A stretch of DNA of 64,000 bases, from positions 3,008,001 through 3,072,000 of the forward strand of contig OY970368.1 in NCBI GenBank assembly GCA_963718615.1. The letters run 5' to 3'. Origin of the DNA: an uncultured cyanobacterium. Lineage in GTDB: Bacteria; Cyanobacteriota; Cyanobacteriia; PCC-9006; JAAUQQ01. Below are positions 1-64,000 of the stretch, in pieces. The translations under genes were made by a program, and so were the position numbers. How positions within the stretch are numbered: the stretch's first letter is position 1; every line of letters begins with the position of its first letter. The notes beneath the pieces were generated by a model, which worked only from the letters and a program-made list of their open reading frames with translations, ran no database searches and was not told where the DNA came from.

Positions 1-1
1 G

Positions 2-2236
2 ATCGAAGCCGCAGGCGATTTGACCTTAGCCGGTCCCCTATCAAGCACCGTTTCCTCACCTCTCACCTTACAGGCGGGCAATGACCTGTTCCTAACACCT
101 GGTAATCGAATACTCGCAGGGGATGTAACGCTGATCAGTGGCCGAGATATCAGTATCACCGATACACTCAAGCTGAATGGCGCTCAACCCCACCAATTGA
201 CGATTCAGGCAGGGGGCGATGTGCGCTTGCAGAATGCCGCATTGCCCAATGATACGGTTGGGGATCAGCGTTCAAATCCGCCCTCTTTAACGACGATCCA
301 AGCAAATAATTTGATGCTGGATAACACTGAATTGTCCGGCTTTATCTATGGCCTTGGAGACGGAGCCAATCTCGTGATTCAGGTGCAGGATACCGTCGTG
401 CTTCAGGGATCAATTATTCTTACTTTTGTGTCTGCGGGGAGTTTGGGAAATGCGGGAGGTATCACGATTCAAGCCCGCCGGCTTCAGCTGGATGGCTCCT
501 CGGGTCAGCGCTCTTCTATCGCATCAACAACAGATCTTTTGACCCCTGGTAATGCGGGAAATATTACCCTTGATGCTTCGGACTCGATTGAGTTGGTGGG
601 GAGTCTTCCGGGTCCCTTTAATGCAGTGGCTTTTCGGGCTGCTGAGCTGATTGACTTGGCACAGGCAGGCACGACGATTACCTCTTCGGCCTTTGGGGCT
701 GGTCAGTCGGGCAACATCACGATCGAGACCGATCGCTTGCTCATGCGGGATGGTGTTGCCCTTGGGATTGTGCCGGGAATTTTTGCCACCGCCCGAGGCC
801 AAGAGGGCAATGTGACGATCGCCGCCCGAGAGACCCAGCTACAAGGGCTGGCGGTGATTGGATCCTTAACTTTAGGCGCAACCGATGCGGGGGATGTGAC
901 GATCCGGGGCGATCGCCTCAGCCTCAACGATGGGGCGGTGATGAGTGTCAATAGTATTGGCGTAAATACCCTGGCGGGAAGTGGCGATGCGGGGGAACTG
1001 CGAGTCGATGTCAGGGAGCTGAATGTTCTAAAGGGTTCATTTTTGAGTGCGGGAACCGATACCCCAGGAGCAGGGGGGAATTTAATCGTGAATGCAGATA
1101 CCGTAACTGTGGCAGGGACATCAGCGGATGGGATTTTCCCCTCGGCACTGCGGACGGATGTGGGGACGGGCTTTGGCCTGTTGGATCCGGCGATCGCCAC
1201 CGGCAAAGGCGGCCAACTCATCCTCAATGCCAACCAACTGCAAGTCTTCGATGGGGCCCAAATCTTGGCCAGCACCAACAGCAAGGGCGATGCGGGTAAC
1301 GTTGAGATTACTGCCAAAACCGTCGAAGTGAGGGGCACGGGTCCGAGCGGTATACCCAGTTTGCTGGCGGCAGAATCCAATGGCATGGGGGCTGCTGGAA
1401 CGTTGAAGGTGACGGCGGATCAGTTGACGATTCGCGATCGCGCCCAGGCTAGCACCCAATCCCGCCAGGGGGATGGCGGCAATATCAACCTTTCCCTCAC
1501 CGACGTTCTCTATCTTCGCCGCCAGGGACGGATCACCGCCACCGCTGGCATTGATGGAGCCGGGGGAGACGGCGGCAACATTAACATTAAAGCTGGATTT
1601 ATCGTAGCGCCGCCCAATGAAGATACCGATATCAGTGCCAATGCCTTTGAGGGGAGTGGTGGAAACGTCACCATTCAGACAAACACCCTCTTGGGGGCAG
1701 AACCGCGCGATCGCGCCACCCCTCGCAGTGACATCACCGCCAGCTCAGAACTGGGGGTCAGGGGTCAGGTTACTGTTGATGTACTGGCACCCCAGCCAGA
1801 TTCCGGCTTGGTGGAATTACCCATTGCCTTGCTGAATGAATCTCAGCAGGTGGCCAACGAATGCAAAAGTACGGCTCAATCTCGTTTCGTTTTGACAGGG
1901 CGAGGTGGCATTCCGGCGGATCCTCGTCAGCAGTTGCAGGGACAAATGCTCCTTCAGGATTGGCGAGGGCTAGAGAACGGGGCTAGCGCTGGCACTGGGG
2001 CTGGACGAACGGCGGTTCGTCCCTACGGTGGTTCTATGATCTTGCACCGACCGATTGAAGCCCAGGCCCTGAGACGCGATCGCCAAGGCCGCATCCAACT
2101 CGTCAGCCAACGGCCCCAAATCCCAGCAACGGCAAGGCTCTCCTGCTCAATGATCGAGCAAGCAAACCAGCCAAAATCAGATCAGCCAGAATTAGAGGAT
2201 CAGATCCAGGGCCTGAGTTACCCAAAGACTGAATGA
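2..2236 (+). CDS. Filamentous haemagglutinin/TpsA-like beta-helical exoprotein, 5'-truncated by the window edge
   Basis: Frame is open from base 2. Repeated G-x-A/G-G-x-I-x-I beta-helix units, plus the C-terminal block DISANAFEGSGG...DITASS...C...SRFVLTGRGGIP typical of cyanobacterial FHA-family proteins. Confidence 0.85.
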   Translation: MEAAGDLTLAGPLSSTVSSPLTLQAGNDLFLTPGNRILAGDVTLISGRDISITDTLKLNGAQPHQLTIQAGGDVRLQNAALPNDTVGDQRSNPPSLTTIQANNLMLDNTELSGFIYGLGDGANLVIQVQDTVVLQGSIILTFVSAGSLGNAGGITIQARRLQLDGSSGQRSSIASTTDLLTPGNAGNITLDASDSIELVGSLPGPFNAVAFRAAELIDLAQAGTTITSSAFGAGQSGNITIETDRLLMRDGVALGIVPGIFATARGQEGNVTIAARETQLQGLAVIGSLTLGATDAGDVTIRGDRLSLNDGAVMSVNSIGVNTLAGSGDAGELRVDVRELNVLKGSFLSAGTDTPGAGGNLIVNADTVTVAGTSADGIFPSALRTDVGTGFGLLDPAIATGKGGQLILNANQLQVFDGAQILASTNSKGDAGNVEITAKTVEVRGTGPSGIPSLLAAESNGMGAAGTLKVTADQLTIRDRAQASTQSRQGDGGNINLSLTDVLYLRRQGRITATAGIDGAGGDGGNINIKAGFIVAPPNEDTDISANAFEGSGGNVTIQTNTLLGAEPRDRATPRSDITASSELGVRGQVTVDVLAPQPDSGLVELPIALLNESQQVANECKSTAQSRFVLTGRGGIPADPRQQLQGQMLLQDWRGLENGASAGTGAGRTAVRPYGGSMILHRPIEAQALRRDRQGRIQLVSQRPQIPATARLSCSMIEQANQPKSDQPELEDQIQGLSYPKTE

Positions 2237-2440
2237 TCTGCTGACGCTTCTCTAGTGGAGGTCGGTGACAGGAAAAAGCGTCCGGACAGGCAAATCCAGT
2301 GAGTGCAAAATATACTTAAATTAACTCAGTATAATTCCATAAATATGAGTTGTTTAACCCCGAACCCATAAACAGCTGACAAAAGTTTCTGGGGTTTATC
2401 ATTTTTTGGATTATTCAAAGTCCCATACCGGTGATGGCCC

Positions 2441-5400
2441 ATGAAAAAGAATCTGTTTTATGCCCTTTTCCTATGGCCCTTGAGTATCAGTCCCCAAATC
2501 GTTTGTGCTCAAATCATCCCCAATAATCCCCTTGAGACTGAGGCTTCACAACTCATCCCCCTGGGCAATGGTGAAACACTGATTGGTGGGGGTGCACTGC
2601 GGGGAGACAATTTGTTTCATAGTTTTGAAGAATTTAATATTGGGACGGGAGAACTCGTCTTATTTGGAGATCCGGGGGGAATCAAACGGATTTTTAGCAA
2701 GGTAATTGGGGGGAGTCCTTCGCAGATCGATGGGGAATTTGGCGTGGTGGATTTGGCGACGGGGGCGCTGACGGGGGCGGATTTATTTTTGCTCAATCCG
2801 GGTGGGATAGTGTTAGGGCCGAGAGCGCGATCGCTGGTCTTGGGTTCATTGTTTTTAACCAGTGCCGAGCGGGTCCAGTTTGAAAATTACAACTTTACTG
2901 CGGCTTCCCCTGATTTACCGCCGCCATTGCTCAGTATTGGTGTGCCAGTGGGGTTGCAGATGGGCGCAAGGCCGGGGCCAATCGTCCAGGAATCAGCGGA
3001 GTTTGGGGCAGGGTTGTCCGTTGCACTGGGGCGATCGCTTACCCTCCTCGGCGGCGATATTACCCTAGCCGGTAACGCCTTCGGAAATCTGGCCGGAGGA
3101 CGCCTAGAACTAGGAGCCGTTGGCCCGGAGAGTGTCGTGGCTTTGCTGCCGGTCGATCGAGGCTATGGGCTGGACTATACCCAGGTCAAGGGATTTCAAG
3201 ATATTCAGCTCTTGCAAACTGTCATTCTCGATCCGGGAGCTGTCAATGGCCTGGACGCTGCTTTCCAAGGCCGAACGATTACATTGGAAGAAGCGGAATT
3301 TGCCACGGCTGCCATTGGTGATCAGCCGGGGGGAGCAATTCAGATTCGAGCCACGGAAGCGGTCAAGCTCATCGGTTCTGCCATTCCCAGTTTGTTGATA
3401 ACCGATGTTCTGCCGGAGGCAACGGGACGGGGCGGTGATATCACGATCGAAGCTCCGATGATTGCCTTAGAAACCGGCGGGCAAATTGGGACTTTGACCG
3501 AAGGGCAGGGAGATGCAGGAGATATTTGGCTGAAAAGCGCAGACTCCCTAACCCTGAGTGGGACGACAACCGCTAGTCTGGACTCTCCTGATGAGTTTTC
3601 TAGCTTGATTTTCTCCGCTGTAGCATCGGGGGCTACAGGCGGCGGCGGTCACGTTTGGATTAAGACGCCTCGGTTGGCCTTGGAGAACGGCAGTCAGATC
3701 GGTTCATCGACGCTCAGCACCAGCAATGCAGGCAACATTACAGTCAGTGCTGAGCAAGTTGAGGTCATCGGCACGACGACTAACACCCTTACCAGCAGGA
3801 TTACGTCAATCGTACTGCCCGGTGCGGAAGGCCATGGCGGATCGGTAGACCTTGTCGCCGATCGCGTCCGATTGCTTGCCGGAGGCCAGATTGCGACGGT
3901 GACCCTTGGGCTGGGCAAGGCGGGAGATATCCGGGTTGAGGCCCAGCAGTTTGAAGCTGAAGATCAGCTGAATCCCCCCAATATCTCACCGGCTGGACTC
4001 ATCTCCACGGTTTCCCCAGGAGCCCTGGGGAATGGGGGCAATGTGCAACTGTGGGCGGAGGATATTCGCTTGACGAGGGGAGCACAGGTTGCTTCCAGTA
4101 CCCTTAGCCAGGGAAATACGGGACGGTTAGAGGTCAATGCCACCCGGATTGATTTACAAGGCACCGCTACGGGCGGCCCTTTCCCAACGGGATTCTTTGT
4201 AACGGTGGAGCCCGGTGCCTCGGGTAATGGGGATGCCTTGCGGATCACCACGGATTCTCTGCGTTTGACCGAGGGAGCTGCCATCCAAACCAACACCTTT
4301 GGCCCAGGACAGGCTGCGACGCTGGAGATCCAAGCCAGGGACCGCATTGTGCTCCAGGGGCGCAATCCTCAAAATGGCTTATCGAGTGCCATTTCCAGTA
4401 GTACGGACACAGAAATCTTGGCGGCTTTCGGATTTCCCCCCACCGCTGGGGGCCAGGGGGGATCGCTGCGGATTCAAACGCCGCTGTTGCGGCTGGAACA
4501 GGGAGCGGTCATCGCCGCTAAAAGTCGTAGTGACGGGGCCGGGGGGAACGTGGTTTTAGACCTCGATCGCCTAGAACTGTTGAGTGGATCTCAAATTCAG
4601 GCTTCGGCGTTCAATCAGGGGGATAGCGGCACGATTGAGATTACAGCGGCTGAGGCGATCGCGATCGCCGGTCAAGACCCGATCTATGCCGAGCAGTTGG
4701 CCCAGTTTGGCAACTCCCTCTCTAACTCACCGGAAAGTGAAGAGAGTGCGATCGCCGTCCGTTCCTTTGGGTCTGGCGCGGCCCGACAAATTAGCTTACA
4801 AACGCCCCTGTTAAAAGTACAAGACCAAGGACTGATCAGCGTCAGCAGCAAAGGGACCGGACCGGCGGGCAACTTAGCGATTGGGGCCAACCAAGTCCTT
4901 TTGGATGGGGGGTCACTGCAAGCCAATACAGAGATCGGAGAACAGGGCGGGATTGCCATTACGGGGGCTGATTGGCTGTTGCTGCGCCGGAGTGGTGCCA
5001 TCACAACCAATGCTGGAGCCGATAGTACTGGCGGCAATATCAACATTGCTGCTGGCTTCATCGTCGCCCCTGCCCACGAAAACAGCGATATCACCGCCAA
5101 TGCGATGCGAGGGCAAGGGGGCAAGATCAGCATTCAAACCCAGGGTCTGTTTGGGATTGAGTTTCGTGATCGCCCCACCCCCCAAAGCGACATCACCGCC
5201 AGCTCTGATACGGGACTGAAGGGCACCGTCAATATCGCGCTGTTGGCCATCGACCCTAACCCCGGCTTAGTTGAACTACCGATTGCGCTTCTGAACTCCA
5301 GCGATGCAATCACAAACGCCTGTCGGCAAACGTTCCCCTCTAAATTTATCGTTAGCGGTCGTAATGGACTCCCTAGCGACCCTCGCCAAACCCTAACCTC

Positions 5401-5623
5401 TGCCTCAGCCCAGCAGGATTGGCGCAATGGACTGCTTGCCTCATCCCCAGGGTCGTCTGTTTCAACTTCATCTCCCTCTTTTCCCTCTTTCACCCAGCCC
5501 TCCCTCGAAGCCCAGAGCCTTACCATCAGCCCCCAGGGGCAAGTCCGGCTCATTTCCCATCTTCCTCAAACCCTGTCTAGCCAGTCGCTAAATTGTCAAA
5601 TTCTCCAGGAGCAACACCCATGA
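2441..5623 (+). CDS. Filamentous haemagglutinin family exoprotein with N-terminal TPS (haemagglutination activity) domain
   Basis: Signal peptide ending AQI, TPS motifs NLFHSFEEFNI and LFLLNPGGI, beta-helix repeats, and the same C-terminal block as the upstream paralogue. Confidence 0.9.
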   Translation: MKKNLFYALFLWPLSISPQIVCAQIIPNNPLETEASQLIPLGNGETLIGGGALRGDNLFHSFEEFNIGTGELVLFGDPGGIKRIFSKVIGGSPSQIDGEFGVVDLATGALTGADLFLLNPGGIVLGPRARSLVLGSLFLTSAERVQFENYNFTAASPDLPPPLLSIGVPVGLQMGARPGPIVQESAEFGAGLSVALGRSLTLLGGDITLAGNAFGNLAGGRLELGAVGPESVVALLPVDRGYGLDYTQVKGFQDIQLLQTVILDPGAVNGLDAAFQGRTITLEEAEFATAAIGDQPGGAIQIRATEAVKLIGSAIPSLLITDVLPEATGRGGDITIEAPMIALETGGQIGTLTEGQGDAGDIWLKSADSLTLSGTTTASLDSPDEFSSLIFSAVASGATGGGGHVWIKTPRLALENGSQIGSSTLSTSNAGNITVSAEQVEVIGTTTNTLTSRITSIVLPGAEGHGGSVDLVADRVRLLAGGQIATVTLGLGKAGDIRVEAQQFEAEDQLNPPNISPAGLISTVSPGALGNGGNVQLWAEDIRLTRGAQVASSTLSQGNTGRLEVNATRIDLQGTATGGPFPTGFFVTVEPGASGNGDALRITTDSLRLTEGAAIQTNTFGPGQAATLEIQARDRIVLQGRNPQNGLSSAISSSTDTEILAAFGFPPTAGGQGGSLRIQTPLLRLEQGAVIAAKSRSDGAGGNVVLDLDRLELLSGSQIQASAFNQGDSGTIEITAAEAIAIAGQDPIYAEQLAQFGNSLSNSPESEESAIAVRSFGSGAARQISLQTPLLKVQDQGLISVSSKGTGPAGNLAIGANQVLLDGGSLQANTEIGEQGGIAITGADWLLLRRSGAITTNAGADSTGGNINIAAGFIVAPAHENSDITANAMRGQGGKISIQTQGLFGIEFRDRPTPQSDITASSDTGLKGTVNIALLAIDPNPGLVELPIALLNSSDAITNACRQTFPSKFIVSGRNGLPSDPRQTLTSASAQQDWRNGLLASSPGSSVSTSSPSFPSFTQPSLEAQSLTISPQGQVRLISHLPQTLSSQSLNCQILQEQHP

Positions 5624-8247
5624 GCTGGCCCACCCTGAAACACCCCCGACGGGCAAAATATTGGCTCCTAGCCTGGATGAGTTGCTGGCTTTTGCTCACC
5701 CTTGCTCCCGCCCATGCCACCGCCCATGCCACCTCGATCGCCGCTGCTCGGATTCAGACCCCAGCCGCCCAGCCCGCCGTCCCACCAACCGTCCCAACCC
5801 CAGATTTAGTCACCCAAGGCAAACAACTTTACGATGCCGGTCGCCTAGAAGAAGCGATCGCCCTCTGGCAAAACGCCGCCAATCAATTCGCCCAGCAACA
5901 CCAACCCGAACAACAGGCCCAAGTCCTGCGGTATCTGGCGATCGCCCACCAAGACCTCGGTCAATTCTCCGCCGCCCAAAAAGCCCTCACTCAAGCCCAA
6001 ACCCTTGCGCCAACGGCTTTTCTGTTTCAGGCTCAACTCTTAGGAACCCAAGCCTCTCTCTACCAAGCCCAAGGCCAATTTGAAACCGCCCACAGCACCT
6101 ATCAAGAGGCCGAGAAACGCTACGCCAGCCAGGGCGATCGCCTAGGGGTTTCCCTCAGCCAACTCAACCAATCCCAAGTCCTCCAGTCCCTCGGATTTTA
6201 TAGCCGAGCCCAGACCCTACTGCTCAAGCTGCGTCAGGATTTGACCCAAGAAATTGAGGCATCCCCCCAAGATCTCTCGGTCCAGCGCCAATCGATTCAA
6301 GCCCAGACTTCGCGGCAGTTAGGGGCGATCGCCCAATCTCTCGGGAATCTGACTGAAGCCGAGACCCATCTCCAGGAGAGTCTCAAGCAATTCGGGCAAC
6401 TGGGGGCGGTGGCCGAGCTGGCCCCGACGCTGTTGCTTCTGGGAGATTTGGAACTAGCGCGGGAAAATTCGGCGGGGGCGATCGCCACCTACCAACAGGC
6501 CCAAACCTTTGCCGTCAACCCGCAAGTTCAGCTCGACGCCCAGCTCAAACAGCTCCGGTTGCTGGCGCTCCAGAAAGGCACCCCATCGCCAACCCTCCAG
6601 ACGCTGCTCCAGAGCATTCCCCCCCTGCTCAAAACCCTGCCGCCGACCCACGGGGGCATCTATGCCCAGGTCAATTTTGCGGAAAGCCTGCGGTTGCGGG
6701 GTCAGACCCAGGAGGCGATCGCCCACCTCACCCCCGTCCTGCGCCAAGCCCAAACCCTCGGCGATCAGCGCGCCGAATCTTATGTGCTGGGGCAACTGGG
6801 TAGCCTCTACGAAACCCAGGGCCACTGGACCGAAGCGCTGCAATTGACCCGCCAAGCCTACCAGCAGGCTACCGCCATTCAGGCCGAAGAGATTGCGGTG
6901 TCTTGGCTGTGGCAGGAAGGCCGGATTCTCAAAGCTCAGGGAAAATTATCCGAGGCGATCGCCCCCTACCGAGCCGCCGTCAAGCTGCTACAAACCCTCC
7001 GCCAAGACCTCGTCGCCATGGCTCCCGATGTGCAGTTTAGCTTCCGCGACCAAGTGGAACCGATCTATCGGCAATTGGCTCAGATCCTACTCACGGAGGT
7101 AGACCGGTTACCGAGTTCAGAACAACAAGGCCGCCTAGAAGAATCCCGACAAACCATCGAAGCCCTGCAACTGGCGGAGCTGCAAAACTTTTTCCGGGAA
7201 GCCTGCGAAACCTATGAGGCTCAGTCCATTGACCAAATTGATCCGGAGGCAGCGGTCATTTATTCCATCGTTGTGGGCGATCGCCTAGAAGTGATCCTCT
7301 CCGCCCCTCACCAACCCCTCCAGCACTACGGAACCGCCTTAACCGCCGACGCAGCCACAGAACTGGCCGCTCAGGTGCGTCAATCCCTCAATCCCGCCTT
7401 TTTGCCCGAGGAAGGTTTACCTGCGGCCCAAAAGCTTTACGACGCACTGATTCGACCGGCGCAACCCACTTTGCAAACCCAGTCGATTAAAACCCTGGTG
7501 TTTGTCCTGGATGACTTTTTGCGGACGATTCCCATGGCGGTGTTGCATGATGGCGATCGCTACTTGATCGAAACCTACCAAATTGCCCTCACTCCGGGAC
7601 TACAACTGTTTGAATCTACCCCCATTTCATCTACCCAAAATTCGCTTTTAGTCGGAGGATTAACAGAAGCTCGCCAAGGATTTTCGGCCTTGCCTGGAGT
7701 GTCCCAGGAAGTCGAGGCGATCGCCCAAAACCCGCACACTAAAGTACTGCTCAATCAGGATTTCATTCAAACCAATCTGGCTCAAACCGTCCAAAAAAAG
7801 CCTTTTTCCATCATTCACCTAGCGACCCATGGCCAGTTTAGCTCCCGCGCCCAAGATACGTTTTTGCTGACTTGGCAGGAGCGGCTCGGAGTTCAGGATT
7901 TAGAAAATTGGCTGGATTTGCAGTTAACAGCCTTGCAGACCGGACAGCAAACGTCTGTCGAACTCCTCGTGTTGAGCGCTTGCCAGACCGCCAAAGGCGA
8001 TGCCAGGGCTGGGCTGGGTCTGGCGGGGATGGTGGTGCGATCGGGGGCTCGCAGTGCGATCGCCACCCTCTGGGCAGTGCAAGATCAATCCACAGCGGAT
8101 TTGATGGCGGTGTTCTATCACAATTTACTCCAGGCGGGTATGGATCGAGGCGAAGCCCTGCGTCAAGCCCAGCTCAGTTTAATGAAAGGCTCCTATGCCC
8201 ATCCTTACTATTGGGCTCCCTTTGTTTTGGTGGGGAATTGGCAATAG
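5620..8247 (+). CDS. TPR + CHAT (caspase-like peptidase) domain protein with N-terminal signal/TM segment
   Basis: ATG at 5620 overlaps the upstream TGA (ATGA). TPR helices, CHAT catalytic motifs IIHLATHG and LVLSACQT, and C-terminal HPYYWAPFVLVGNW. Confidence 0.93.
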   Translation: MSWPTLKHPRRAKYWLLAWMSCWLLLTLAPAHATAHATSIAAARIQTPAAQPAVPPTVPTPDLVTQGKQLYDAGRLEEAIALWQNAANQFAQQHQPEQQAQVLRYLAIAHQDLGQFSAAQKALTQAQTLAPTAFLFQAQLLGTQASLYQAQGQFETAHSTYQEAEKRYASQGDRLGVSLSQLNQSQVLQSLGFYSRAQTLLLKLRQDLTQEIEASPQDLSVQRQSIQAQTSRQLGAIAQSLGNLTEAETHLQESLKQFGQLGAVAELAPTLLLLGDLELARENSAGAIATYQQAQTFAVNPQVQLDAQLKQLRLLALQKGTPSPTLQTLLQSIPPLLKTLPPTHGGIYAQVNFAESLRLRGQTQEAIAHLTPVLRQAQTLGDQRAESYVLGQLGSLYETQGHWTEALQLTRQAYQQATAIQAEEIAVSWLWQEGRILKAQGKLSEAIAPYRAAVKLLQTLRQDLVAMAPDVQFSFRDQVEPIYRQLAQILLTEVDRLPSSEQQGRLEESRQTIEALQLAELQNFFREACETYEAQSIDQIDPEAAVIYSIVVGDRLEVILSAPHQPLQHYGTALTADAATELAAQVRQSLNPAFLPEEGLPAAQKLYDALIRPAQPTLQTQSIKTLVFVLDDFLRTIPMAVLHDGDRYLIETYQIALTPGLQLFESTPISSTQNSLLVGGLTEARQGFSALPGVSQEVEAIAQNPHTKVLLNQDFIQTNLAQTVQKKPFSIIHLATHGQFSSRAQDTFLLTWQERLGVQDLENWLDLQLTALQTGQQTSVELLVLSACQTAKGDARAGLGLAGMVVRSGARSAIATLWAVQDQSTADLMAVFYHNLLQAGMDRGEALRQAQLSLMKGSYAHPYYWAPFVLVGNWQ

Positions 8248-8326
8248 GTTCTAGGGAATAAACCTTAGGTAATAAATCGTAGGCAATAAATCCTAAGCAA
8301 TAAATCCTAAGCAATAAATCCTAGAA
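8243..8326. repeat. Degenerate 14-bp tandem repeat, about 6 units (consensus AATAAATCCTA(A/G)GC)
   Basis: aataggttctaggg/aataaaccttaggt/aataaatcgtaggc/aataaatcctaagc/aataaatcctaagc/aataaatcctagaa, starting at the CHAT stop codon. Confidence 0.85.
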
Positions 8327-8520
8327 CCCTCACTGTGTAAAATGATTTCCTGTGTTGATTTCATAAACTTTTCATCAAGGGTTTCGCATCTGTCCTTATT
8401 AAATTTTGAGCGTTAGAAAATAGATTTATGAGAAGTTTGTGTGAGCTCATTTGCGACGTGAACTCATTTACTGTGTGAACGAGTTCCAATCCCTTCCTGT
8501 TGTTTTTTGGAGGTTTTGTG

Positions 8521-9267
8521 ATGAACCTGTTGCGATCGCTAACGAATCAACTCCCCCAACGTCTTTGCTTCGCTGGGATTTTGCTCCTGGCCTGTTCCCC
8601 CGCTGGACTCGCCTCGCCGCTGCCCTGGGTTGGCTTGCAAGCTAACTTACAATCTAAGGCACTTGCGGATAGCCCAGAGATCTCCCCATTTTATTGGCTG
8701 AAGCGGCTGCAAACCCAGTTCACCCCGCCCAAGAACGATGCGCCCCGCTCAACCGCAGGTACAGGAACTCGGAATGGTTTGCGCTGTCAGGCTGAAGAAC
8801 CAGCGATCGCCGCCCTAACGCCCCCCGGCAATTACAGTTTGACCCTAGGACAGCCGCCGACTCTATCCCTCTATATGGGTCAGGCCAGCGCAACGCGGGT
8901 AGCCATAGTCCTGCAAAATGAGTCCGGCAGCTTTTACAAACGAACAATGTTGCCGATTCCGGATTCCGCCTCGGGCTGGGTCAATTTTCAGCCTCCCGCA
9001 TCCATGGTGGTGTTGGAACCCGGCCAGCTTTACCGTTGGTCCCTGGTGGTCGTGTGTGGCCAAACGCCCCAGCCCGATGATCCCCTCTTTACCGGTTGGA
9101 TTCGACCGATGCCGCCTGCATCGGGGATTCATCAGGAACTCCAGAAAAAAACGCTAGCAGAGCAGATGCAGTGGTACGGCCAAAACGGCTATTGGTATGA
9201 CCTGGTTCAAGCGGCATTGAGCCAAGACCGTGAACTGAAATCCCGAGATCAATCTCACCCTCAATAG
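8521..9267 (+). CDS. DUF928 domain protein, C-terminus probably shortened
   Basis: Signal peptide and motifs FTPP...GTGTR, LEPGQLYRWSL, GWI, YGQNGYWYD. DUF928 is the usual neighbour of cyanobacterial CHAT genes. Confidence 0.85.
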   Translation: MNLLRSLTNQLPQRLCFAGILLLACSPAGLASPLPWVGLQANLQSKALADSPEISPFYWLKRLQTQFTPPKNDAPRSTAGTGTRNGLRCQAEEPAIAALTPPGNYSLTLGQPPTLSLYMGQASATRVAIVLQNESGSFYKRTMLPIPDSASGWVNFQPPASMVVLEPGQLYRWSLVVVCGQTPQPDDPLFTGWIRPMPPASGIHQELQKKTLAEQMQWYGQNGYWYDLVQAALSQDRELKSRDQSHPQ

Positions 9268-9515
9268 TGATACCGGCATTGCGCGATGAGCAAATCTTGG
9301 CCCCGAACCTGATACACCAACCGATGTTCATCATTAATCCGGCGGCTCCAGTAACCGCTGAGGGCATGTTTGAGCGCTTCTGGTTTGCCCACTCCTTCAA
9401 AGGGCGTCCTCGCAATTTCCTTGAGCAGTTGATTGACTCGCTTCAGGGTCTTGCGGTCATGGGCAACCCAGTACTGGTAATCTTCCCAAGCTTGTTCCGA
9501 GAAAATAAACCTCAT
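9261..9515 (-). CDS. yoeB: Txe/YoeB family mRNA interferase toxin
   Basis: AWEDYQYW...PFEGVGKPEALK...WSRRINDEHRLVY...CRYHY; ATGA overlap with the antitoxin gene. Confidence 0.95.
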   Translation of the reverse strand: MRFIFSEQAWEDYQYWVAHDRKTLKRVNQLLKEIARTPFEGVGKPEALKHALSGYWSRRINDEHRLVYQVRGQDLLIAQCRYHY

Positions 9516-9775
9516 GCATCGTTGTTGTCTTGGAGCGCTCGGACTTGGCCACCCTCTGCTTCGAGCTGGGCGATCGCATCTAACAAACGTCGGGCATTCT
9601 GGGGACTCCGGAGCAAATAGGCGGTTTCTTGCAACGCATGAAAATCTTCCAGTGAAATCAACACCACGGACTGTTCACGCTTGCGGGTGATGATGATCGG
9701 CGCATGGTCGTTGCAAACCTGAGCCATGGTTTGCGCCAAGTTCTCGCGGGCGGCAGTGTAAGAAATCGCTTCCAT
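9512..9775 (-). CDS. yefM: Phd/YefM family antitoxin
   Basis: MEAISYTAARENLA...PIIITRK...ETAYLLRSPQNARRL; start chosen at the ATG at 9775. Confidence 0.93.
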   Translation of the reverse strand: MEAISYTAARENLAQTMAQVCNDHAPIIITRKREQSVVLISLEDFHALQETAYLLRSPQNARRLLDAIAQLEAEGGQVRALQDNNDA

Positions 9776-9800
9776 AGCAAACGGGGCGATCAGGACAGTA

Positions 9801-9818
9801 TGTACAGAATAACGTACA
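9801..9818. promoter_or_regulatory. YefM-YoeB autoregulatory operator (TGTACA core plus CGTACA core, 12 bp apart)
   Basis: tgtaca at 9801-9806 and cgtaca at 9813-9818, 26-43 bp upstream of yefM. Matches the paired TGTACA palindromes known for yefM-yoeB operators. Confidence 0.75.
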
Positions 9819-9920
9819 GGAATAATCCTGTCGAGGTCGCAAGCGTTAGGCAAAATTTAGGCTGTTCGTCCCCAAAAGGCGTGGGCTTTACTATTCTTAA
9901 GAAAAGACCTCAGAAGCCCC

Positions 9921-11135
9921 ATGCACCAATCCTCCACTGCGCAGACTGCTGGACCGGACTATCGCATTCGATGGATTGACCGCATCAGCGACATTCCCCG
10001 CGACGCCTGGGACGCCCTTGCCCAGCCGCTGAAAACCCCATTTTTTGAATGGGACTGGCTGCACAACCTAGAAGCCTCTAAGAGCGCAACGGCCCAGACC
10101 GGCTGGCAGCCGATTCACCTGACGGTTTGGCAAGGTGCTGATTTAGTTGCGGCAGCACCACTCTACGTCAAGGGCCACAGCTATGGGGAATTTGTCTTTG
10201 ACCACCAGTGGGCGGACCTGGCCAATCATCTCGGGTTGTCCTACTATCCCAAGCTTCTGGGGATGTCACCCTTTACGCCAGCGGTGGGCTATCGCTTTTT
10301 AATTGCACCCGGTGAAGACGACCGTGCGATGACCGAGGTGATGATGGCGGCGATCGACCAGTTTTGCGATCGCAACAATATCCTCAGTTGCAACTTCCTC
10401 TACGTCGATCCTGATTGGAAACCCCTAGTGGAACGCTGCGGTTTTACTCCCTGGCTGCACCATAATTCTGTTTGGCATAACCAAGGCTTTCAAACCTACG
10501 ACGATTATCTCAAAATGTTCAACGCCAATCAGCGGCGCAATATCAAGCGGGAAATGCAGGCGGTGACGCAGACCGGGCTAAAGATGACCACGTTTACGGG
10601 AGAGGATATTTCCCCGGACCTGATGCAGCGCATGTATCGGTTTTATAGCCATCATTGTGAAAAGTTTGGTTGGTGGGGCAGCAAATATCTCACCAAACAG
10701 TTTTTTGAGCAACTGCATGCAGACTTTCGCCATCGACTGCTTTTGGTCGCGGCAGTGACCGAAGAGGAACCCACTAAACCCGTGGGGATGTCCTTTTGTG
10801 TGTATAAGGGCGATCGCCTCTACGGTCGCTACTGGGGCTGTTTTCAAGAGTACGATTGTCTCCATTTCAACGCCTGTTATTACAAGCCGATTGAGTGGGG
10901 CATTGCCCAGGGGATTCAGGTATTTGATCCGGGAGCAGGGGGCAGCCACAAAAAACGCCGGGGCTTTCCTGCAACCCCCCACCACAGTCTACATCGGTTT
11001 TATGACTCTAAACTGGGCTCAATTTTGCGCAACCATTTATTGCAGGTGAATGAGTTAGAAATGCAGGAAATCGAAGCGATCAATCATGAAATGCCCTTTA
11101 ATAAACGGGAAGTCGAATTAAAACTCCATTTGTAA
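9921..11135 (+). CDS. FemAB-like GNAT family protein (DUF482)
   Basis: HSYGEFVFDHQWA, YYPKL, LYGRYWG, LHFNACYY, GAGGSHKKRRGF. Confidence 0.9.
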   Translation: MHQSSTAQTAGPDYRIRWIDRISDIPRDAWDALAQPLKTPFFEWDWLHNLEASKSATAQTGWQPIHLTVWQGADLVAAAPLYVKGHSYGEFVFDHQWADLANHLGLSYYPKLLGMSPFTPAVGYRFLIAPGEDDRAMTEVMMAAIDQFCDRNNILSCNFLYVDPDWKPLVERCGFTPWLHHNSVWHNQGFQTYDDYLKMFNANQRRNIKREMQAVTQTGLKMTTFTGEDISPDLMQRMYRFYSHHCEKFGWWGSKYLTKQFFEQLHADFRHRLLLVAAVTEEEPTKPVGMSFCVYKGDRLYGRYWGCFQEYDCLHFNACYYKPIEWGIAQGIQVFDPGAGGSHKKRRGFPATPHHSLHRFYDSKLGSILRNHLLQVNELEMQEIEAINHEMPFNKREVELKLHL

Positions 11136-12365
11136 AACACAATCGATCAGTAGTCCTGCGATCGCCCCCAACGGTACCAGTTGCCAAGTGGGGAGTTTGT
11201 AGCGTATCAGCCCGATGAGCGCAGCCAGACCCATACAGACCGCGATCGCCGATTGCCCCAGGGTTGGTAATCCCACAGCGGTTTTGATCAGTGGGAACGT
11301 TGCAGCGGCGATCGCCCCCAATACCCCCGGTGTCACGCCCTGAACAAAGGCTCGAACCCAGGTATTCTGCCGCAGGCGGCGTAGGAGCGGTGCCGCCACC
11401 ATGATGAAGGCGAAGGAGGGGGTGAAGATGGCGATCGCCGCAACCAAGGCTCCCCAAAAACCAGCCACTTTATACCCCACAAAGGCGGCGGTCAGGACCA
11501 CAGGCCCCGGAGAAAGCTGCCCAATGGCAACGCCGTTGATAAATTCCTGGGGCGTAAGCCAGTGGAGGGTGTGCACAATTTCGGCTTCGAGCAGGGGAAT
11601 AATCACCAGGCCACCGCCGAAGATAAAGCTGCCCACTTTGAGGAAAAATAGCGCCAGGGGCAGGGCGAATTGGGCAAGGCGCTCGGTGCCCCAAAAGCTT
11701 GCGAGGGAAAGGGTTTCAGGGGGAAGGGTCAGAAGTATCGGCGCAAGCGGTAGCCGGAACATGGCAGGACTGGCAACCAGCGGGATAAGGGCGGTGGTGG
11801 TTTTGGGGCGGTGGCGCAGGATACCGATGAGTCCTGCGAGCAGGAATTGTAGGATGAGGCTGAGGGGCGTTAGGAGGGTGAGGAGGAAGAGGGTGAGGGC
11901 GATCGCCCCATCCCAACCACTGCGAATCGATTTTTTACCCAGCTTCCAACAAAACGCCAGGACGATCGCCACAACCACGGGGGAGATCCCAAAAAACAGG
12001 GCATCCAGTTGGGGCAAGTCTTGAAAGCGGAAATACCCCCAGCTCAAAACGACCACAATCCCAAAGGCAGGCGCAATGAAACAAAACCCAGCCACCAGAG
12101 CCCCCATCTGCCCTGCGCGCAGGTAGCCGCTATAAATCCCCAGTTGGGTGGAGGCGGGTCCGGGTAGCATTTCGCACAGGGCGAGACCTTCGCTAAATTC
12201 CTCCGGGCTAAACCACTGCCGCCGCACCACCAGTTCATCGTTCATTAGCGCCATGTGGGCTTGGGGGCCGCCAAAGCCGATAGTGCCCAATTTGAGAAAG
12301 ATCTGGGCGAGTTCGCCTAAAGCTCGGCGGCGCAACTGGGGAGGGAGGGAGGGAGCGTTTGCCAT
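11118..12365 (-). CDS. chrA: Chromate efflux transporter (long-chain CHR)
   Basis: FLKLGTIGFGGP, LPGPAS, second repeat FLKVGSFIFGGG and SPGP. Confidence 0.92.
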   Translation of the reverse strand: MANAPSLPPQLRRRALGELAQIFLKLGTIGFGGPQAHMALMNDELVVRRQWFSPEEFSEGLALCEMLPGPASTQLGIYSGYLRAGQMGALVAGFCFIAPAFGIVVVLSWGYFRFQDLPQLDALFFGISPVVVAIVLAFCWKLGKKSIRSGWDGAIALTLFLLTLLTPLSLILQFLLAGLIGILRHRPKTTTALIPLVASPAMFRLPLAPILLTLPPETLSLASFWGTERLAQFALPLALFFLKVGSFIFGGGLVIIPLLEAEIVHTLHWLTPQEFINGVAIGQLSPGPVVLTAAFVGYKVAGFWGALVAAIAIFTPSFAFIMVAAPLLRRLRQNTWVRAFVQGVTPGVLGAIAAATFPLIKTAVGLPTLGQSAIAVCMGLAALIGLIRYKLPTWQLVPLGAIAGLLIDCVLQMEF

Positions 12366-12419
12366 GGTTGATCGAGGGATAGTCTAGAAATTTTCCCTAT
12401 CCTCGGCCAAGTCCAGTCC

Positions 12420-13019
12420 CTAAAGCGGTATCAACTCCGGAAAATTTTCCAGCACTTGATCCGCCGCCAGAGATTCTCCCAAAGCCGCCGGTGAAAAATG
12501 GACCTGAATGGCTCGCAGGCGCTCTTGGTAATTCAAGTTGATCAGCGTTTTCAAGCCCTGCCTCAAGGCTCCTAGATCCGCTAGGTTGGTTTCTAGGGCC
12601 GTTTCCTCTCCTTCGTAGGCTACCGTGATCATCACCACTAGGTTTTGGGTAATGGGAATTTGAAAATCCTCTGGGCTGGGGTCCTCCCCTGCCAGCGTAT
12701 CCCCACTGAGATAGCGTTCGCCGGAGTCCGTAAAGAGCTCGGTGAATAGGTCGTCCGCATCGGCCTCACTCCAGCAGACATCCCCCTCGTTGGCTGCGGC
12801 CTGCCAGTAAATTTCATGGTGCAGCAGCGACTGGGCAATTTCTACCAGACCTTCCCCCACCGTAGCAAGCTCCCCCTCGGCCTCTAGGGCACGGAACGCC
12901 GCTTGGTTGAGCACACCCAGGAGAGGGGCAACCTCGTCTCCCGCCAAATGCAGGATGAGCCGCGCCACGACGAGGCGGGTTTTGCCAGTGAATGCGTTGA
13001 AGCGATCGCGAAGTCCCAT
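12420..13019 (-). CDS. DUF1517-like protein
   Basis: GKTRLVVARL...ANEGDV...FTDSGERYLS...YPELIPL-like C-terminus, as in the stand-alone cyanobacterial DUF1517 family (recalled). Confidence 0.7.
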   Translation of the reverse strand: MGLRDRFNAFTGKTRLVVARLILHLAGDEVAPLLGVLNQAAFRALEAEGELATVGEGLVEIAQSLLHHEIYWQAAANEGDVCWSEADADDLFTELFTDSGERYLSGDTLAGEDPSPEDFQIPITQNLVVMITVAYEGEETALETNLADLGALRQGLKTLINLNYQERLRAIQVHFSPAALGESLAADQVLENFPELIPL

Positions 13020-13061
13020 GGCTGGTCAAGAGGCAATGAATTAGCCTCCCCATTGTAGGGA

Positions 13062-13200
13062 TTGACGCTCATCCACCCAATCGCTAGGCGATATGGATGG
13101 AGATTCCTGTTTCACAGACTCTTGGCTAGATAACAGCACCTTCATGCCGCCACCCCCGCTAGACCGTCTCCACAAGCCTTTTCTTGAACCGTGCGCCCCA
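13062..13200 (-). ncRNA. TnpB omega (re)RNA scaffold, copy 1; 5' end approximate
   Basis: Overlaps the tnpB 3' end up to the TCAA right end. Hairpins GGTGGCGGCAT/GTGCTGTTATC and CCATCCA...TGGGTGG; the change between copies (G-U to G-C) keeps the pairing. Confidence 0.7.
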
Positions 13201-14329
13201 CGGCTCTTTGTTTGATTACAATTGCACTCGCAATGTCCCGAGGCATCGATGACCCGCAATGGGGACAATTATGCCAACGGTCTGAAAGCGTCTTTTTGAC
13301 AGCATGACCACAATCAGGGCATTGCTGAGAGGTTCCACGGGCATCCACTTTTAGATACCCCTTCCCTCGCTTAAAACACACCCAGGGCAAAATCTGATTC
13401 AGGAACTGTCCCAAGCCAGCATCGAGCATGTGTTTGCCTAAAATGCCACGGGACAAGCCCACTAGATTCAGATTCTCCACCACAATCACATCGCTCCGGT
13501 CACAGAGCAGATGAGCAATCTTGAAGTGGAAATCCTTGCGAGTGTTGCTGATTCGTTCATGCAGTTTTGCGATCTTAAGCTGAAGCTTTTTCCAGTTCTT
13601 CGACCCCAGCACCTTTTTCTTGAGTCTGCGTTGCAGCAATTTCAGCTCGCTTTGCAGGTCAACGAAAAACCGAGGACAATGAACTTGCAAGCCATCCGAG
13701 GCTGACAGGAAATATTCCAACCCTACATCGACACCCACACACTGACCTACCAATGGCACATCGGGAATGGACAACTCCGCTTGAAAACAGAGCACCACAT
13801 AAAACCCTGACGCCCGCTTCACTATCCTGGCCTGCTTCACCTGGAAGCCTTCGGGATAGGGCCGAGACTGCCGGATAGCAGTTTTCCCAATACTGGGAAG
13901 ATTTACCCACCCGTCTCCCAGTGGAGTCTTACCCAATTGAGGAAACAGAAACGACTTCATCTGACCGGGCTTCTTAAACCGAGGAAACCCAAAACCCCGC
14001 TCTGCCCTATCCTTGAATGCTTTTTCTAAAGTCTTCAGCACTTGCTGAAGGGATTGAGCATTGACAGACTTGAGGTCAGGATTAGTCTTCTTGGCTTGGG
14101 TCAGGGATTTGCACTGGTGAGCAAAACCGGGATAGGGAGCATCCGCCGCCATGATGTACTCACCCCGAATTGAGCATGCATTGATAGGACACTTTCTTGA
14201 AGCAATCCAGTCCTTGCGCTCTTTCAGGGCATAATTCCAAACCTTTCGGCAGACATCCAAGCTATTTTCTAGCTCCTCAATCTGCTGAGTGGTTGGCTTC
14301 AGCTTGTACTCATAGGTCAGTGTTAGCAT
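13142..14329 (-). CDS. tnpB: RNA-guided endonuclease TnpB
   Basis: YEYKLKPT N-terminus, GFPRFK, RuvC residues in GVDVG, VENL and RDIAS, zinc ribbon CPDC...CPHC. Confidence 0.95.
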   Translation of the reverse strand: MLTLTYEYKLKPTTQQIEELENSLDVCRKVWNYALKERKDWIASRKCPINACSIRGEYIMAADAPYPGFAHQCKSLTQAKKTNPDLKSVNAQSLQQVLKTLEKAFKDRAERGFGFPRFKKPGQMKSFLFPQLGKTPLGDGWVNLPSIGKTAIRQSRPYPEGFQVKQARIVKRASGFYVVLCFQAELSIPDVPLVGQCVGVDVGLEYFLSASDGLQVHCPRFFVDLQSELKLLQRRLKKKVLGSKNWKKLQLKIAKLHERISNTRKDFHFKIAHLLCDRSDVIVVENLNLVGLSRGILGKHMLDAGLGQFLNQILPWVCFKRGKGYLKVDARGTSQQCPDCGHAVKKTLSDRWHNCPHCGSSMPRDIASAIVIKQRAVGRTVQEKACGDGLAGVAA

Positions 14330-14356
14330 GGTCTTATGCTAGCTTAGTCGCCTACA

Positions 14357-14769
14357 ATGTCGCAACCGTTAAATACCTCCACCACTGCTCCTATAATCTT
14401 CAGTTCCACTTAGTCGCTTGCACTAAGTACCGACGAAAGTGCATCACAAAACCCATGCTGGAAAGGATGCGAGAGATATTCGCGCAGACGCTCGTTAAGT
14501 GGGATGGCAACCTGCTTGAGTTTAATGGGGAGGCTGACCATGTTCATCTTCTTATCTCGATCAATCCCAAGGTTCAGCCGTCAAAGTTGGTGAACAACTT
14601 AAAAACTGTCTCTAGTCGGTTACTCAGGAAAGAGTTTGGTGAACACCTTAATCAGATCTACCGAGATAAGCCGATTTTTTGGAGTCGTTCCTACTGCATT
14701 ATTTCTTGTGGCGGAGCCCCTATATCTGTTCTCAGGCAATATATTCAACAGCAGGCCGAGATTGATTAG
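14357..14769 (+). pseudogene. tnpA: IS200-family Y1 transposase tnpA with a 1-bp deletion near the 5' end
   Basis: 413 bp versus 414 bp in copy 2; aaatacctcc here versus aaataccctcc in copy 2. The HUH motif (DHVHL) and catalytic Tyr are out of frame with the ATG. Confidence 0.85.
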
Positions 14770-14888
14770 TTGCTTCCTGCGGTCGCGCTCCGCTTCACCA
14801 CCCCCTAACCCTTCGGGTATAGGCGGAGCACTGCGGAAATTTCCGGTAGGGAGGAGCGGAGTCTCCTTGTCTCTTGCAATCAACTTCT

Positions 14889-15809
14889 TTAATAAACTTC
14901 AAACTCAGAGAAAGCCCTGGGAATGCTTCTTAGCAAACAGTTCAAGTCCCTAAAGAGAGACCATTGCTTGAAATAGCGCGGGTCGAGTTGTCTGACGCTT
15001 TCTAACTCAAGAACCGCAGAACCATCAGCGAGCGGACTCAGCGATCGCCCCCGCAGAGGCACTAAACCAATCATCCCTGGCAATGCATTCAGCCATGGGA
15101 GCTGTTCCGGCTCAATCCGGGCCACATCCGCCAAGGCCCAAGGCTGTGGACCCACGAGGCTCATGTCTCCGCGCAGGACATTGATGAGCTGCGGCAGTGC
15201 ATCTAAGCCATAGCGCAAAAGCCATTGCCCCAGAGGGGTAAGCTGGGACGTTGAGCGGGGACTCGCAGCAAACGTCATCGCCTCTGCCACCGCCACGCTG
15301 CGAAATTTTAAGCCTTGAAACAGTTGACCCCGTTGACCCACACACCACTGCCGTAAAAAAATCGGCCCTGGAGTTGTGAAGAGGATTAAGAGCGCGATCG
15401 CCCAAAACACCGGCCCTAATAGCGCCAGCAACAACGCGGCCAATCCCCGATCAATGCTTCCCTTCAGCCACCAGGCCCAAGGTTGGGAGCGTTGGGGCAA
15501 CCCTGGCATTGAGGGCAGGCGGAGATAGGCGGTCTTACCGGTTTGCTGGCACAGCTCGGCCCAAAATTGTAAATCGGTCTCGGCAAGCTGAGGGTCTAGC
15601 AAAACCCCTTGAGCAGGCGATCGCGCCAAACATTGACGAATGCGATCATCTTCATCCTCAACCACCCAAGAGCGATTTGGGTTGCAGTGCTCTAGGACCG
15701 ATTCAACGATCAGCCAGTGTCGCCGCCACCTCAAGGCATAGCGGCGACGAACGCGGGGGAGCGCTGCTTCAGCAGCCACAAGGGAAAAAGGAGAGGACAC
15801 GACATCCAT
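14889..15809 (-). CDS. hepC: Bacterial sugar transferase (priming glycosyltransferase), HepC-like
   Basis: C-terminal Bac_transf motifs (GPIF.RQ..VGQRG..F...KFR, LPQLINVLRGDMSLVGP) plus the cyanobacterial HepC-type N-terminal domain. Confidence 0.8.
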   Translation of the reverse strand: MDVVSSPFSLVAAEAALPRVRRRYALRWRRHWLIVESVLEHCNPNRSWVVEDEDDRIRQCLARSPAQGVLLDPQLAETDLQFWAELCQQTGKTAYLRLPSMPGLPQRSQPWAWWLKGSIDRGLAALLLALLGPVFWAIALLILFTTPGPIFLRQWCVGQRGQLFQGLKFRSVAVAEAMTFAASPRSTSQLTPLGQWLLRYGLDALPQLINVLRGDMSLVGPQPWALADVARIEPEQLPWLNALPGMIGLVPLRGRSLSPLADGSAVLELESVRQLDPRYFKQWSLFRDLNCLLRSIPRAFSEFEVY

Positions 15810-15944
15810 AATTCGTTACGTTGCGCTGCGCCAACGCTCTATCGATTACTAGCTCATCCATAACTCCAAATGCCTTCGCATTTCGATGAGAACATCAACA
15901 GGAATCACAATCTCACACCTCAATTACACCTTGGGCATTACACC

Positions 15945-18176
15945 TTAGGCATTAGCGACATAGGCGTATTGCTGGCGCAAGCGAGACACGCCATTGGCCA
16001 CCACCCCAATCACATTCAAATGCCTGAGATTTTCGAGGGACTGAGTAAGTTCTGTTTTCGTCAGGCGATCCATGCGGCCCACCATCAAAACGCCATCACA
16101 ATGGGTAGCTGTCACGATTGCATCCACCATTCCCGAAGCCGGAGGCGCATCCACAATCACCAAATCGTAATACTGCTCGAACGACTCCATCATCTCCCGC
16201 ATGCGACGGGAGCTGAGCAGCTTGGCGGGATCCCCCGGAATGGGTCCTGCGGTGAGAACCGAAACCCCGGTACGCCCCGCTTCCTCCGCCGTTACGGGCA
16301 GTAGATGAGGCGGCAGTTTGCCGTCTTCGGTCAAAAAGGTTGAAAGACCCTCTTGATTGGGCAGATTCATCAGCTTGTGGAGACTGGGACGCCTGAGATC
16401 CCCATCAATCAGGAGCACTCGACGATGAAGACGCGCTGCACTAAAGGCCAATCCCAGAGCCAGAGTCGATTTACCTTCACCAGGTAAGGCCGAGGTCACA
16501 ACCAATGATTTGAGCGCACCGCTGGCATTGACCAAGTGAATATTTTGGTAAACCAAATCCATGGCTTCCCGGAAGCCCTGCCAGCGCAGAATCGATTTCA
16601 TTGCGGGCGCGAGGGCTGCATCTTCTGCCCCTAGGTGGCGGGGCGATCGCCCAAAATCGCTGCCTTCAACCCGAATGACTGGCACCATCCCCAAGAGGGG
16701 AATCGGCACCTGTTTTTGTAAATCCGCTGAGGTGTGGACCAAGTCGTCTAGGGCTTCTCGGCCAAACGCTGCCATACCGCCCACCATGAACCCAGCCACA
16801 GCGCCTAGGAGCAGATTCTTCTTAAAGTCGGGACCAATCTTGTAGCCATAGAGCGGTTCTTCAACGACTTTCCAATCAAACCCCCCTTTGGCAATTTCCA
16901 ACCCCAACTCTTGCTGGGCTTTGAGTAAAAGCTGGAGGGTTTCCCGATTGGTCACAATTTCGGGTAACAGTCGTCCATACTCGGCCAATAAAGACGGATA
17001 GCGACGAATTTCTGACACCAGTTGTTGACGAGCCCGGAGTAGGCTCTGCTGACGCGCCACTGCGGTATCAAGGTTGAGTCGAGCTCCGATTAATTCATTA
17101 ATCGCATCCACATCGGAGGCCGAAAGCTGCCCTTGAAATAACAATCCTTCCCCATTTCCCCCGCCCACTTCCGTATTGAGCGCACGGCCCATTTCCATAG
17201 CGAGCTGGCCTAGCTGTTGCTGCCGTTGCTCACTCAATTGTTGAACCTGGGGTGTGAGTTCGGTAAAGCGCAGTTTTTGCTGGATAATTGCCAGTTCCGT
17301 TTCCTGGATTTGGTTAAGGATGGCTTGATAGCGGGAGGATTGGGTCAAGCGAGAGGCCAACAGGGCTTGCTCCGGTGACATTCCCACCTGTTGTAATAGC
17401 CCCTGGTAGCGGGTGTTGAGTTCCCGTAGCTGCGAGTCATTCACCCGCAGATCCTGATCCACGGTATTGATCATCGCCACATGGGCCTGGGCCTGTTGCT
17501 CCGGGTCAATCACGCCCTGGTTCTGGCGAAACCGCTCCAGAGCCGTTTCGGCCTGGGTCACCTGATCTCGTGCTTCTGGTAGCTGTTTGTTAATAAAATC
17601 TAATCCTTTAACCAAACGCTCCTCTTGCTGTTCTAGGTTGTAGTCCTGATAGACCTTTTGAACCGCCTGAAGAACCTGCTGGGTTTTGATGGGATCGTTG
17701 TCGACGTAGTCCACCTGAAAAATTTTCGTTGCGCTTCCGGCTTTCTTGTCGCCGCTGCCGACTTGGCTAAGCTTGAGGGATTTGCGAAAGGCAATAAACG
17801 AAGCCGGATCTTGGGGATTAAACTCGTCGGGATAGTTCTCTTTGAGCGCTAGCATCGCCCGCTGAATCAAGCTGGAGCTTTGCATCAAACTCAGTTGGGT
17901 GGCCATATCGCTTTGGATATTGACATCAATGATATCGCCCCCGGCATCATTCTTCTTGCTCTGATAGTTCGATTCCACCAGGAGCTGCATGGAGCTGATG
18001 TACACCGGATCCTGGCGAACGGTATGAACGACGGCGATCGCCAAAGCCGCTACCACTGCCCCCAAGACCCAAAACTTGCGGCGTACCAAAATGGCAAAAA
18101 GCTGCCCATAGCCTAGATCATTGTCTGTGTCTAGGTTTTGATTGAGGGTTTGAAATGGCATGTTTGTTGCGGTCAT
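15945..18176 (-). CDS. wzc: Polysaccharide co-polymerase/tyrosine autokinase (Wzc/GumC)
   Basis: Wzz-type N-terminal TM, coiled coil, Walker A ALPGEGKST, LLIDGDLRRP, VIVDAPP. Confidence 0.92.
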   Translation of the reverse strand: MTATNMPFQTLNQNLDTDNDLGYGQLFAILVRRKFWVLGAVVAALAIAVVHTVRQDPVYISSMQLLVESNYQSKKNDAGGDIIDVNIQSDMATQLSLMQSSSLIQRAMLALKENYPDEFNPQDPASFIAFRKSLKLSQVGSGDKKAGSATKIFQVDYVDNDPIKTQQVLQAVQKVYQDYNLEQQEERLVKGLDFINKQLPEARDQVTQAETALERFRQNQGVIDPEQQAQAHVAMINTVDQDLRVNDSQLRELNTRYQGLLQQVGMSPEQALLASRLTQSSRYQAILNQIQETELAIIQQKLRFTELTPQVQQLSEQRQQQLGQLAMEMGRALNTEVGGGNGEGLLFQGQLSASDVDAINELIGARLNLDTAVARQQSLLRARQQLVSEIRRYPSLLAEYGRLLPEIVTNRETLQLLLKAQQELGLEIAKGGFDWKVVEEPLYGYKIGPDFKKNLLLGAVAGFMVGGMAAFGREALDDLVHTSADLQKQVPIPLLGMVPVIRVEGSDFGRSPRHLGAEDAALAPAMKSILRWQGFREAMDLVYQNIHLVNASGALKSLVVTSALPGEGKSTLALGLAFSAARLHRRVLLIDGDLRRPSLHKLMNLPNQEGLSTFLTEDGKLPPHLLPVTAEEAGRTGVSVLTAGPIPGDPAKLLSSRRMREMMESFEQYYDLVIVDAPPASGMVDAIVTATHCDGVLMVGRMDRLTKTELTQSLENLRHLNVIGVVANGVSRLRQQYAYVANA

Positions 18177-18273
18177 GCAGGCTCCCGATGGTCATCGATA
18201 ACGGTCAACAATAATTCAATCTCTAAGCGCCAAAAGACTCACTATTTGAGATTCCGAGCATTTTTCCTTGGAG

Positions 18274-18279
18274 TCCGGA
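18274..18279 (-). promoter_or_regulatory. DIF1-like TCCGGA promoter element upstream of wzc
   Basis: Minus strand reads TCCGGA-N18-GGAAT, 98 bp before the wzc start. Confidence 0.5.
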
Positions 18280-18354
18280 TAGATTCCTCTAAACCTCAAT
18301 TCTTGACGCAATCTTTAAATAGAGGTAAATACAGGCCCGTGGCTTAGATTGTTC

Positions 18355-19443
18355 CTAAGCCAGGGCGAGATAGGGAGACAAAATTTGATCAACCTGACTA
18401 AAAAAGGCCCGTTGCGAAAACTGATTCACCGCATGGTCTCGGATCATCTGGTAGTTCCAGGCTCGGCCCCTAAACTCGCTTAAGGCCGCTAGCAAGGACT
18501 CTGGACTCTGGCGTTCAAATAACAATCCGGTTTTGCCATGGACTTGCGTATCTAACACCCCTCCCGCACCGTAGGCAACGACCGGTGTTCCGCTGGCATT
18601 GGCTTCAATGGGAACCAGACCATAGTCCTCTAAGGCCGCGACAATCACGGCTTTGGCATTGGCCATGAGCGATCGCCGTTCTGCATCACTCACATGTCCT
18701 AAAAACTTGACATTGGGCAGCGCCTGACGTTCTAGGCGATCGCGCTCGGGACCATCCCCAGTGATATATAGGGGCCATCCCAGCCAATTAAACGCTTCGA
18801 TAATGACATCGATCCGCTTATAGCTCAGGAGTCGAGCTGAAACCAGATAAAACTCTTCTTTAATCTCCGAAAAGGCAAATTGCCGGTCATCAATAGGATA
18901 GTTAATGACTAGGGCATCTTGGCCATAGACGCGGCGAATCCGCTCGGCGACGGTCGTAGAGTTGGCAATATAAAGGTCAGGTTCTTGGGAGTACTTGAGG
19001 TCTAGCGCTCGCATCGGTTGAAAAATTGCCTCCAGGGCAGGTTTGAGCAATTTAAACCCGCTAAACTCGCGCAAATAGGTATCCGTATCCCACAGAAAAC
19101 GGGTGACATTATGACAAAAGCAGATGTGCTTCGCATCAGGCCGTTTCCGAACGGATTTGGCAAAGCTGGTCGAGCTGCTGATAATCAAATCGTAAGCTTG
19201 CAAATCAAGGGATCGAAAGGCAGGAAAGTAAAGCGGAGCCATCAGGCGAAAATGCTGTTTTGCACCTGGAATATGCTGAAGCCAGGTCGTGTTGATGGTC
19301 CGATGCTGAAAATTAACCGTCTGACTCGGGTTATAGAGAGAGGTAAAAATATCTGCCGTTGGATACCGCTGACAAAGCAGCTCAAAGACCCGCTCTGCCC
19401 CACCCGGCTGGGTGAGGTAGTCGTGCACCAGTGCAACTTTCAT
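18355..19443 (-). CDS. Glycosyltransferase family 4
   Basis: VALVHDYLTQPGGAERV and EDYGLVPIEANASGTPV. Confidence 0.92.
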   Translation of the reverse strand: MKVALVHDYLTQPGGAERVFELLCQRYPTADIFTSLYNPSQTVNFQHRTINTTWLQHIPGAKQHFRLMAPLYFPAFRSLDLQAYDLIISSSTSFAKSVRKRPDAKHICFCHNVTRFLWDTDTYLREFSGFKLLKPALEAIFQPMRALDLKYSQEPDLYIANSTTVAERIRRVYGQDALVINYPIDDRQFAFSEIKEEFYLVSARLLSYKRIDVIIEAFNWLGWPLYITGDGPERDRLERQALPNVKFLGHVSDAERRSLMANAKAVIVAALEDYGLVPIEANASGTPVVAYGAGGVLDTQVHGKTGLLFERQSPESLLAALSEFRGRAWNYQMIRDHAVNQFSQRAFFSQVDQILSPYLALA

Positions 19444-19714
19444 GGAATAAAACTATGCCTCCACATCAGTTAAGGCATTCCACCGATGAAGCATCCGTAG
19501 AACACCTCAGCCCTTTAATGAATCTGGACTTGGAGGTAGGCAGCCTGACTGATCGTATTATTGACGATCTAAGAGTAAATATTGTCGCTTAGTGATTACT
19601 TTATCCTATCCTGACGTAAATTGCCTAATTTCATATAGGCAGTATCAAAAAGCATAGACCTCTCACTGATTCTTGGTGAAATGCTGCTATTTCGTGATCC
19701 CAGACATTCCTCTC

Positions 19715-19730
19715 TGTGACTTAAATCACA
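19715..19730. promoter_or_regulatory. CRP (SyCRP1-type) binding site
   Basis: Perfect TGTGA-CTTAAA-TCACA, about 270 bp upstream of the GT4-wzc-hepC unit. Confidence 0.65.
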
Positions 19731-19809
19731 TTTTTGTGGGCGCGATACTGTTGTGATCAAGGCTCGATTTTAGGTCGGAAAACGTTTTTAATGAGATATG
19801 AATGCAGTC

Positions 19810-19854
19810 AAAAAAACTTTCTGGATGTCTTTGACTTCACACCAGAAAGCTTTT
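19810..19854 (-). terminator. Rho-independent terminator downstream of wza
   Basis: Minus strand reads CTTTCTGG...CCAGAAAG followed by TTTTTTT. Confidence 0.6.
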
Positions 19855-19911
19855 GAAATGGAATAATAATTGCCGATTTGAAACTTCAAAATGAATCAAG
19901 AGGCAACCCCT

Positions 19912-19944
19912 ATCCCAGGGACAAACCGCGTTTGTCCCTGGGAT
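19912..19944. repeat. Perfect 15-bp inverted repeat in the wza 3' region
   Basis: ATCCCAGGGACAAAC-CGC-GTTTGTCCCTGGGAT. Confidence 0.8.
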
Positions 19945-20018
19945 CTGATACCCACTCAACTCTGTTGTCGGTTGGATGAAGCAAGGTAAAATTCAACCTA
20001 ACACTGCTAAGGGATTAA

Positions 20019-21566
20019 CTAGTTGTTACCCCCAAAAAACAGATTGCGGATGAGATTGAAGAAGCCAAAACCGCCTACGACTGGATTGAGGACCTTACCA
20101 AAAATATCTGTGGCGGTGCTAAATCGAGATCGAGCAATCACCAGCGTATCGCCATTGCGCAATGGGGGATTTTGGTTTGAATTGACGGCAGCAGCCAAAT
20201 CAATATTGATTTCTCGTTTCTCTACAGACCCATTGGGATTGAGGCGAAGCAGCGTGACCTGACCCGTTTGGGCGCGATCATTGTAGCCGCCAGCCGACAA
20301 TAATGCCTGATTGAGTGGCGCATTGGGCTTCAGTTCAACGGGACCGGGTTTCACGACTTCACCCGCAACATTGACCAAAATACTGTTGGGAGAGAAGCTT
20401 GCTGTTGCAATGTCCGTCAGATCAGCCTCGTTGAGGGTATCGGCTTTAGCAATGACAATTGTGTCACCATCTTGCAGGGGCAGATCTTGACGGAATTCAC
20501 CGGATTTAAGCAAATCCCAGAAATTCAGCGTGGTTTCTTGAGTGTTGCCGCTGCGAGTGGTTCGGCGGATTTGGATAGACCGCACATCTGCTTGTTGGGT
20601 AATGCCGCCCGCCTGCTGAATCGCTTTGGTGACCGTGGGAGCACTGATGGTAACGGTGTTGCCATCGCGATCGCGGAAAGGTTCCCCGGTTAATGTGTAA
20701 GGACCGGGTCGGTTGACCTCACCCACAATAGAAACCGTCAAAGGCTGATTGGGGGAGGTGGCAAAGGGAGCCTTAGCCAACAGCCAGGACCGATCCACGT
20801 CGATTTCTTGGGTGGAGGGGACATAAATGCTGTCGCCATCCCGCAAGCGTAAATCCTGGCTAATATCGCCTCGCTGCAGCAAATCCCATAAATCCACGGT
20901 GATGATTTGAGGTTGTCCCTGGGCGGAGGCGAGGGGACGACGAATTTGAACATTGCGTAAATCCGCAGCGAGGGTTACCCCCTGGGCGAGGCGCAGCATC
21001 CGGGTCACCGTTGGGGTCACATTGCCGCCCGCCGCTGCATTTTCACTGGCTAAATTGTAGGAACCGGCTTGGTTAACTTCCCCAGCCACTGCAATGTTAA
21101 TTGGGCGTGCTGCAACCAGGCTGACCGTCACCACGGGGTAGCGCAGCAGCGCAGCAGCCTTGCCGCCAATCAGATTTTCCGCTTGGCTCAGGGTGCGACC
21201 TCGGACGGAAACAGACCCGATTTGGGGAACATTCACGGTGCCATTGGGCAGGACCTGAAATTCACCGCTGAGTTCTGGCACATTAAAAAAGTCGATCCGC
21301 ACGCGATCGCCCGCACCCAGCAAATAATCCTCAGAAACAGCGCCCACCCCTGCACCACTCAACTGAGGCAGAGGGGCTTGATTGGGAAAAGACTGAGCCA
21401 AGACAGCAGGTTGAATCGCCCCGAGTAGCAAAGCAGACAATAATGCCGGATAGCGAAGACTCCGTCGGTTTCTGCGGCTCTGATCGCCTCTCTCCACAGC
21501 AGTTTTGCCTGTCTCCTGAACCGAGACAACGATTTCTTTAGAAGCACTCATGTATTTAGATTTCAT
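20019..21566 (-). CDS. wza: Polysaccharide export protein (Wza/OPX, SLBB repeats)
   Basis: DYLLGAGDRVRI Poly_export motif and three SLBB repeats (GEVN.PG.Y ... L.DGD.I.V). Start uncertain (21566 or 21551). Confidence 0.9.
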   Translation of the reverse strand: MKSKYMSASKEIVVSVQETGKTAVERGDQSRRNRRSLRYPALLSALLLGAIQPAVLAQSFPNQAPLPQLSGAGVGAVSEDYLLGAGDRVRIDFFNVPELSGEFQVLPNGTVNVPQIGSVSVRGRTLSQAENLIGGKAAALLRYPVVTVSLVAARPINIAVAGEVNQAGSYNLASENAAAGGNVTPTVTRMLRLAQGVTLAADLRNVQIRRPLASAQGQPQIITVDLWDLLQRGDISQDLRLRDGDSIYVPSTQEIDVDRSWLLAKAPFATSPNQPLTVSIVGEVNRPGPYTLTGEPFRDRDGNTVTISAPTVTKAIQQAGGITQQADVRSIQIRRTTRSGNTQETTLNFWDLLKSGEFRQDLPLQDGDTIVIAKADTLNEADLTDIATASFSPNSILVNVAGEVVKPGPVELKPNAPLNQALLSAGGYNDRAQTGQVTLLRLNPNGSVEKREINIDLAAAVNSNQNPPLRNGDTLVIARSRFSTATDIFGKVLNPVVGGFGFFNLIRNLFFGGNN

Positions 21567-21809
21567 AGTGTAATTTTGAAGCTCTCCCACAATCCCACGG
21601 GTCGTCAATTTGATTGAATCGCGACTGGACAAACCTTGAGCGAACAGTTAACGCCCCAGCCTCTATTATCTCCATAAAGAATTGGTCTCTTTCCTATAGA
21701 ACCCAAGCAATCCGCCCGTTACACTGAGGTGGCAATATTTTTCAGTAGCATTTTTCATCCGTACTCATTTTACGAATCCCAGTGTAAGCGGTCTTCTAGA
21801 GAAAATGCC

Positions 21810-22013
21810 ATGGCTCTGGCCTGGATTAGACACATCGCTGAGGACAGCGTCCGCAAAATTTCTGAATGGACCAACAAAAGTTATCGAGACCCGGTCGGTA
21901 ACTCAGAGAGTCCACCGAGCTCTGAGACCGAGGATAAGCCGGTGGGGCGATCGCTCAATCTTCCTGTTGTTCCTCATCCAGACCATTTCCCAAACCCAAT
22001 CGAAGCCTCCTGA
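21810..22013 (+). CDS. Possible 67-aa hypothetical protein
   Basis: MALAWIRHIAEDSVRKISEW... has a protein-like N-terminal helix; no family recognised. Confidence 0.3.
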   Translation: MALAWIRHIAEDSVRKISEWTNKSYRDPVGNSESPPSSETEDKPVGRSLNLPVVPHPDHFPNPIEAS

Positions 22014-22214
22014 CACTAGTCTGCCTATGACTTCTCCGAGTCAGGTTGAGTTCCGGATTTTTTATTCTGCAAACTTGCGGATCTTGCTCAGAAGTCCTGA
22101 AGTAATCATTAAGACGAGTTTCTAGCTAAGGAGACAACCTGTGTCGTCGGGCACCTTTGCCCTCGCCAGTTTCTTCTCCGTCGCAATGGCTGACTGCAGG
22201 AGCTGCAATCTGTA

Positions 22215-24062
22215 ATGAAGGACTTTCAACACCCATCCGACCACGACCCGCTGAATGAAGACTTTTTGGGGGACGCTGGGGAACCCACTGAGACCTCTGC
22301 TACAAATACCGCTGACGATCTTCACGAATCCTCGGAACCTACCGAGGGGACGGTTGACACCATCGGGGAAGTAATGGAGGTTGAAGTGCTGGACGAATCC
22401 GGTCAGGAGCGCTCCTACGAGGTCTATCAAGAAGGCTCTCTTACCTACTTCCGTTATTACTTGGACGACGAGGAAAACGGCACCGACTACTATGGCATGG
22501 GCGATCGCGAAGCGGGAATTTCCCCTCGTCCATTTCTCTCCGCTGGCGCGGTAGGGGTTGGCGTTCTCGCCGCTACCTTTGGAGTAGGCCTCTTGGTCGC
22601 AGAAATGACGAATCGGGGCTCCGAGGCCAAGGTTGCAAACGATGATGCCGAGCAACGCCCCATTGGCGGCAAGGAGCTCACGGCGGCGGCCAAGGTTGCC
22701 ACCACTGCACCCGAAGCCGGTAAGCCAGATTGGTCTTCGCCCAACAAAACATTAGCAACCAAGGCCGGGTCTTCAAAAACCGATAGCTTGTTGACTGCTG
22801 CGTCCGCCGACAAGATTTCTAGCGCAGCGACGAAGTTAGAGGCCCAGGTTAAAACCGCTACAAAACCGACCGCGAATCCCCTGGGTGCTGCCGCCATGGC
22901 CTCCACTTGGGGAGTCTCAGGGGCTGCAACACCGGTGGGAGCAAGCAATCCCTATCTAGCTCCTGTGGCCTCTGCCACCTCAGCAGCCCGACCGAACTAT
23001 CAGGTGGTCTCCATGAGTTCGCTGCCTCCCATCTCCCTGGGCCAGCGACCGGGTGCCCCTGGTCCAGCTGCTGCCGTGGCAGAAGAGCAGCGCCGTTTAG
23101 CCGCGCGGATGGCCGCCATCCGTAACGCTAACAATGCATCCATTGCCTCAGCGGATGTGGCTAGTGCCTCTACCTCAGATCCCTATACCCTGAGCGCAGC
23201 GGTCAGCCCCTGGCGTCCTGACCTGCCCAAGCGGACCTATGTAGCAGATCCCGTACAGCTTCCCCCGTCTAATGTTCGGGTTCAGCAACCGGAGGCGATC
23301 GCCGCAACGAGCACTCCGAGCTATGCTAATTCTGGACTCCTCGCGGCACCGGAAACGAATCCGGTCTCAGCAGCTGCGATGCAACGGGCCGAGGAACAAA
23401 AGCAAAAGCTCACCCAAGCGATTGCGAAACCAGTGGCTGGGCTTCTCCTGGTTTCGGTAGATGGTCAGACCCCTACAGCGACTCAACCTAGCCTGCAGGC
23501 TCAGCCGTTGCCCGTTGCCCCTCCGGCACCAGCGGTTCAGACCCCGGTTATTCAGCCCATCATGGAAGAGAATCCTACGAATGAGGATGAGGATTTGCTT
23601 CAGGCCCAAGGGATCGCTGAACCGGCAGGTCTGGTTCAAAGCCTTCAACAGCTAATCACCTTGGCCCAAAGTTCATCGTCGATCCCCAAATCCTATCCGC
23701 TCACCCAGGAAGTCGCCCAAGAAGCCCTGCGTTCTAGCAATCAACTCGCCCAATTTCGGGTTTTATCGCTCAACGCGACGGACTATCAGCAGCTTTGGCG
23801 CATGACTGCCCAATCTGCCGATCGCCTTCTGGCTCCGATGCATGGATTTGTGGACTATCAACGTCATGTGATTGCAGTGGTTGATGGTGATGTGAATGCA
23901 GCTCTGCCGGAAACGACGACAGCCGTTGCCCTATCCGACAGTCCTGCCATTGCGAATAACTTGACCTCGGGATTTGATTTTCAAGAGGACAAGGTACAGG
24001 CTCTCGCTCAGGCATTAACGCCTCAGACCGGTCGTTTAGTACCGGATGACCAAAAACTCTAG
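22215..24062 (+). CDS. Hypothetical single-pass membrane protein: acidic N-terminus, long Ala/Pro/Ser-rich linker, small C-terminal globular domain
   Basis: 615-aa ORF with one hydrophobic segment (GAVGVGVLAATFGVGLLVA); divergent from wza. Confidence 0.75.
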   Translation: MKDFQHPSDHDPLNEDFLGDAGEPTETSATNTADDLHESSEPTEGTVDTIGEVMEVEVLDESGQERSYEVYQEGSLTYFRYYLDDEENGTDYYGMGDREAGISPRPFLSAGAVGVGVLAATFGVGLLVAEMTNRGSEAKVANDDAEQRPIGGKELTAAAKVATTAPEAGKPDWSSPNKTLATKAGSSKTDSLLTAASADKISSAATKLEAQVKTATKPTANPLGAAAMASTWGVSGAATPVGASNPYLAPVASATSAARPNYQVVSMSSLPPISLGQRPGAPGPAAAVAEEQRRLAARMAAIRNANNASIASADVASASTSDPYTLSAAVSPWRPDLPKRTYVADPVQLPPSNVRVQQPEAIAATSTPSYANSGLLAAPETNPVSAAAMQRAEEQKQKLTQAIAKPVAGLLLVSVDGQTPTATQPSLQAQPLPVAPPAPAVQTPVIQPIMEENPTNEDEDLLQAQGIAEPAGLVQSLQQLITLAQSSSSIPKSYPLTQEVAQEALRSSNQLAQFRVLSLNATDYQQLWRMTAQSADRLLAPMHGFVDYQRHVIAVVDGDVNAALPETTTAVALSDSPAIANNLTSGFDFQEDKVQALAQALTPQTGRLVPDDQKL

Positions 24063-24101
24063 TTCATAGATTGGGGGACAGGATGTGATTCTGTCCCCTT
24101 T

Positions 24102-26636
24102 TTAGCGATTTCGTTGACTGAGAAACTGGATGGTATTCCATGCCCTGAGCAGGTTGCCTTGCATTAGACCAATAACACCATCCAAGACTCGAATTTCGAA
24201 TTGCTGGGGGGCGATCGCCTGGGCAGGCTCCAAGGCTCGCGCTGCCGCCCTCGGTTGAAAACCGTAGAGATGCACAAAGGCGAGATAGGCATGGGCAAAG
24301 GGGTTATCGGGATCCAATTGGGTAACCCTTTCGAGAGCGGCGATCGCCCCTGGAATATCCTGCTGTAAAATCTGAGCCAAGGCTAAGGCATAGGCATTGT
24401 TGAGATGATTAGGGTCTTGGGTTAGGCGATACCGCAGCGAAAGTTCCGCCTGTTTCAAATAATCCGGGCTGGGAACGATTTGGTTCACCCGAGAAATTGC
24501 CTCGAACGTAGGGCCAAAGACGGCAGGCCCCCCCGGCATTGACTTTGCCCAAGTGCGGAGTTGGGTCAGCCAATCCAGTTCGGGGGCGACGCTTGCAGGA
24601 GCCGCAGGATTCAAGGTCAGCGTTGTTTTAGGAATCGTCAGGAGCTGCGTTTGACCATTGTTGCGATCGAGATAGGCAGCCCATAGCTGATATTCGCCCA
24701 AAGGTCCTTCCGGTAGCATCGCTAGGCGCTCGGTCAAGATCACCACTTCATCTGGAGATTGGTCCGGCGCAACCAGCAGTTGCCCCAGGGCTGGAGCGTG
24801 GTCATGAATCCAGCGATCGCCCCGCCCCGACTGCCAGCTCAGAGCCAAAATACCGTTTTGCAAAGCCCGCAGCGAACCCGACCAGCGATAGGTCACCGCC
24901 ACGGGCTGATTGGGCGGTACCTGGGCAGGCACATTCACCGACAGCAACTGAACCCCTGAGGGCGTATTGGCTGGGGCCGGTTCAAGGGTGAACGGAGGCT
25001 GAGTCCGGTGCCAAAGCTTGACGGTACTGCTATCGGGCAAGGGCCACTGGCCAGCGACGGCAAACTCAGGACTGGTTTCGACGGTATAAACCATGAGTGG
25101 CTGGGAGTCGGGGATGGAGCCCTGGCCACCGGTTTTGGTCAGAAACCATTCGAGGGACCGCCCATCCTGCTCGACAAATTCTTCCTGGGTCCCCACTTGC
25201 CGTCCGGCTACTCGGAAATTCGCCAAATTGCCGTAGAGGCTGAGATTATGTTGGTTGACCGCTGGTGTTGAGGGTAAAACGCCGAGGGTCGACCGGAGAT
25301 TGGGTTCGGTGGTAACGATGGTTTCGATGATTTGACGATGGGGCCAAGTCTGGCCAATCTGGGGCCATGGAGGTTGGGCAGGACCGAGTCGGGAACCCAG
25401 GGCTGCTCCCAGCGGATTAGGAATGAATAACAACAATAGGGAAAGGACGATCGCCCCCAGGGGAATCCAACGCAGCCGCCAAGACCAGAGGTTTAGTCCT
25501 GCGGCCAAGAGCAGCGAGATCGCGGGTAAATAGGGCACGATATAGCGTGCATCCTTATTGGGATTGAGGCTACAGAAGACGTAGGCCCCCAGGATAAACA
25601 GCAACAACCAAAGAACTGCGGGAAGGATGGATTGCTTGTTAGCCGTTGTCGGCACCGTCTTCGGCACCGTCTTCGGCACTGTTTTCGTCACCGTCTTTGC
25701 CTGCCAGCGACGGAGGATGGCTCGAATCAGCCAAAACAAAACCCCGGCGATCGCCGCCAACCCAATAGGCCAAGTCACCTGCTGAGGTAATTGTTGTAGG
25801 TAATACAACCAAGCCGCCGGACTCCACAGCGACGGATCACCCTCCTTGATCGCCGAATCCACCGTGGCCCGCTTACTAGAGGTCAAAATCAACAGCCAGT
25901 TGGTCATCACCCAGGGGCGAATCACCAGCAAAGCCGTAATCCCACAGGCCAGTCCCTGCAACAGCCGCTGCCCGTTCAACTGCCAAAGCGCTTTTAATCC
26001 CATGGCCAGCAGCGGGACCAGCAAAAACAGCAGCGCTGTCTGCTTAGTCAAAATCGAGAGACCCAGACATAATCCCGTGGCGATCGCCCGAGGCCAAGCC
26101 CAGCGCCAATCTCGGCTGCGTGCCCAGCTCGTCATCAGCAAAAACGTAAACGTCACCATGGCCGCGACGGGATAGTCCAGTAAATATTCCAGCCGTAGCG
26201 GATACAGTCCTGGTAAAACTGCACAGATCGCCGCTGCCCACAGTCCCACAGAGCGACTAAAGAGAATTTTCCCTAACCCGTAAACCCCACTTAAGAGCAG
26301 CGCACTGTAAATGAGCTGGACCAGCATGGCGGTATCGGGACTGGGGCCAAAGAGTTGAAAAAACGGCAGCGTCAGCCCATAGGTCAAGGGGGGAATCTTC
26401 GGGGCAGCCGACCAAAACTGCTGCCACCAGTCAGGGCTGAACCGATCGCCCAAGCCCCACAACCGCCAATATTCCAGTGCCCCATTGAGGTAGTCCGCTT
26501 GATCCCAGGCGGGCATCGACTGATCTAACGCCAGCCACAGGCGATCGCCCAGGGCGCTGAGCAACCAAAGTCCCAGCAAAATCCAAAGGGGTTGGGCGAA
26601 CCATCGCCGAGTTTCTTGCCGTGTCACTTTACTCAC
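24102..26636 (-). CDS. GT-C (PMT_2/ArnT-like, GT39) membrane glycosyltransferase with C-terminal TPR
   Basis: PAWDQADY, KIPPL, many TM segments, NKDARY, C-terminal TPR (LDPDNPFAHAYLA). Confidence 0.85.
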   Translation of the reverse strand: MSKVTRQETRRWFAQPLWILLGLWLLSALGDRLWLALDQSMPAWDQADYLNGALEYWRLWGLGDRFSPDWWQQFWSAAPKIPPLTYGLTLPFFQLFGPSPDTAMLVQLIYSALLLSGVYGLGKILFSRSVGLWAAAICAVLPGLYPLRLEYLLDYPVAAMVTFTFLLMTSWARSRDWRWAWPRAIATGLCLGLSILTKQTALLFLLVPLLAMGLKALWQLNGQRLLQGLACGITALLVIRPWVMTNWLLILTSSKRATVDSAIKEGDPSLWSPAAWLYYLQQLPQQVTWPIGLAAIAGVLFWLIRAILRRWQAKTVTKTVPKTVPKTVPTTANKQSILPAVLWLLLFILGAYVFCSLNPNKDARYIVPYLPAISLLLAAGLNLWSWRLRWIPLGAIVLSLLLLFIPNPLGAALGSRLGPAQPPWPQIGQTWPHRQIIETIVTTEPNLRSTLGVLPSTPAVNQHNLSLYGNLANFRVAGRQVGTQEEFVEQDGRSLEWFLTKTGGQGSIPDSQPLMVYTVETSPEFAVAGQWPLPDSSTVKLWHRTQPPFTLEPAPANTPSGVQLLSVNVPAQVPPNQPVAVTYRWSGSLRALQNGILALSWQSGRGDRWIHDHAPALGQLLVAPDQSPDEVVILTERLAMLPEGPLGEYQLWAAYLDRNNGQTQLLTIPKTTLTLNPAAPASVAPELDWLTQLRTWAKSMPGGPAVFGPTFEAISRVNQIVPSPDYLKQAELSLRYRLTQDPNHLNNAYALALAQILQQDIPGAIAALERVTQLDPDNPFAHAYLAFVHLYGFQPRAAARALEPAQAIAPQQFEIRVLDGVIGLMQGNLLRAWNTIQFLSQRNR

Positions 26637-26693
26637 AGGCCCACTTCCCGAGTCTCGTAGATGCCCCTAGCCAATGAGGGGAGAATGCAAAAA

Positions 26694-27149
26694 TCACTCT
26701 ACCGCTTCGAGCGATCGCTGCATCTTGAGATGTTCGATTCCTGCTTCCCAAAAGGGTTCCCCCTGGGGGATGAAGTCGAGGCGGTCGTACAGGGGTTGAA
26801 TATAGCGTTGGGCGTGGACGATGACGGTTTGGATCCCTTGCGATCGCAATTCTTCTAGAGCTACAACCATTAATTGATGAGCAATGCCTTGGCGACGGTA
26901 GGCGGCTAGGACCGCAAGACGCTCGATTTTAGCAAGGGTTCCATCAAGGCAACGGAGGCGCAGCGTCGCGACAGCCTGCTGATCGACATAGGCCAGTAAA
27001 TGCTGAGCGGTTGGATCCTGGCCATCAATATCGAGCGATTCCGGCACGTTTTGCTCTTGCGAAAAAACGCGGCGACGGATGCTTTGGATGGCAGCGGCCT
27101 CAGTGGCATAGTTGGCGATCTGGATCTGGAGTGACATCTGGAGTGACAT
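26694..27149 (-). CDS. GNAT N-acetyltransferase (ElaA/YjcF-like)
   Basis: IRRRVFSQEQ, KIERLAVL..YRRQGIA, FWEAGIEH. The start region is duplicated (MSLQ MSLQ). Confidence 0.88.
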   Translation of the reverse strand: MSLQMSLQIQIANYATEAAAIQSIRRRVFSQEQNVPESLDIDGQDPTAQHLLAYVDQQAVATLRLRCLDGTLAKIERLAVLAAYRRQGIAHQLMVVALEELRSQGIQTVIVHAQRYIQPLYDRLDFIPQGEPFWEAGIEHLKMQRSLEAVE

Positions 27150-27285
27150 AGGGCAAGGCATGACACCACTCTATAATCTCTGGATAATCCCTAACTGAAG
27201 CACCAACTGCTTCCCCATCGTGACGCCATTCGGTAAAATGGGGACCAACAGAAACCTCTTTAACAAAATATCTGAGGGAAAACCA

Positions 27286-27405
27286 ATGGACTGGCGCGTT
27301 CTGCTTGTGCTTGCACCCATCCTCCTCGCTGGCGGCTGGGCTGTTTTCAATATCGGTAAAGCTGCTCTAGGACAACTTCAAGGGATGTTGGACCGTCGCG
27401 CCTAG
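27286..27405 (+). CDS. psbY: Photosystem II protein Y
   Basis: [32 protein letters not shown], 39 aa; RBS-like GAGG upstream. Confidence 0.93.
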
Positions 27406-27454
27406 AATCGGACCAATAATCGGGCCAATAGGCCAATAATTGGGCCAACAAACC

Positions 27455-27493
27455 AAAGAGCGATCGCTTCATTCGGGGGCGATCGCTCTTTTC
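27455..27493. terminator. Probable bidirectional terminator whose stem consists of two HIP1 sites
   Basis: AAAGAGCGATCGC-ttcattcgggg-GCGATCGCTCTTTT between convergent psbY and the PfkB kinase gene. Confidence 0.75.
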
Positions 27494-27522
27494 ATTCGAG
27501 GGTTGTCTGAGGCAGGGGTTCT

Positions 27523-28512
27523 CTACAGCGCTTGCAACAACGCTTTGGTATCCGCTGTAGCCATGCGTGCACCTAGATGGGTCACCAGCTTCGCTGCGGC
27601 CAAAGACCCCAATCGTCCTGCATCGGCCCAGCTCAATCCATTGGTAATGCCGTAGAGCACGGCTCCAGCGTACATATCTCCGGCTCCCACCGTGTCAATA
27701 GCCTTGACCGGGTGCGGCGCGATTTCAATCAGGTTTTCTCCGTCAAAGATCACGGACCCCTGGGCACCACGGGTAATGGCAAAGGTTTTCGCCAGGGGTT
27801 TGAGGGCGGCGATCGCCTCCTTCAAATCCGTTGTTCCTGCCATTTCCAGTGCCTCGCTCTCATTGGCAAACAGCAAATCTACCCCCGGCCCAATCATCTC
27901 CAAGAGTCCTTCCTTAAAGAACTTGGTCATATTGAAATCCGACAGCGTCAATGCAGCTTTTTGACCCGCAGCTTGGGCCATTTCGCGGGCTTTGATCGCG
28001 GCTTGACGGGCAGCCTCTCCAGTAACGAGGTAGCCTTCGATATAGGTGTAGGTGGAATCGGCGATCGCCTCCGGCACCAGTTCCTGTTCAGAAAATCCAC
28101 CGGAAATTCCTAGGAACGTATTCATCGTGCGATCGGCATCCGGCGTCACAAACACCAGGCACTTGCCCGTAATGCCGGATTCTGGTTCGTGGGTTTGGAG
28201 ATTCGTCCCAACGCCGCAACGAACCAAATCATCAAAATAAAATTGACCCGGCTCATCATTGGCGACTTTGCAGGAGTAGTAGGCTTTGCCGCCAAACTGG
28301 CTAACCGCAATAATCGTATTCGCCGCCGAGCCCCCGGAAGAGCGCTTGGTGGAATGGTCTGAGAGTCGCGCCAGAATGTTGTTTTGGCTCTCCTCATCCA
28401 GGAGGGTCATGACGCCCTTATCAATTCCCAGCTCCTGAAGCCATTCGGGAGTCACCTCGCATTCAATATCGAGTAGGGCATTGCCAAGGCCGTAGACATC
28501 GTAGCGCGCCAT
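27523..28512 (-). CDS. PfkB family carbohydrate/adenosine kinase
   Basis: GLGNALLD, GGSAANT, DADRTM, DTVGAGD. Confidence 0.92.
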   Translation of the reverse strand: MARYDVYGLGNALLDIECEVTPEWLQELGIDKGVMTLLDEESQNNILARLSDHSTKRSSGGSAANTIIAVSQFGGKAYYSCKVANDEPGQFYFDDLVRCGVGTNLQTHEPESGITGKCLVFVTPDADRTMNTFLGISGGFSEQELVPEAIADSTYTYIEGYLVTGEAARQAAIKAREMAQAAGQKAALTLSDFNMTKFFKEGLLEMIGPGVDLLFANESEALEMAGTTDLKEAIAALKPLAKTFAITRGAQGSVIFDGENLIEIAPHPVKAIDTVGAGDMYAGAVLYGITNGLSWADAGRLGSLAAAKLVTHLGARMATADTKALLQAL

Positions 28513-28621
28513 AAACGTTCCTCTAACCGTGATAGGTCTTGATATAGGTCTTAAAGCAGGTGTTCTTGATCATCAAAATTGATGACCAAAACAGAAGGGT
28601 CTCAACGGACCCTTCTCATTA

Positions 28622-29836
28622 CTACTGAGCTAGGCTCATTTGGGCCAGTGCAGTGTTTTGGTAGTAGTACCCCAAAATTTGCTGATAGGATTGCCCCTGT
28701 TTGGCCATACCCAGCGCTCCGTACTGGCTCATGCCGATGCCGTGACCAAACCCCCGACCTTGAAACACAAACGTCGTATTGCTGGCTTTGGTACCCCCTT
28801 GGGGCACGACGCTAAACAAAGTGCTGCGCAGATCTAGGGCTTGGCGCACTTTGGTTGCTGAAACCGTTCGGCTGCCTTGCTCACCCTGAATCCGGACTGT
28901 TTTTAGTCGTCCTGTAGGACTCGTGACAGCAGGGGCGATCGCAACAATATTGCCAATCCCAGAGACTTCAGAACCCAAGTAAGATGCAATCTTACTCGTG
29001 AGCTGTTGGCCCGTAAACTGTTTGCTCCAGCTAAACACCGGAGCCTCTTGGTCATAGTCGGGAACACCGCGCAGATAGGGCAGCGGCGAAGACCAAACAT
29101 CTTCAGAGTTTTCCGTGTGCCCCCCGGAAGAGGAGTGAAAAACCGCTTCGATCACCTGACCGCTGTAGGTCAAGATCTGGCCCGCTGTGCTCTTGACTGC
29201 GGTTCGGGTTGAGTCGGTTTCTGCGGCTGCGCCTTTATACACCTGGGAGGCCGTTGTGTCGCTCACGTCAAATAGACTACCGGTTTTGGTATCCCGTTTC
29301 TTAAGGGCATAGGAACGCGCCGCAACTGCTTGGGATTTGAGGGCTTCCTGGGGCCAACTCGGCGGCATTTCGCTGGCGACAACACTGTAAAGATATTCTT
29401 CGACATCGACATAGTTAACAGCGGTCAGCCCTTGGCCCTTGGGCGTCAGGAGGACCTTGCCGCGATACCAGCGATCGCCAATCCAAATCAGCCCATCTCC
29501 ACTAGGCTCCACCCAGACCTGGCTACCATTCCAAGGTCCAAGGGTCACTTGCCCCCGCTGTACCTGAGCATTATTGCCGGTCATAGCCTGGAGTCGACCG
29601 AGGACCTGGCCCGAGGTGTTCTTGATGATGGCGGTTGTGGAAGCACCGACCTGAACCTGGCTGGCATTTTCTTCGACCGCGACCCGCATATCCAGGGCTT
29701 GGGCTGGAGCTGCAACGAGCAGAAAAACGAGTACACCGAGCCAACGCAGTTTAGAGAACGCGGAGGATTGAAACAGGAGTGAAAGCAGACGGTGTCCCTG
29801 ACCAACGGAACCCGCCATTGCAGTTGCAGCGGTCAT
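28622..29836 (-). CDS. SpoIID/LytB domain peptidoglycan lytic protein
   Basis: EEYLYSVVASEM, ALKSQAVAARSYA, FHSSSGGHTE, GRGFGHGIGMSQYGA. Confidence 0.92.
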   Translation of the reverse strand: MTAATAMAGSVGQGHRLLSLLFQSSAFSKLRWLGVLVFLLVAAPAQALDMRVAVEENASQVQVGASTTAIIKNTSGQVLGRLQAMTGNNAQVQRGQVTLGPWNGSQVWVEPSGDGLIWIGDRWYRGKVLLTPKGQGLTAVNYVDVEEYLYSVVASEMPPSWPQEALKSQAVAARSYALKKRDTKTGSLFDVSDTTASQVYKGAAAETDSTRTAVKSTAGQILTYSGQVIEAVFHSSSGGHTENSEDVWSSPLPYLRGVPDYDQEAPVFSWSKQFTGQQLTSKIASYLGSEVSGIGNIVAIAPAVTSPTGRLKTVRIQGEQGSRTVSATKVRQALDLRSTLFSVVPQGGTKASNTTFVFQGRGFGHGIGMSQYGALGMAKQGQSYQQILGYYYQNTALAQMSLAQ

Positions 29837-30358
29837 AGAATCTCCCTATAGAAAGACGCAAAAAAGACAGGAAAAACTTGGCGTTAACGCAGTTCAACAG
29901 CTTGACGCTGAGTCTGGAATGCAGCGATTCAAGCGCTACAGTTGTTTGCGTTACCCTGTTCTAGCGGACGCAGAAGTTGCAAGTTCAGTTCCACTCCTGT
30001 TGAGGATTTGCATATCGGATGGCATATCGGATTTGTATAGTTCGCGATCGCACGAGTAACCACACTACCCTAAAACTTGCTCGGCTCAGGATCAGAATGC
30101 CCCTGGGAGACTAGATTATCGCCTAGGGAGAATATTGCAATGTTGCCCCTAGGGCAATTCACCAAATCTTTATGGGGTACGGCCTGGGAATAAACAAGCC
30201 CTAAACAAGCTCGGGACGAACAAGCTCGGGACGAACAGGTTAGGATGGTCAAGGGTTGGGCAGTCTTGGGCCTAGACCCGAAAAATGCCAAGGCAAAACG
30301 CCCAGATAAAACGCCCAGATAAAACGCCAAGACCATTCGCTCGCTCGGGACATTTGCT

Positions 30359-31291
30359 GTGCAGCTCACGTTTTTAGGAACCAGTTCAGGGGTACCAACC
30401 CGCGCCCGCAATGTCTCGGCGATCGCCCTGCGACTTCCCCAACGGGCAGAGGTCTGGCTGTTTGACTGCGGCGAGGGAACCCAGCACCAGTTTTTACGCA
30501 GCGATTTGCGAGTGGGCCAACTGCGCCGGATTTTCGTGACCCATATGCATGGAGACCACACATTTGGATTAATGGGTCTCTTGGCAAGCTGCGGTTTGGC
30601 AGGCAATCCCGAGCGGATCGATATCTATGGCCCTCGCCCCCTCAATGACTATCTCAAAGCCTGTGGACTCCATTCCCAAACCTATTTTTCCTATCCACTT
30701 AAGGTCCATGGCGTGAAGCCAGGGCTGTTATTTGAGGATGAAGATTATCGGGTACATTGTGGCCCGCTCAAACACCGGGTTCCAGCTTTTGGTTATCGGG
30801 TAGAAGAGAAGGACAAACCGGGGCGGTTTGACTTGGCCAAGGCTCAGGCCCTCGGAATTCCGCCTGGACCGGTTTACGGGGAGCTCAAAGCCGGTAAAAC
30901 GGTCACGCTAGAGGACGGTCGAATGATTCGGGGCACGGAACTCTGCGGACCAATCCGCCCAGGTCGGACGCTGGTTTACTGTACGGACACGGTTTTTTGT
31001 GAGGAGGCGGTTGAGCTGGCCCAGGGGGCAGATGTGCTGATCCACGAGGCGACGTTTGCTCACCAGGATGCAGAACTGGCCTTTCAGCGGCTCCACTCCA
31101 CTTCGACGATGGCGGCCCAAGTGGCCCTCGCCGCAGGCGTTAAGCAATTGATCATGACCCACTTCAGTCCTCGCTACGCCCCTGGCAACGCGCTGACGTT
31201 GGACAATCTGCGGGAAGAAGCCCAGGCGATTTTTCCCAACACGCTGTTGGCCCACGACTTTATGAGCTATGAAATTCCGTCCGCCGATTGA
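30359..31291 (+). CDS. rnz: Ribonuclease Z
   Basis: [35 protein letters not shown]. Confidence 0.96.
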
Positions 31292-31624
31292 CGGAGCGTT
31301 AGGCGCAGGTGCCGATATTCCTCACCAAATCCAGTAAAACTACGTACGTCAAATCTCCTGGTTTTTCTAGGGATGAGAAAGAATTCATCTGTCTTTGCTT
31401 CTCGCTGTAAATACTGAGAAGAAAGTGTATTTATTGACAGTAAAACTGGCGATCGCCACGGTGCCATGACAAGCTAGGTCCATCGCAATAAAGCACCTAT
31501 TCAAGCTTTGGACGCGCGAGAATACGGATTGTAGTCGATCAATTTTGACCGAAATTGCAAGGCTAGACTCTGTATTTATCGCTACGACACTCCAAGCATC
31601 GGCATTTTGAGGAGAAGTTGAGTT

Positions 31625-32305
31625 ATGGTGTCCGGTTCTAGGTCTTCCCAAGTTTCCTATAGCAGCCCCTTTGTGCGGGAGCAGGCGATCGCCCTACGCA
31701 AACGGGCTGAGCTCAAAGCCTCAGAGCGAGCGGCCTCACGGGCTGCTGCCATCGCCAAAAGCGCTGAAGCGGAGCAGGCTCCCAAAAATGTGATGGAAGT
31801 GCTGGTTGAATCCGAAATTGAAGCCCAGCTTGAGCATTTGTCGCCTAAAGAGCGGGCGACGGTTAAAGCTCCTCAGATTATGGCCTACGCCCTCAATCGC
31901 TTACCGGGACTCTATGTGACCAGCGAAAAAGGCTGGGAACGTCAGTGGAATCAGGGCCAAAGCCGCTTGGCAAAGGAAATCAAAACAGCAGTTCGCCAGG
32001 GGATCATCGCGGTGCAGCGAGACCCGCTACGGGCCATGAGTCCCCTGGAAAGCTGTGCTCCGGATGCGGCGGATGCCGCCCTAGGCCAGCTCCAGCGCCT
32101 GCTTAGACAGCCCGCACTCACCTGGTATAACTTAGTGCCCACCGTGCGCATGATTGTGTCGAAGGCAAAAGCTGGACAAGCGGCGCGGCGACAACTGGAG
32201 GCCATGAATCCAGCCCAGCGGGAAGCCCTAGCAGTGCTGGCCACAGAACAGGAGGAGGATTCCTTTGATTGGGATAGCCATCCCCTCTATCAACGAGGGT
32301 TTTAG
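31625..32305 (+). CDS. ComFB (late competence development) domain protein; probable cyclic-dinucleotide receptor family
   Basis: [40 protein letters not shown]. Confidence 0.85.
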
Positions 32306-33702
32306 GTGAGGGCGAGGACCTGGGGGACTTGGGGGAACTGGGGGGTTGGCTGAAGCTCGGTTTGATGCCAGGTTTGCAGGTCGGCGAGGGCGCGATCGCG
32401 ATACTGTCCATAGCGTTCTCGCTTGTCGCGAACTTTCTTCGCTAATTCAGGCAAAATGCCAAAATTAGGCGGCATGGGCTGAAAATGCTTGGGCGACGCC
32501 GAGCTAATAAATTCAAACAGCGCCCCAGACATTAGCGTTCCGGGCAACACCACAGGCTCTAAGCCTCGGGCTAGCCTTGCCGCATTCGTCCCGGCGAGCC
32601 AGCCGCCTGCGGTGGCTGCGGTGTAGCCTTCGGTACCCACCAATTGACCAGCGGCGAGGAGCGTCGGTCGTTTGTGAAATTGCAGCGTGGGTTTGAGCAA
32701 TTCCGGCGCATTGATGAACGTATTGCGATGCATGACACCCATGCGCACAAACTCCGCATGTTCCAGGCCCGGAATCATCCGAAATACCCGCGCCTGCTCG
32801 CCCCAGCGTAAATTCGTCTGGAACCCCACCAAATTCCAAAGCTGTCCGGCTTTATCTTCCTGCCGGAGCTGAACCACAGCATAGGGCTTTTTGCTCTTGT
32901 TCTCTGGAGCCCGAAAATCCCCCAGTCGCGCATCAAACAACCCCACGGGCTTGAGGGGTCCATAGCGCATGGTGTCTTCGCCCCGCCGGGCCTGTTCTTC
33001 AATCGGCAAGCAACCTTCAAAAAACTTCGCCGTTTCCCGCTCAAAATCCTTTAGCTCCGCCTGTTCCGCTTCACAAAGGGCCTGCCAAAAGCGCAGATAT
33101 TGCTCCCGGTCCATGGGGCAGTTGAGATAGGCAGCTTCTCCGCGATCATAGCGAGAGGCCCGAAAGGCAATCTCCTGATTAATCGACTCACCAACGACAA
33201 TTGGGCTGGCCGCGTCAAAAAAACTGCAATAGTCCTGGCCCGTCAAGGCTTGCAGGTCTTCCGCCAGGGCTGGACTGGTGAGGGGACCGGTTGTCAGAAC
33301 AACAATACCTTCCGCCGGAATTTGCAGAACTTCCTCCCGTCGTAGGGTCACCAACGGATGACCAGAGACCGTCTCCGTAAGTTCCTGACTGAAAACACCC
33401 CGATCCACTGCCAATGCACCGCCCGCAGGCACCGCATGTTCCTGGGCTTTGGCGATTACGATTGAACCCAACTGCCGCAGTTCTTCATGGAGCAACCCCG
33501 CCGCCCGATCCGTCGCCATGGCCCCAAAAGAATTGCTACAGACCAGCTCGGCGAAGTATTCCGTATGATGGGCTGGGCTTTGGCGCAGCGGACGCATTTC
33601 GTGCAGGATAACCGGAAGCCCCGCCTGGGCAATTTGCCATGCGGCTTCAGTTCCAGCTAGACCAGCACCAATCACATGAATGGGAGCGAGAGAATCAGAC
33701 AT
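32302..33702 (-). CDS. trmFO: Folate-dependent tRNA (uracil-5)-methyltransferase TrmFO
   Basis: [52 protein letters not shown]. Confidence 0.96.
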
Positions 33703-33830
33703 GAGCGTTGAAATAAGCGGGCAGAAGGCGATCGCCACCTAAAACTAGGCATTGAGGCTACTGTTCAGTATAGAGATTATTCCAGGCGTTATTTCAAACG
33801 CAATGCCAGGGGATTGTCCAGGCGAGCGGC

Positions 33831-34742
33831 TCACACCGACTTTTTCTTCGCGTCCTGGTCGATAATCGCCATGGCAACGTAGTAATAAACCGTAAACATA
33901 ACGCTAGCAAAAATCTGTCCGCCCCAAGCACCATGCCAAAACTCAAAGGATTTTTCACCCCAATAGACCGCTGCATTGGCTAACAGCATGATGCGAGGAA
34001 TATTGAAAATTAGCGAGATTGCAATACCCGAAAGAATGAGCTGAGCCGTTTGCGAGCCTTTCAGCTTCATAAACAGCCCTAAAATCAACCCTGTCCCCGC
34101 CAATGTAAACGCCATGGCAAAACCATTGCAGCCCGGTGCGACCAAGACTGAACCTTCAGGTAAGTTCACATAGGCCGATTGCGAAGTCGCGGCTTGACCT
34201 ATGGCTTGCAGGCCTAAACTGCCGGTCCAAGCCATCAGCCTCTCTAAAGATTCATGGGGCGTTACCAGGCGAAAAATTCGGATAGCAATAAATTGTAAAT
34301 TAGGATAAATGCTAATTAAAACCAAGAGCGCGTGAAATCCATGGCGCTTAAAAAACTTCAGCCCCCAGGTACTCAGCGTCATGCCCATCAAAACCCAAGC
34401 AAATACCAGGGCTTGAAACGAAACCGAATTATAAATAAAGGGAAAAACTAAAACACCACCCACAATTAAAAGATGCCCTAAAAGCTCATCTTCTTCGTTG
34501 GCGGACCAGCGGGTGAGGCGATCGCGATCATTCCAGAACGCCTGCGCCGCCAAGGCAATAAAGCCAAAATTAATAATGCAATCGGAGGCACCCTCATGAA
34601 TTTGGCGAAAAATTGTGCCCAACCAAGTGGGTAGAAAAGCAAGCCCAACCATGCTGCCGAGCAGGATTAAAAAACGGTGAGGGCTGGTAAAACTAGAACG
34701 AAGATAACGGAGGAATACAGTAGGTAGCGTATTCAAGGTCAT
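33831..34742 (-). CDS. crtC: Cyanoexosortase (C-type)
   Basis: Multi-TM protein with exosortase Cys/Arg/His motifs APGCNG, NIPRI and FEFWHGAWG; adjacent to HpsJ-like and PTPA-CTERM genes. Confidence 0.85.
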   Translation of the reverse strand: MTLNTLPTVFLRYLRSSFTSPHRFLILLGSMVGLAFLPTWLGTIFRQIHEGASDCIINFGFIALAAQAFWNDRDRLTRWSANEEDELLGHLLIVGGVLVFPFIYNSVSFQALVFAWVLMGMTLSTWGLKFFKRHGFHALLVLISIYPNLQFIAIRIFRLVTPHESLERLMAWTGSLGLQAIGQAATSQSAYVNLPEGSVLVAPGCNGFAMAFTLAGTGLILGLFMKLKGSQTAQLILSGIAISLIFNIPRIMLLANAAVYWGEKSFEFWHGAWGGQIFASVMFTVYYYVAMAIIDQDAKKKSV

Positions 34743-34861
34743 GGCTGATTCCTAGAAGACGGGGTGGGTTGGGTTCAATTGCCTAAATTCAGCACAATTC
34801 AGCACAACTCAACCCACAGGCAATTGTAGTCAGGCTCAGTAAGGACTCAAGCGCGATCGCC

Positions 34862-35467
34862 CTAGACTCGATCCTTAGGGGGCTTCATGCCATACCGACC
34901 CAAGCCTAGCAATGCTAGACCCACAACCGCTAGATTGCCCACACTGGCAATGCCTGCGCGAAAGATACCGGTTTTAGCATTTTGTTGCAGACTGTCCGAT
35001 CGTTGAGAAAGCTGCTGCAAGGCCGTTTCTAACTGTTCCGGCGTCACTTGGCCACTGAGTTCAGGATTGGACCGCGCCTGTTGAATTTGGGTTTCTAGCT
35101 GAGTCGCCTGGGTGGTAATCCGGCTCAGGGTTTGTTTTTGCAGTGTGCTGCTGTCTCGAATGACCAAAATGCAAGAAAGCTGAAAGATCACGCCTAGGGC
35201 TAAACAGAAAGCGGCAAAACGTCTGCGCCAGTTGCGAAACTCCATAAAGCCATACATCAGTAGGGCTAAACCGAAGAGGAGAATAATGCTGCGATCGCCC
35301 ACCTGTTGAAAGAAACTCACGCGCCATTCCAGCGCACCAAAATTAATGGGGTAGCTCAATACAAATAGATCAACCGCAAAGCCTGCAAGGCAAGCAATGC
35401 CAATGAGCCTGCAAAGGGCTTTGCCGCTGTAGTTAGTTGTTGTTGTGGGCGCGGAAATAGTGGCCAT
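34862..35467 (-). CDS. HpsJ-like membrane protein, exosortase-associated
   Basis: WRVSFFQQVGDRSIILLFG, three TMs, Gln-rich coiled coil, C-terminal TM. Confidence 0.8.
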   Translation of the reverse strand: MATISAPTTTTNYSGKALCRLIGIACLAGFAVDLFVLSYPINFGALEWRVSFFQQVGDRSIILLFGLALLMYGFMEFRNWRRRFAAFCLALGVIFQLSCILVIRDSSTLQKQTLSRITTQATQLETQIQQARSNPELSGQVTPEQLETALQQLSQRSDSLQQNAKTGIFRAGIASVGNLAVVGLALLGLGRYGMKPPKDRV

Positions 35468-35542
35468 AGGATTATTTGTAACTTGTAAAAGTCACTATAA
35501 AAAGTGATTTCGTTCAGTATATTCAAGGAGAAAGAGTCTTAA

Positions 35543-35548
35543 TCCGGA
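35543..35548 (-). promoter_or_regulatory. DIF1-like TCCGGA promoter element upstream of hpsJ-like/crtC
   Basis: Minus strand reads TCCGGA-N18-GAATATACT, 76 bp before the start. Confidence 0.5.
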
Positions 35549-35736
35549 TAGACTTAGAGTAAAAATCTAAGATGATACGGGAAAAGAGAAGCTGCCAATA
35601 CTTGAGACTAGGGAAGCCAAACGTTACCCTAAACCAGGTAATTTTTTCTCAAAATTAAGCAGGGTAGAGAAACCTCGTACCCTACTGAATGGTTAAGAGT
35701 CATTTGGCTGATTGAGCCGATGCTGTTTCCCTAAGC

Positions 35737-36369
35737 TTAAGCTGCGTTTTCCAACTCTTCGCGACGCTTGCGCAGGAGCGCTAAGCCCATGCCAATTACA
35801 CCGGGAAGCAACGCAGGTGTTGGCACAGCCTGGACCTCAACATTTTGATTTTGAGTTCCGCTAACACTCGTAAAAGCGTTGCCTAATGTGTCGGCAGCGC
35901 TCAAGAATGTCAAATCAAAATCGGCCAACCCATCGTTTTGAAGAGCCTTTACGTTAAACAGATAAGAAGCAATTGGAACACTAAATGAATCAGGTGCGAT
36001 GGCTGCACCCGTTTGCTTAAAGGTCAACGAGGTTGAAGTTGCTGCAGTTGGAATAATCCCAGTAAAGCCAGCCGTTGCAGAAAAACTGCTGAGTCCCAAC
36101 TCTAGCCCAGAATCCCAGGAAACCTTGTACTCGACTTCACCCAACTTATCGTCATCCGCAAGACCAAAAGTTTCTAGAAAGATATCAAACTTGATTGTAT
36201 CTCCGAGATTAACTGCCAAGTCTTTGATGGAATCTCCATCCAACGATGTACCGGTGGGTTTGAAGGTTAAGCTCAGGGCATTGGCGGGAGCAACATGAGC
36301 GAGGCTCATTGCGCTTGTCACGGCGGCGGCAGCGAGCGCAGATGTCCAAAATTTGGTTGTTGTGTTCAT
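35737..36369 (-). CDS. PTPA-CTERM (PEP-CTERM-like) sorting-domain surface protein
   Basis: Signal peptide ending APANA, Ser/Thr-rich beta-domain, C-terminal VPTPALLPGVIGMGLALLRKRR. Confidence 0.92.
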   Translation of the reverse strand: MNTTTKFWTSALAAAAVTSAMSLAHVAPANALSLTFKPTGTSLDGDSIKDLAVNLGDTIKFDIFLETFGLADDDKLGEVEYKVSWDSGLELGLSSFSATAGFTGIIPTAATSTSLTFKQTGAAIAPDSFSVPIASYLFNVKALQNDGLADFDLTFLSAADTLGNAFTSVSGTQNQNVEVQAVPTPALLPGVIGMGLALLRKRREELENAA

Positions 36370-36735
36370 TATTCTACCTACATGGGGTCGTAAGACAGTA
36401 GCGACTGGATCTCAGCAATTGCGACTAGGAGAAAGCCGTAAACACTTAGAGATACCAGGAGGTAGATGATGAAAAGCTGAATCCCGACTCGGAAGGATGA
36501 TGAGGAACAAAACATCTCACAGAGTGGTCTTTGTCAACCAGCCCTAGAGCGATAGACTAGTAAGCCTCAGAATTCTGTCCTAAAAGTATAGTATTCAATC
36601 CTACGGAGAACGGCAATTGATCTTGCCTAGCTTCACGGAGGCTTTATAGAGCGTTTATGGTATTTCTTGAAACAAGTTCTCTGGGTTCGTTGTTTCAGCG
36701 ATCGCGCCAGCATTTATCCATCCAGACGTCAACGC

Positions 36736-37890
36736 TTAGAGAGGTTTGAAGCGCTGTTTGAGCAACGTCTGAATCGCTTTCTGGGTCTGAGACAGAGAAA
36801 ATAGCATTTGGGCTTTTTTTCGTCCAGTCTCTGCCATCCGTTGTGTTTTGCTGAGTTCAGCTTGACATTGTTGCAGAGCCTGAGACAGCTCAGCAACGTT
36901 GCTGGGTTGAGTTAGCCAACCGGTAATTCCTGGTTCAATTAATTCAACTGCACCCCCTGCTGCCGCTGCAATAACGGGTTTCCCACATAGCATGGCTTCG
37001 ATAATCACTCGGCCAAAGGGCTCTGGAGCAGTAGAAGAATGAACGACAACATCGCAGATTGTCATTAACGTGGGAATATCAGAGCGAAACCCTAGAAGCT
37101 TGACCCGTGTTTGCAAGTCAAGCTGCTCAATTTGCTGTTTGAGTTGGATTACGTATTCTTCTTCTCCGAACAGCGCTTCTCCGACGAGGAGTACTATGAA
37201 ATGAGAGGGACAAGTGGCCAATGCTTCTAGCAAAATATGTTGCCCTTTCCAAGGAGAAAGCCGACTAAAGTGGCCAATCACAAACTGTTGATCAGCGATG
37301 CCTAAAGTTTCGCGCAATTGCTGGCACTGTTCAGCCTCTGTAAGGTATTGTTGAGGATCAAAACCGTTATAAACGACTTGACACAGTTCTGGTTTCCCTC
37401 CAGCGGCAATAAAGGCGGCCCGAGTGGCCTTGGAATTGGCAATAATTAAATCTGTAAAGTGATTGGCTAGAAAAACAGCTAGTCGTAGATTGGTCAAACT
37501 AAAATGGTCGGTTGATAAAATATCTCGCTGATGGTGAATTAGAGGCTTGCGAGCGATCGCCTTTGCTAGTGCGCCCACCACAAATGCTTTTTGTGTATTG
37601 CTATAAATCAAATCATACTGGCGGCTTAGCTGAAGCACTTGCCAAACCAACGGTAACAAGCGAGTGGCACTTCCGAAAAGGCTCTGAATGAAACTGCTAG
37701 ACTTTTGTACCTGTAACGGGCCTTGCGCCAAAACCCGAACTGGAATGTTCTGGGCTTCTAGGCGATCGCGAAAGGGACCATCTTGAAAGAGCCCCACAAG
37801 ACAATCGTTTTTGTAAAAATCAGCTAGATCTAGCAGGGACAGTTCAGCTCCCCCTAATTTCCCACTTTGGTCTAGAAATAAAATACGCAT
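36736..37890 (-). CDS. Glycosyltransferase family 4 (paralogue of 38907-40118)
   Basis: MRILFLDQSGKLGGAEL and PEPFGRVIIEAMLCGKPV. Confidence 0.92.
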   Translation of the reverse strand: MRILFLDQSGKLGGAELSLLDLADFYKNDCLVGLFQDGPFRDRLEAQNIPVRVLAQGPLQVQKSSSFIQSLFGSATRLLPLVWQVLQLSRQYDLIYSNTQKAFVVGALAKAIARKPLIHHQRDILSTDHFSLTNLRLAVFLANHFTDLIIANSKATRAAFIAAGGKPELCQVVYNGFDPQQYLTEAEQCQQLRETLGIADQQFVIGHFSRLSPWKGQHILLEALATCPSHFIVLLVGEALFGEEEYVIQLKQQIEQLDLQTRVKLLGFRSDIPTLMTICDVVVHSSTAPEPFGRVIIEAMLCGKPVIAAAAGGAVELIEPGITGWLTQPSNVAELSQALQQCQAELSKTQRMAETGRKKAQMLFSLSQTQKAIQTLLKQRFKPL

Positions 37891-37908
37891 GGGGAAAGCA
37901 CCGTTGAA

Positions 37909-38910
37909 CTATACCCTGAGATAGTTTTTCGGAATGTAGCGACCTAAACCCTTAAGCTGCTCCCTCCAGGTTACACAATCTCGGACCGACTCAGGTAATT
38001 CTTGGGCAAAATTAGCAAGCTGCTGTTGAGAAAGGGGCGATCGCCCTCCAAAAAAAGGATGCTTAGGACGACGGCTAAAATAACCAAAAAAGATCGCCGA
38101 GCGATCCTGCTGCCGGGGGGGGCAGCCGCGATGATAAAACGTTGCTGGGTCTAAAAAGAGAACCGTCCCTTGGACGCCTGAATAGGAATGGTACCAATTG
38201 TGATCTTCCCGCCCTAATAGGGTTTGAAGTTCCGAAGTTCGAAAAACTTGATACTTTTGTTGGGCCTTTTGCAAAATTTCCTCATTGATCGCAGGATGCA
38301 CACATTCAAAGGGTCCTCCCGCTGGAGTGACTTCATGGAGATAAACACACACCTTGAGCATCTTCCAGTCTTCTTTGTCGCGATGCCATTTTCGGGGTCC
38401 CGCTTCCCGGCAATCGGCAACACTGTGATAGAACGAGAGGCCATCGTAGGCCACCGGCAAACCCAGATAGGCTTCGGCAATTTTTAAGATTTTTTCAGAG
38501 GCTCCCCAGTGCAAAAGAACTGGATGTTGTAACAGTTGCTGGGCCGTTGCCGTGAGCGTGTGTTTGCCTGCATAACGGGGCCAAGTGGCTTGTTCGGCCA
38601 GTTCCTGAGACACCGCGAGGGCTGCCGCTAAAAACGCTGGGGTTTGTTCGATTTGGAGGGCCGCTAAGGAAGTAACGGCGACGCCCGTGTGACGTATGGC
38701 TTCTACGATGTTGAGTTCATCTGGAGCAAGGAGGGGAAGATGAGAACCATAACGCTGCAAAAAGGCTTGATAGCGAGGATAGAGAATGCCTCGCTCAACG
38801 GTGTCCCAGTTGGCAATGGCAAAAGCCAAATCGGAAGGCAGACTGAGTCCTTGCTGAAGACAGCGATCGGCCAGTTGATAGCAGCGATCGAGTGAAGATC
38901 TGAGCATCAT
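37909..38910 (-). CDS. 2OG-Fe(II) dioxygenase, phytanoyl-CoA dioxygenase-like fold
   Basis: HxD...H triad (KWHRDKED...FYHRG), LKVCVYL..V...GGPF, R-S motif; ATGA overlap with the upstream GT4 gene. Confidence 0.8.
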   Translation of the reverse strand: MMLRSSLDRCYQLADRCLQQGLSLPSDLAFAIANWDTVERGILYPRYQAFLQRYGSHLPLLAPDELNIVEAIRHTGVAVTSLAALQIEQTPAFLAAALAVSQELAEQATWPRYAGKHTLTATAQQLLQHPVLLHWGASEKILKIAEAYLGLPVAYDGLSFYHSVADCREAGPRKWHRDKEDWKMLKVCVYLHEVTPAGGPFECVHPAINEEILQKAQQKYQVFRTSELQTLLGREDHNWYHSYSGVQGTVLFLDPATFYHRGCPPRQQDRSAIFFGYFSRRPKHPFFGGRSPLSQQQLANFAQELPESVRDCVTWREQLKGLGRYIPKNYLRV

Positions 38911-40118
38911 CGTTTGGGGTTTCCGTTTCCATAACAAAGCAGGTGACTCAGGGCCGTTTCTGAGGCTGGCGTCACCACCGATTGCAAAATCTGCTGAATT
39001 TCCTGGTTCGTCTTGTGTAAATCAAACGTTTCTCTGGCGATGCAATAGCCCTGGTGAGCGATCGCCCGCGCTGCGTCGTAATGTTGATAACAATGATGAA
39101 TAGCTGCTGCTAGTTCCTGGGGATTATTAGGGGGCACCAGCCAACCGGTTTGTCCCGGTTTGACAAACTCTAGCGGCCCCCCTGCTGCTGCTGCAATCAC
39201 GGGAATTTTGCATAGCATGGCTTCAGCGACCACACGCCCAAAGGGCTCAGGGGCAGTGGGCGTATGCACAATCAGTTGGCAGGCGGACATCAAAGGTACA
39301 ATATCGGATTGAAATCCGGCCCAATGCACCCGATGCTGAAGATGGAGCGCCGCAATTTTTGCTTGTAAGGCTTGAAAATAAGCCTGTTCACCAAATAAAA
39401 CATCCCCGACTAAAATCGCAATCACGTTATTGGGGCAATACTGAAGTGCTTCGATCAAAACATGTTGTCCCTTCCAATCGGCAATCCGGCTAAAATTGCC
39501 GATTCTAAAATAAGATTCGGCGGAGCTGGGGGTGGAGATTAACGCTTGTAAAGGGCTTGGCTGGGGAAGATAGCGATATTGTTCTAGATCAAAGCCGTTA
39601 TAGACCACGTCCAAAAGCTCTGCCCGTCCGCCCGCTGTAATAAAAGCCTGAGCGGTCGCCTGAGAATTAGCAATTACTTTTGTGGCGCTCTGATTGGCTA
39701 ACACGACTAAAAGCTGTTGATTAAACGGGCTAAAATGCTGCTTGCAGAGTATGTCATGAAGATGATAAACCAAGGGGCAACGACCCAGATGACTGGCTAA
39801 TGCGCCAACGACTAACGCTTTAGGTGTATTGGCATAAATCAAGTCATAGTGCTGACTCAACGTCGCGATTTGCTTGGCTAAGGGCAAAATCTGGCGAAAC
39901 GAACCGAGGCCTTGAACCCAACCGCTCGACTTTTTGACGGAGATGTCTTGAGCTCCTAAAATTTTCACGGCAATGCCTTCTGCTTGCAAGGAGAGATGCA
40001 TCGGTCCATCCTCAAACAAGCAGACCAGGGATTGCTCGCGGTAAGCTTTCGCAATATCCAGGAGGCAGAGCTCTGCCCCCCCTGGACTTGCACTTTGATC
40101 CAGGAAGAGAATTCGCAT
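38907..40118 (-). CDS. Glycosyltransferase family 4
   Basis: MRILFLDQSASPGGAELCL and PEPFGRVVAEAML. Confidence 0.92.
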   Translation of the reverse strand: MRILFLDQSASPGGAELCLLDIAKAYREQSLVCLFEDGPMHLSLQAEGIAVKILGAQDISVKKSSGWVQGLGSFRQILPLAKQIATLSQHYDLIYANTPKALVVGALASHLGRCPLVYHLHDILCKQHFSPFNQQLLVVLANQSATKVIANSQATAQAFITAGGRAELLDVVYNGFDLEQYRYLPQPSPLQALISTPSSAESYFRIGNFSRIADWKGQHVLIEALQYCPNNVIAILVGDVLFGEQAYFQALQAKIAALHLQHRVHWAGFQSDIVPLMSACQLIVHTPTAPEPFGRVVAEAMLCKIPVIAAAAGGPLEFVKPGQTGWLVPPNNPQELAAAIHHCYQHYDAARAIAHQGYCIARETFDLHKTNQEIQQILQSVVTPASETALSHLLCYGNGNPKR

Positions 40119-40228
40119 CGCTATGGAAACATAACCTCTTTCGGAAACTGAAGTAACCTTTGTTGCTTTTGTATGCGTGGAAACACGCTTAGATGGCCTG
40201 ACTTTTCCTTCTGGGGATCAACTGACTA

Positions 40229-40234
40229 TCCGGA
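40229..40234 (-). promoter_or_regulatory. DIF1-like TCCGGA promoter element upstream of the GT4-dioxygenase-GT4 unit
   Basis: Minus strand reads TCCGGA-N17-GAA, 111 bp before the start. The 13-mer GGAGTCCGGATAG is shared, inverted, with the wzc site. Confidence 0.5.
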
Positions 40235-40268
40235 CTCCTTTGCGCAGCAAAGATAAGCCTCTTGGTAT

Positions 40269-41441
40269 TCACGATGAAACTGGCTGCAACAAGACCTTTT
40301 GGATCCTTGGTGCGATCAGGTGCCAATCAAAGTGTTCTACGGCATAGGTTCGACAATCCGCCCGAGAGGGTAGCTGGTCGGGATGGAGCAGTAATTGAAT
40401 CAGGCGATCGCCAATGCCTTTCACACCCTTATTCTCTGTAACTAAATTAACATCAAATGGTCGCAAAACCTCTGGCATTCCACCGACTGGCGTGGAGAGA
40501 ACCGGCGTGCCACTGGCTAGGGATTCCAGCAGAATTAATCCAAAACCTTCAAGGGATTGACTCGGGACTACCGTCAAATCTGCGGCTTGATAGCAGAGGG
40601 GCAGATCTTCGTCCGGCACATAGCCTAAGAATCGAACTTGTTGATTCAATCCCAGTGCTTCAACCTGTTGCTCTAACCTGTGGCGTTGAGGGCCTTTGCC
40701 GGCGATCGCCAACCAGATATCGGGAATTTCTTGCTTCACACCCACTAGGGCTTCAAGCAGTTTATCGATTCCCATGCGTTGGACAAGACGTCGTGGGGTA
40801 AACAGAATGAGGCGATCGCTCGGAAACTGCATTCGAGCACGGGCCTCTGCACGGGAGAGATTAGCTTGAAAATGGCGCGTGTTAATGCCCCCAGGGATAA
40901 CATGGATTTTGTGCCAGGGAACGCCGTATTCGCAATGGAGGATCTGGCCAAAGGCTTGGCTGAGGACAATAAAACGATGGCATTTGCCATAGACCTGTTG
41001 CTCAAACCAACGTTTGGCCTGCACCCCCAACGAGTTTTGAGCTTCCCGCTGGCCTTCAGACGCCCAAGGCCCATGGAATGTAAACGTGATCGGGATGCCT
41101 TCGGGGATCTGATTCAGAATCGGCCAGCTATACAGAGATAAATGAAGATTGACAGCATCGGGGTGCTGAATATGACGATGTTGAAACTGTTGATGGGTCT
41201 GCCAAAGGCGTTGGACCAACGGACTGGTCGCGCAAGCCAGGGAGGTCAGCCAAAATTCAGTCGATTCAAGCGGCTGTTGATGGTGGGCATAACACAACTC
41301 AACTTGTTCTGAGATCGGAGCGAGTTGATGGGTGAGTTCATAAACATAGCGGTTGAGTCCCCCCGGTTGCTCTGGAAACCAACCCATGCCCACACTCAGA
41401 ATTTTGGAGGATGGATTCACAAATTCTCTAAAAAGATTCAA
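40269..41441 (-). CDS. Glycosyltransferase family 4, HepB-like
   Basis: ILSVGMGWFPEQPGGLNRYVYEL, FHGPWA.E, LEGFGL..LESLASGTPV; resembles Anabaena HepB (recalled). TTG/GTG start uncertain. Confidence 0.88.
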   Translation of the reverse strand: MNLFREFVNPSSKILSVGMGWFPEQPGGLNRYVYELTHQLAPISEQVELCYAHHQQPLESTEFWLTSLACATSPLVQRLWQTHQQFQHRHIQHPDAVNLHLSLYSWPILNQIPEGIPITFTFHGPWASEGQREAQNSLGVQAKRWFEQQVYGKCHRFIVLSQAFGQILHCEYGVPWHKIHVIPGGINTRHFQANLSRAEARARMQFPSDRLILFTPRRLVQRMGIDKLLEALVGVKQEIPDIWLAIAGKGPQRHRLEQQVEALGLNQQVRFLGYVPDEDLPLCYQAADLTVVPSQSLEGFGLILLESLASGTPVLSTPVGGMPEVLRPFDVNLVTENKGVKGIGDRLIQLLLHPDQLPSRADCRTYAVEHFDWHLIAPRIQKVLLQPVSS

Positions 41442-41506
41442 TCGACGATAAGCAGACTGGCCGATGGCTCCAGCCCCTTCAGTGATTTCACACTTTTTAA
41501 GAAGAA

Positions 41507-41512
41507 TCAGGA
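41507..41512 (-). promoter_or_regulatory. DIF1-like TCCTGA element upstream of the hepB-like gene
   Basis: Minus strand reads TCCTGA-N17-GAAAT, 66 bp before the start. Confidence 0.45.
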
Positions 41513-41661
41513 TTGTTCTGCTACATTGCGTGACTACGGTTAAGGAAATAGAGCCGACAGGGAGAAAAGCGATCGCCCAGTCTGGGCACTGCGATCAAAA
41601 CAGTCCATAACAAAAACAGTCTATTCACTGATGGGGCGATCGCTTAGGTTTAAGCCTGAAT

Positions 41662-41835
41662 TTATTCTTCCATTTGCGTCAGTTGGCTTTCTACCGTATT
41701 GATCGCCGCATTCAACGCCGCCAAACGGGTTTCAAGGTTATCCCGCATCATTTTTAGAAAGGAAAGCTTACGCTCTTGCTGCTGTTTGCGAGAGGGTGTT
41801 TCGGAACAGCCGCAGGGAAAGAATGGAAAAAACAT
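41662..41835 (-). CDS. Small 57-aa coiled-coil protein, not in the ORF track
   Basis: MFFPFFPCGCSETPSRKQQQERKLSFLKMMRDNLETRLAALNAAINTVESQLTQMEE; clear heptad pattern, co-oriented just downstream of aat. Confidence 0.75.
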   Translation of the reverse strand: MFFPFFPCGCSETPSRKQQQERKLSFLKMMRDNLETRLAALNAAINTVESQLTQMEE

Positions 41836-41902
41836 AGGAATTCGCGTCTGGGTTAAGGGACCTTCTTTAAGCTTAGCGAGATTTTTTGAGAACTACCGGT
41901 CG

Positions 41903-42508
41903 CTAAACAACCTGGTCCAAGTTGTCTATTTCTAGGCTGCAGTCTTGGGTGAGCGCTTCCCGTAAAAGGACGGCATATTCACGATCGCTAATGACATAGG
42001 CCCCAAATCGCTCCAGGTGGGGATTGGTCATCTGAGCATCAAAGAGCACAAAATCCTGAGCCCGTAGACGATTGACCAGCTCGACCATGGCTACCTTAGA
42101 CCCCTCAGGAACGCTAAAAAACATCGACTCCCCAATAAAAGCCCCGCCGATGACAATGCCCAAAATACCGCCTGCTAGGCGATCGCCCTGCCAGGTTTCA
42201 AAACTATAGGCCCAGCCCTCTCGGTAGAGCAAATGATAAATAGCCTTGAGTTCCTCTGAGATCCAAGTGACTTCTCGATTGGCACAGCCCTCCACCACCG
42301 CTTCAAAATCACGGTTAATAGCCACCTCAAACCGCTGTTGGTTGAGGACCCTCTGGAGGGATTTCGGATAGCGAAAGCGATCGTCCAAGGGAATAATGGC
42401 GCGTTTACGGCTGGTATACCAACCCAGGCTGCCATCTTCTTCATCGGCCATGAGAAAGTATCCCTGGGCATAGCCTTCAATAATTTGGGTTGCGCTGGTC
42501 TCTATCAC
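41903..42508 (-). CDS. aat: Leucyl/phenylalanyl-tRNA--protein transferase
   Basis: GYAQGYFLMA, TWIS, GGAFIGESMF, SKVAM, FDAQ..NPHL.RFGA. Confidence 0.95.
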   Translation of the reverse strand: MIETSATQIIEGYAQGYFLMADEEDGSLGWYTSRKRAIIPLDDRFRYPKSLQRVLNQQRFEVAINRDFEAVVEGCANREVTWISEELKAIYHLLYREGWAYSFETWQGDRLAGGILGIVIGGAFIGESMFFSVPEGSKVAMVELVNRLRAQDFVLFDAQMTNPHLERFGAYVISDREYAVLLREALTQDCSLEIDNLDQVV

Positions 42509-42808
42509 GGTTAGTGTTTAGGAGGTCTAGGCAGTCTGGATCAGCATCCTGGCCCTTGGCATGGAATCGGCATGTAACTGCCATGCAATCCACATGAGAC
42601 AAGGGAAAACCGGTCAAAAATTGGGGGAGCCCCCCAGTGCAATCCAATCTGTTCCGTATTGCGTCTATTTTGCGCTGGAACGGTACAAAATAGCCACCCG
42701 TTGCAGAGGATTAAGCGTAGCCAAGGGAACTTAGTCCCGCTGAATCTTCAGGCTAAAATAGTAGCAATTGTAAAGAGCAGCACGCTGTGTCTAAGGAGTT
42801 TTCTGTTC

Positions 42809-43138
42809 ATGGCAGAACCGATCCCGCCAGTGACCTTGCCCCCCTCAGAGGATCTGCTTCAAGAAGGGGCATGGTTAACAGATGCGCTACAACGCTGGCT
42901 CGATCGTCAGTTTATCCCCGAGGACGTGAACCGCAAAATTGCCCAACGCGCTTCCCAAGTCTATGTGCGGCAGCGGATGGAAGGGGAAGATGACTTAGGT
43001 TCAATCGTGATCGCCATAGTCGTAGAGATGCGATCCTTCGATTTTTCCAATAGCTTTTTTGGCGAATTTTCTGTAGCCAACTCGGTCAGCGAATTGCTGA
43101 TGGATCGCTTGGGAATTCAGCCCTGTTGCGAAGGTTAA
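42809..43138 (+). CDS. Conserved hypothetical cyanobacterial protein
   Basis: MAEPIPPVTLPP...WLD..FIPE..N..IA.RA..YVRQRMEGE.D; AAGGAG RBS upstream. Confidence 0.8.
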   Translation: MAEPIPPVTLPPSEDLLQEGAWLTDALQRWLDRQFIPEDVNRKIAQRASQVYVRQRMEGEDDLGSIVIAIVVEMRSFDFSNSFFGEFSVANSVSELLMDRLGIQPCCEG

Positions 43139-43203
43139 TGGCAAAGGCAAAGGTAAAGACTAAGGGGAGCTAGAAACCCAACCCCCCTCAACGTTCAAGC
43201 CAA

Positions 43204-43506
43204 TTACCAGCTCGATTTGACTACGCCAGGCAGCAAACCGGCGTGGGCCTTTTCCCGAAGCTGGTTGCGACACAGACCAAAATCCCGGTAGTAGCCACGG
43301 GGACGACCCGTTGCCCAGCAGCGATTTCTAACTCGCGTGGGCGAGCTGTTCCGGGGAAGCTGCTGAAGCTTCCGGTGAATCTCCAGCTTTTCCTTTTGAT
43401 TCGTTGCGTTTTCAAACTCTTCCTTTAGCGCTTTGCGCTTATCCGCATACCGGGCGACAAGTTCTTTACGCTTCTCGTCCCGTGCGATCATGGATTTCTT
43501 GGCCAT
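43204..43506 (-). CDS. rpsN: 30S ribosomal protein S14
   Basis: [10 protein letters not shown]...[27 protein letters not shown]...LPGVVKSSW. Confidence 0.98.
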
Positions 43507-43568
43507 GAATTGCCCCGGTCCCTTAGTAGTTCGTTTAGACAGCGTTTTCCATGATAGCTCAAAAAGGG

Positions 43569-45761
43569 TCAGGTGTCTGGATGGATTTGCTCTTTTGGGT
43601 GCTCTTTTTGGGGGTGGTCATTCATTGCTGCTTCGGCAGGGGTGAGAGCACTGTGAACCTGTTCCTGGAAAACATCAAGGTCAAGCCAGAACGTTGTTCC
43701 CACGCCGACTTCGCTGACCAAATGCATTTTGCTGCGGTGGCGATCGACAATATTGCGCACGATCGAAAGACCCAGTCCCGTGCCTTCCAAGGTATGGACG
43801 CGGTTCTCAACCCGAAAGAAGCGATCGAAAATGGCTTCTTGGTCTTCGGGGTCGATGCCAATGCCGGTATCAGAAATCTCGATCCGCACCTTTTGCAGTT
43901 CTACGCTAGAGGCCGCATGCCCCTGTAAGGTGAAAATTTGGGGGGCGAGGGAATAGGCGCGCAGCACGACCCGCCCGCCTGCGCTGGTGAATTTGAGGGA
44001 GTTGCCTACCAGGTTCGTGAGGACTTGCAAAATCAAATCGTAGTTGCCATAAACCAACGGCAGCTGATCGGCAGCTTCGTGGGTCATTTCAATGCCTTTA
44101 TCCTTGGCATTGAGCCGGTGGGTCCGCAGGGTTTGGTCGATGGCTTGGCCAATATCAACGGCATCAAAATGATAGCTGCGGTTAGACTCTAGGCGGGATA
44201 GGTCAAGAACATCGTTGACGAGACGAGCGAGGCGGTCGGTTTCGCTGTTGGCAGTCGCTAAAAACTCCTGTCGTTCGGTATCCGACAATTCATCCCCGTA
44301 GTCATGGAGCGTCTCAATGAAGGACTTGATATTAAACAGGGGGGTCCGCAGTTCGTGGGAGACGTTGCTAATAAACTGGCTTTTCGCTTCGTTGAGTTCC
44401 GCCTCGCGGGTGACATCTTGAACCGTAATGGCGATGCCTTTGACGGTCGATAGGTTTTGGTCAGACACCTTGGATAACAAAATTCGCAGCGTCCGGCGAA
44501 TGGGTTCTTCGAGGCTGAGACGAAGCTCGGTGGCTTCGCGGGATGTCTCCAGCAGTTCGCTGGCGCTGGCTGGGTTCAGCAGGTGAAGCTGGGTATCGAT
44601 ATCAACATGATGACGGTTGTCAAACCTAGCGCTACTGGCTTCAAAACCGCTTAATTCGACGGCGGATGGCGCGGATGTGGAGGTGAGGGCGAGGGAGGGG
44701 GCGATCGCATCCATGCCTTCCGGGGAAAGCCCCTCTTGCAAGAGCCGCGCGAGGGGTTCGCTAAGTTCTAGCCGCAGGCTATGGGGCAAATTCGGCAGGA
44801 GGCTTTCTCCAGAAACCTCAATGCCTTGCCAGTTAAACAGTCGCCGAGCCGTGGGGTTGGCGAGTAAGACTCGGAGATCGGTGTCGACTAGAACGGCACC
44901 GTCGGCAATGGTGCTCATGAGGGTTTCGAGCTTGGCTTTTTCGGCGGTGAGCTCTTCGATATTTTGGGCGTCGTAGCATTCGAGGCGATCGCCCATCTCA
45001 TTAAAACTGCGAATCAGCTCCCCCAGCTCTCCGCCAAAGGGCAAATTAATCCGCTGCTTGAAATTCCCCTCCGCAATACTTTTGACCCCCTCGGACAGTT
45101 CCTTGATCGGTCGGGTAATGGTCAGGGCATTGATGACCGCACCGAGAATCACCATGGCCCAAATGGCGATGAAGACGGCGATCGTCACGTCGCGAGTGAT
45201 GTGGGAGGAGGTGACAACAATGGCATTGGGGTTGATGCCAATGGCTAAAATTCCAAGATACTTGCCCTCGTGAATTAGCGGCACAAACACATCCGTGACT
45301 TCACCGTAGGGGGTTTTGTGTTGCCGCACCATGGGAATATCGGTGTTCTTCTGGAAATTTTCTGGTAGCTGAATCCGGCGTTCAATGGTTAACGAGTTTT
45401 GGACCTCAGAGCGAGAAAAGGGAATTCCCAGAAAAATTTCCCCATCTTCGTCCGCATAGATGAGATAGCGAATGCTGGTGGTGTTGTTGTAGAACCGATA
45501 GGAAAACTTGGCGACTTCGGCCAGATCCTCTTCCGCGAGCAGAGGGGCTACGTTTGTAGAGAGCAGAAGCCCTAGGTCACGACCAAAGCGGGTGTCGTTC
45601 ATGCGGGCATCCTGCTGGATGCTGTTCACGGCCCAAAACGTTAGCCCAGTGGTCATGAGCGAAACAATGAGCGTCGCCAGAACCATGAGCTTGGTTTGCA
45701 GCGTAAATTCCGACCACCAGCGGTCAAACCGAGCTTTGAGCTGTCTCAGGAGCGCTAGCAT
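43569..45761 (-). CDS. nblS: Sensor histidine kinase NblS/Hik33/DspA (TM-HAMP-PAS-HisKA-HATPase)
   Basis: [54 protein letters not shown]; downstream of purD. Start set at MLALLRQ. Confidence 0.94.
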
Positions 45762-45819
45762 GCCAGGAGTCCCAATTGCTTCTGAATCCTTGTCGTTTCC
45801 CGCATTTCCGTTTCCCGCA

Positions 45820-47100
45820 TTATTGAGCAACTCGGACTTGATAGCCAATATCGCGGCGATAGTAGCAGTCGTCAAACTGGATTTGGGCGATCGCCCCATA
45901 GGCTGCATCAAAGGCCTGGTCAAAGGTCTCCGCCACTTGGGTCACGGCTAAGACCCGACCGCCTGCCGTCAAGATTTGGCCCTTGTCTTCCTGGGTTCCG
46001 GCATGAAACACCTGAGCCCCTTGGGCTTCAGCGGCGGCAATGCCCTGAATTGCATCACCCTTGCGATAGTCACCGGGATAGCCCCCGGCGGCAGCAACGA
46101 CACAGGCCGAGACCCCAGGCTTCCATTCTAGGGGGGGCATTTCTCCAAGGCACTGGTCTACACAGGCCAAGAGCACCTCAACTAAGGGGGTTTCCAATAA
46201 TGGCAACAGGGCTTGGGTTTCCGGATCGCCAAACCGGCAGTTGAATTCAATCACTTGGGGGTCGCCCTCGGGGGTGATCATCAGTCCGGCGTAGAGGATG
46301 CCCCGATAGTCGATACCCCGTTGTTTGAGGGTGGCGATCGTGGGTTCCAAGACTTCGGTTTGAATCCGCTGGAGCAATGCTGGCGTCACCAACGGGGCCG
46401 GGGCATAGGCTCCCATGCCACCCGTATTGGGTCCCGTGTCCCCTTCGCCAATGCGTTTGTGGTCCTGGGCTGGGGCGAGGGGGCGAATGGTTTTGCCATC
46501 GGTAAACGCTAGGACAGAGGCCTCAGCCCCCTGGAGACAGTCTTCGATCACCACGAGTTGACCGGCTGTGCCGAAAATTCCAGAAAAGGCAGCGTCGATA
46601 GCCGCTTCGGCTTCTTCAATAGTGGCAGCGACGGTGACGCCCTTGCCAGCCGCTAGGCCATCGGCTTTGATCACAATGGGCGCGCCCTGTTCGCGCACGT
46701 AGGATTTGGCGGCCTGGGCCACCTGAAACACCTTGGAGGCAGCGGTGGGGACCTGGGCTTCCATCATCAGGGCCTTGGCCCAGGCTTTGCTGGCTTCGAT
46801 TTGGGCTCCGGCTCGGCTGGGACCGAACACTGCTAAACCCCGTTCCTGGAGGAAATCGGTAATGCCCTGGGCAAGGGGGACTTCGGGACCCACAACGACT
46901 AAGGCGACGTCATGATCCTTAGCGGTTTGGGCGATCGCCTCAAACTCCGTCACGCCAATGTTCCAGTTGGTGCAGCGTGGCAGCGTGGCTGTCCCCCCAT
47001 TGCCGGGAGCGCAAAAGACTTGTTTGACTTGGGGAGATCGCAACAGGGACCAGGCGAGGGCATGTTCCCGCCCGCCGTTTCCAACCACTAAAACGTTCAC
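45820..47100 (-). CDS. purD: Phosphoribosylamine--glycine ligase
   Basis: VVGNGGREHALAW, KADGLAAGKGV, QDHKR..EGDTGPNTGGMGAY, EFNCRFGDPE; GTG start. Confidence 0.97.
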   Translation of the reverse strand: MNVLVVGNGGREHALAWSLLRSPQVKQVFCAPGNGGTATLPRCTNWNIGVTEFEAIAQTAKDHDVALVVVGPEVPLAQGITDFLQERGLAVFGPSRAGAQIEASKAWAKALMMEAQVPTAASKVFQVAQAAKSYVREQGAPIVIKADGLAAGKGVTVAATIEEAEAAIDAAFSGIFGTAGQLVVIEDCLQGAEASVLAFTDGKTIRPLAPAQDHKRIGEGDTGPNTGGMGAYAPAPLVTPALLQRIQTEVLEPTIATLKQRGIDYRGILYAGLMITPEGDPQVIEFNCRFGDPETQALLPLLETPLVEVLLACVDQCLGEMPPLEWKPGVSACVVAAAGGYPGDYRKGDAIQGIAAAEAQGAQVFHAGTQEDKGQILTAGGRVLAVTQVAETFDQAFDAAYGAIAQIQFDDCYYRRDIGYQVRVAQ

Positions 47101-47216
47101 GCTGAGTTTGCCTTTGTAGAGAAAATGGGAAATAGCGTCATTATCCCATAGTCTTTCGGAGGGCCTGGGCAACCTTATGGCGGCTTAAGAAGTTGAAAAC
47201 AGAGCGAAACATCGAT

Positions 47217-48554
47217 ATGAAAAGTTTGGCTTGGATTTGGGTTTTGGGCTTGGCTGGATGGCCAGGTATGCGGCTGTTGGCCCAGGAAGCTCCGGCGATC
47301 GCCCCTCCTCCTCCCAATATTCCAACCCTTCCCACCGAGGTCGGACCGCCAGATGTCGCAATTCCCGAGGCTATCCCTAAACCCGTCAAACGGGAACCCA
47401 ACACCCTCACCCCCGACCCCAAGGATCCCCTCCTGCCGCCTAAGACCGGCAAGGGACCGTTGGCCCCCGAGGGTCAGCAACGGGTAAGGCTAGCGGCGGC
47501 CCAGCTCGACCAGGAAGCCCAAACGGCCTATGCCCAAGGCGATCGCCCCAAGGCTTACCAACTTTGGTTCCGCGCCCTGCGGTTGCTTCAATACAGCGGT
47601 GACGTCAATGAAGAAATCGTCGCCCTCGGTCGGGTGGGAGAAAAGGCTTGGGCTGAGGGGCTAGCCCCAGAATCCCAGGCGATCGCCCAGCGTCTTCTCA
47701 TCCTCGACGCCCAAGTCAACCCCCAAACCAAAGCCGCAGCCCCGACGACTGAGCTGTTGGAGCAAACCCTCATAACCCAGGAAAAATTGGCCTTTGCCCA
47801 TGAACAGGTGGGGGCGATCGATCCAGCGATCGCTCGCTACGAATACCTCTTGGCCCGTTCCCGCGAACTCAAACGAGACGAGGACCAAGCCCGCTGGACC
47901 GGCAAACTGGCTCAGCTCAATCTCGATCGCTTCCGCTATCCCGACGCCGAAGCCTACACCCAAGACCAGCTTGCCGTTCTGCGTCGCCAGCCCCCCTTTG
48001 TGCAAAAACAGCCCGCAACCTCTGCCGAAGAAACCCGACTACTTCAGCAATTGGCCTATATCCAGGAGCAAAACCGTCAGTGGGAAGCGGCGATCGCCAC
48101 CCAGCAATCCTTGCTCAGCCGCTATCAGGATCCGGTCCTGGAATTGCCCAAGCGGCCTGCTTTGATGGTGGCGATCGCCACAAACCAAGAAAAAGCCGGT
48201 CAGCTCACCGCCGCCAGCCAAACCTACCAAGACGCCTATAAAGCCGCCCAGGCCCTCCTCCAGTTCGGCGTTTCCCACGAAGCCCTAGCCCGCCTCGGCC
48301 AGCTCTACCAGCGGCAAAACCAGGTGGAGGATGCCTTAACGGTGTACAACGTCTTGCGTCGGGTGGACGAGCTCTCCTACGACCTGTTTGGCCTTATGAC
48401 CACCCATGAGCAAATGGCCAACATTTACGAAAGCCAAGGAAATTTACCCCAGGCGCGCCAAGCCCTCCAACAGGCCCTCCACCTCGCCCGTCAGCTCAAT
48501 TATCGAGAAGCCGAAGTCGCCCAAAAGCTAGCAGCCCTGCCTACAGAAGAATAG
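47217..48554 (+). CDS. Secreted/periplasmic TPR protein
   Basis: Signal peptide, Pro-rich linker with DPLLP, several TPR-like helices. Confidence 0.8.
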   Translation: MKSLAWIWVLGLAGWPGMRLLAQEAPAIAPPPPNIPTLPTEVGPPDVAIPEAIPKPVKREPNTLTPDPKDPLLPPKTGKGPLAPEGQQRVRLAAAQLDQEAQTAYAQGDRPKAYQLWFRALRLLQYSGDVNEEIVALGRVGEKAWAEGLAPESQAIAQRLLILDAQVNPQTKAAAPTTELLEQTLITQEKLAFAHEQVGAIDPAIARYEYLLARSRELKRDEDQARWTGKLAQLNLDRFRYPDAEAYTQDQLAVLRRQPPFVQKQPATSAEETRLLQQLAYIQEQNRQWEAAIATQQSLLSRYQDPVLELPKRPALMVAIATNQEKAGQLTAASQTYQDAYKAAQALLQFGVSHEALARLGQLYQRQNQVEDALTVYNVLRRVDELSYDLFGLMTTHEQMANIYESQGNLPQARQALQQALHLARQLNYREAEVAQKLAALPTEE

Positions 48555-48600
48555 ACAGGGTAAAAAATAGCTTAAAAGAATAGGCGACAAGCCTGTGCGA

Positions 48601-48825
48601 CTAGCCAATTCCCAGCTGGTTGCGGCTTTTTGAAAGTTGTTTCCAGAGGGATTCGATCGCCTGAAAAGATTCCTCCGGCGAAAGCTTACCTCCGTTTTCT
48701 AACCCAGCGATGTAGCTAACGCGCTGGGCAAATTCCTGCAAATTGGCATCAAAAACAATGCCTTGAGGCGTTGCTGCGCCCTGATAGGAGCGGTATGGAT
48801 AGAGAAAGTCGTTGGCGGTTGTCAT
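48601..48825 (-). CDS. Conserved small cyanobacterial hypothetical protein
   Basis: FLYP..SYQG..TP...VFDANLQEFAQRVSYI..LE..GK.SPEE....I..LWKQL..S, a widespread cyanobacterial motif (recalled). Confidence 0.85.
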   Translation of the reverse strand: MTTANDFLYPYRSYQGAATPQGIVFDANLQEFAQRVSYIAGLENGGKLSPEESFQAIESLWKQLSKSRNQLGIG

Positions 48826-48864
48826 CGAGTCCCCCCCGAAATTGCCACAGATTGCGATGCGCAA

Positions 48865-48894
48865 ATTAACCTTACCTTAACCCAGGCTTAACCT
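48865..48894 (+). promoter_or_regulatory. Cyanobacterial Pho box (SphR/PhoB site), three repeats
   Basis: ATTAACCT-tac-CTTAACCC-agg-CTTAACCT: three CTTAACCT-type octamers with 3-bp linkers. Confidence 0.75.
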
Positions 48895-49011
48895 AAACGC
48901 CAGTCTCACTCGCCACAGATTGTTGATTTTTAGCTTTTTTTAAAACTTTCCTTCCTGATCTTGAGGATTCAAGTACAGGAAAGTACTTTCCCCATTTTCT
49001 CTTTGGTTTTT

Positions 49012-49053
49012 GGGCTTCGGTTCGTGGGCTTCGGTTTGTGGGCTTCGGTTTAT
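49012..49053. repeat. 14-bp tandem repeat x3 (GGGCTTCGGTTYRT)
   Basis: gggcttcggttcgt/gggcttcggtttgt/gggcttcggtttat upstream of purC. Confidence 0.85.
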
Positions 49054-49105
49054 GGGGGTTCCAGGACCGATAAGATTGGAAAGCGAATCATTTTGGTGCT
49101 CAACG

Positions 49106-49831
49106 ATGACGTCCCCTCAGCCGCTTTACGAAGGCAAGGCCAAAATTATTTATCCCACGGATGATCCCCAGGTCCTGCGGGCCTATTACAAAGACGATGC
49201 CACGGCCTTCAACGCCCAAAAGCGCGGCACCATCACAGGCAAAGGTGCAATCAACTGTACGGTTTCTAGCTATCTCTTCCAAACCCTCGCCGCCGCAGGC
49301 ATTTCAACCCATTGGCAGGGACAGCCCTCTGAGCGAGAAATGCTGGTCAGCGCGGTCAAAATTATTCCTCTAGAGGTGGTTGTCAGGAACATTGCAGCGG
49401 GGAGTCTCTGTCAACAAACAGGTATTCCCTTCGGTACGGTTTTGGAGACGCCCCTCGTGGATTTCTATTACAAGGATGATGCGCTTGGGGATCCCCTCTT
49501 AACCCCAGCCCGGATCCAACTGCTGCAGGTGGCAACACCAACACAGGTGGATCAACTGACGCAAATGTCCTTGACCGTGAACCAGCAGCTCAGCCAATTT
49601 TTCCGAGACTGTGACATTACGCTCGTCGATTTCAAGCTGGAGTATGGCCTGGATACTTCGGGCCAAATTCTTCTAGCAGACGAAATCAGTCCCGACACCT
49701 GCCGTCTCTGGGACTTGCAAGAACCGGATCCAGAGCGTCGTGTGATGGATAAGGATCGGTTTCGCAAGGATCTCGGACAGGTGGAAGAGGCTTATCAGCG
49801 CGTTTTAGAGCGGGTTCTGGCCCACTGTTAG
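49106..49831 (+). CDS. purC: SAICAR synthase
   Basis: LYEGKAK, KDDATAFNA, IPLEVVVRNIAAGS, DFKLEYG, LADEISPDTCRLWD. Confidence 0.97.
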   Translation: MTSPQPLYEGKAKIIYPTDDPQVLRAYYKDDATAFNAQKRGTITGKGAINCTVSSYLFQTLAAAGISTHWQGQPSEREMLVSAVKIIPLEVVVRNIAAGSLCQQTGIPFGTVLETPLVDFYYKDDALGDPLLTPARIQLLQVATPTQVDQLTQMSLTVNQQLSQFFRDCDITLVDFKLEYGLDTSGQILLADEISPDTCRLWDLQEPDPERRVMDKDRFRKDLGQVEEAYQRVLERVLAHC

Positions 49832-49969
49832 TGCTGGCTGTGGGATGGGTTAAGATGATTCCGATTTGACGGACCGGCTATATCGGGCTGAGGGTATTGT
49901 ACGAAAGCCGTATGGTACTCAATGCTCTGAAAGGGTTGGTTGCTGTGGTGTGGAGATGTGCATAAAACT

Positions 49970-52288
49970 GTGAGTCGCAAATTGAATCGTAACTTCTATC
50001 TATATTCGACGGTCCTTGCCGCGATCGCAGCCTCTGCTGCTCCGGGTTGGGCCATGCCTGGGGCGGAGTCCGACGCAGGGCAATCTCAATTGCCCGTCAC
50101 CGTTGAAACCTCGATTAATGAAACCCCGATTAATTTGGCGTTTCCCGAGCCTGCCGCGCCCCTTGAACCTGCCCTTGAACCTGCCCTTGAACCTGCCTTT
50201 GAGCCTTTTGTAAGCGAACCTGCCGTTGAACCTACTTTAGAGACCTCCCTGGAAGTCAGCCCAACCCCTCCGCCTGAATTTTCCCCAGAGGGCGCGGAGT
50301 TCATGGCGGATCAGCCAGTTGCGGATCAGCCGGTTGCGGATCAGCCCATTGCGCAGCAGATGCCAAGCACGACACCGCCAGCCGCACCAACCGCACCCGC
50401 CCCGGCGGCTCCAGCTCCAACCGCGCCTGGAAGCGAGGCCAGTCCAGCCCCGGCCAACGAACCTCGGGTGTTGGTTGCAGAAGTGACCGTTGAAGGGACT
50501 CAAGGAAGTCCAGAGCAGGAGTTACTCGAAGATGCGGTTTATGGGGCAATTCGCACCCAGCCTGGACAAACCACGACGAGCTCGCAACTACAGGCGGATC
50601 TCAACGCCATCTTTGCGACAGGTTATTTTTCCAATGTCAATTTCCGCCCGGAAGATACACCTTTGGGGGTGCGGGTGGTCTTTATTGTGGATCCTAACCC
50701 GATCTTGCAAAGTGTCACCACTGCCGATACCCAGGTCCTTCCGGCGGAAGTGGTTCAAAACATCTTTGAGCCCCAGTACGGCAAGACCTTGAACTTTAAC
50801 GATTTGCAAAGTGGCGTCAAGCGAATTAACGCTTGGTACCAAGACAATGGCTATGTGCTGGCCCAGGTGGTTGACGCCACGCAAATTTCTGAGGATGGCC
50901 AGGTTTCGCTGGCGGTGGCGGAAGGCGTTGTGGATAGCCTAGATGTCCGCTTTTTGGATGCGGATGGCAATCCTACCGATGCCAATGGCGAGCCGGTTCG
51001 CGGACGGACGAAGCCCTATATCGTCACGCGCGAATTTTCGCTCAAGCCAGGTGATGTCTTTAATCGGCAGCAGGCTGAGCGTGACTTGCAGCGGGTGTTT
51101 GGCCTTGGCATCTTTCAAGATGTCCGTCTTTCCCTGGACCCGGCCCCCGAAGACCCACGCAAAGTAGTGGTGGTGGCGAATGTTATTGAATCCCGTACCG
51201 GCAATATCGGTGCGACGGGCGGGATTAGCTCCTCCAGCGGCTTGTTTGGTTCTGTGAGTTTGGGACAGGACAACTTCCGTGGCCGTAACCAAAAGCTGCG
51301 GTCTGAGGTCACGTTAGGGCAACGGGATTTTCTGTTTGACGTGGGCTTTACCGATCCTTGGATCAAGGGGGATCCCTACCGAACGTCCTACACGGTGAAC
51401 GCGTTCCGTCGGCGATCGATTTCGCTCAATTATTCAGGGGGCGATCGCGATATTGACCTGCCCAACGGGGATACCCCTCGGATTCTCAGAATTGGTGGCG
51501 GTGTGCGCTTCTCCCGTCCTTTATCCCAAAATCTTTTTGAACCCGCTGAGTGGAATGCCTCCCTCGGGTTGCAGTATCAGCGCGTGTATATTCGCGATGA
51601 GGATGGTGACTCGGTTTCTGTGGATGAGTTGGGCAATGATCTAACCTTCAGTGGCGATGACTTTGATGATTTGGTCACCTTCCAGTTGGGCTTGGCGCGC
51701 GATCGCCGCAACAGTCCCATACAGCCTACCCAAGGAAGCATCACTCGTTTCAATATCGAACAATCGGTGCCCGTGGGCAGCGGCAGTATTTTCATGAACC
51801 GGCTGCGGGTTAATCACAGCCAATATCTGCCGGTGCGCTATCTACGCTTTACCGATGGCTGCCGTAAGGACAGCCCGAGCCCCGATGAATGTCCCCAAAC
51901 CTTGGCCTTTAATGTCCAGGCCGGGACGATCTTGGGTGACCTACCGCCCTACGAAGCCTTCTCCTTGGGGGGGGCAAACTCAATTCGAGGCTATGGCGAA
52001 GGGGAAGTGGGCAGTGGTCGCAGTTTCTTGCAAGCCACAGCGGAATATCGGTTCCCGCTCTTTTCGTTTGTGGGGGGTGCGCTGTTTGCCGATTTCGGAA
52101 CAGATTTGGGGACAGGTGACAATGTACCGGGTAACCCCGCAGGGGTCCGCGAGAAACCGGGCAGTGGCTATGGTGTGGGTTTAGGGGTGCGGGTGCGATC
52201 GCCCCTAGGACCTATTCGGGCTGACTATACAGTCCTCAGCGACGATGGTGATCAGCGATTCCAATTTGGTATCGGTGAACGCTTCTAG
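49970..52288 (+). CDS. bamA: Omp85/BamA (Toc75-like) outer membrane assembly factor
   Basis: Signal peptide, Pro-rich N-terminus, POTRA domains, GDLPPYEAFSLGGANSIRGY, C-terminal FGIGERF. GTG start approximate. Confidence 0.94.
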   Translation: MSRKLNRNFYLYSTVLAAIAASAAPGWAMPGAESDAGQSQLPVTVETSINETPINLAFPEPAAPLEPALEPALEPAFEPFVSEPAVEPTLETSLEVSPTPPPEFSPEGAEFMADQPVADQPVADQPIAQQMPSTTPPAAPTAPAPAAPAPTAPGSEASPAPANEPRVLVAEVTVEGTQGSPEQELLEDAVYGAIRTQPGQTTTSSQLQADLNAIFATGYFSNVNFRPEDTPLGVRVVFIVDPNPILQSVTTADTQVLPAEVVQNIFEPQYGKTLNFNDLQSGVKRINAWYQDNGYVLAQVVDATQISEDGQVSLAVAEGVVDSLDVRFLDADGNPTDANGEPVRGRTKPYIVTREFSLKPGDVFNRQQAERDLQRVFGLGIFQDVRLSLDPAPEDPRKVVVVANVIESRTGNIGATGGISSSSGLFGSVSLGQDNFRGRNQKLRSEVTLGQRDFLFDVGFTDPWIKGDPYRTSYTVNAFRRRSISLNYSGGDRDIDLPNGDTPRILRIGGGVRFSRPLSQNLFEPAEWNASLGLQYQRVYIRDEDGDSVSVDELGNDLTFSGDDFDDLVTFQLGLARDRRNSPIQPTQGSITRFNIEQSVPVGSGSIFMNRLRVNHSQYLPVRYLRFTDGCRKDSPSPDECPQTLAFNVQAGTILGDLPPYEAFSLGGANSIRGYGEGEVGSGRSFLQATAEYRFPLFSFVGGALFADFGTDLGTGDNVPGNPAGVREKPGSGYGVGLGVRVRSPLGPIRADYTVLSDDGDQRFQFGIGERF

Positions 52289-52352
52289 TGCCGCTAGAGC
52301 ACCCGCTGTTAGGTTAGCCAAGTCTTAATCCGTTCTGAGCAAATTCTGAGTC

Positions 52353-52382
52353 AGGCCAATGCAATGCATTGGCCTATTTTTT
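52353..52382 (+). terminator. bamA rho-independent terminator
   Basis: AGGCCAATGCA-A-TGCATTGGCCT followed by ATTTTTT. Confidence 0.8.
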
Positions 52383-52401
52383 CTTTGAGGCCCATAAGCA
52401 C

Positions 52402-52495
52402 AAAAAAGGAAAAAAGGGCTTCGTCCAGTTGGATAAAGCCCTTGCGGTGAATAGAGGTGGGTGAATCGATAGAGCCAGTCGTGACCCAATCGATT
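52402..52495 (-). ncRNA. Candidate ~90-nt sRNA (hairpin, C-rich linker, terminator)
   Basis: Minus strand reads ATCGATTGGGTCA-CGAC-TGGCTCTATCGAT, then TCACCCACCTCTATTCACC, then AGGGCTT...AAGCCCT-TTTT. The G-U pairs form only on the minus strand. Confidence 0.5.
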
Positions 52496-52607
52496 GAAAA
52501 AACAGTACGGAAAATAAGAAAAGTTTGTATAAAATCAATCTCAAAAAAGAAATTTTTATCAGTAATTTCGTTGAACTTCTAGTACCTTATTAGTAGCTGT
52601 TTGTGTG

Positions 52608-52741
52608 AAAAAATCGCCTGGCTCTATAAAGCCCCCAGAACCAGGCGAATCACCTGCAAGGACAGTTAGCTTCTCAGAGCGGTCGCAGGTTCAGGAATGA
52701 ATCTTTGGCCTGTGACCCGCTGAGTTGCTTTCCTCTTGGCT
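52608..52741 (-). ncRNA. Candidate sRNA, paralogue A (~134 nt)
   Basis: Shares 5' AGCCAAGAGGAA, core CTGTCCTTGCAGGTGATTCGCCT and terminator with paralogue B; -10-like CACAAT at 52748-52753. Confidence 0.7.
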
Positions 52742-52774
52742 GATAGTATTGTGTCAATTTTGTACTGCCTCTAG

Positions 52775-52797
52775 CCATGGCACATCTACGTATCTTG
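52775..52797 (-). promoter_or_regulatory. Conserved upstream element of sRNA A (CAAGATACGTAGATGTGCCATGG)
   Basis: Differs at only 2 of 23 positions from 53160-53182, at the same offset (-34 to -56) from the predicted TSS. Confidence 0.65.
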
Positions 52798-52932
52798 AAA
52801 ATTCCTCCTAAGTCAAGATTCGTTGATTTACCTATAACTTGTGGTGGAAAAATTCTCAGAATCCTCTCTAGCGCAAAAGTCAGTTTTGGGCGGTTGAGGA
52901 TTAATTCTTGGAAAAGCTCATGACGGGCCATG

Positions 52933-52961
52933 AAAAAGCCGCAGTGTCCTGTCCTGCGGCT
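52933..52961 (-). terminator. Second terminator between sRNA B and the promoter of sRNA A
   Basis: Minus strand reads AGCCGCAG-GACAGGACA-CTGCGGCT-TTTT. Confidence 0.65.
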
Positions 52962-52997
52962 GCCCTAATTAATTTTTTCTGAATAGAAAATTAAAAT

Positions 52998-53126
52998 AAA
53001 AAATCGCCTAGCTCTCTAAAGCCCCCAGAGCTAGGCGAATCACCTGCAAGGACAGTTTGCTTCATCGAGAAGTGCTCCGCGAGCTAGGCTCAGGGGCGAA
53101 ATCTCCAATCTGCGTTCCTCTTGGCT
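52998..53126 (-). ncRNA. Candidate sRNA, paralogue B (~129 nt)
   Basis: Same architecture as paralogue A; 12-bp terminator stem with compensatory changes; -10-like CACAAT at 53133-53138. Confidence 0.7.
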
Positions 53127-53159
53127 AGTTTGATTGTGCCCGCCCCACCCCTAGGGCAA

Positions 53160-53182
53160 CCATGGCGCATCCACGTATCTTG
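53160..53182 (-). promoter_or_regulatory. Conserved upstream element of sRNA B (CAAGATACGTGGATGCGCCATGG)
   Basis: Paralogous to 52775-52797. Confidence 0.65.
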
Positions 53183-53231
53183 CTCTGGGCGGCTTTTTCG
53201 CGGTCCGTGAATTTACTCCTGGAGTCCACTG

Positions 53232-53867
53232 CTAACCCGCCTGATTGGCTAGAGGGGTCGGTCCATAGGCCTCCCAGGTCATTTCAACCAGCGCCGTTAG
53301 CAGCGCTACAGCAACCATGGCGTTACCGGGGCGATCGCTCAAGCTAATAACGGGACAATTGCTCTGGTGGAGTTGCTTAATCCAATCCAAGTCTGGAGCA
53401 AGCAGGGGTGGCGTCGCAATGACTAAAGCCGGATGGAGGCTCTGCTGTTGGATCAATCGCACTAAGCTGGCGAGGGCACTGACTTCCTGACCGATGACAA
53501 AAATACCGTTGGGGTAGCGCTGCGCTAGGGTCTCTAGCCCCCAAGCAGTGCGCGTTTTCTCGCGCTGCGGACGCATGATGGCTTCCTGGCAGCAGTAAAT
53601 CGGATTGGCAAAGCTGGCTTGAAAAACGGGCATCAGCGCCACTTGAACCGCTGGAATATCAACAATGACTGTGTTGCGAGCAGCCAACGCGGCAGCACCA
53701 GACCGCAAGGCTTCCTCCGGGCAATTGAGCCGCGACCCATAGCCAAAATCCCCGGTCACCGAGACCATTCGACGGATCATCTCGTAAACCGCCGGAGCGA
53801 CGTCTCGGGAACCCAGCTCCTGTTCTAGGGCGTTGAAGCGTTGTGCATCGGTTGGATGAAGGTCCAT
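53232..53867 (-). CDS. Precorrin-8X methylmutase (CobH/CbiC)-like protein, degenerate active site
   Basis: CobH-like sequence (YEMIRR...GDF, GAAALAAR..VIVD, RTAWG, IFVIGQ) without the usual IHA His or GRKGGS motif. Confidence 0.75.
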   Translation of the reverse strand: MDLHPTDAQRFNALEQELGSRDVAPAVYEMIRRMVSVTGDFGYGSRLNCPEEALRSGAAALAARNTVIVDIPAVQVALMPVFQASFANPIYCCQEAIMRPQREKTRTAWGLETLAQRYPNGIFVIGQEVSALASLVRLIQQQSLHPALVIATPPLLAPDLDWIKQLHQSNCPVISLSDRPGNAMVAVALLTALVEMTWEAYGPTPLANQAG

Positions 53868-54188
53868 ATCAGCAAGCTCTGGAAGAGAATAGCATTGTAA
53901 TTCTGGCGGGAATCTGGATGGGATTGGGTCATGGAGAATCCACTGGGAAATCCAATAGAGATCCGCCCCGCTCTAGGTGGACCGGATAACCCCTCTTGCA
54001 ATCTGAGCAATCCTCAGTAGACTTGAGCCAAACCTAGTGATTTACAAGACGATTTGGCGAAGAACAAGCTAAATTGTCTGTGCAAGCTGGGCCTGGGTTG
54101 CATCGTGACCCAATTTAGGTCATTCTGACCTGCGTTTGTCCCCTTAGTTTGTGCAAGTCTTCTGCAAGTCTTCTTCGGTGAACAGTCT

Positions 54189-55076
54189 ATGGAACCGCTG
54201 ATTGCCCCCCTCGCCTCTGCTGTCTTTATGATTGCAGCCTATGTGGCTGGCTCCGTCAAAATCGTTAATGAAGGGGAAGCTGCCCTGGTTGAGCGGTTTG
54301 GCCGCTATCGTCGCACCCTATCGCCCGGTCTCAACTTTACCCTACCGATGGTGGATTCAGTCATCATTGATACAACCCGTGAGCAGGTATTTGATGTTCC
54401 AGCCCAGGATGCGGTGACGAACGAGGGGGTTTCCCTGAAGGCTGATGCCGTAGTGTTTTGGCAGATCAATGACCTTTACAAGGTCCACTATGAAGTGGAC
54501 GACATTAAAGCAGCGATCGAAAACTTTGTGCTCACTAGTCTACGGACGGCCATCAGCCAAATGACCATGATGCAGGTTCTCTCCGCTCGCTCGGATTTGA
54601 GCGCTTCGCTGCTGGCAGACTTGAACGTGGTCACCGATGGCTGGGGGGTCAGCATCCGCCGGGTTGACGTGAAAGATGTCACGTTTAACGAAGACGTGCT
54701 GAAAAGTATGGAAGAGCGCCGGATTGCAGAGGAACGCAAGCAGTCGGCGATTCTAGAAGCCCAGGGTAAGCGTCAGGCAGCGGTGGAAGAGGCTCAGAGC
54801 CGCCGGGAAGCGGCGATCGCCGAAGCCCAAGGCCTCATGGAGGCGGTCAAGATCATCTCGAACAACAGTACTGTGGAAGCTGAGCAAAAGCAGGCCCTCC
54901 AGGACATCATCAAGTTTTTGGTGGCCCAGCGCTATATGGATGCCAGCCAGAAGATTGGCGAAAGCCCCAACTCCAAGATTCTATTTATGGATCCCAGCAA
55001 GCTAACCGAGGCGTTGTCGGAATTGGTAGCCCAGGAAGATTTGAATTTGCCGGGAGGGGGGCGGAGTGAGGCTTAG
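54189..55076 (+). CDS. SPFH/band 7 (stomatin/paraslipin-like) protein
   Basis: N-terminal TM, LVERFGRY.RTL.PGL, DAVVFW, WGVSIRRV, SPNSKILFMDP. Confidence 0.9.
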   Translation: MEPLIAPLASAVFMIAAYVAGSVKIVNEGEAALVERFGRYRRTLSPGLNFTLPMVDSVIIDTTREQVFDVPAQDAVTNEGVSLKADAVVFWQINDLYKVHYEVDDIKAAIENFVLTSLRTAISQMTMMQVLSARSDLSASLLADLNVVTDGWGVSIRRVDVKDVTFNEDVLKSMEERRIAEERKQSAILEAQGKRQAAVEEAQSRREAAIAEAQGLMEAVKIISNNSTVEAEQKQALQDIIKFLVAQRYMDASQKIGESPNSKILFMDPSKLTEALSELVAQEDLNLPGGGRSEA

Positions 55077-55082
55077 GGATTT

Positions 55083-55137
55083 TGGGGTGATGCGTCATAG
55101 GTAATTGGGTGACGGGGTGATGGGGTGATGGGGTTGG
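55083..55137. repeat. Short tandem repeat (GGGGTGAT-like octamers) abutting the IS right end
   Basis: tggggtgat...gggtgacggggtgatggggtgatggggttgg. Confidence 0.75.
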
Positions 55138-55275
55138 TTGACGCTCATCCACCCAATCGCTAGGCGATATGGATGGAGATTCCTGTTTCACAGACTCTTG
55201 GCTAGATAGCAGCACATTCATGCCGCCACCCCGCCAGACCGTCTCCACAAGCCTTTTCTTGAACCGTGCGCCCCA
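55138..55275 (-). ncRNA. TnpB omega (re)RNA scaffold, copy 2; 5' end approximate
   Basis: Same structured right-end region as copy 1. Confidence 0.7.
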
Positions 55276-56404
55276 CGGCTCTTTGTTTGATTACAATTGC
55301 GCTGGCAATATCCCGAGGCATCGATGACCCGCAATGGGGACAATTATGCCAACGGTCTGAAAGCGTCTTTTTGACAGCATGACCACAATCAGGGCATTGC
55401 TGAGAGGTTCCACGGGCATCCACTTTTAGATACCCCTTCCCTCGCTTAAAACACACCCAGGGCAAAATCTGATTCAGGAACTGTCCCAAGCCAGCATCGA
55501 GCATGTGTTTACCCAACATGCCACGGGACAAGCCCACTAGATTCAGATTCTCCACCACAATCACATCGCCCCGATCACAGAGCAAATGAGCAATCTTGAA
55601 GTGAAAATCCTTGCGAGTGTTGCTGATTCGTTCATGCAGTTTTGCGATCTTAAGCTGAAGTTTTTTCCAGTTCTTCGACCCCAGCACCTTTTTCTTCAAC
55701 CGGCGTTGCAGCAATTTCAGCTCGCTTTGCAGGTCAACGAAAAACCGAGGACGATGAACTTGCAGCCCATCCGAGGCTGACAGGAAATATTCCAACCCCA
55801 CATCGACACCCACACACTGACCTACCAATGGCACATCGGGAATGGACAACTCCGCTTGAAAACAGAGCATCACATAAAACCCTGACGCCCGCTTCACTAT
55901 CCTGGCCTGCTTCACCTGGAAGCCTTCGGGATAGGGCCGAGACTGCCGGATAGCAATTTTCCCAATACTGGGAAGATTTACCCACCCGTCTCCCAGTGGA
56001 GTCTTGCCCAATTGAGGAAACAGAAACGACTTCATTTGCCCCGACTTCTTAAACCGAGGAAACCCAAAACCCCGCTCTGCCCTATCCTTGAATGCTTTTT
56101 CTAAAGTCTTCAGCACTTGCTGAAGGGATTGAGCATTGACAGACTTGAGGTCAGGATTAGTCTTCTTGGCTTGGGTCAGGGATTTGCACTGGTGAGCAAA
56201 ACCGGGATAGGGAGCATCCGCCGCCATGATGTACTCACCCCGAATTGAGCATGCATTGATAGGACACTTTCTTGAAGCAATCCAGTCCTTGCGCTCTTTG
56301 AGGGCATAATTCCAAACCTTTCGGCAGACATCTAAGCTATTTTCTAGCTCCTCAATCTGCTGAGCGGTTGGCTTCAGTTTGTACTCATAGGTCAGTGTTA
56401 GCAT
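55202..56404 (-). CDS. tnpB: RNA-guided endonuclease TnpB
   Basis: RuvC D/E/D and zinc ribbon intact; 7 substitutions and a different C-terminal tail relative to copy 1. Confidence 0.95.
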   Translation of the reverse strand: MLTLTYEYKLKPTAQQIEELENSLDVCRKVWNYALKERKDWIASRKCPINACSIRGEYIMAADAPYPGFAHQCKSLTQAKKTNPDLKSVNAQSLQQVLKTLEKAFKDRAERGFGFPRFKKSGQMKSFLFPQLGKTPLGDGWVNLPSIGKIAIRQSRPYPEGFQVKQARIVKRASGFYVMLCFQAELSIPDVPLVGQCVGVDVGLEYFLSASDGLQVHRPRFFVDLQSELKLLQRRLKKKVLGSKNWKKLQLKIAKLHERISNTRKDFHFKIAHLLCDRGDVIVVENLNLVGLSRGMLGKHMLDAGLGQFLNQILPWVCFKRGKGYLKVDARGTSQQCPDCGHAVKKTLSDRWHNCPHCGSSMPRDIASAIVIKQRAVGRTVQEKACGDGLAGWRHECAAI

Positions 56405-56431
56405 GGTCTTATGCTAGCTTAGTCGCCTACA

Positions 56432-56845
56432 ATGTCACAACCGTTAAATACCCTCCACCACTGCTCCTATAATCTTCAGTTCCACTTAGTCGCTTGCACT
56501 AAGTACCGACGAAAGTGCATCACAAAACCCATGCTGGAAAGGATGCGAGAGATATTCGCGCAGACGCTCGTTAAGTGGGATGGCAACCTGCTTGAGTTTA
56601 ATGGGGAGGCTGACCATGTTCATCTTCTTATCTCGATCAATCCCAAGGTTCAGCCGTCAAAGTTGGTGAACAACTTAAAAACTGTCTCTAGTCGGTTACT
56701 CAGGAAAGAGTTTGGTGAACACCTTAATCAGATCTACCAAGATAAGCCGATTTTTTGGAGTCGTTCCTACTGCATTATTTCTTGTGGCGGAGCCCCTATA
56801 TCTGTTCTCAGGCAATATATTCAACAGCAGGCCGAGATTGATTAG
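56432..56845 (+). CDS. tnpA: IS200-family Y1 (HUH) transposase TnpA
   Basis: HLVACTKYRR, DHVHLL, LKTVSSR, FWSRSY, YIQQQ. Confidence 0.95.
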   Translation: MSQPLNTLHHCSYNLQFHLVACTKYRRKCITKPMLERMREIFAQTLVKWDGNLLEFNGEADHVHLLISINPKVQPSKLVNNLKTVSSRLLRKEFGEHLNQIYQDKPIFWSRSYCIISCGGAPISVLRQYIQQQAEID

Positions 56846-56933
56846 TTGCTTCCTGCGGTCGCGCTCCGCTTCACCACCCCCTAACCCTTCGGGTATAGGC
56901 GGAGCACTGCGGAGATTTCTGGTAGAACAGAAT

Positions 56934-57431
56934 ATGAAGTATTGGTTGATGAAGTCGGAGCCTGATTTGTATGGCATCGACGATTTAAGGCGGGACCAGA
57001 CGGAGATCTGGGATGGGGTGCGTAATTATCAGGCGCGCAATTTTTTGCGATCGATGGCGGTGGGGGACTTAGCGTTTTTTTATCATTCCAATACGAAGCC
57101 ACCGGGGATTGTCGGGCTGATGACGATCGCCGAAGCCGATATCGTCGATCCCAGCCAATTTGATCCGGCCCACAAGTATTACGATCCCAAATCTCCCGAG
57201 AGCAATCCCCGCTGGCGAACGGTGAAGGTGCAATATGTAGAAACCTTCCAGCAGATGCTGACGCTGGATCAGCTCAAGGCTGAATTTCAGCCCGAGAAGT
57301 TGGGGGTGGTGCGCCGGGGCAATCGCCTTTCGGTGATGCCGGTGGAGGAGGCGATCGCCCAGCGTCTGTTAGCCATGGCCCAGACCCGTACCCCACCCCC
57401 CGTACCCCATCACCCCATAACTCCCCCATAA
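56934..57431 (+). CDS. EVE domain protein
   Basis: MKYWLMKSEP, WDGVRNYQARN, FFYHS, YYDPKS, RLSVMPV; C-terminal tail encoded by CCCCAT-type repeats. Confidence 0.93.
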   Translation: MKYWLMKSEPDLYGIDDLRRDQTEIWDGVRNYQARNFLRSMAVGDLAFFYHSNTKPPGIVGLMTIAEADIVDPSQFDPAHKYYDPKSPESNPRWRTVKVQYVETFQQMLTLDQLKAEFQPEKLGVVRRGNRLSVMPVEEAIAQRLLAMAQTRTPPPVPHHPITPP

Positions 57432-57436
57432 CTCCA

Positions 57437-58438
57437 TCAACCCATTCCCTCACCATGACGCCCTTGATGCCAAGCCCAAGCGTGGCTAATGATTTCCCTC
57501 AGGTCGCCATATTGGGGATTCCAGCCAAGGACTTGTTTGGCGCGATCGCCCGTACCCACCAGCATCGGCGGATCGCCGGGGCGGCGAGGCTGTTCAATCA
57601 CCTGAATTTTGCGATCGGTGACGGTCTGGGCCAGTTCAATCACTTCTCGCACGGAAAAGCCCTTGCCATTGCCTAGATTAAAGGCATCGCTGTGACCTCC
57701 CTGAAGCAAATACTCCAGGCCGAGTAAGTGGGCTTGGGCAATGTCGAGAATGTGGATATAGTCGCGGATGCAGGTCCCGTCGGGGGTATCGTAGTCGGTG
57801 CCAAAAATCGAAATCGAGTCCCGGTGGCCCAAGGCTGCTTGGATAATCAGGGGAATCAAGTGGGTTTCGGGATAGTGGTCTTCACCCAACTTGCCGTTAG
57901 GCTCCGCTCCGGCGGCGTTGAAGTAACGGAAACATACGGACTTGAGCCCAAAGGCCGTATCAAAGTCTTCAAGGATTTGTTCGACCATCCACTTACTACG
58001 GGCGTAGGGGCTGATGGGTCGCTTGGGATGGGTTTCAGGAATGGGGACTTCGTCCGGGGGGCCGTAAATAGCGCAGGTGGAGGAAAAGACCAGGGTTTTG
58101 ACCCCAGCGGCGACCATGGCCTCTAGGAGTGTCAAGGTCCCCCCCACGTTATTTGCGTAATATTTTCCTGGATCCTGCACCGACTCACCCACGGCAATAA
58201 ATGCCGCAAAGTGCATGACGGCGTCAATTTTGTGGGTTTGGAAGAGTTGGTCGAGAAGGGCGCGATCGCCCGTATCCCCTACAATCAACTCCACCCCCAA
58301 GACGGACTCCACCAAATCCTTGTGGCCACCGGAAAGATTGTCTAAAATCACCACGCCATAGCCGTTTTGTAGCAGCGAAAGCACTGCATGGGAGCCAATA
58401 TAGCCTGCTCCGCCTGTCACCAAAACCGTTGGTTTCAC
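57437..58438 (-). CDS. galE: UDP-glucose 4-epimerase
   Basis: VTGGAGYIGSH, HFAA...VGES, YARSK, RYFNAAGA, DGTCIRDYIH. Confidence 0.95.
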   Translation of the reverse strand: MKPTVLVTGGAGYIGSHAVLSLLQNGYGVVILDNLSGGHKDLVESVLGVELIVGDTGDRALLDQLFQTHKIDAVMHFAAFIAVGESVQDPGKYYANNVGGTLTLLEAMVAAGVKTLVFSSTCAIYGPPDEVPIPETHPKRPISPYARSKWMVEQILEDFDTAFGLKSVCFRYFNAAGAEPNGKLGEDHYPETHLIPLIIQAALGHRDSISIFGTDYDTPDGTCIRDYIHILDIAQAHLLGLEYLLQGGHSDAFNLGNGKGFSVREVIELAQTVTDRKIQVIEQPRRPGDPPMLVGTGDRAKQVLGWNPQYGDLREIISHAWAWHQGRHGEGMG

Positions 58439-58569
58439 AACATCCCCCAGGGGTTTTACTGTATAAAATGTACAGAAATAAAATCTGTACCGATTGTATC
58501 GTTCCCGGTTCTAGGGGGGTTGTACAGTCGTCTTGTACCGTCGTATTTTATGGCTGTCTTGAATCTGGA

Positions 58570-59298
58570 CTAAAGTGCAAGTTCTTCAATGTCGACGCGA
58601 TCGCCCAATCCCGCCAACACATGCTGAATCCGAGGCAGTTCTAAGTCATTGAGGTGGTCGATCGCCCAGTTGGCCTGACGCTGAATCATATGAAACGGAT
58701 AGGTATGGGCCACGCCCACGACGGTGATTCCGGCCCGTTTCGCCGCTTCGATACCGGCAAAGGTGTCTTCGATCGCCAGACAATCTCCGGGCTGAAGCTC
58801 AGGGCAGTGCGATCGCAACTGCTCCACAGCTAGCAAATACCCGGTCGGATCCGGCTTACTGGTCAGAATATCGTCACCCGCAACCACGACAGAAAAATAA
58901 GACTTTAGGTTGGCCCGTTCTAAAACCAGTTCAATTTCCGCGCGACGGGCACCGCTAACCACGGCCAAGGGTAAATTTGCCAGACGAAATTTATAAATTA
59001 AATCTTCAACGCCCGGATAAATCGGCAGCGGATCTAGCTGTTCGAGGGTCGTTAGATAGGCTGCGGCTTTTTGGTGGAGGAGGCGTTCTAGATCGCGATC
59101 GATCAAGGGTCGCTCCCGCCGCGCAAAAATATCGCTGAGACAGGCGCGATCGCTCCGCCCTAGACAGCACTCCCGTAGCTCATCCTCATTGGGGCGCAAA
59201 TTTTCACTCAAAAGCAGATCGCGCACTAGGCGATCGTGAATCGGTTCATCGTTAATGATAACGCCGTTGAAATCGAAGATTACAGCCTTGAGTGTCAT
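58570..59298 (-). CDS. HAD family phosphatase
   Basis: FDFNGVIINDE, KPDP.GY, IEDT.AGIEAA. Confidence 0.9.
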   Translation of the reverse strand: MTLKAVIFDFNGVIINDEPIHDRLVRDLLLSENLRPNEDELRECCLGRSDRACLSDIFARRERPLIDRDLERLLHQKAAAYLTTLEQLDPLPIYPGVEDLIYKFRLANLPLAVVSGARRAEIELVLERANLKSYFSVVVAGDDILTSKPDPTGYLLAVEQLRSHCPELQPGDCLAIEDTFAGIEAAKRAGITVVGVAHTYPFHMIQRQANWAIDHLNDLELPRIQHVLAGLGDRVDIEELAL

Positions 59299-59666
59299 AC
59301 CTCCCATTAAAACATCTGCATCCGGTCATTGATCTTTGGGTTTGCTATGGGGTGATGATCGGCTTGTATCGAGAAAGTGACCCCGAACGATGGTAAGAAG
59401 CTTACGGGTGGTCACGTGGGGTGGGAGTTGGAAGGGTTGTGGTCATTGCGATCGCCTCTCCATCTAGTCCTTGAGTAACTGCCGTGCTGACCGCTCCGCC
59501 ACAAGCGGCCTCGGCGACTTGTACTGTTGGCAACTGTGTTGTGAATTATAACGGCGCTGACTATAGCATCTCAACGGCGACTGGCAGCTTTCAATAGCAG
59601 CGGCAGGCTTGGGTCTTGGCCCTTTAGACTAGAGTCAGGCCACCCAAGCCCTGGAGATCTACTCCC

Positions 59667-60233
59667 ATGGTTGCATCGCCCCAACGCCCCTTCATGAGCC
59701 CCGAAGCCTACTTGGCCTGGGAACCGCTCCAGGACTGCCGCTACGAGTACATCGACGGCGAAGTCTTCGCCATGACCGGAGGCACGAAGCCCCATAATCG
59801 TATTGCTTTCAACCTAGCGTCTGAGCTGGATCGGCACTTAGGCGGACGCTGTGAGGTTTATATCGCGGATGTTAAGGTTCAGGTCACGGCGAAGGGGCCT
59901 TACCATTATCCCGATGTGGTCGTGAGCTGCGACCCGCGTGACCGAAATACAAACCAACTCATCTGTCATCCCTGCCTAATCGCAGAAGTCCTCTCGCCGT
60001 CAACTGAGGCGATCGATCGGGGCCAAAAATTTCGGTGCTACCGCCAAGCGGAATCCCTTCAGGAATATGTGCTGATCCAAGCCGATCAAAAGGGCGTGGA
60101 CTGCTTTCGCAAAAACGAGGCTGGCCTCTGGGTGCTGCACAGTTACGAGGCCGAGGATGAGCTGCGGCTCGAAACCGTCGATTTGCCCCTGTCCGTGGAG
60201 GCCCTCTATCGGCAAGTGCGATTCGAGGGCTGA
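59667..60233 (+). CDS. Uma2 family (PD-(D/E)XK) endonuclease
   Basis: EYIDGEVFAMTGG, YPDVVVSC, EVLSPSTEAIDRG.KF..Y, EYVLI. Confidence 0.92.
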   Translation: MVASPQRPFMSPEAYLAWEPLQDCRYEYIDGEVFAMTGGTKPHNRIAFNLASELDRHLGGRCEVYIADVKVQVTAKGPYHYPDVVVSCDPRDRNTNQLICHPCLIAEVLSPSTEAIDRGQKFRCYRQAESLQEYVLIQADQKGVDCFRKNEAGLWVLHSYEAEDELRLETVDLPLSVEALYRQVRFEG

Positions 60234-60313
60234 TCGCCGCCCCCTTTGTCCCAACGAATGGCCTGAGCAGTGGTTCACTTCTCCCCACCACTCCCCAGGC
60301 CCTCGCACAGTCC

Positions 60314-61378
60314 TTAACCTTTCCAATTCGCCCAATCCTGGGGTTTGAGGAAGATATCGTACAATTCCGCTTCCGGCGTACCCGGCTCGGGATGGTAGTC
60401 ATACTCCCAGCGCACAATCGGCGGCAACGACATCAGAATCGACTCCGTGCGGCCATTGGTTTGCAACCCAAAGATCGTTCCCCGGTCATAGACCAAGTTG
60501 AACTCAACGTAGCGGCCCCGGCGATAGAGTTGAAAATCGCGCTCGCGATCGCCATACTCCATCCCCTTCCGACGTTCTGTAATGGGAACGTAGGCATCGA
60601 GAAACGCACGACCACAGCTCTGGATAAAGGCAAACATTTCCTCCCAGCTCCGCTCTACCTTGCCCACCTGATCGCTATAGGCCGCAGCCTTGCTTTCCAG
60701 CATCGGCCCCTTGCAGAGAACACCCTGGTCGTTTTGGTAATCAAAGAAAATACCGCCAACACCACGGGTTTCGTTGCGGTGCTTGAGGTAAAAATACTCA
60801 TCACACCAAAGCTTGAAAGCGTTGTAATACTCGGGATGATGCTTGTCGCAGGCCGCTTTCAGCGTCTTGTGGAAATGGGCTGCATCTTCCGCAAAGGGAT
60901 AGTAGGGGGTCAAGTCAATGCCGCCGCCAAACCACCAAACGGGACCGGCTTCAAAGTAACGGTAGTTGAGGTGAACCGTCGGGACATAGGGGTTTTCGGG
61001 ATGCAGCACCATCGATGTGCCGGTGGCAAAGAAATCATGACCGGCAGCTTCCGGGCATTGGTTCAAAATCGAGGGCGGTAACTGTTTGCCCCAGACTTCC
61101 GAAAAATTAACGCCGCCCTTTTCAAACAAATTGCCGTTTTGAATCACCCGCGAACGGCCACCGCCGCCTTCTTCCCTTGTCCAGGCATCTTCCTGAAACT
61201 TCGCCTTGCCATCCGCCTGCTCTAGCCCCTGGCAGATTTCATCCTGAATCTCGGTCATAAACGCCTTCACCCGTTCCCGAGAATCCTGAGGCGGCAGCGA
61301 GAGTTCGCTTTTGGGGGGTAGAGACGTTTCTTCGACCTGGTTTTTAGCCGTTTGGGTCGCAGGAATGGCAGCAGTCAT
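60314..61378 (-). CDS. hemF: Oxygen-dependent coproporphyrinogen III oxidase
   Basis: [54 protein letters not shown]. Confidence 0.97.
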
Positions 61379-61745
61379 AAAGTACCCGTTTTATAAATCG
61401 TGAGCGTTTTTTATTTGAAACCTGAAACTCCCCAGGGCTAAGGAGCCTTTCAAAAGGCTAAGTTTTACTTTAAGCCTTTATTTGAGATACCAGGTTAGGG
61501 AGTCCCAGGAAAATGGACGTTGCACAATCGTAATATTCGTTTGCAATTCCCTGGGGGAAGGGGAGCAACGAGGGCCAAAGGGTGACGCCTATTCTGCTTG
61601 AGCTTGAGGGAGATCTGTCAGTTTCGATGGGATGACGGGATGCCTCTATGATGTGAAGATACATGAACGCAAGTAACGGCCCTGAGGTTCGGGGTGGTTT
61701 TGCGAGTCTGTTTGCATCTATTTAGGCGATCGCAGAGGAAATTCC

Positions 61746-62822
61746 ATGCCTGCCCTTTTGGAAACCACAGCCGTACTTGATGCGCTTCGTCCGGTGCAAG
61801 ATCCGGAGCTGCGTCGCAGTTTGGTCGAGCTTAATATGATTCGCAATGTGCAGGTCAATGGGGGGCAGGTACGGTTCACCCTGGTGCTGACGACGCCTGC
61901 TTGCCCCCTGCGGGAATTTATTGTCGAAGATTGTAAAAAAGCGGTTTTGGCGCTGCCCGGTGTGGAGCAGGTGGACGTGGAGGTGACGGCAGAAACCCCT
62001 GCGGCTCCCAGTCTGCCAGATCGCCAAGGGATTGGTGGCGTTAAAAATATTATTGCGATTTCCAGCGGCAAAGGCGGCGTTGGCAAAAGCACAGTGTCGG
62101 TCAATGTGGCGGTGGCCCTGGCGCAAATGGGGGCAAAGGTGGGTCTGCTAGATGCGGATATTTATGGTCCCAACACGCCGAACATGCTGGGCCTAGCCGA
62201 TGCGGCAGTAAATGTTCAACAGACCGAAGGGAGTGAAATTCTCGAACCAGCGTTTAATTACGGCGTTAAGCTGGTGTCCATGGCGTTTTTGATCGACCCG
62301 GACCAGCCGGTGATCTGGCGTGGCCCCATGCTCAATGGCATTATTCGCAAGTTTTTGTACCAGGTGAACTGGGGCGAGTTGGACTATCTGATTGTGGATA
62401 TGCCCCCCGGTACGGGCGATGCCCAGCTCACCCTCGCCCAGGCGGTTCCCATGGCCGGTGCGGTCATCGTCACAACTCCCCAGACCGTAGCGCTGTTGGA
62501 TGCTCGCCGGGGGTTGCGGATGTTCCAGCAGTTGGGTGTACCGATTTTGGGCATTGCCGAGAACATGAGCTATTTTGTTCCCCCCGATGCGCCGGACAAG
62601 TCCTACGACATTTTTGGCTCCAAGGGCGGCGAAACCACGGCAACGGAGCTGGAACTTCCGCTGCTGGGTTGTGTCCCTTTAGAAATCCCGGTGCGGGAAG
62701 GGGGCGATCGCGGCATCCCGATCGTCGTTGCAGATCCAGAATCCGCTTCGGCAAAGGCATTGACGGCGATCGCCCAGCAAATTGCCGCACGGGTTTCAGT
62801 TTTGGCCTTAGGAGGTTCCTAA
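61746..62822 (+). CDS. mrp: Mrp/NBP35 (ApbC) Fe-S cluster carrier ATPase
   Basis: DPEL..S, TTPACP, SSGKGGVGKST, DADIYGP, WRGPM, DMPPGTGD, ENMS. Confidence 0.95.
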   Translation: MPALLETTAVLDALRPVQDPELRRSLVELNMIRNVQVNGGQVRFTLVLTTPACPLREFIVEDCKKAVLALPGVEQVDVEVTAETPAAPSLPDRQGIGGVKNIIAISSGKGGVGKSTVSVNVAVALAQMGAKVGLLDADIYGPNTPNMLGLADAAVNVQQTEGSEILEPAFNYGVKLVSMAFLIDPDQPVIWRGPMLNGIIRKFLYQVNWGELDYLIVDMPPGTGDAQLTLAQAVPMAGAVIVTTPQTVALLDARRGLRMFQQLGVPILGIAENMSYFVPPDAPDKSYDIFGSKGGETTATELELPLLGCVPLEIPVREGGDRGIPIVVADPESASAKALTAIAQQIAARVSVLALGGS

Positions 62823-64000
62823 ATGCTAACCCGCTCCTTCAAACAGTTTCCCTTTAAGTCCTGGTTAAATCCTTGGGAGGACATGGATGGCTGGTTACTG
62901 GGAGCAACGGTGGGCCTGACCCTTTTGGGCGGATTGCTGATTCGTAGCACCCAACTCCATGTGAGGGTTGTGGGGGTTGAAGTCAGTTGGTTTCAGCATT
63001 GGATTACAGGGGGAATTGGGCTTTGTTTGCTTTTGGGCTTAGCTCGATTTCGCTACGAAAAGCTGCAACAGTGGCCTTGGATAATCTATATCATCACGAA
63101 TCTCTCGCTACTCGTCGTTAAGCTAGCAGGGACGAGTGCCTTAGGAGCCCAGAGTTGGTTGGCGGTCGGTGGTCTTTATATTCAACCGTCAGAGTTTGCC
63201 AAAATCGGCGTGATTATTGTTCTGGCAGCAGTCTTAGGGGCGGAGGAAGCTTCAACCATTCCCGCGCTCATTCGGGCGCTGATGATTTTGGCGGTGCCTT
63301 GGGGGCTGGTGTTTATTCAGCCGGATTTGGGAACTTCGCTGGTGTTTGGGGCGATCGCCCTAGGCATGCTCTACTGGGCCAACGCCAAACCGGGCTGGAT
63401 TATTTTGATGCTCTCACCGCTCCTGTCCGCGATTTTCTATGGCATGGGTACGAATGAAACCGCGTTTTTCTCCCTCTGGTTTGGCTGGCTGGTTTTTATT
63501 GGGATTATTGCCTGGAAAAGCCTACCCTGGCCGCGATTTGGTGCGTTTGGCGCGGTGGTGATGAACTCCATGGCCGGTAGCTTGGGTCAATGGGCCTGGT
63601 CCCATGTGCTTCGAGATCACCAGCGCGCGCGGTTGACCTCGTTTTTGGATCCCAATCGGGATCCCCTTGGGTCTGGTTATCACTTGATCCAGTCCAGTAT
63701 TGCCATCGGCTCTGGCCGGTTTTGGGGGCGGGGGCTCAATCAGGGCTCCCAAACACAGCTTGAATTTATCCCTGAGCAGCACACAGACTTTATTTTTTCG
63801 GCCATTGGAGAAGAATTAGGGTTCGTTGGGGGAATTCTAGTTCTGCTGATTTATTGGCTGATCTGTCTGCGGCTGCTGATTATTGCCCAGAACGCCAAGG
63901 ATAATTTTGGCTCGCTGATTGCCATCGGTGTTTTAGCCATGATTGTCTTTCAGGCCATGATTAACATTGGCATGACCATTGGGGTTTCGCCGGTTACGGG
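62823..64000 (+). CDS. rodA: Rod shape-determining protein RodA (SEDS), 3'-truncated by the window edge
   Basis: Frame from the ATG at 62823 (not in the ORF track): GAQSW, IQPSEFAK, QPDLGT, DPLGSGYH..QS.IAIGSG, IPEQHTDFIFS..GEE.G, NIGM.IG..PVTG. Confidence 0.95.
   Translation, partial: MLTRSFKQFPFKSWLNPWEDMDGWLLGATVGLTLLGGLLIRSTQLHVRVVGVEVSWFQHWITGGIGLCLLLGLARFRYEKLQQWPWIIYIITNLSLLVVKLAGTSALGAQSWLAVGGLYIQPSEFAKIGVIIVLAAVLGAEEASTIPALIRALMILAVPWGLVFIQPDLGTSLVFGAIALGMLYWANAKPGWIILMLSPLLSAIFYGMGTNETAFFSLWFGWLVFIGIIAWKSLPWPRFGAFGAVVMNSMAGSLGQWAWSHVLRDHQRARLTSFLDPNRDPLGSGYHLIQSSIAIGSGRFWGRGLNQGSQTQLEFIPEQHTDFIFSAIGEELGFVGGILVLLIYWLICLRLLIIAQNAKDNFGSLIAIGVLAMIVFQAMINIGMTIGVSPVT

Follow-up and report, generated by a model that had tools for sequence, protein, structure and literature searches.

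What is encoded by two similar segments that lie one behind the other on the minus strand, in the 940-nt gap between bamA and a CbiC/CobH-like gene? The window in which they occur is a stretch of 64,000 nucleotides from the genome of an uncultured cyanobacterium, and the pair had been noticed in an earlier note made from the letters of this stretch alone. We assign a probability of about two in three to the reading that the segments, here called copy A and copy B, are two tandem paralogous genes for a trans-acting small regulatory RNA of about 130 nt, each with its own promoter and its own terminator. The observation of a tandem sRNA pair is confirmed: a direct check of the sequence recovered every listed element at its minus-strand position (Table 1). 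The interpretation that the earlier note gave to the pair as a whole is partly supported, as detailed below.

A repeat finder revealed three blocks of similarity between the two copies. These are 66 nt long with 92% identity (52608-52673 and 52998-53063, spacing 390), 28 nt long with 79% identity (52726-52753 and 53111-53138, spacing 385) and 23 nt long with 91% identity (52775-52797 and 53160-53182, spacing 385). Two exact matches in the window were found for a 22-nt core as well as for the 23-nt upstream element, compared with none expected from 100 shuffles. Common to A and B are the promoter geometry, the 5' end AGCCAAGAGGAA, a 3' block, which reads GAAGC(A/U)AACUGUCCUUGCAGGUGAUUCGCC in both, and the terminator. 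The middles have no sequence relation, yet each folds as a hairpin, so that folding reproduces what had been described for this part of the two copies.

Table 1. Coordinates of the tandem sRNA genes, their signals and neighbouring genes in the window. Positions relative to the start refer to the putative +1 of the respective copy.
Feature	Position	Strand	Remarks
sRNA gene, copy A	52998-53126	minus	129 nt; putative +1 at 53126, 3' end at 52998
sRNA gene, copy B	52608-52741	minus	134 nt; putative +1 at 52741, 3' end at 52608
Upstream element of A	53160-53182	minus	-56 to -34; GTG-N8-ATG; putative activator site
Upstream element of B	52775-52797	minus	-56 to -34; GTA-N8-ATG
-10-like CACAAT of A	53133-53138	minus	-12 to -7
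-10-like CACAAT of B	52748-52753	minus	-12 to -7
B-specific block GTAAATCAACGAATCTTGAC	52812-52831	minus	about 70-90 nt upstream of the putative +1 of B
Terminator hairpin of A	53004-53038	minus	12-bp stem, loop with GGGGGCUUUA; U6 at 52998-53003
Terminator hairpin of B	52614-52648	minus	U6 at 52608-52613; compensatory differences compared with A
Omp85/BamA gene (bamA)	49940-52288	plus	convergent with copy B
CbiC/CobH-like gene	53232-53867	minus	directly upstream; Pfam PF02570, E 4.8e-39
IS200/IS605 pair ORFs	55202-56845 and 56712-57431	minus and plus	TnpB-like, Y1 transposase

The two units are conserved, structured and non-coding, and each has a terminator and a conserved promoter-like geometry. 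Two features by which free-standing sRNAs are recognized are present in both: a terminator hairpin with a U tract, and compensatory changes in the fold in the absence of a conserved ORF. The terminator stems have 12-13 bp, are followed by U6 and enclose a loop which contains GGGGGCUUUA. Two pairs of the stem distinguish A from B, one by a double change (A-U/G-C) and the other by a single change (C-G/U-G), just as the earlier note had described. We infer that transcription of A and B begins at the putative +1 positions and that both RNAs are trans-acting. A consensus scan for sigma-70 promoters and intrinsic terminators called neither signal at either copy, the promoters because there is no -35 box, and the terminators because their loops of 9-11 nt exceed the limit of 8 set in the scan.

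Copy B folds with -53.3 kcal/mol (z = -3.13). The fold of copy A (-45.7 kcal/mol, z = -0.94) is unremarkable alone, as 34 of 200 shuffles fold equally well. In copy A, the 5' AGCCAAGAGGAA pairs with UCCUUGCAGGU and closes a rod; the central hairpin and the terminator follow. When 13 tandem-type and 42 single-copy sequences were folded one by one, a shared architecture emerged, in which the 5' end pairs with UCCUU(A/G)CAGGU (helix P1) and so closes a long irregular rod; a short linker and the terminator hairpin follow. The exception is L042, a tandem-type sequence with a different fold.

The rod-plus-terminator fold is backed by covariation. In a MAFFT alignment of 42 sequences, which is not fitted to structure, 94.8% of the cells are paired and double changes occur at 12 of 38 pairs. 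This paired percentage was reached in none of 500 shuffles, and slid partners gave 30-48%. A model-fitted alignment of 46 diverse sequences, which leans towards the structure, has 89.3% of its cells paired as opposed to 27-50% with slid partners, and double changes at 33 of 38 pairs (234 cells). The terminator stem shows double changes in 8 of 15 predicted pairs across the family and covaries in both alignments (as helix 5 in the MAFFT alignment, as helix 7 in the model-fitted one). Helix P1 is invariant in and near the family of the window and covaries in distant families. It is therefore a genuine helix, and structural support within the family of the window comes from the wider family and from the terminator. 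Covariation and family-wide conservation support the original description of the pair as non-coding, structured and conserved RNAs.

A search of the whole window against Rfam 15 at gathering scores gave no match. When the threshold was lowered to E<=10 for positions 52300-53500, eight weak matches to unrelated families appeared, the best with 23.5 bits compared with a threshold of 70; six loci of the single-copy form gave no match at E<=1. That the pair is unlike catalogued families thus agrees with the Rfam search, where no family reaches the gathering threshold. Literature searches by topic and by motif strings, with supplements and subscription papers beyond their reach, did not turn up a description of this RNA; the matches listed for the motif strings came from work on animals or humans and presumably reflect chance agreement with primers. 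A and B belong to an apparently undescribed cyanobacterial sRNA family, whose occurrence as a tandem pair is specific to the lineage of the window. This sRNA family is of an ordinary kind, though new.

The distribution of the family was analysed at several levels. In the complete genome of 6,095,823 bp, A and B are the sole two copies, all other matches being fragments of 16-19 nt with E > 0.5. A BLAST-type search of 41 related genomes detected the element in six of the seven genomes from the family of the window, where an A copy is followed by a B copy in tandem wherever contigs allow, and as one copy in one genome of another family. An exact-pattern scan with one genome per species yielded 52 loci. 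Of these, 51 were kept as cyanobacterial by record title or, as a few are titled only 'uncultured bacterium', by sequence context. They represent Leptolyngbyaceae, Elainellaceae, Pantanalinema, Alkalinema, Myxacorys, Scytolyngbya, Leptothermofonsia and Kovacikia as well as MAGs labelled Pseudanabaenaceae or Synechococcales. Cultured carriers among them include Leptothermofonsia sp. ETS-13, Pantanalinema rosaneae CENA516, Alkalinema pantanalense CENA528 and Leptolyngbya sp. FACHB-36. The remaining locus (L067, from an Akkermansiaceae MAG) is a chance match that lacks a terminator stem after the motif.

Two covariance models, R1 built from 42 single-copy sequences and R2 built from 46 more diverse matches, were applied to 151 genomes sampled across the class. 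They matched 59 (R1) and 60 (R2) genomes, about 40% of the sample. Both models match the identical 13 of 34 families, mostly in an all-or-none manner per family, and 21 families are without a match. Copy A is matched at 52997-53127 (E 7.5e-12), and copy B is matched over its 3' 75 nt (E 4.9e-12). There is one copy per genome outside the family of the window (12 families) and there are two inside. Exceptions within that family are one member (88% complete) without a match and one bin with four copies on two contig sets. The latter bin (G003) contains two different A+B tandems, on contigs C276 and C9 (loci L008 and L014), one of which is identical to that of genome G004; this suggests a mixed bin. 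Judged from the sampled genomes, the sRNA family is widespread in Leptolyngbya-like filamentous cyanobacteria and vertically inherited.

Among 46 diverse members, the positions with at least 90% conservation are found at the base of P1 (consensus UCUG...cAgg), in the apical loop of the central hairpin or rod (GGGGGCA), and in the loop and stem of the terminator. The terminator loop carries GGGGGCUU, where GGGG is followed by a less conserved c and u and then by a conserved U. The two G-rich loops are the best-conserved unpaired parts of these 46 sequences. In the family of the window, the apical loop has decayed to a GGGC-type or unrelated sequence, and GCCAA has replaced (A)UCUG at the 5' end of both copies. 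The 3' block persists, as does the loop of the terminator.

Orthologous A copies and orthologous B copies are present in three genera. Orthologues align over their full length between genera (76% for A-A, 81% for B-B), whereas the paralogues A and B align only over a 3' block of 66-72 nt and short 5' motifs. This difference and the shared derived 5' end place the duplication after the split of the family and before the divergence of the three sampled genera. On these alignments, both copies have been retained since duplication. The pair thus offers a dated duplication with loss of one conserved loop, which makes it useful for the study of sRNA paralogue divergence.

The earlier note had interpreted the unrelated middles as a variable central hairpin on a fixed scaffold, possibly a module for target or ligand specificity. 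This view is not supported. The tip of the hairpin, GGGGGCA, is among the most conserved parts of the RNA in the 12 other families, so the divergent middles represent a derived, lineage-specific loss and not a built-in module. Nothing indicates a ligand, the RNA being a simple rod without a multi-helix junction. The 5' and 3' sequences of the supposed scaffold are not universal, and P1 changes by covariation in distant families.

We checked the genomic neighbourhood of the sRNA genes. The start of copy A is about 50 nt past the stop codon of cbiC, and downstream of copy B an AT-rich spacer is followed by the end of bamA. A set of 82 loci, in which some genomes are represented twice, identifies the CbiC gene as a conserved syntenic neighbour, located beside the sRNA in 50 loci. 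In 44 loci, the space separating cbiC from the sRNA is occupied by a gene for a hypothetical membrane protein, which is divergent from the sRNA, and a convergent dapB gene is found in 20. The hypothetical membrane protein has no Pfam match and occurs in 108 of the 151 genomes, including those of picocyanobacterial size; it was not found in any of the seven genomes from the family of the window. Being pan-cyanobacterial and not found in that family, it was rejected as a specific partner or regulator of the sRNA. In one locus (L034:1018-2070, minus strand) the protein has a long Arg/Ser-rich C-terminal tail. The next ORF after the sRNA was determined for 66 loci: it is convergent in 30, on the same strand without a recurring family in 28, and absent in eight.

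Three other explanations of the pair were weighed. As each unit is a structured RNA which ends in a terminator, A and B might be cis-acting leaders (riboswitch or attenuator) that govern a downstream gene by premature termination; a same-strand ORF of at least 100 residues within 300 nt is indeed found in 13 of the 66 loci. However, copy A precedes the promoter of B, and copy B is followed only by the spacer and the convergent bamA gene, so there is no downstream gene to regulate in cis. No downstream gene family recurs across the 66 loci, nearly half of which are convergent, the simple rod has no junction and no Rfam riboswitch was matched, which makes cis-acting leaders very unlikely. We give even less credence to an origin of the repeats as functionless leftovers of mobile or repetitive DNA, such as a MITE or a terminator module that was duplicated. 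It would account for two direct copies, and a 20-nt inverted repeat happens to flank A with an IS200/IS605 pair only 2 kb off. The inverted repeat is not seen in relatives, however, and the many dispersed copies that the earlier note had named as the sign of a MITE are not there: the genome holds two copies only. The locus beside cbiC is syntenic in 50 of 82 loci, genomes of the 12 other families carry one copy of the RNA each, and its helices covary. Least likely, finally, is that the transcripts encode a small protein. The only long ORF that overlaps copy B has 85 residues (52674-52931, minus strand), but it is without a Pfam match and runs into a spacer which is unalignable between genomes. 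Moreover, family members differ by indels whose lengths are not divisible by three, and their substitutions respect base-pairing.

Returning to the sRNA genes, each copy would be transcribed from its own promoter, with the -10-like CACAAT, no -35 box and a putative activator site near -42, and would end at its own intrinsic terminator; the putative transcription starts were placed by conservation. Of 106 distinct sequences of promoter plus RNA, 95 have an upstream GT(A/G) at -47 or -48. In 73 of these 95, it is followed 11 nt downstream by GAN (GAG 26, GAC 20, GAA 15, GAT 12); copies A and B of the window have ATG where the other family promoters mostly have GAN. An nAnAAT hexamer is located at a fixed distance across the family (about -13 to -7); a recognizable -35 box is missing from the family promoters. 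The common conserved promoter architecture that had been noted for the pair is thus found with fixed geometry in 95 of 106 promoters. It makes co-regulation of A and B plausible.

In its geometry, the upstream element resembles a class II activator site such as that of NtcA. The offset of 11 nt, one turn, between two similar half-sites would also fit a response regulator that binds in tandem. A PWM derived from 14 promoters of the window's family identifies copy A as the top match of the genome (31.3 bits) and copy B as the second (26.4 bits), the next match having 18.6 bits. The PWM search of the whole genome revealed only the two sRNA promoters as sites for the upstream element, which therefore does not point to a regulon. 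In some Leptolyngbyaceae promoters (L028, L029, L032, L046 and L078) the GTA half-site is absent and the downstream GCGGATGG is kept; therefore, the two halves of the upstream element can evolve separately. The block GTAAATCAACGAATCTTGAC is specific for B. It is near-invariant at 18 of 20 positions in all six aligned B-copy loci (six genomes) and absent from A copies, and the inter-copy spacer outside the block does not align among the six loci. The block may be a second, B-specific regulatory site.

The regulator NtcA has the consensus GTA-N8-TAC (at least GT-N10-AC), centred at -41.5. The family promoters are like that of the NtcA-activated sRNA NsiR4, as it is generally described, in having a -10 box, no -35 box and a GTA-containing site near -41/-42. 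Compared with the NtcA consensus in its familiar form, the second half-site is TAC in none of the 95 sequences and GAC in 20, and an NtcA-dependent promoter was rejected. Unlike NsiR4, the RNA is about twice the length usually given for that sRNA. Repeated paralogues are known for other cyanobacterial sRNA genes, as in the tandem array of NsiR1 and in the Yfr2 family. A and B differ from these in that no Rfam model for such a family, so far as Rfam covers them, matches at gathering scores or at E<=10.

We propose the following mechanism. The RNA would form a rod, closed where its 5' end pairs with the invariant UCCUU(G/A)CAGGU, and the loop of the terminator hairpin would display GGGGGCUU. A and B descend from a single-copy gene widespread in Leptolyngbya-like cyanobacteria, which underwent duplication in the common ancestor of the window's family. 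Of the two ancestral G-rich loops, each copy subsequently retained the one in the terminator and lost the apical one. Action would be post-transcriptional, via base pairing or protein contact at the exposed G-rich loop or loops, and A and B would answer one common signal. We favour such a base-pairing or loop-contact riboregulator, with the G-rich loop or loops as its business end.

The main rival of this reading is an RNA that binds and sequesters a protein or the ribosome and does not act as a base-pairing riboregulator. The two AGGGGGC loops could bind a dimeric RNA-binding protein, or could mimic a Shine-Dalgarno sequence for the anti-SD of 16S rRNA, as AGGGGG could pair with CCUCC judging by the sequences. 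The duplication in the family of the window would then offset the loss of one loop per molecule. It fits this rival that the two loops are the unpaired parts under the strongest conservation, that the 5' end is base-paired so that there is no long single-stranded seed, and that no signal for an mRNA target was found. A partner protein which co-occurs with the RNA is missing, however: the divergent neighbour is as widespread as stated above and was found in none of the seven genomes of the window's family. The failure to find targets comes from crude single-genome scans and is weak evidence. Base-pairing sRNAs, moreover, often carry their seeds in loops (e.g. 6C and sX13). We consider sequestration unlikely, and the riboregulator remains the favoured reading.

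The target searches gave the following results. The complement of the invariant core, with up to one mismatch, has 32 sites in the genome, two of which are the sRNA genes themselves. None is close to a start codon or coincides convincingly with a ribosome-binding site. When 18,580 candidate start regions were scanned for duplexes, no outlier appeared. The complement of the apical loop was found at 56 sites in five Leptolyngbyaceae genomes compared with 89 for the reversed control. Two apparent recurrences of a target for this loop were rejected, one being a conserved coding segment and the other a non-orthologous pair. Near the starts of the neighbouring cbiC, dapB and hypothetical genes, GCCCCC does not occur, save in ORF calls which overlap the sRNA.

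A wider and more tentative picture can be drawn, which as a whole we regard as doubtful. The family may be a clade-wide single-copy riboregulator of Leptolyngbya-like cyanobacteria that acts through twin G-rich (GGGGGC) loops, capturing C-rich or anti-SD-like sequences or a dedicated protein. It would be under an activator that binds GTA-N8-GAN at about -42, and in the lineage of the window it would have been duplicated, with both copies shedding the apical loop. If true, the family would be a mirror image of the sRNAs with C-rich loops in Gram-positive bacteria, and the window's family a natural experiment in which a two-site RNA has been split into two one-site RNAs. The sRNAs 6C (Actinobacteria), sX13 (Xanthomonas) and RsaE (Firmicutes) act through the same short motif in at least two hairpin loops. 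As in these RNAs, a short homopolymer-rich motif is found in two loops here, one of them in or near the terminator. Their loops are C-rich and pair with G-rich ribosome-binding sites, in contrast to the G-rich GGGGGC of the present family, which has the opposite polarity.

A close parallel for the tandem arrangement is OmrA/OmrB of enterobacteria, adjacent paralogous sRNAs controlled by the response regulator OmpR. As generally described, these are adjacent genes on the same strand with near-identical 5' and 3' ends and divergent centres, as are A and B. Each Omr copy is also known to be independently terminated and to have a separate promoter, with one activator site common to both promoters; the corresponding site in A and B is putative. 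There is no sequence relation between the two pairs, however, and the conserved 5' end, a free seed in OmrA/OmrB, is base-paired here. In place of control by OmpR there is a putative activator only, and the present RNA is single-copy outside one family.

Among cyanobacterial sRNAs of similar size, PsrR1 (SyR1) deserves comparison. According to a review, it has 131 nt in Synechocystis, where it is located between fabF and hoxH, is conserved beyond one genus and is absent from marine picocyanobacteria (PMC6596454). The same review reports PsrR1 from each of the five morphological subsections, with Synechocystis, Microcystis, Nostoc and Anabaena among its carriers (PMC6596454). The present RNA is similar to PsrR1, as described there, in size, in being a free-standing sRNA and in its conservation beyond one genus (PMC6596454). 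It was found in only 13 of 34 sampled families, a narrower distribution than the one reported for PsrR1, and beside cbiC and dapB; the comparison is one of distribution and neighbourhood.

Functional work on cyanobacterial sRNAs comes almost entirely from Synechocystis, Nostoc and picocyanobacteria, and our topic searches of the literature turned up no studied sRNA in the named carriers, all of them filamentous and Leptolyngbya-like. As its structure covaries cleanly, its promoter element is conserved and its neighbourhood is fixed, the RNA is ready to be described as an Rfam family, and the promoter site provides a handle on the regulator and regulon of the sRNA family.

Some minor features surround the pair. 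A second terminator-like hairpin, GCCGCAG...CUGCGGC with U5, is located about 40 nt after the terminator of A (52933-52960, minus strand). Its 3' half is part of a 20-nt inverted repeat with 85% identity (52923-52942 and 53189-53208), the other arm of which is just upstream of the promoter of A; like the repeat, this hairpin was not seen in relatives. In the IS200/IS605 pair, the TnpB-like protein has OrfB_IS605 and Cas12f1-like TNB domains, and the Y1 transposase is encoded on the opposite strand. The pair is followed by an ORF for an EVE-domain protein; no link between these ORFs and the sRNAs was found. Next to the bamA gene, a perfect palindromic hairpin, AGGCCAATGCAATGCATTGGCCT, is located at 52353-52375. 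With A runs upstream and flanking T runs on the plus strand, it is probably a bidirectional terminator after bamA.
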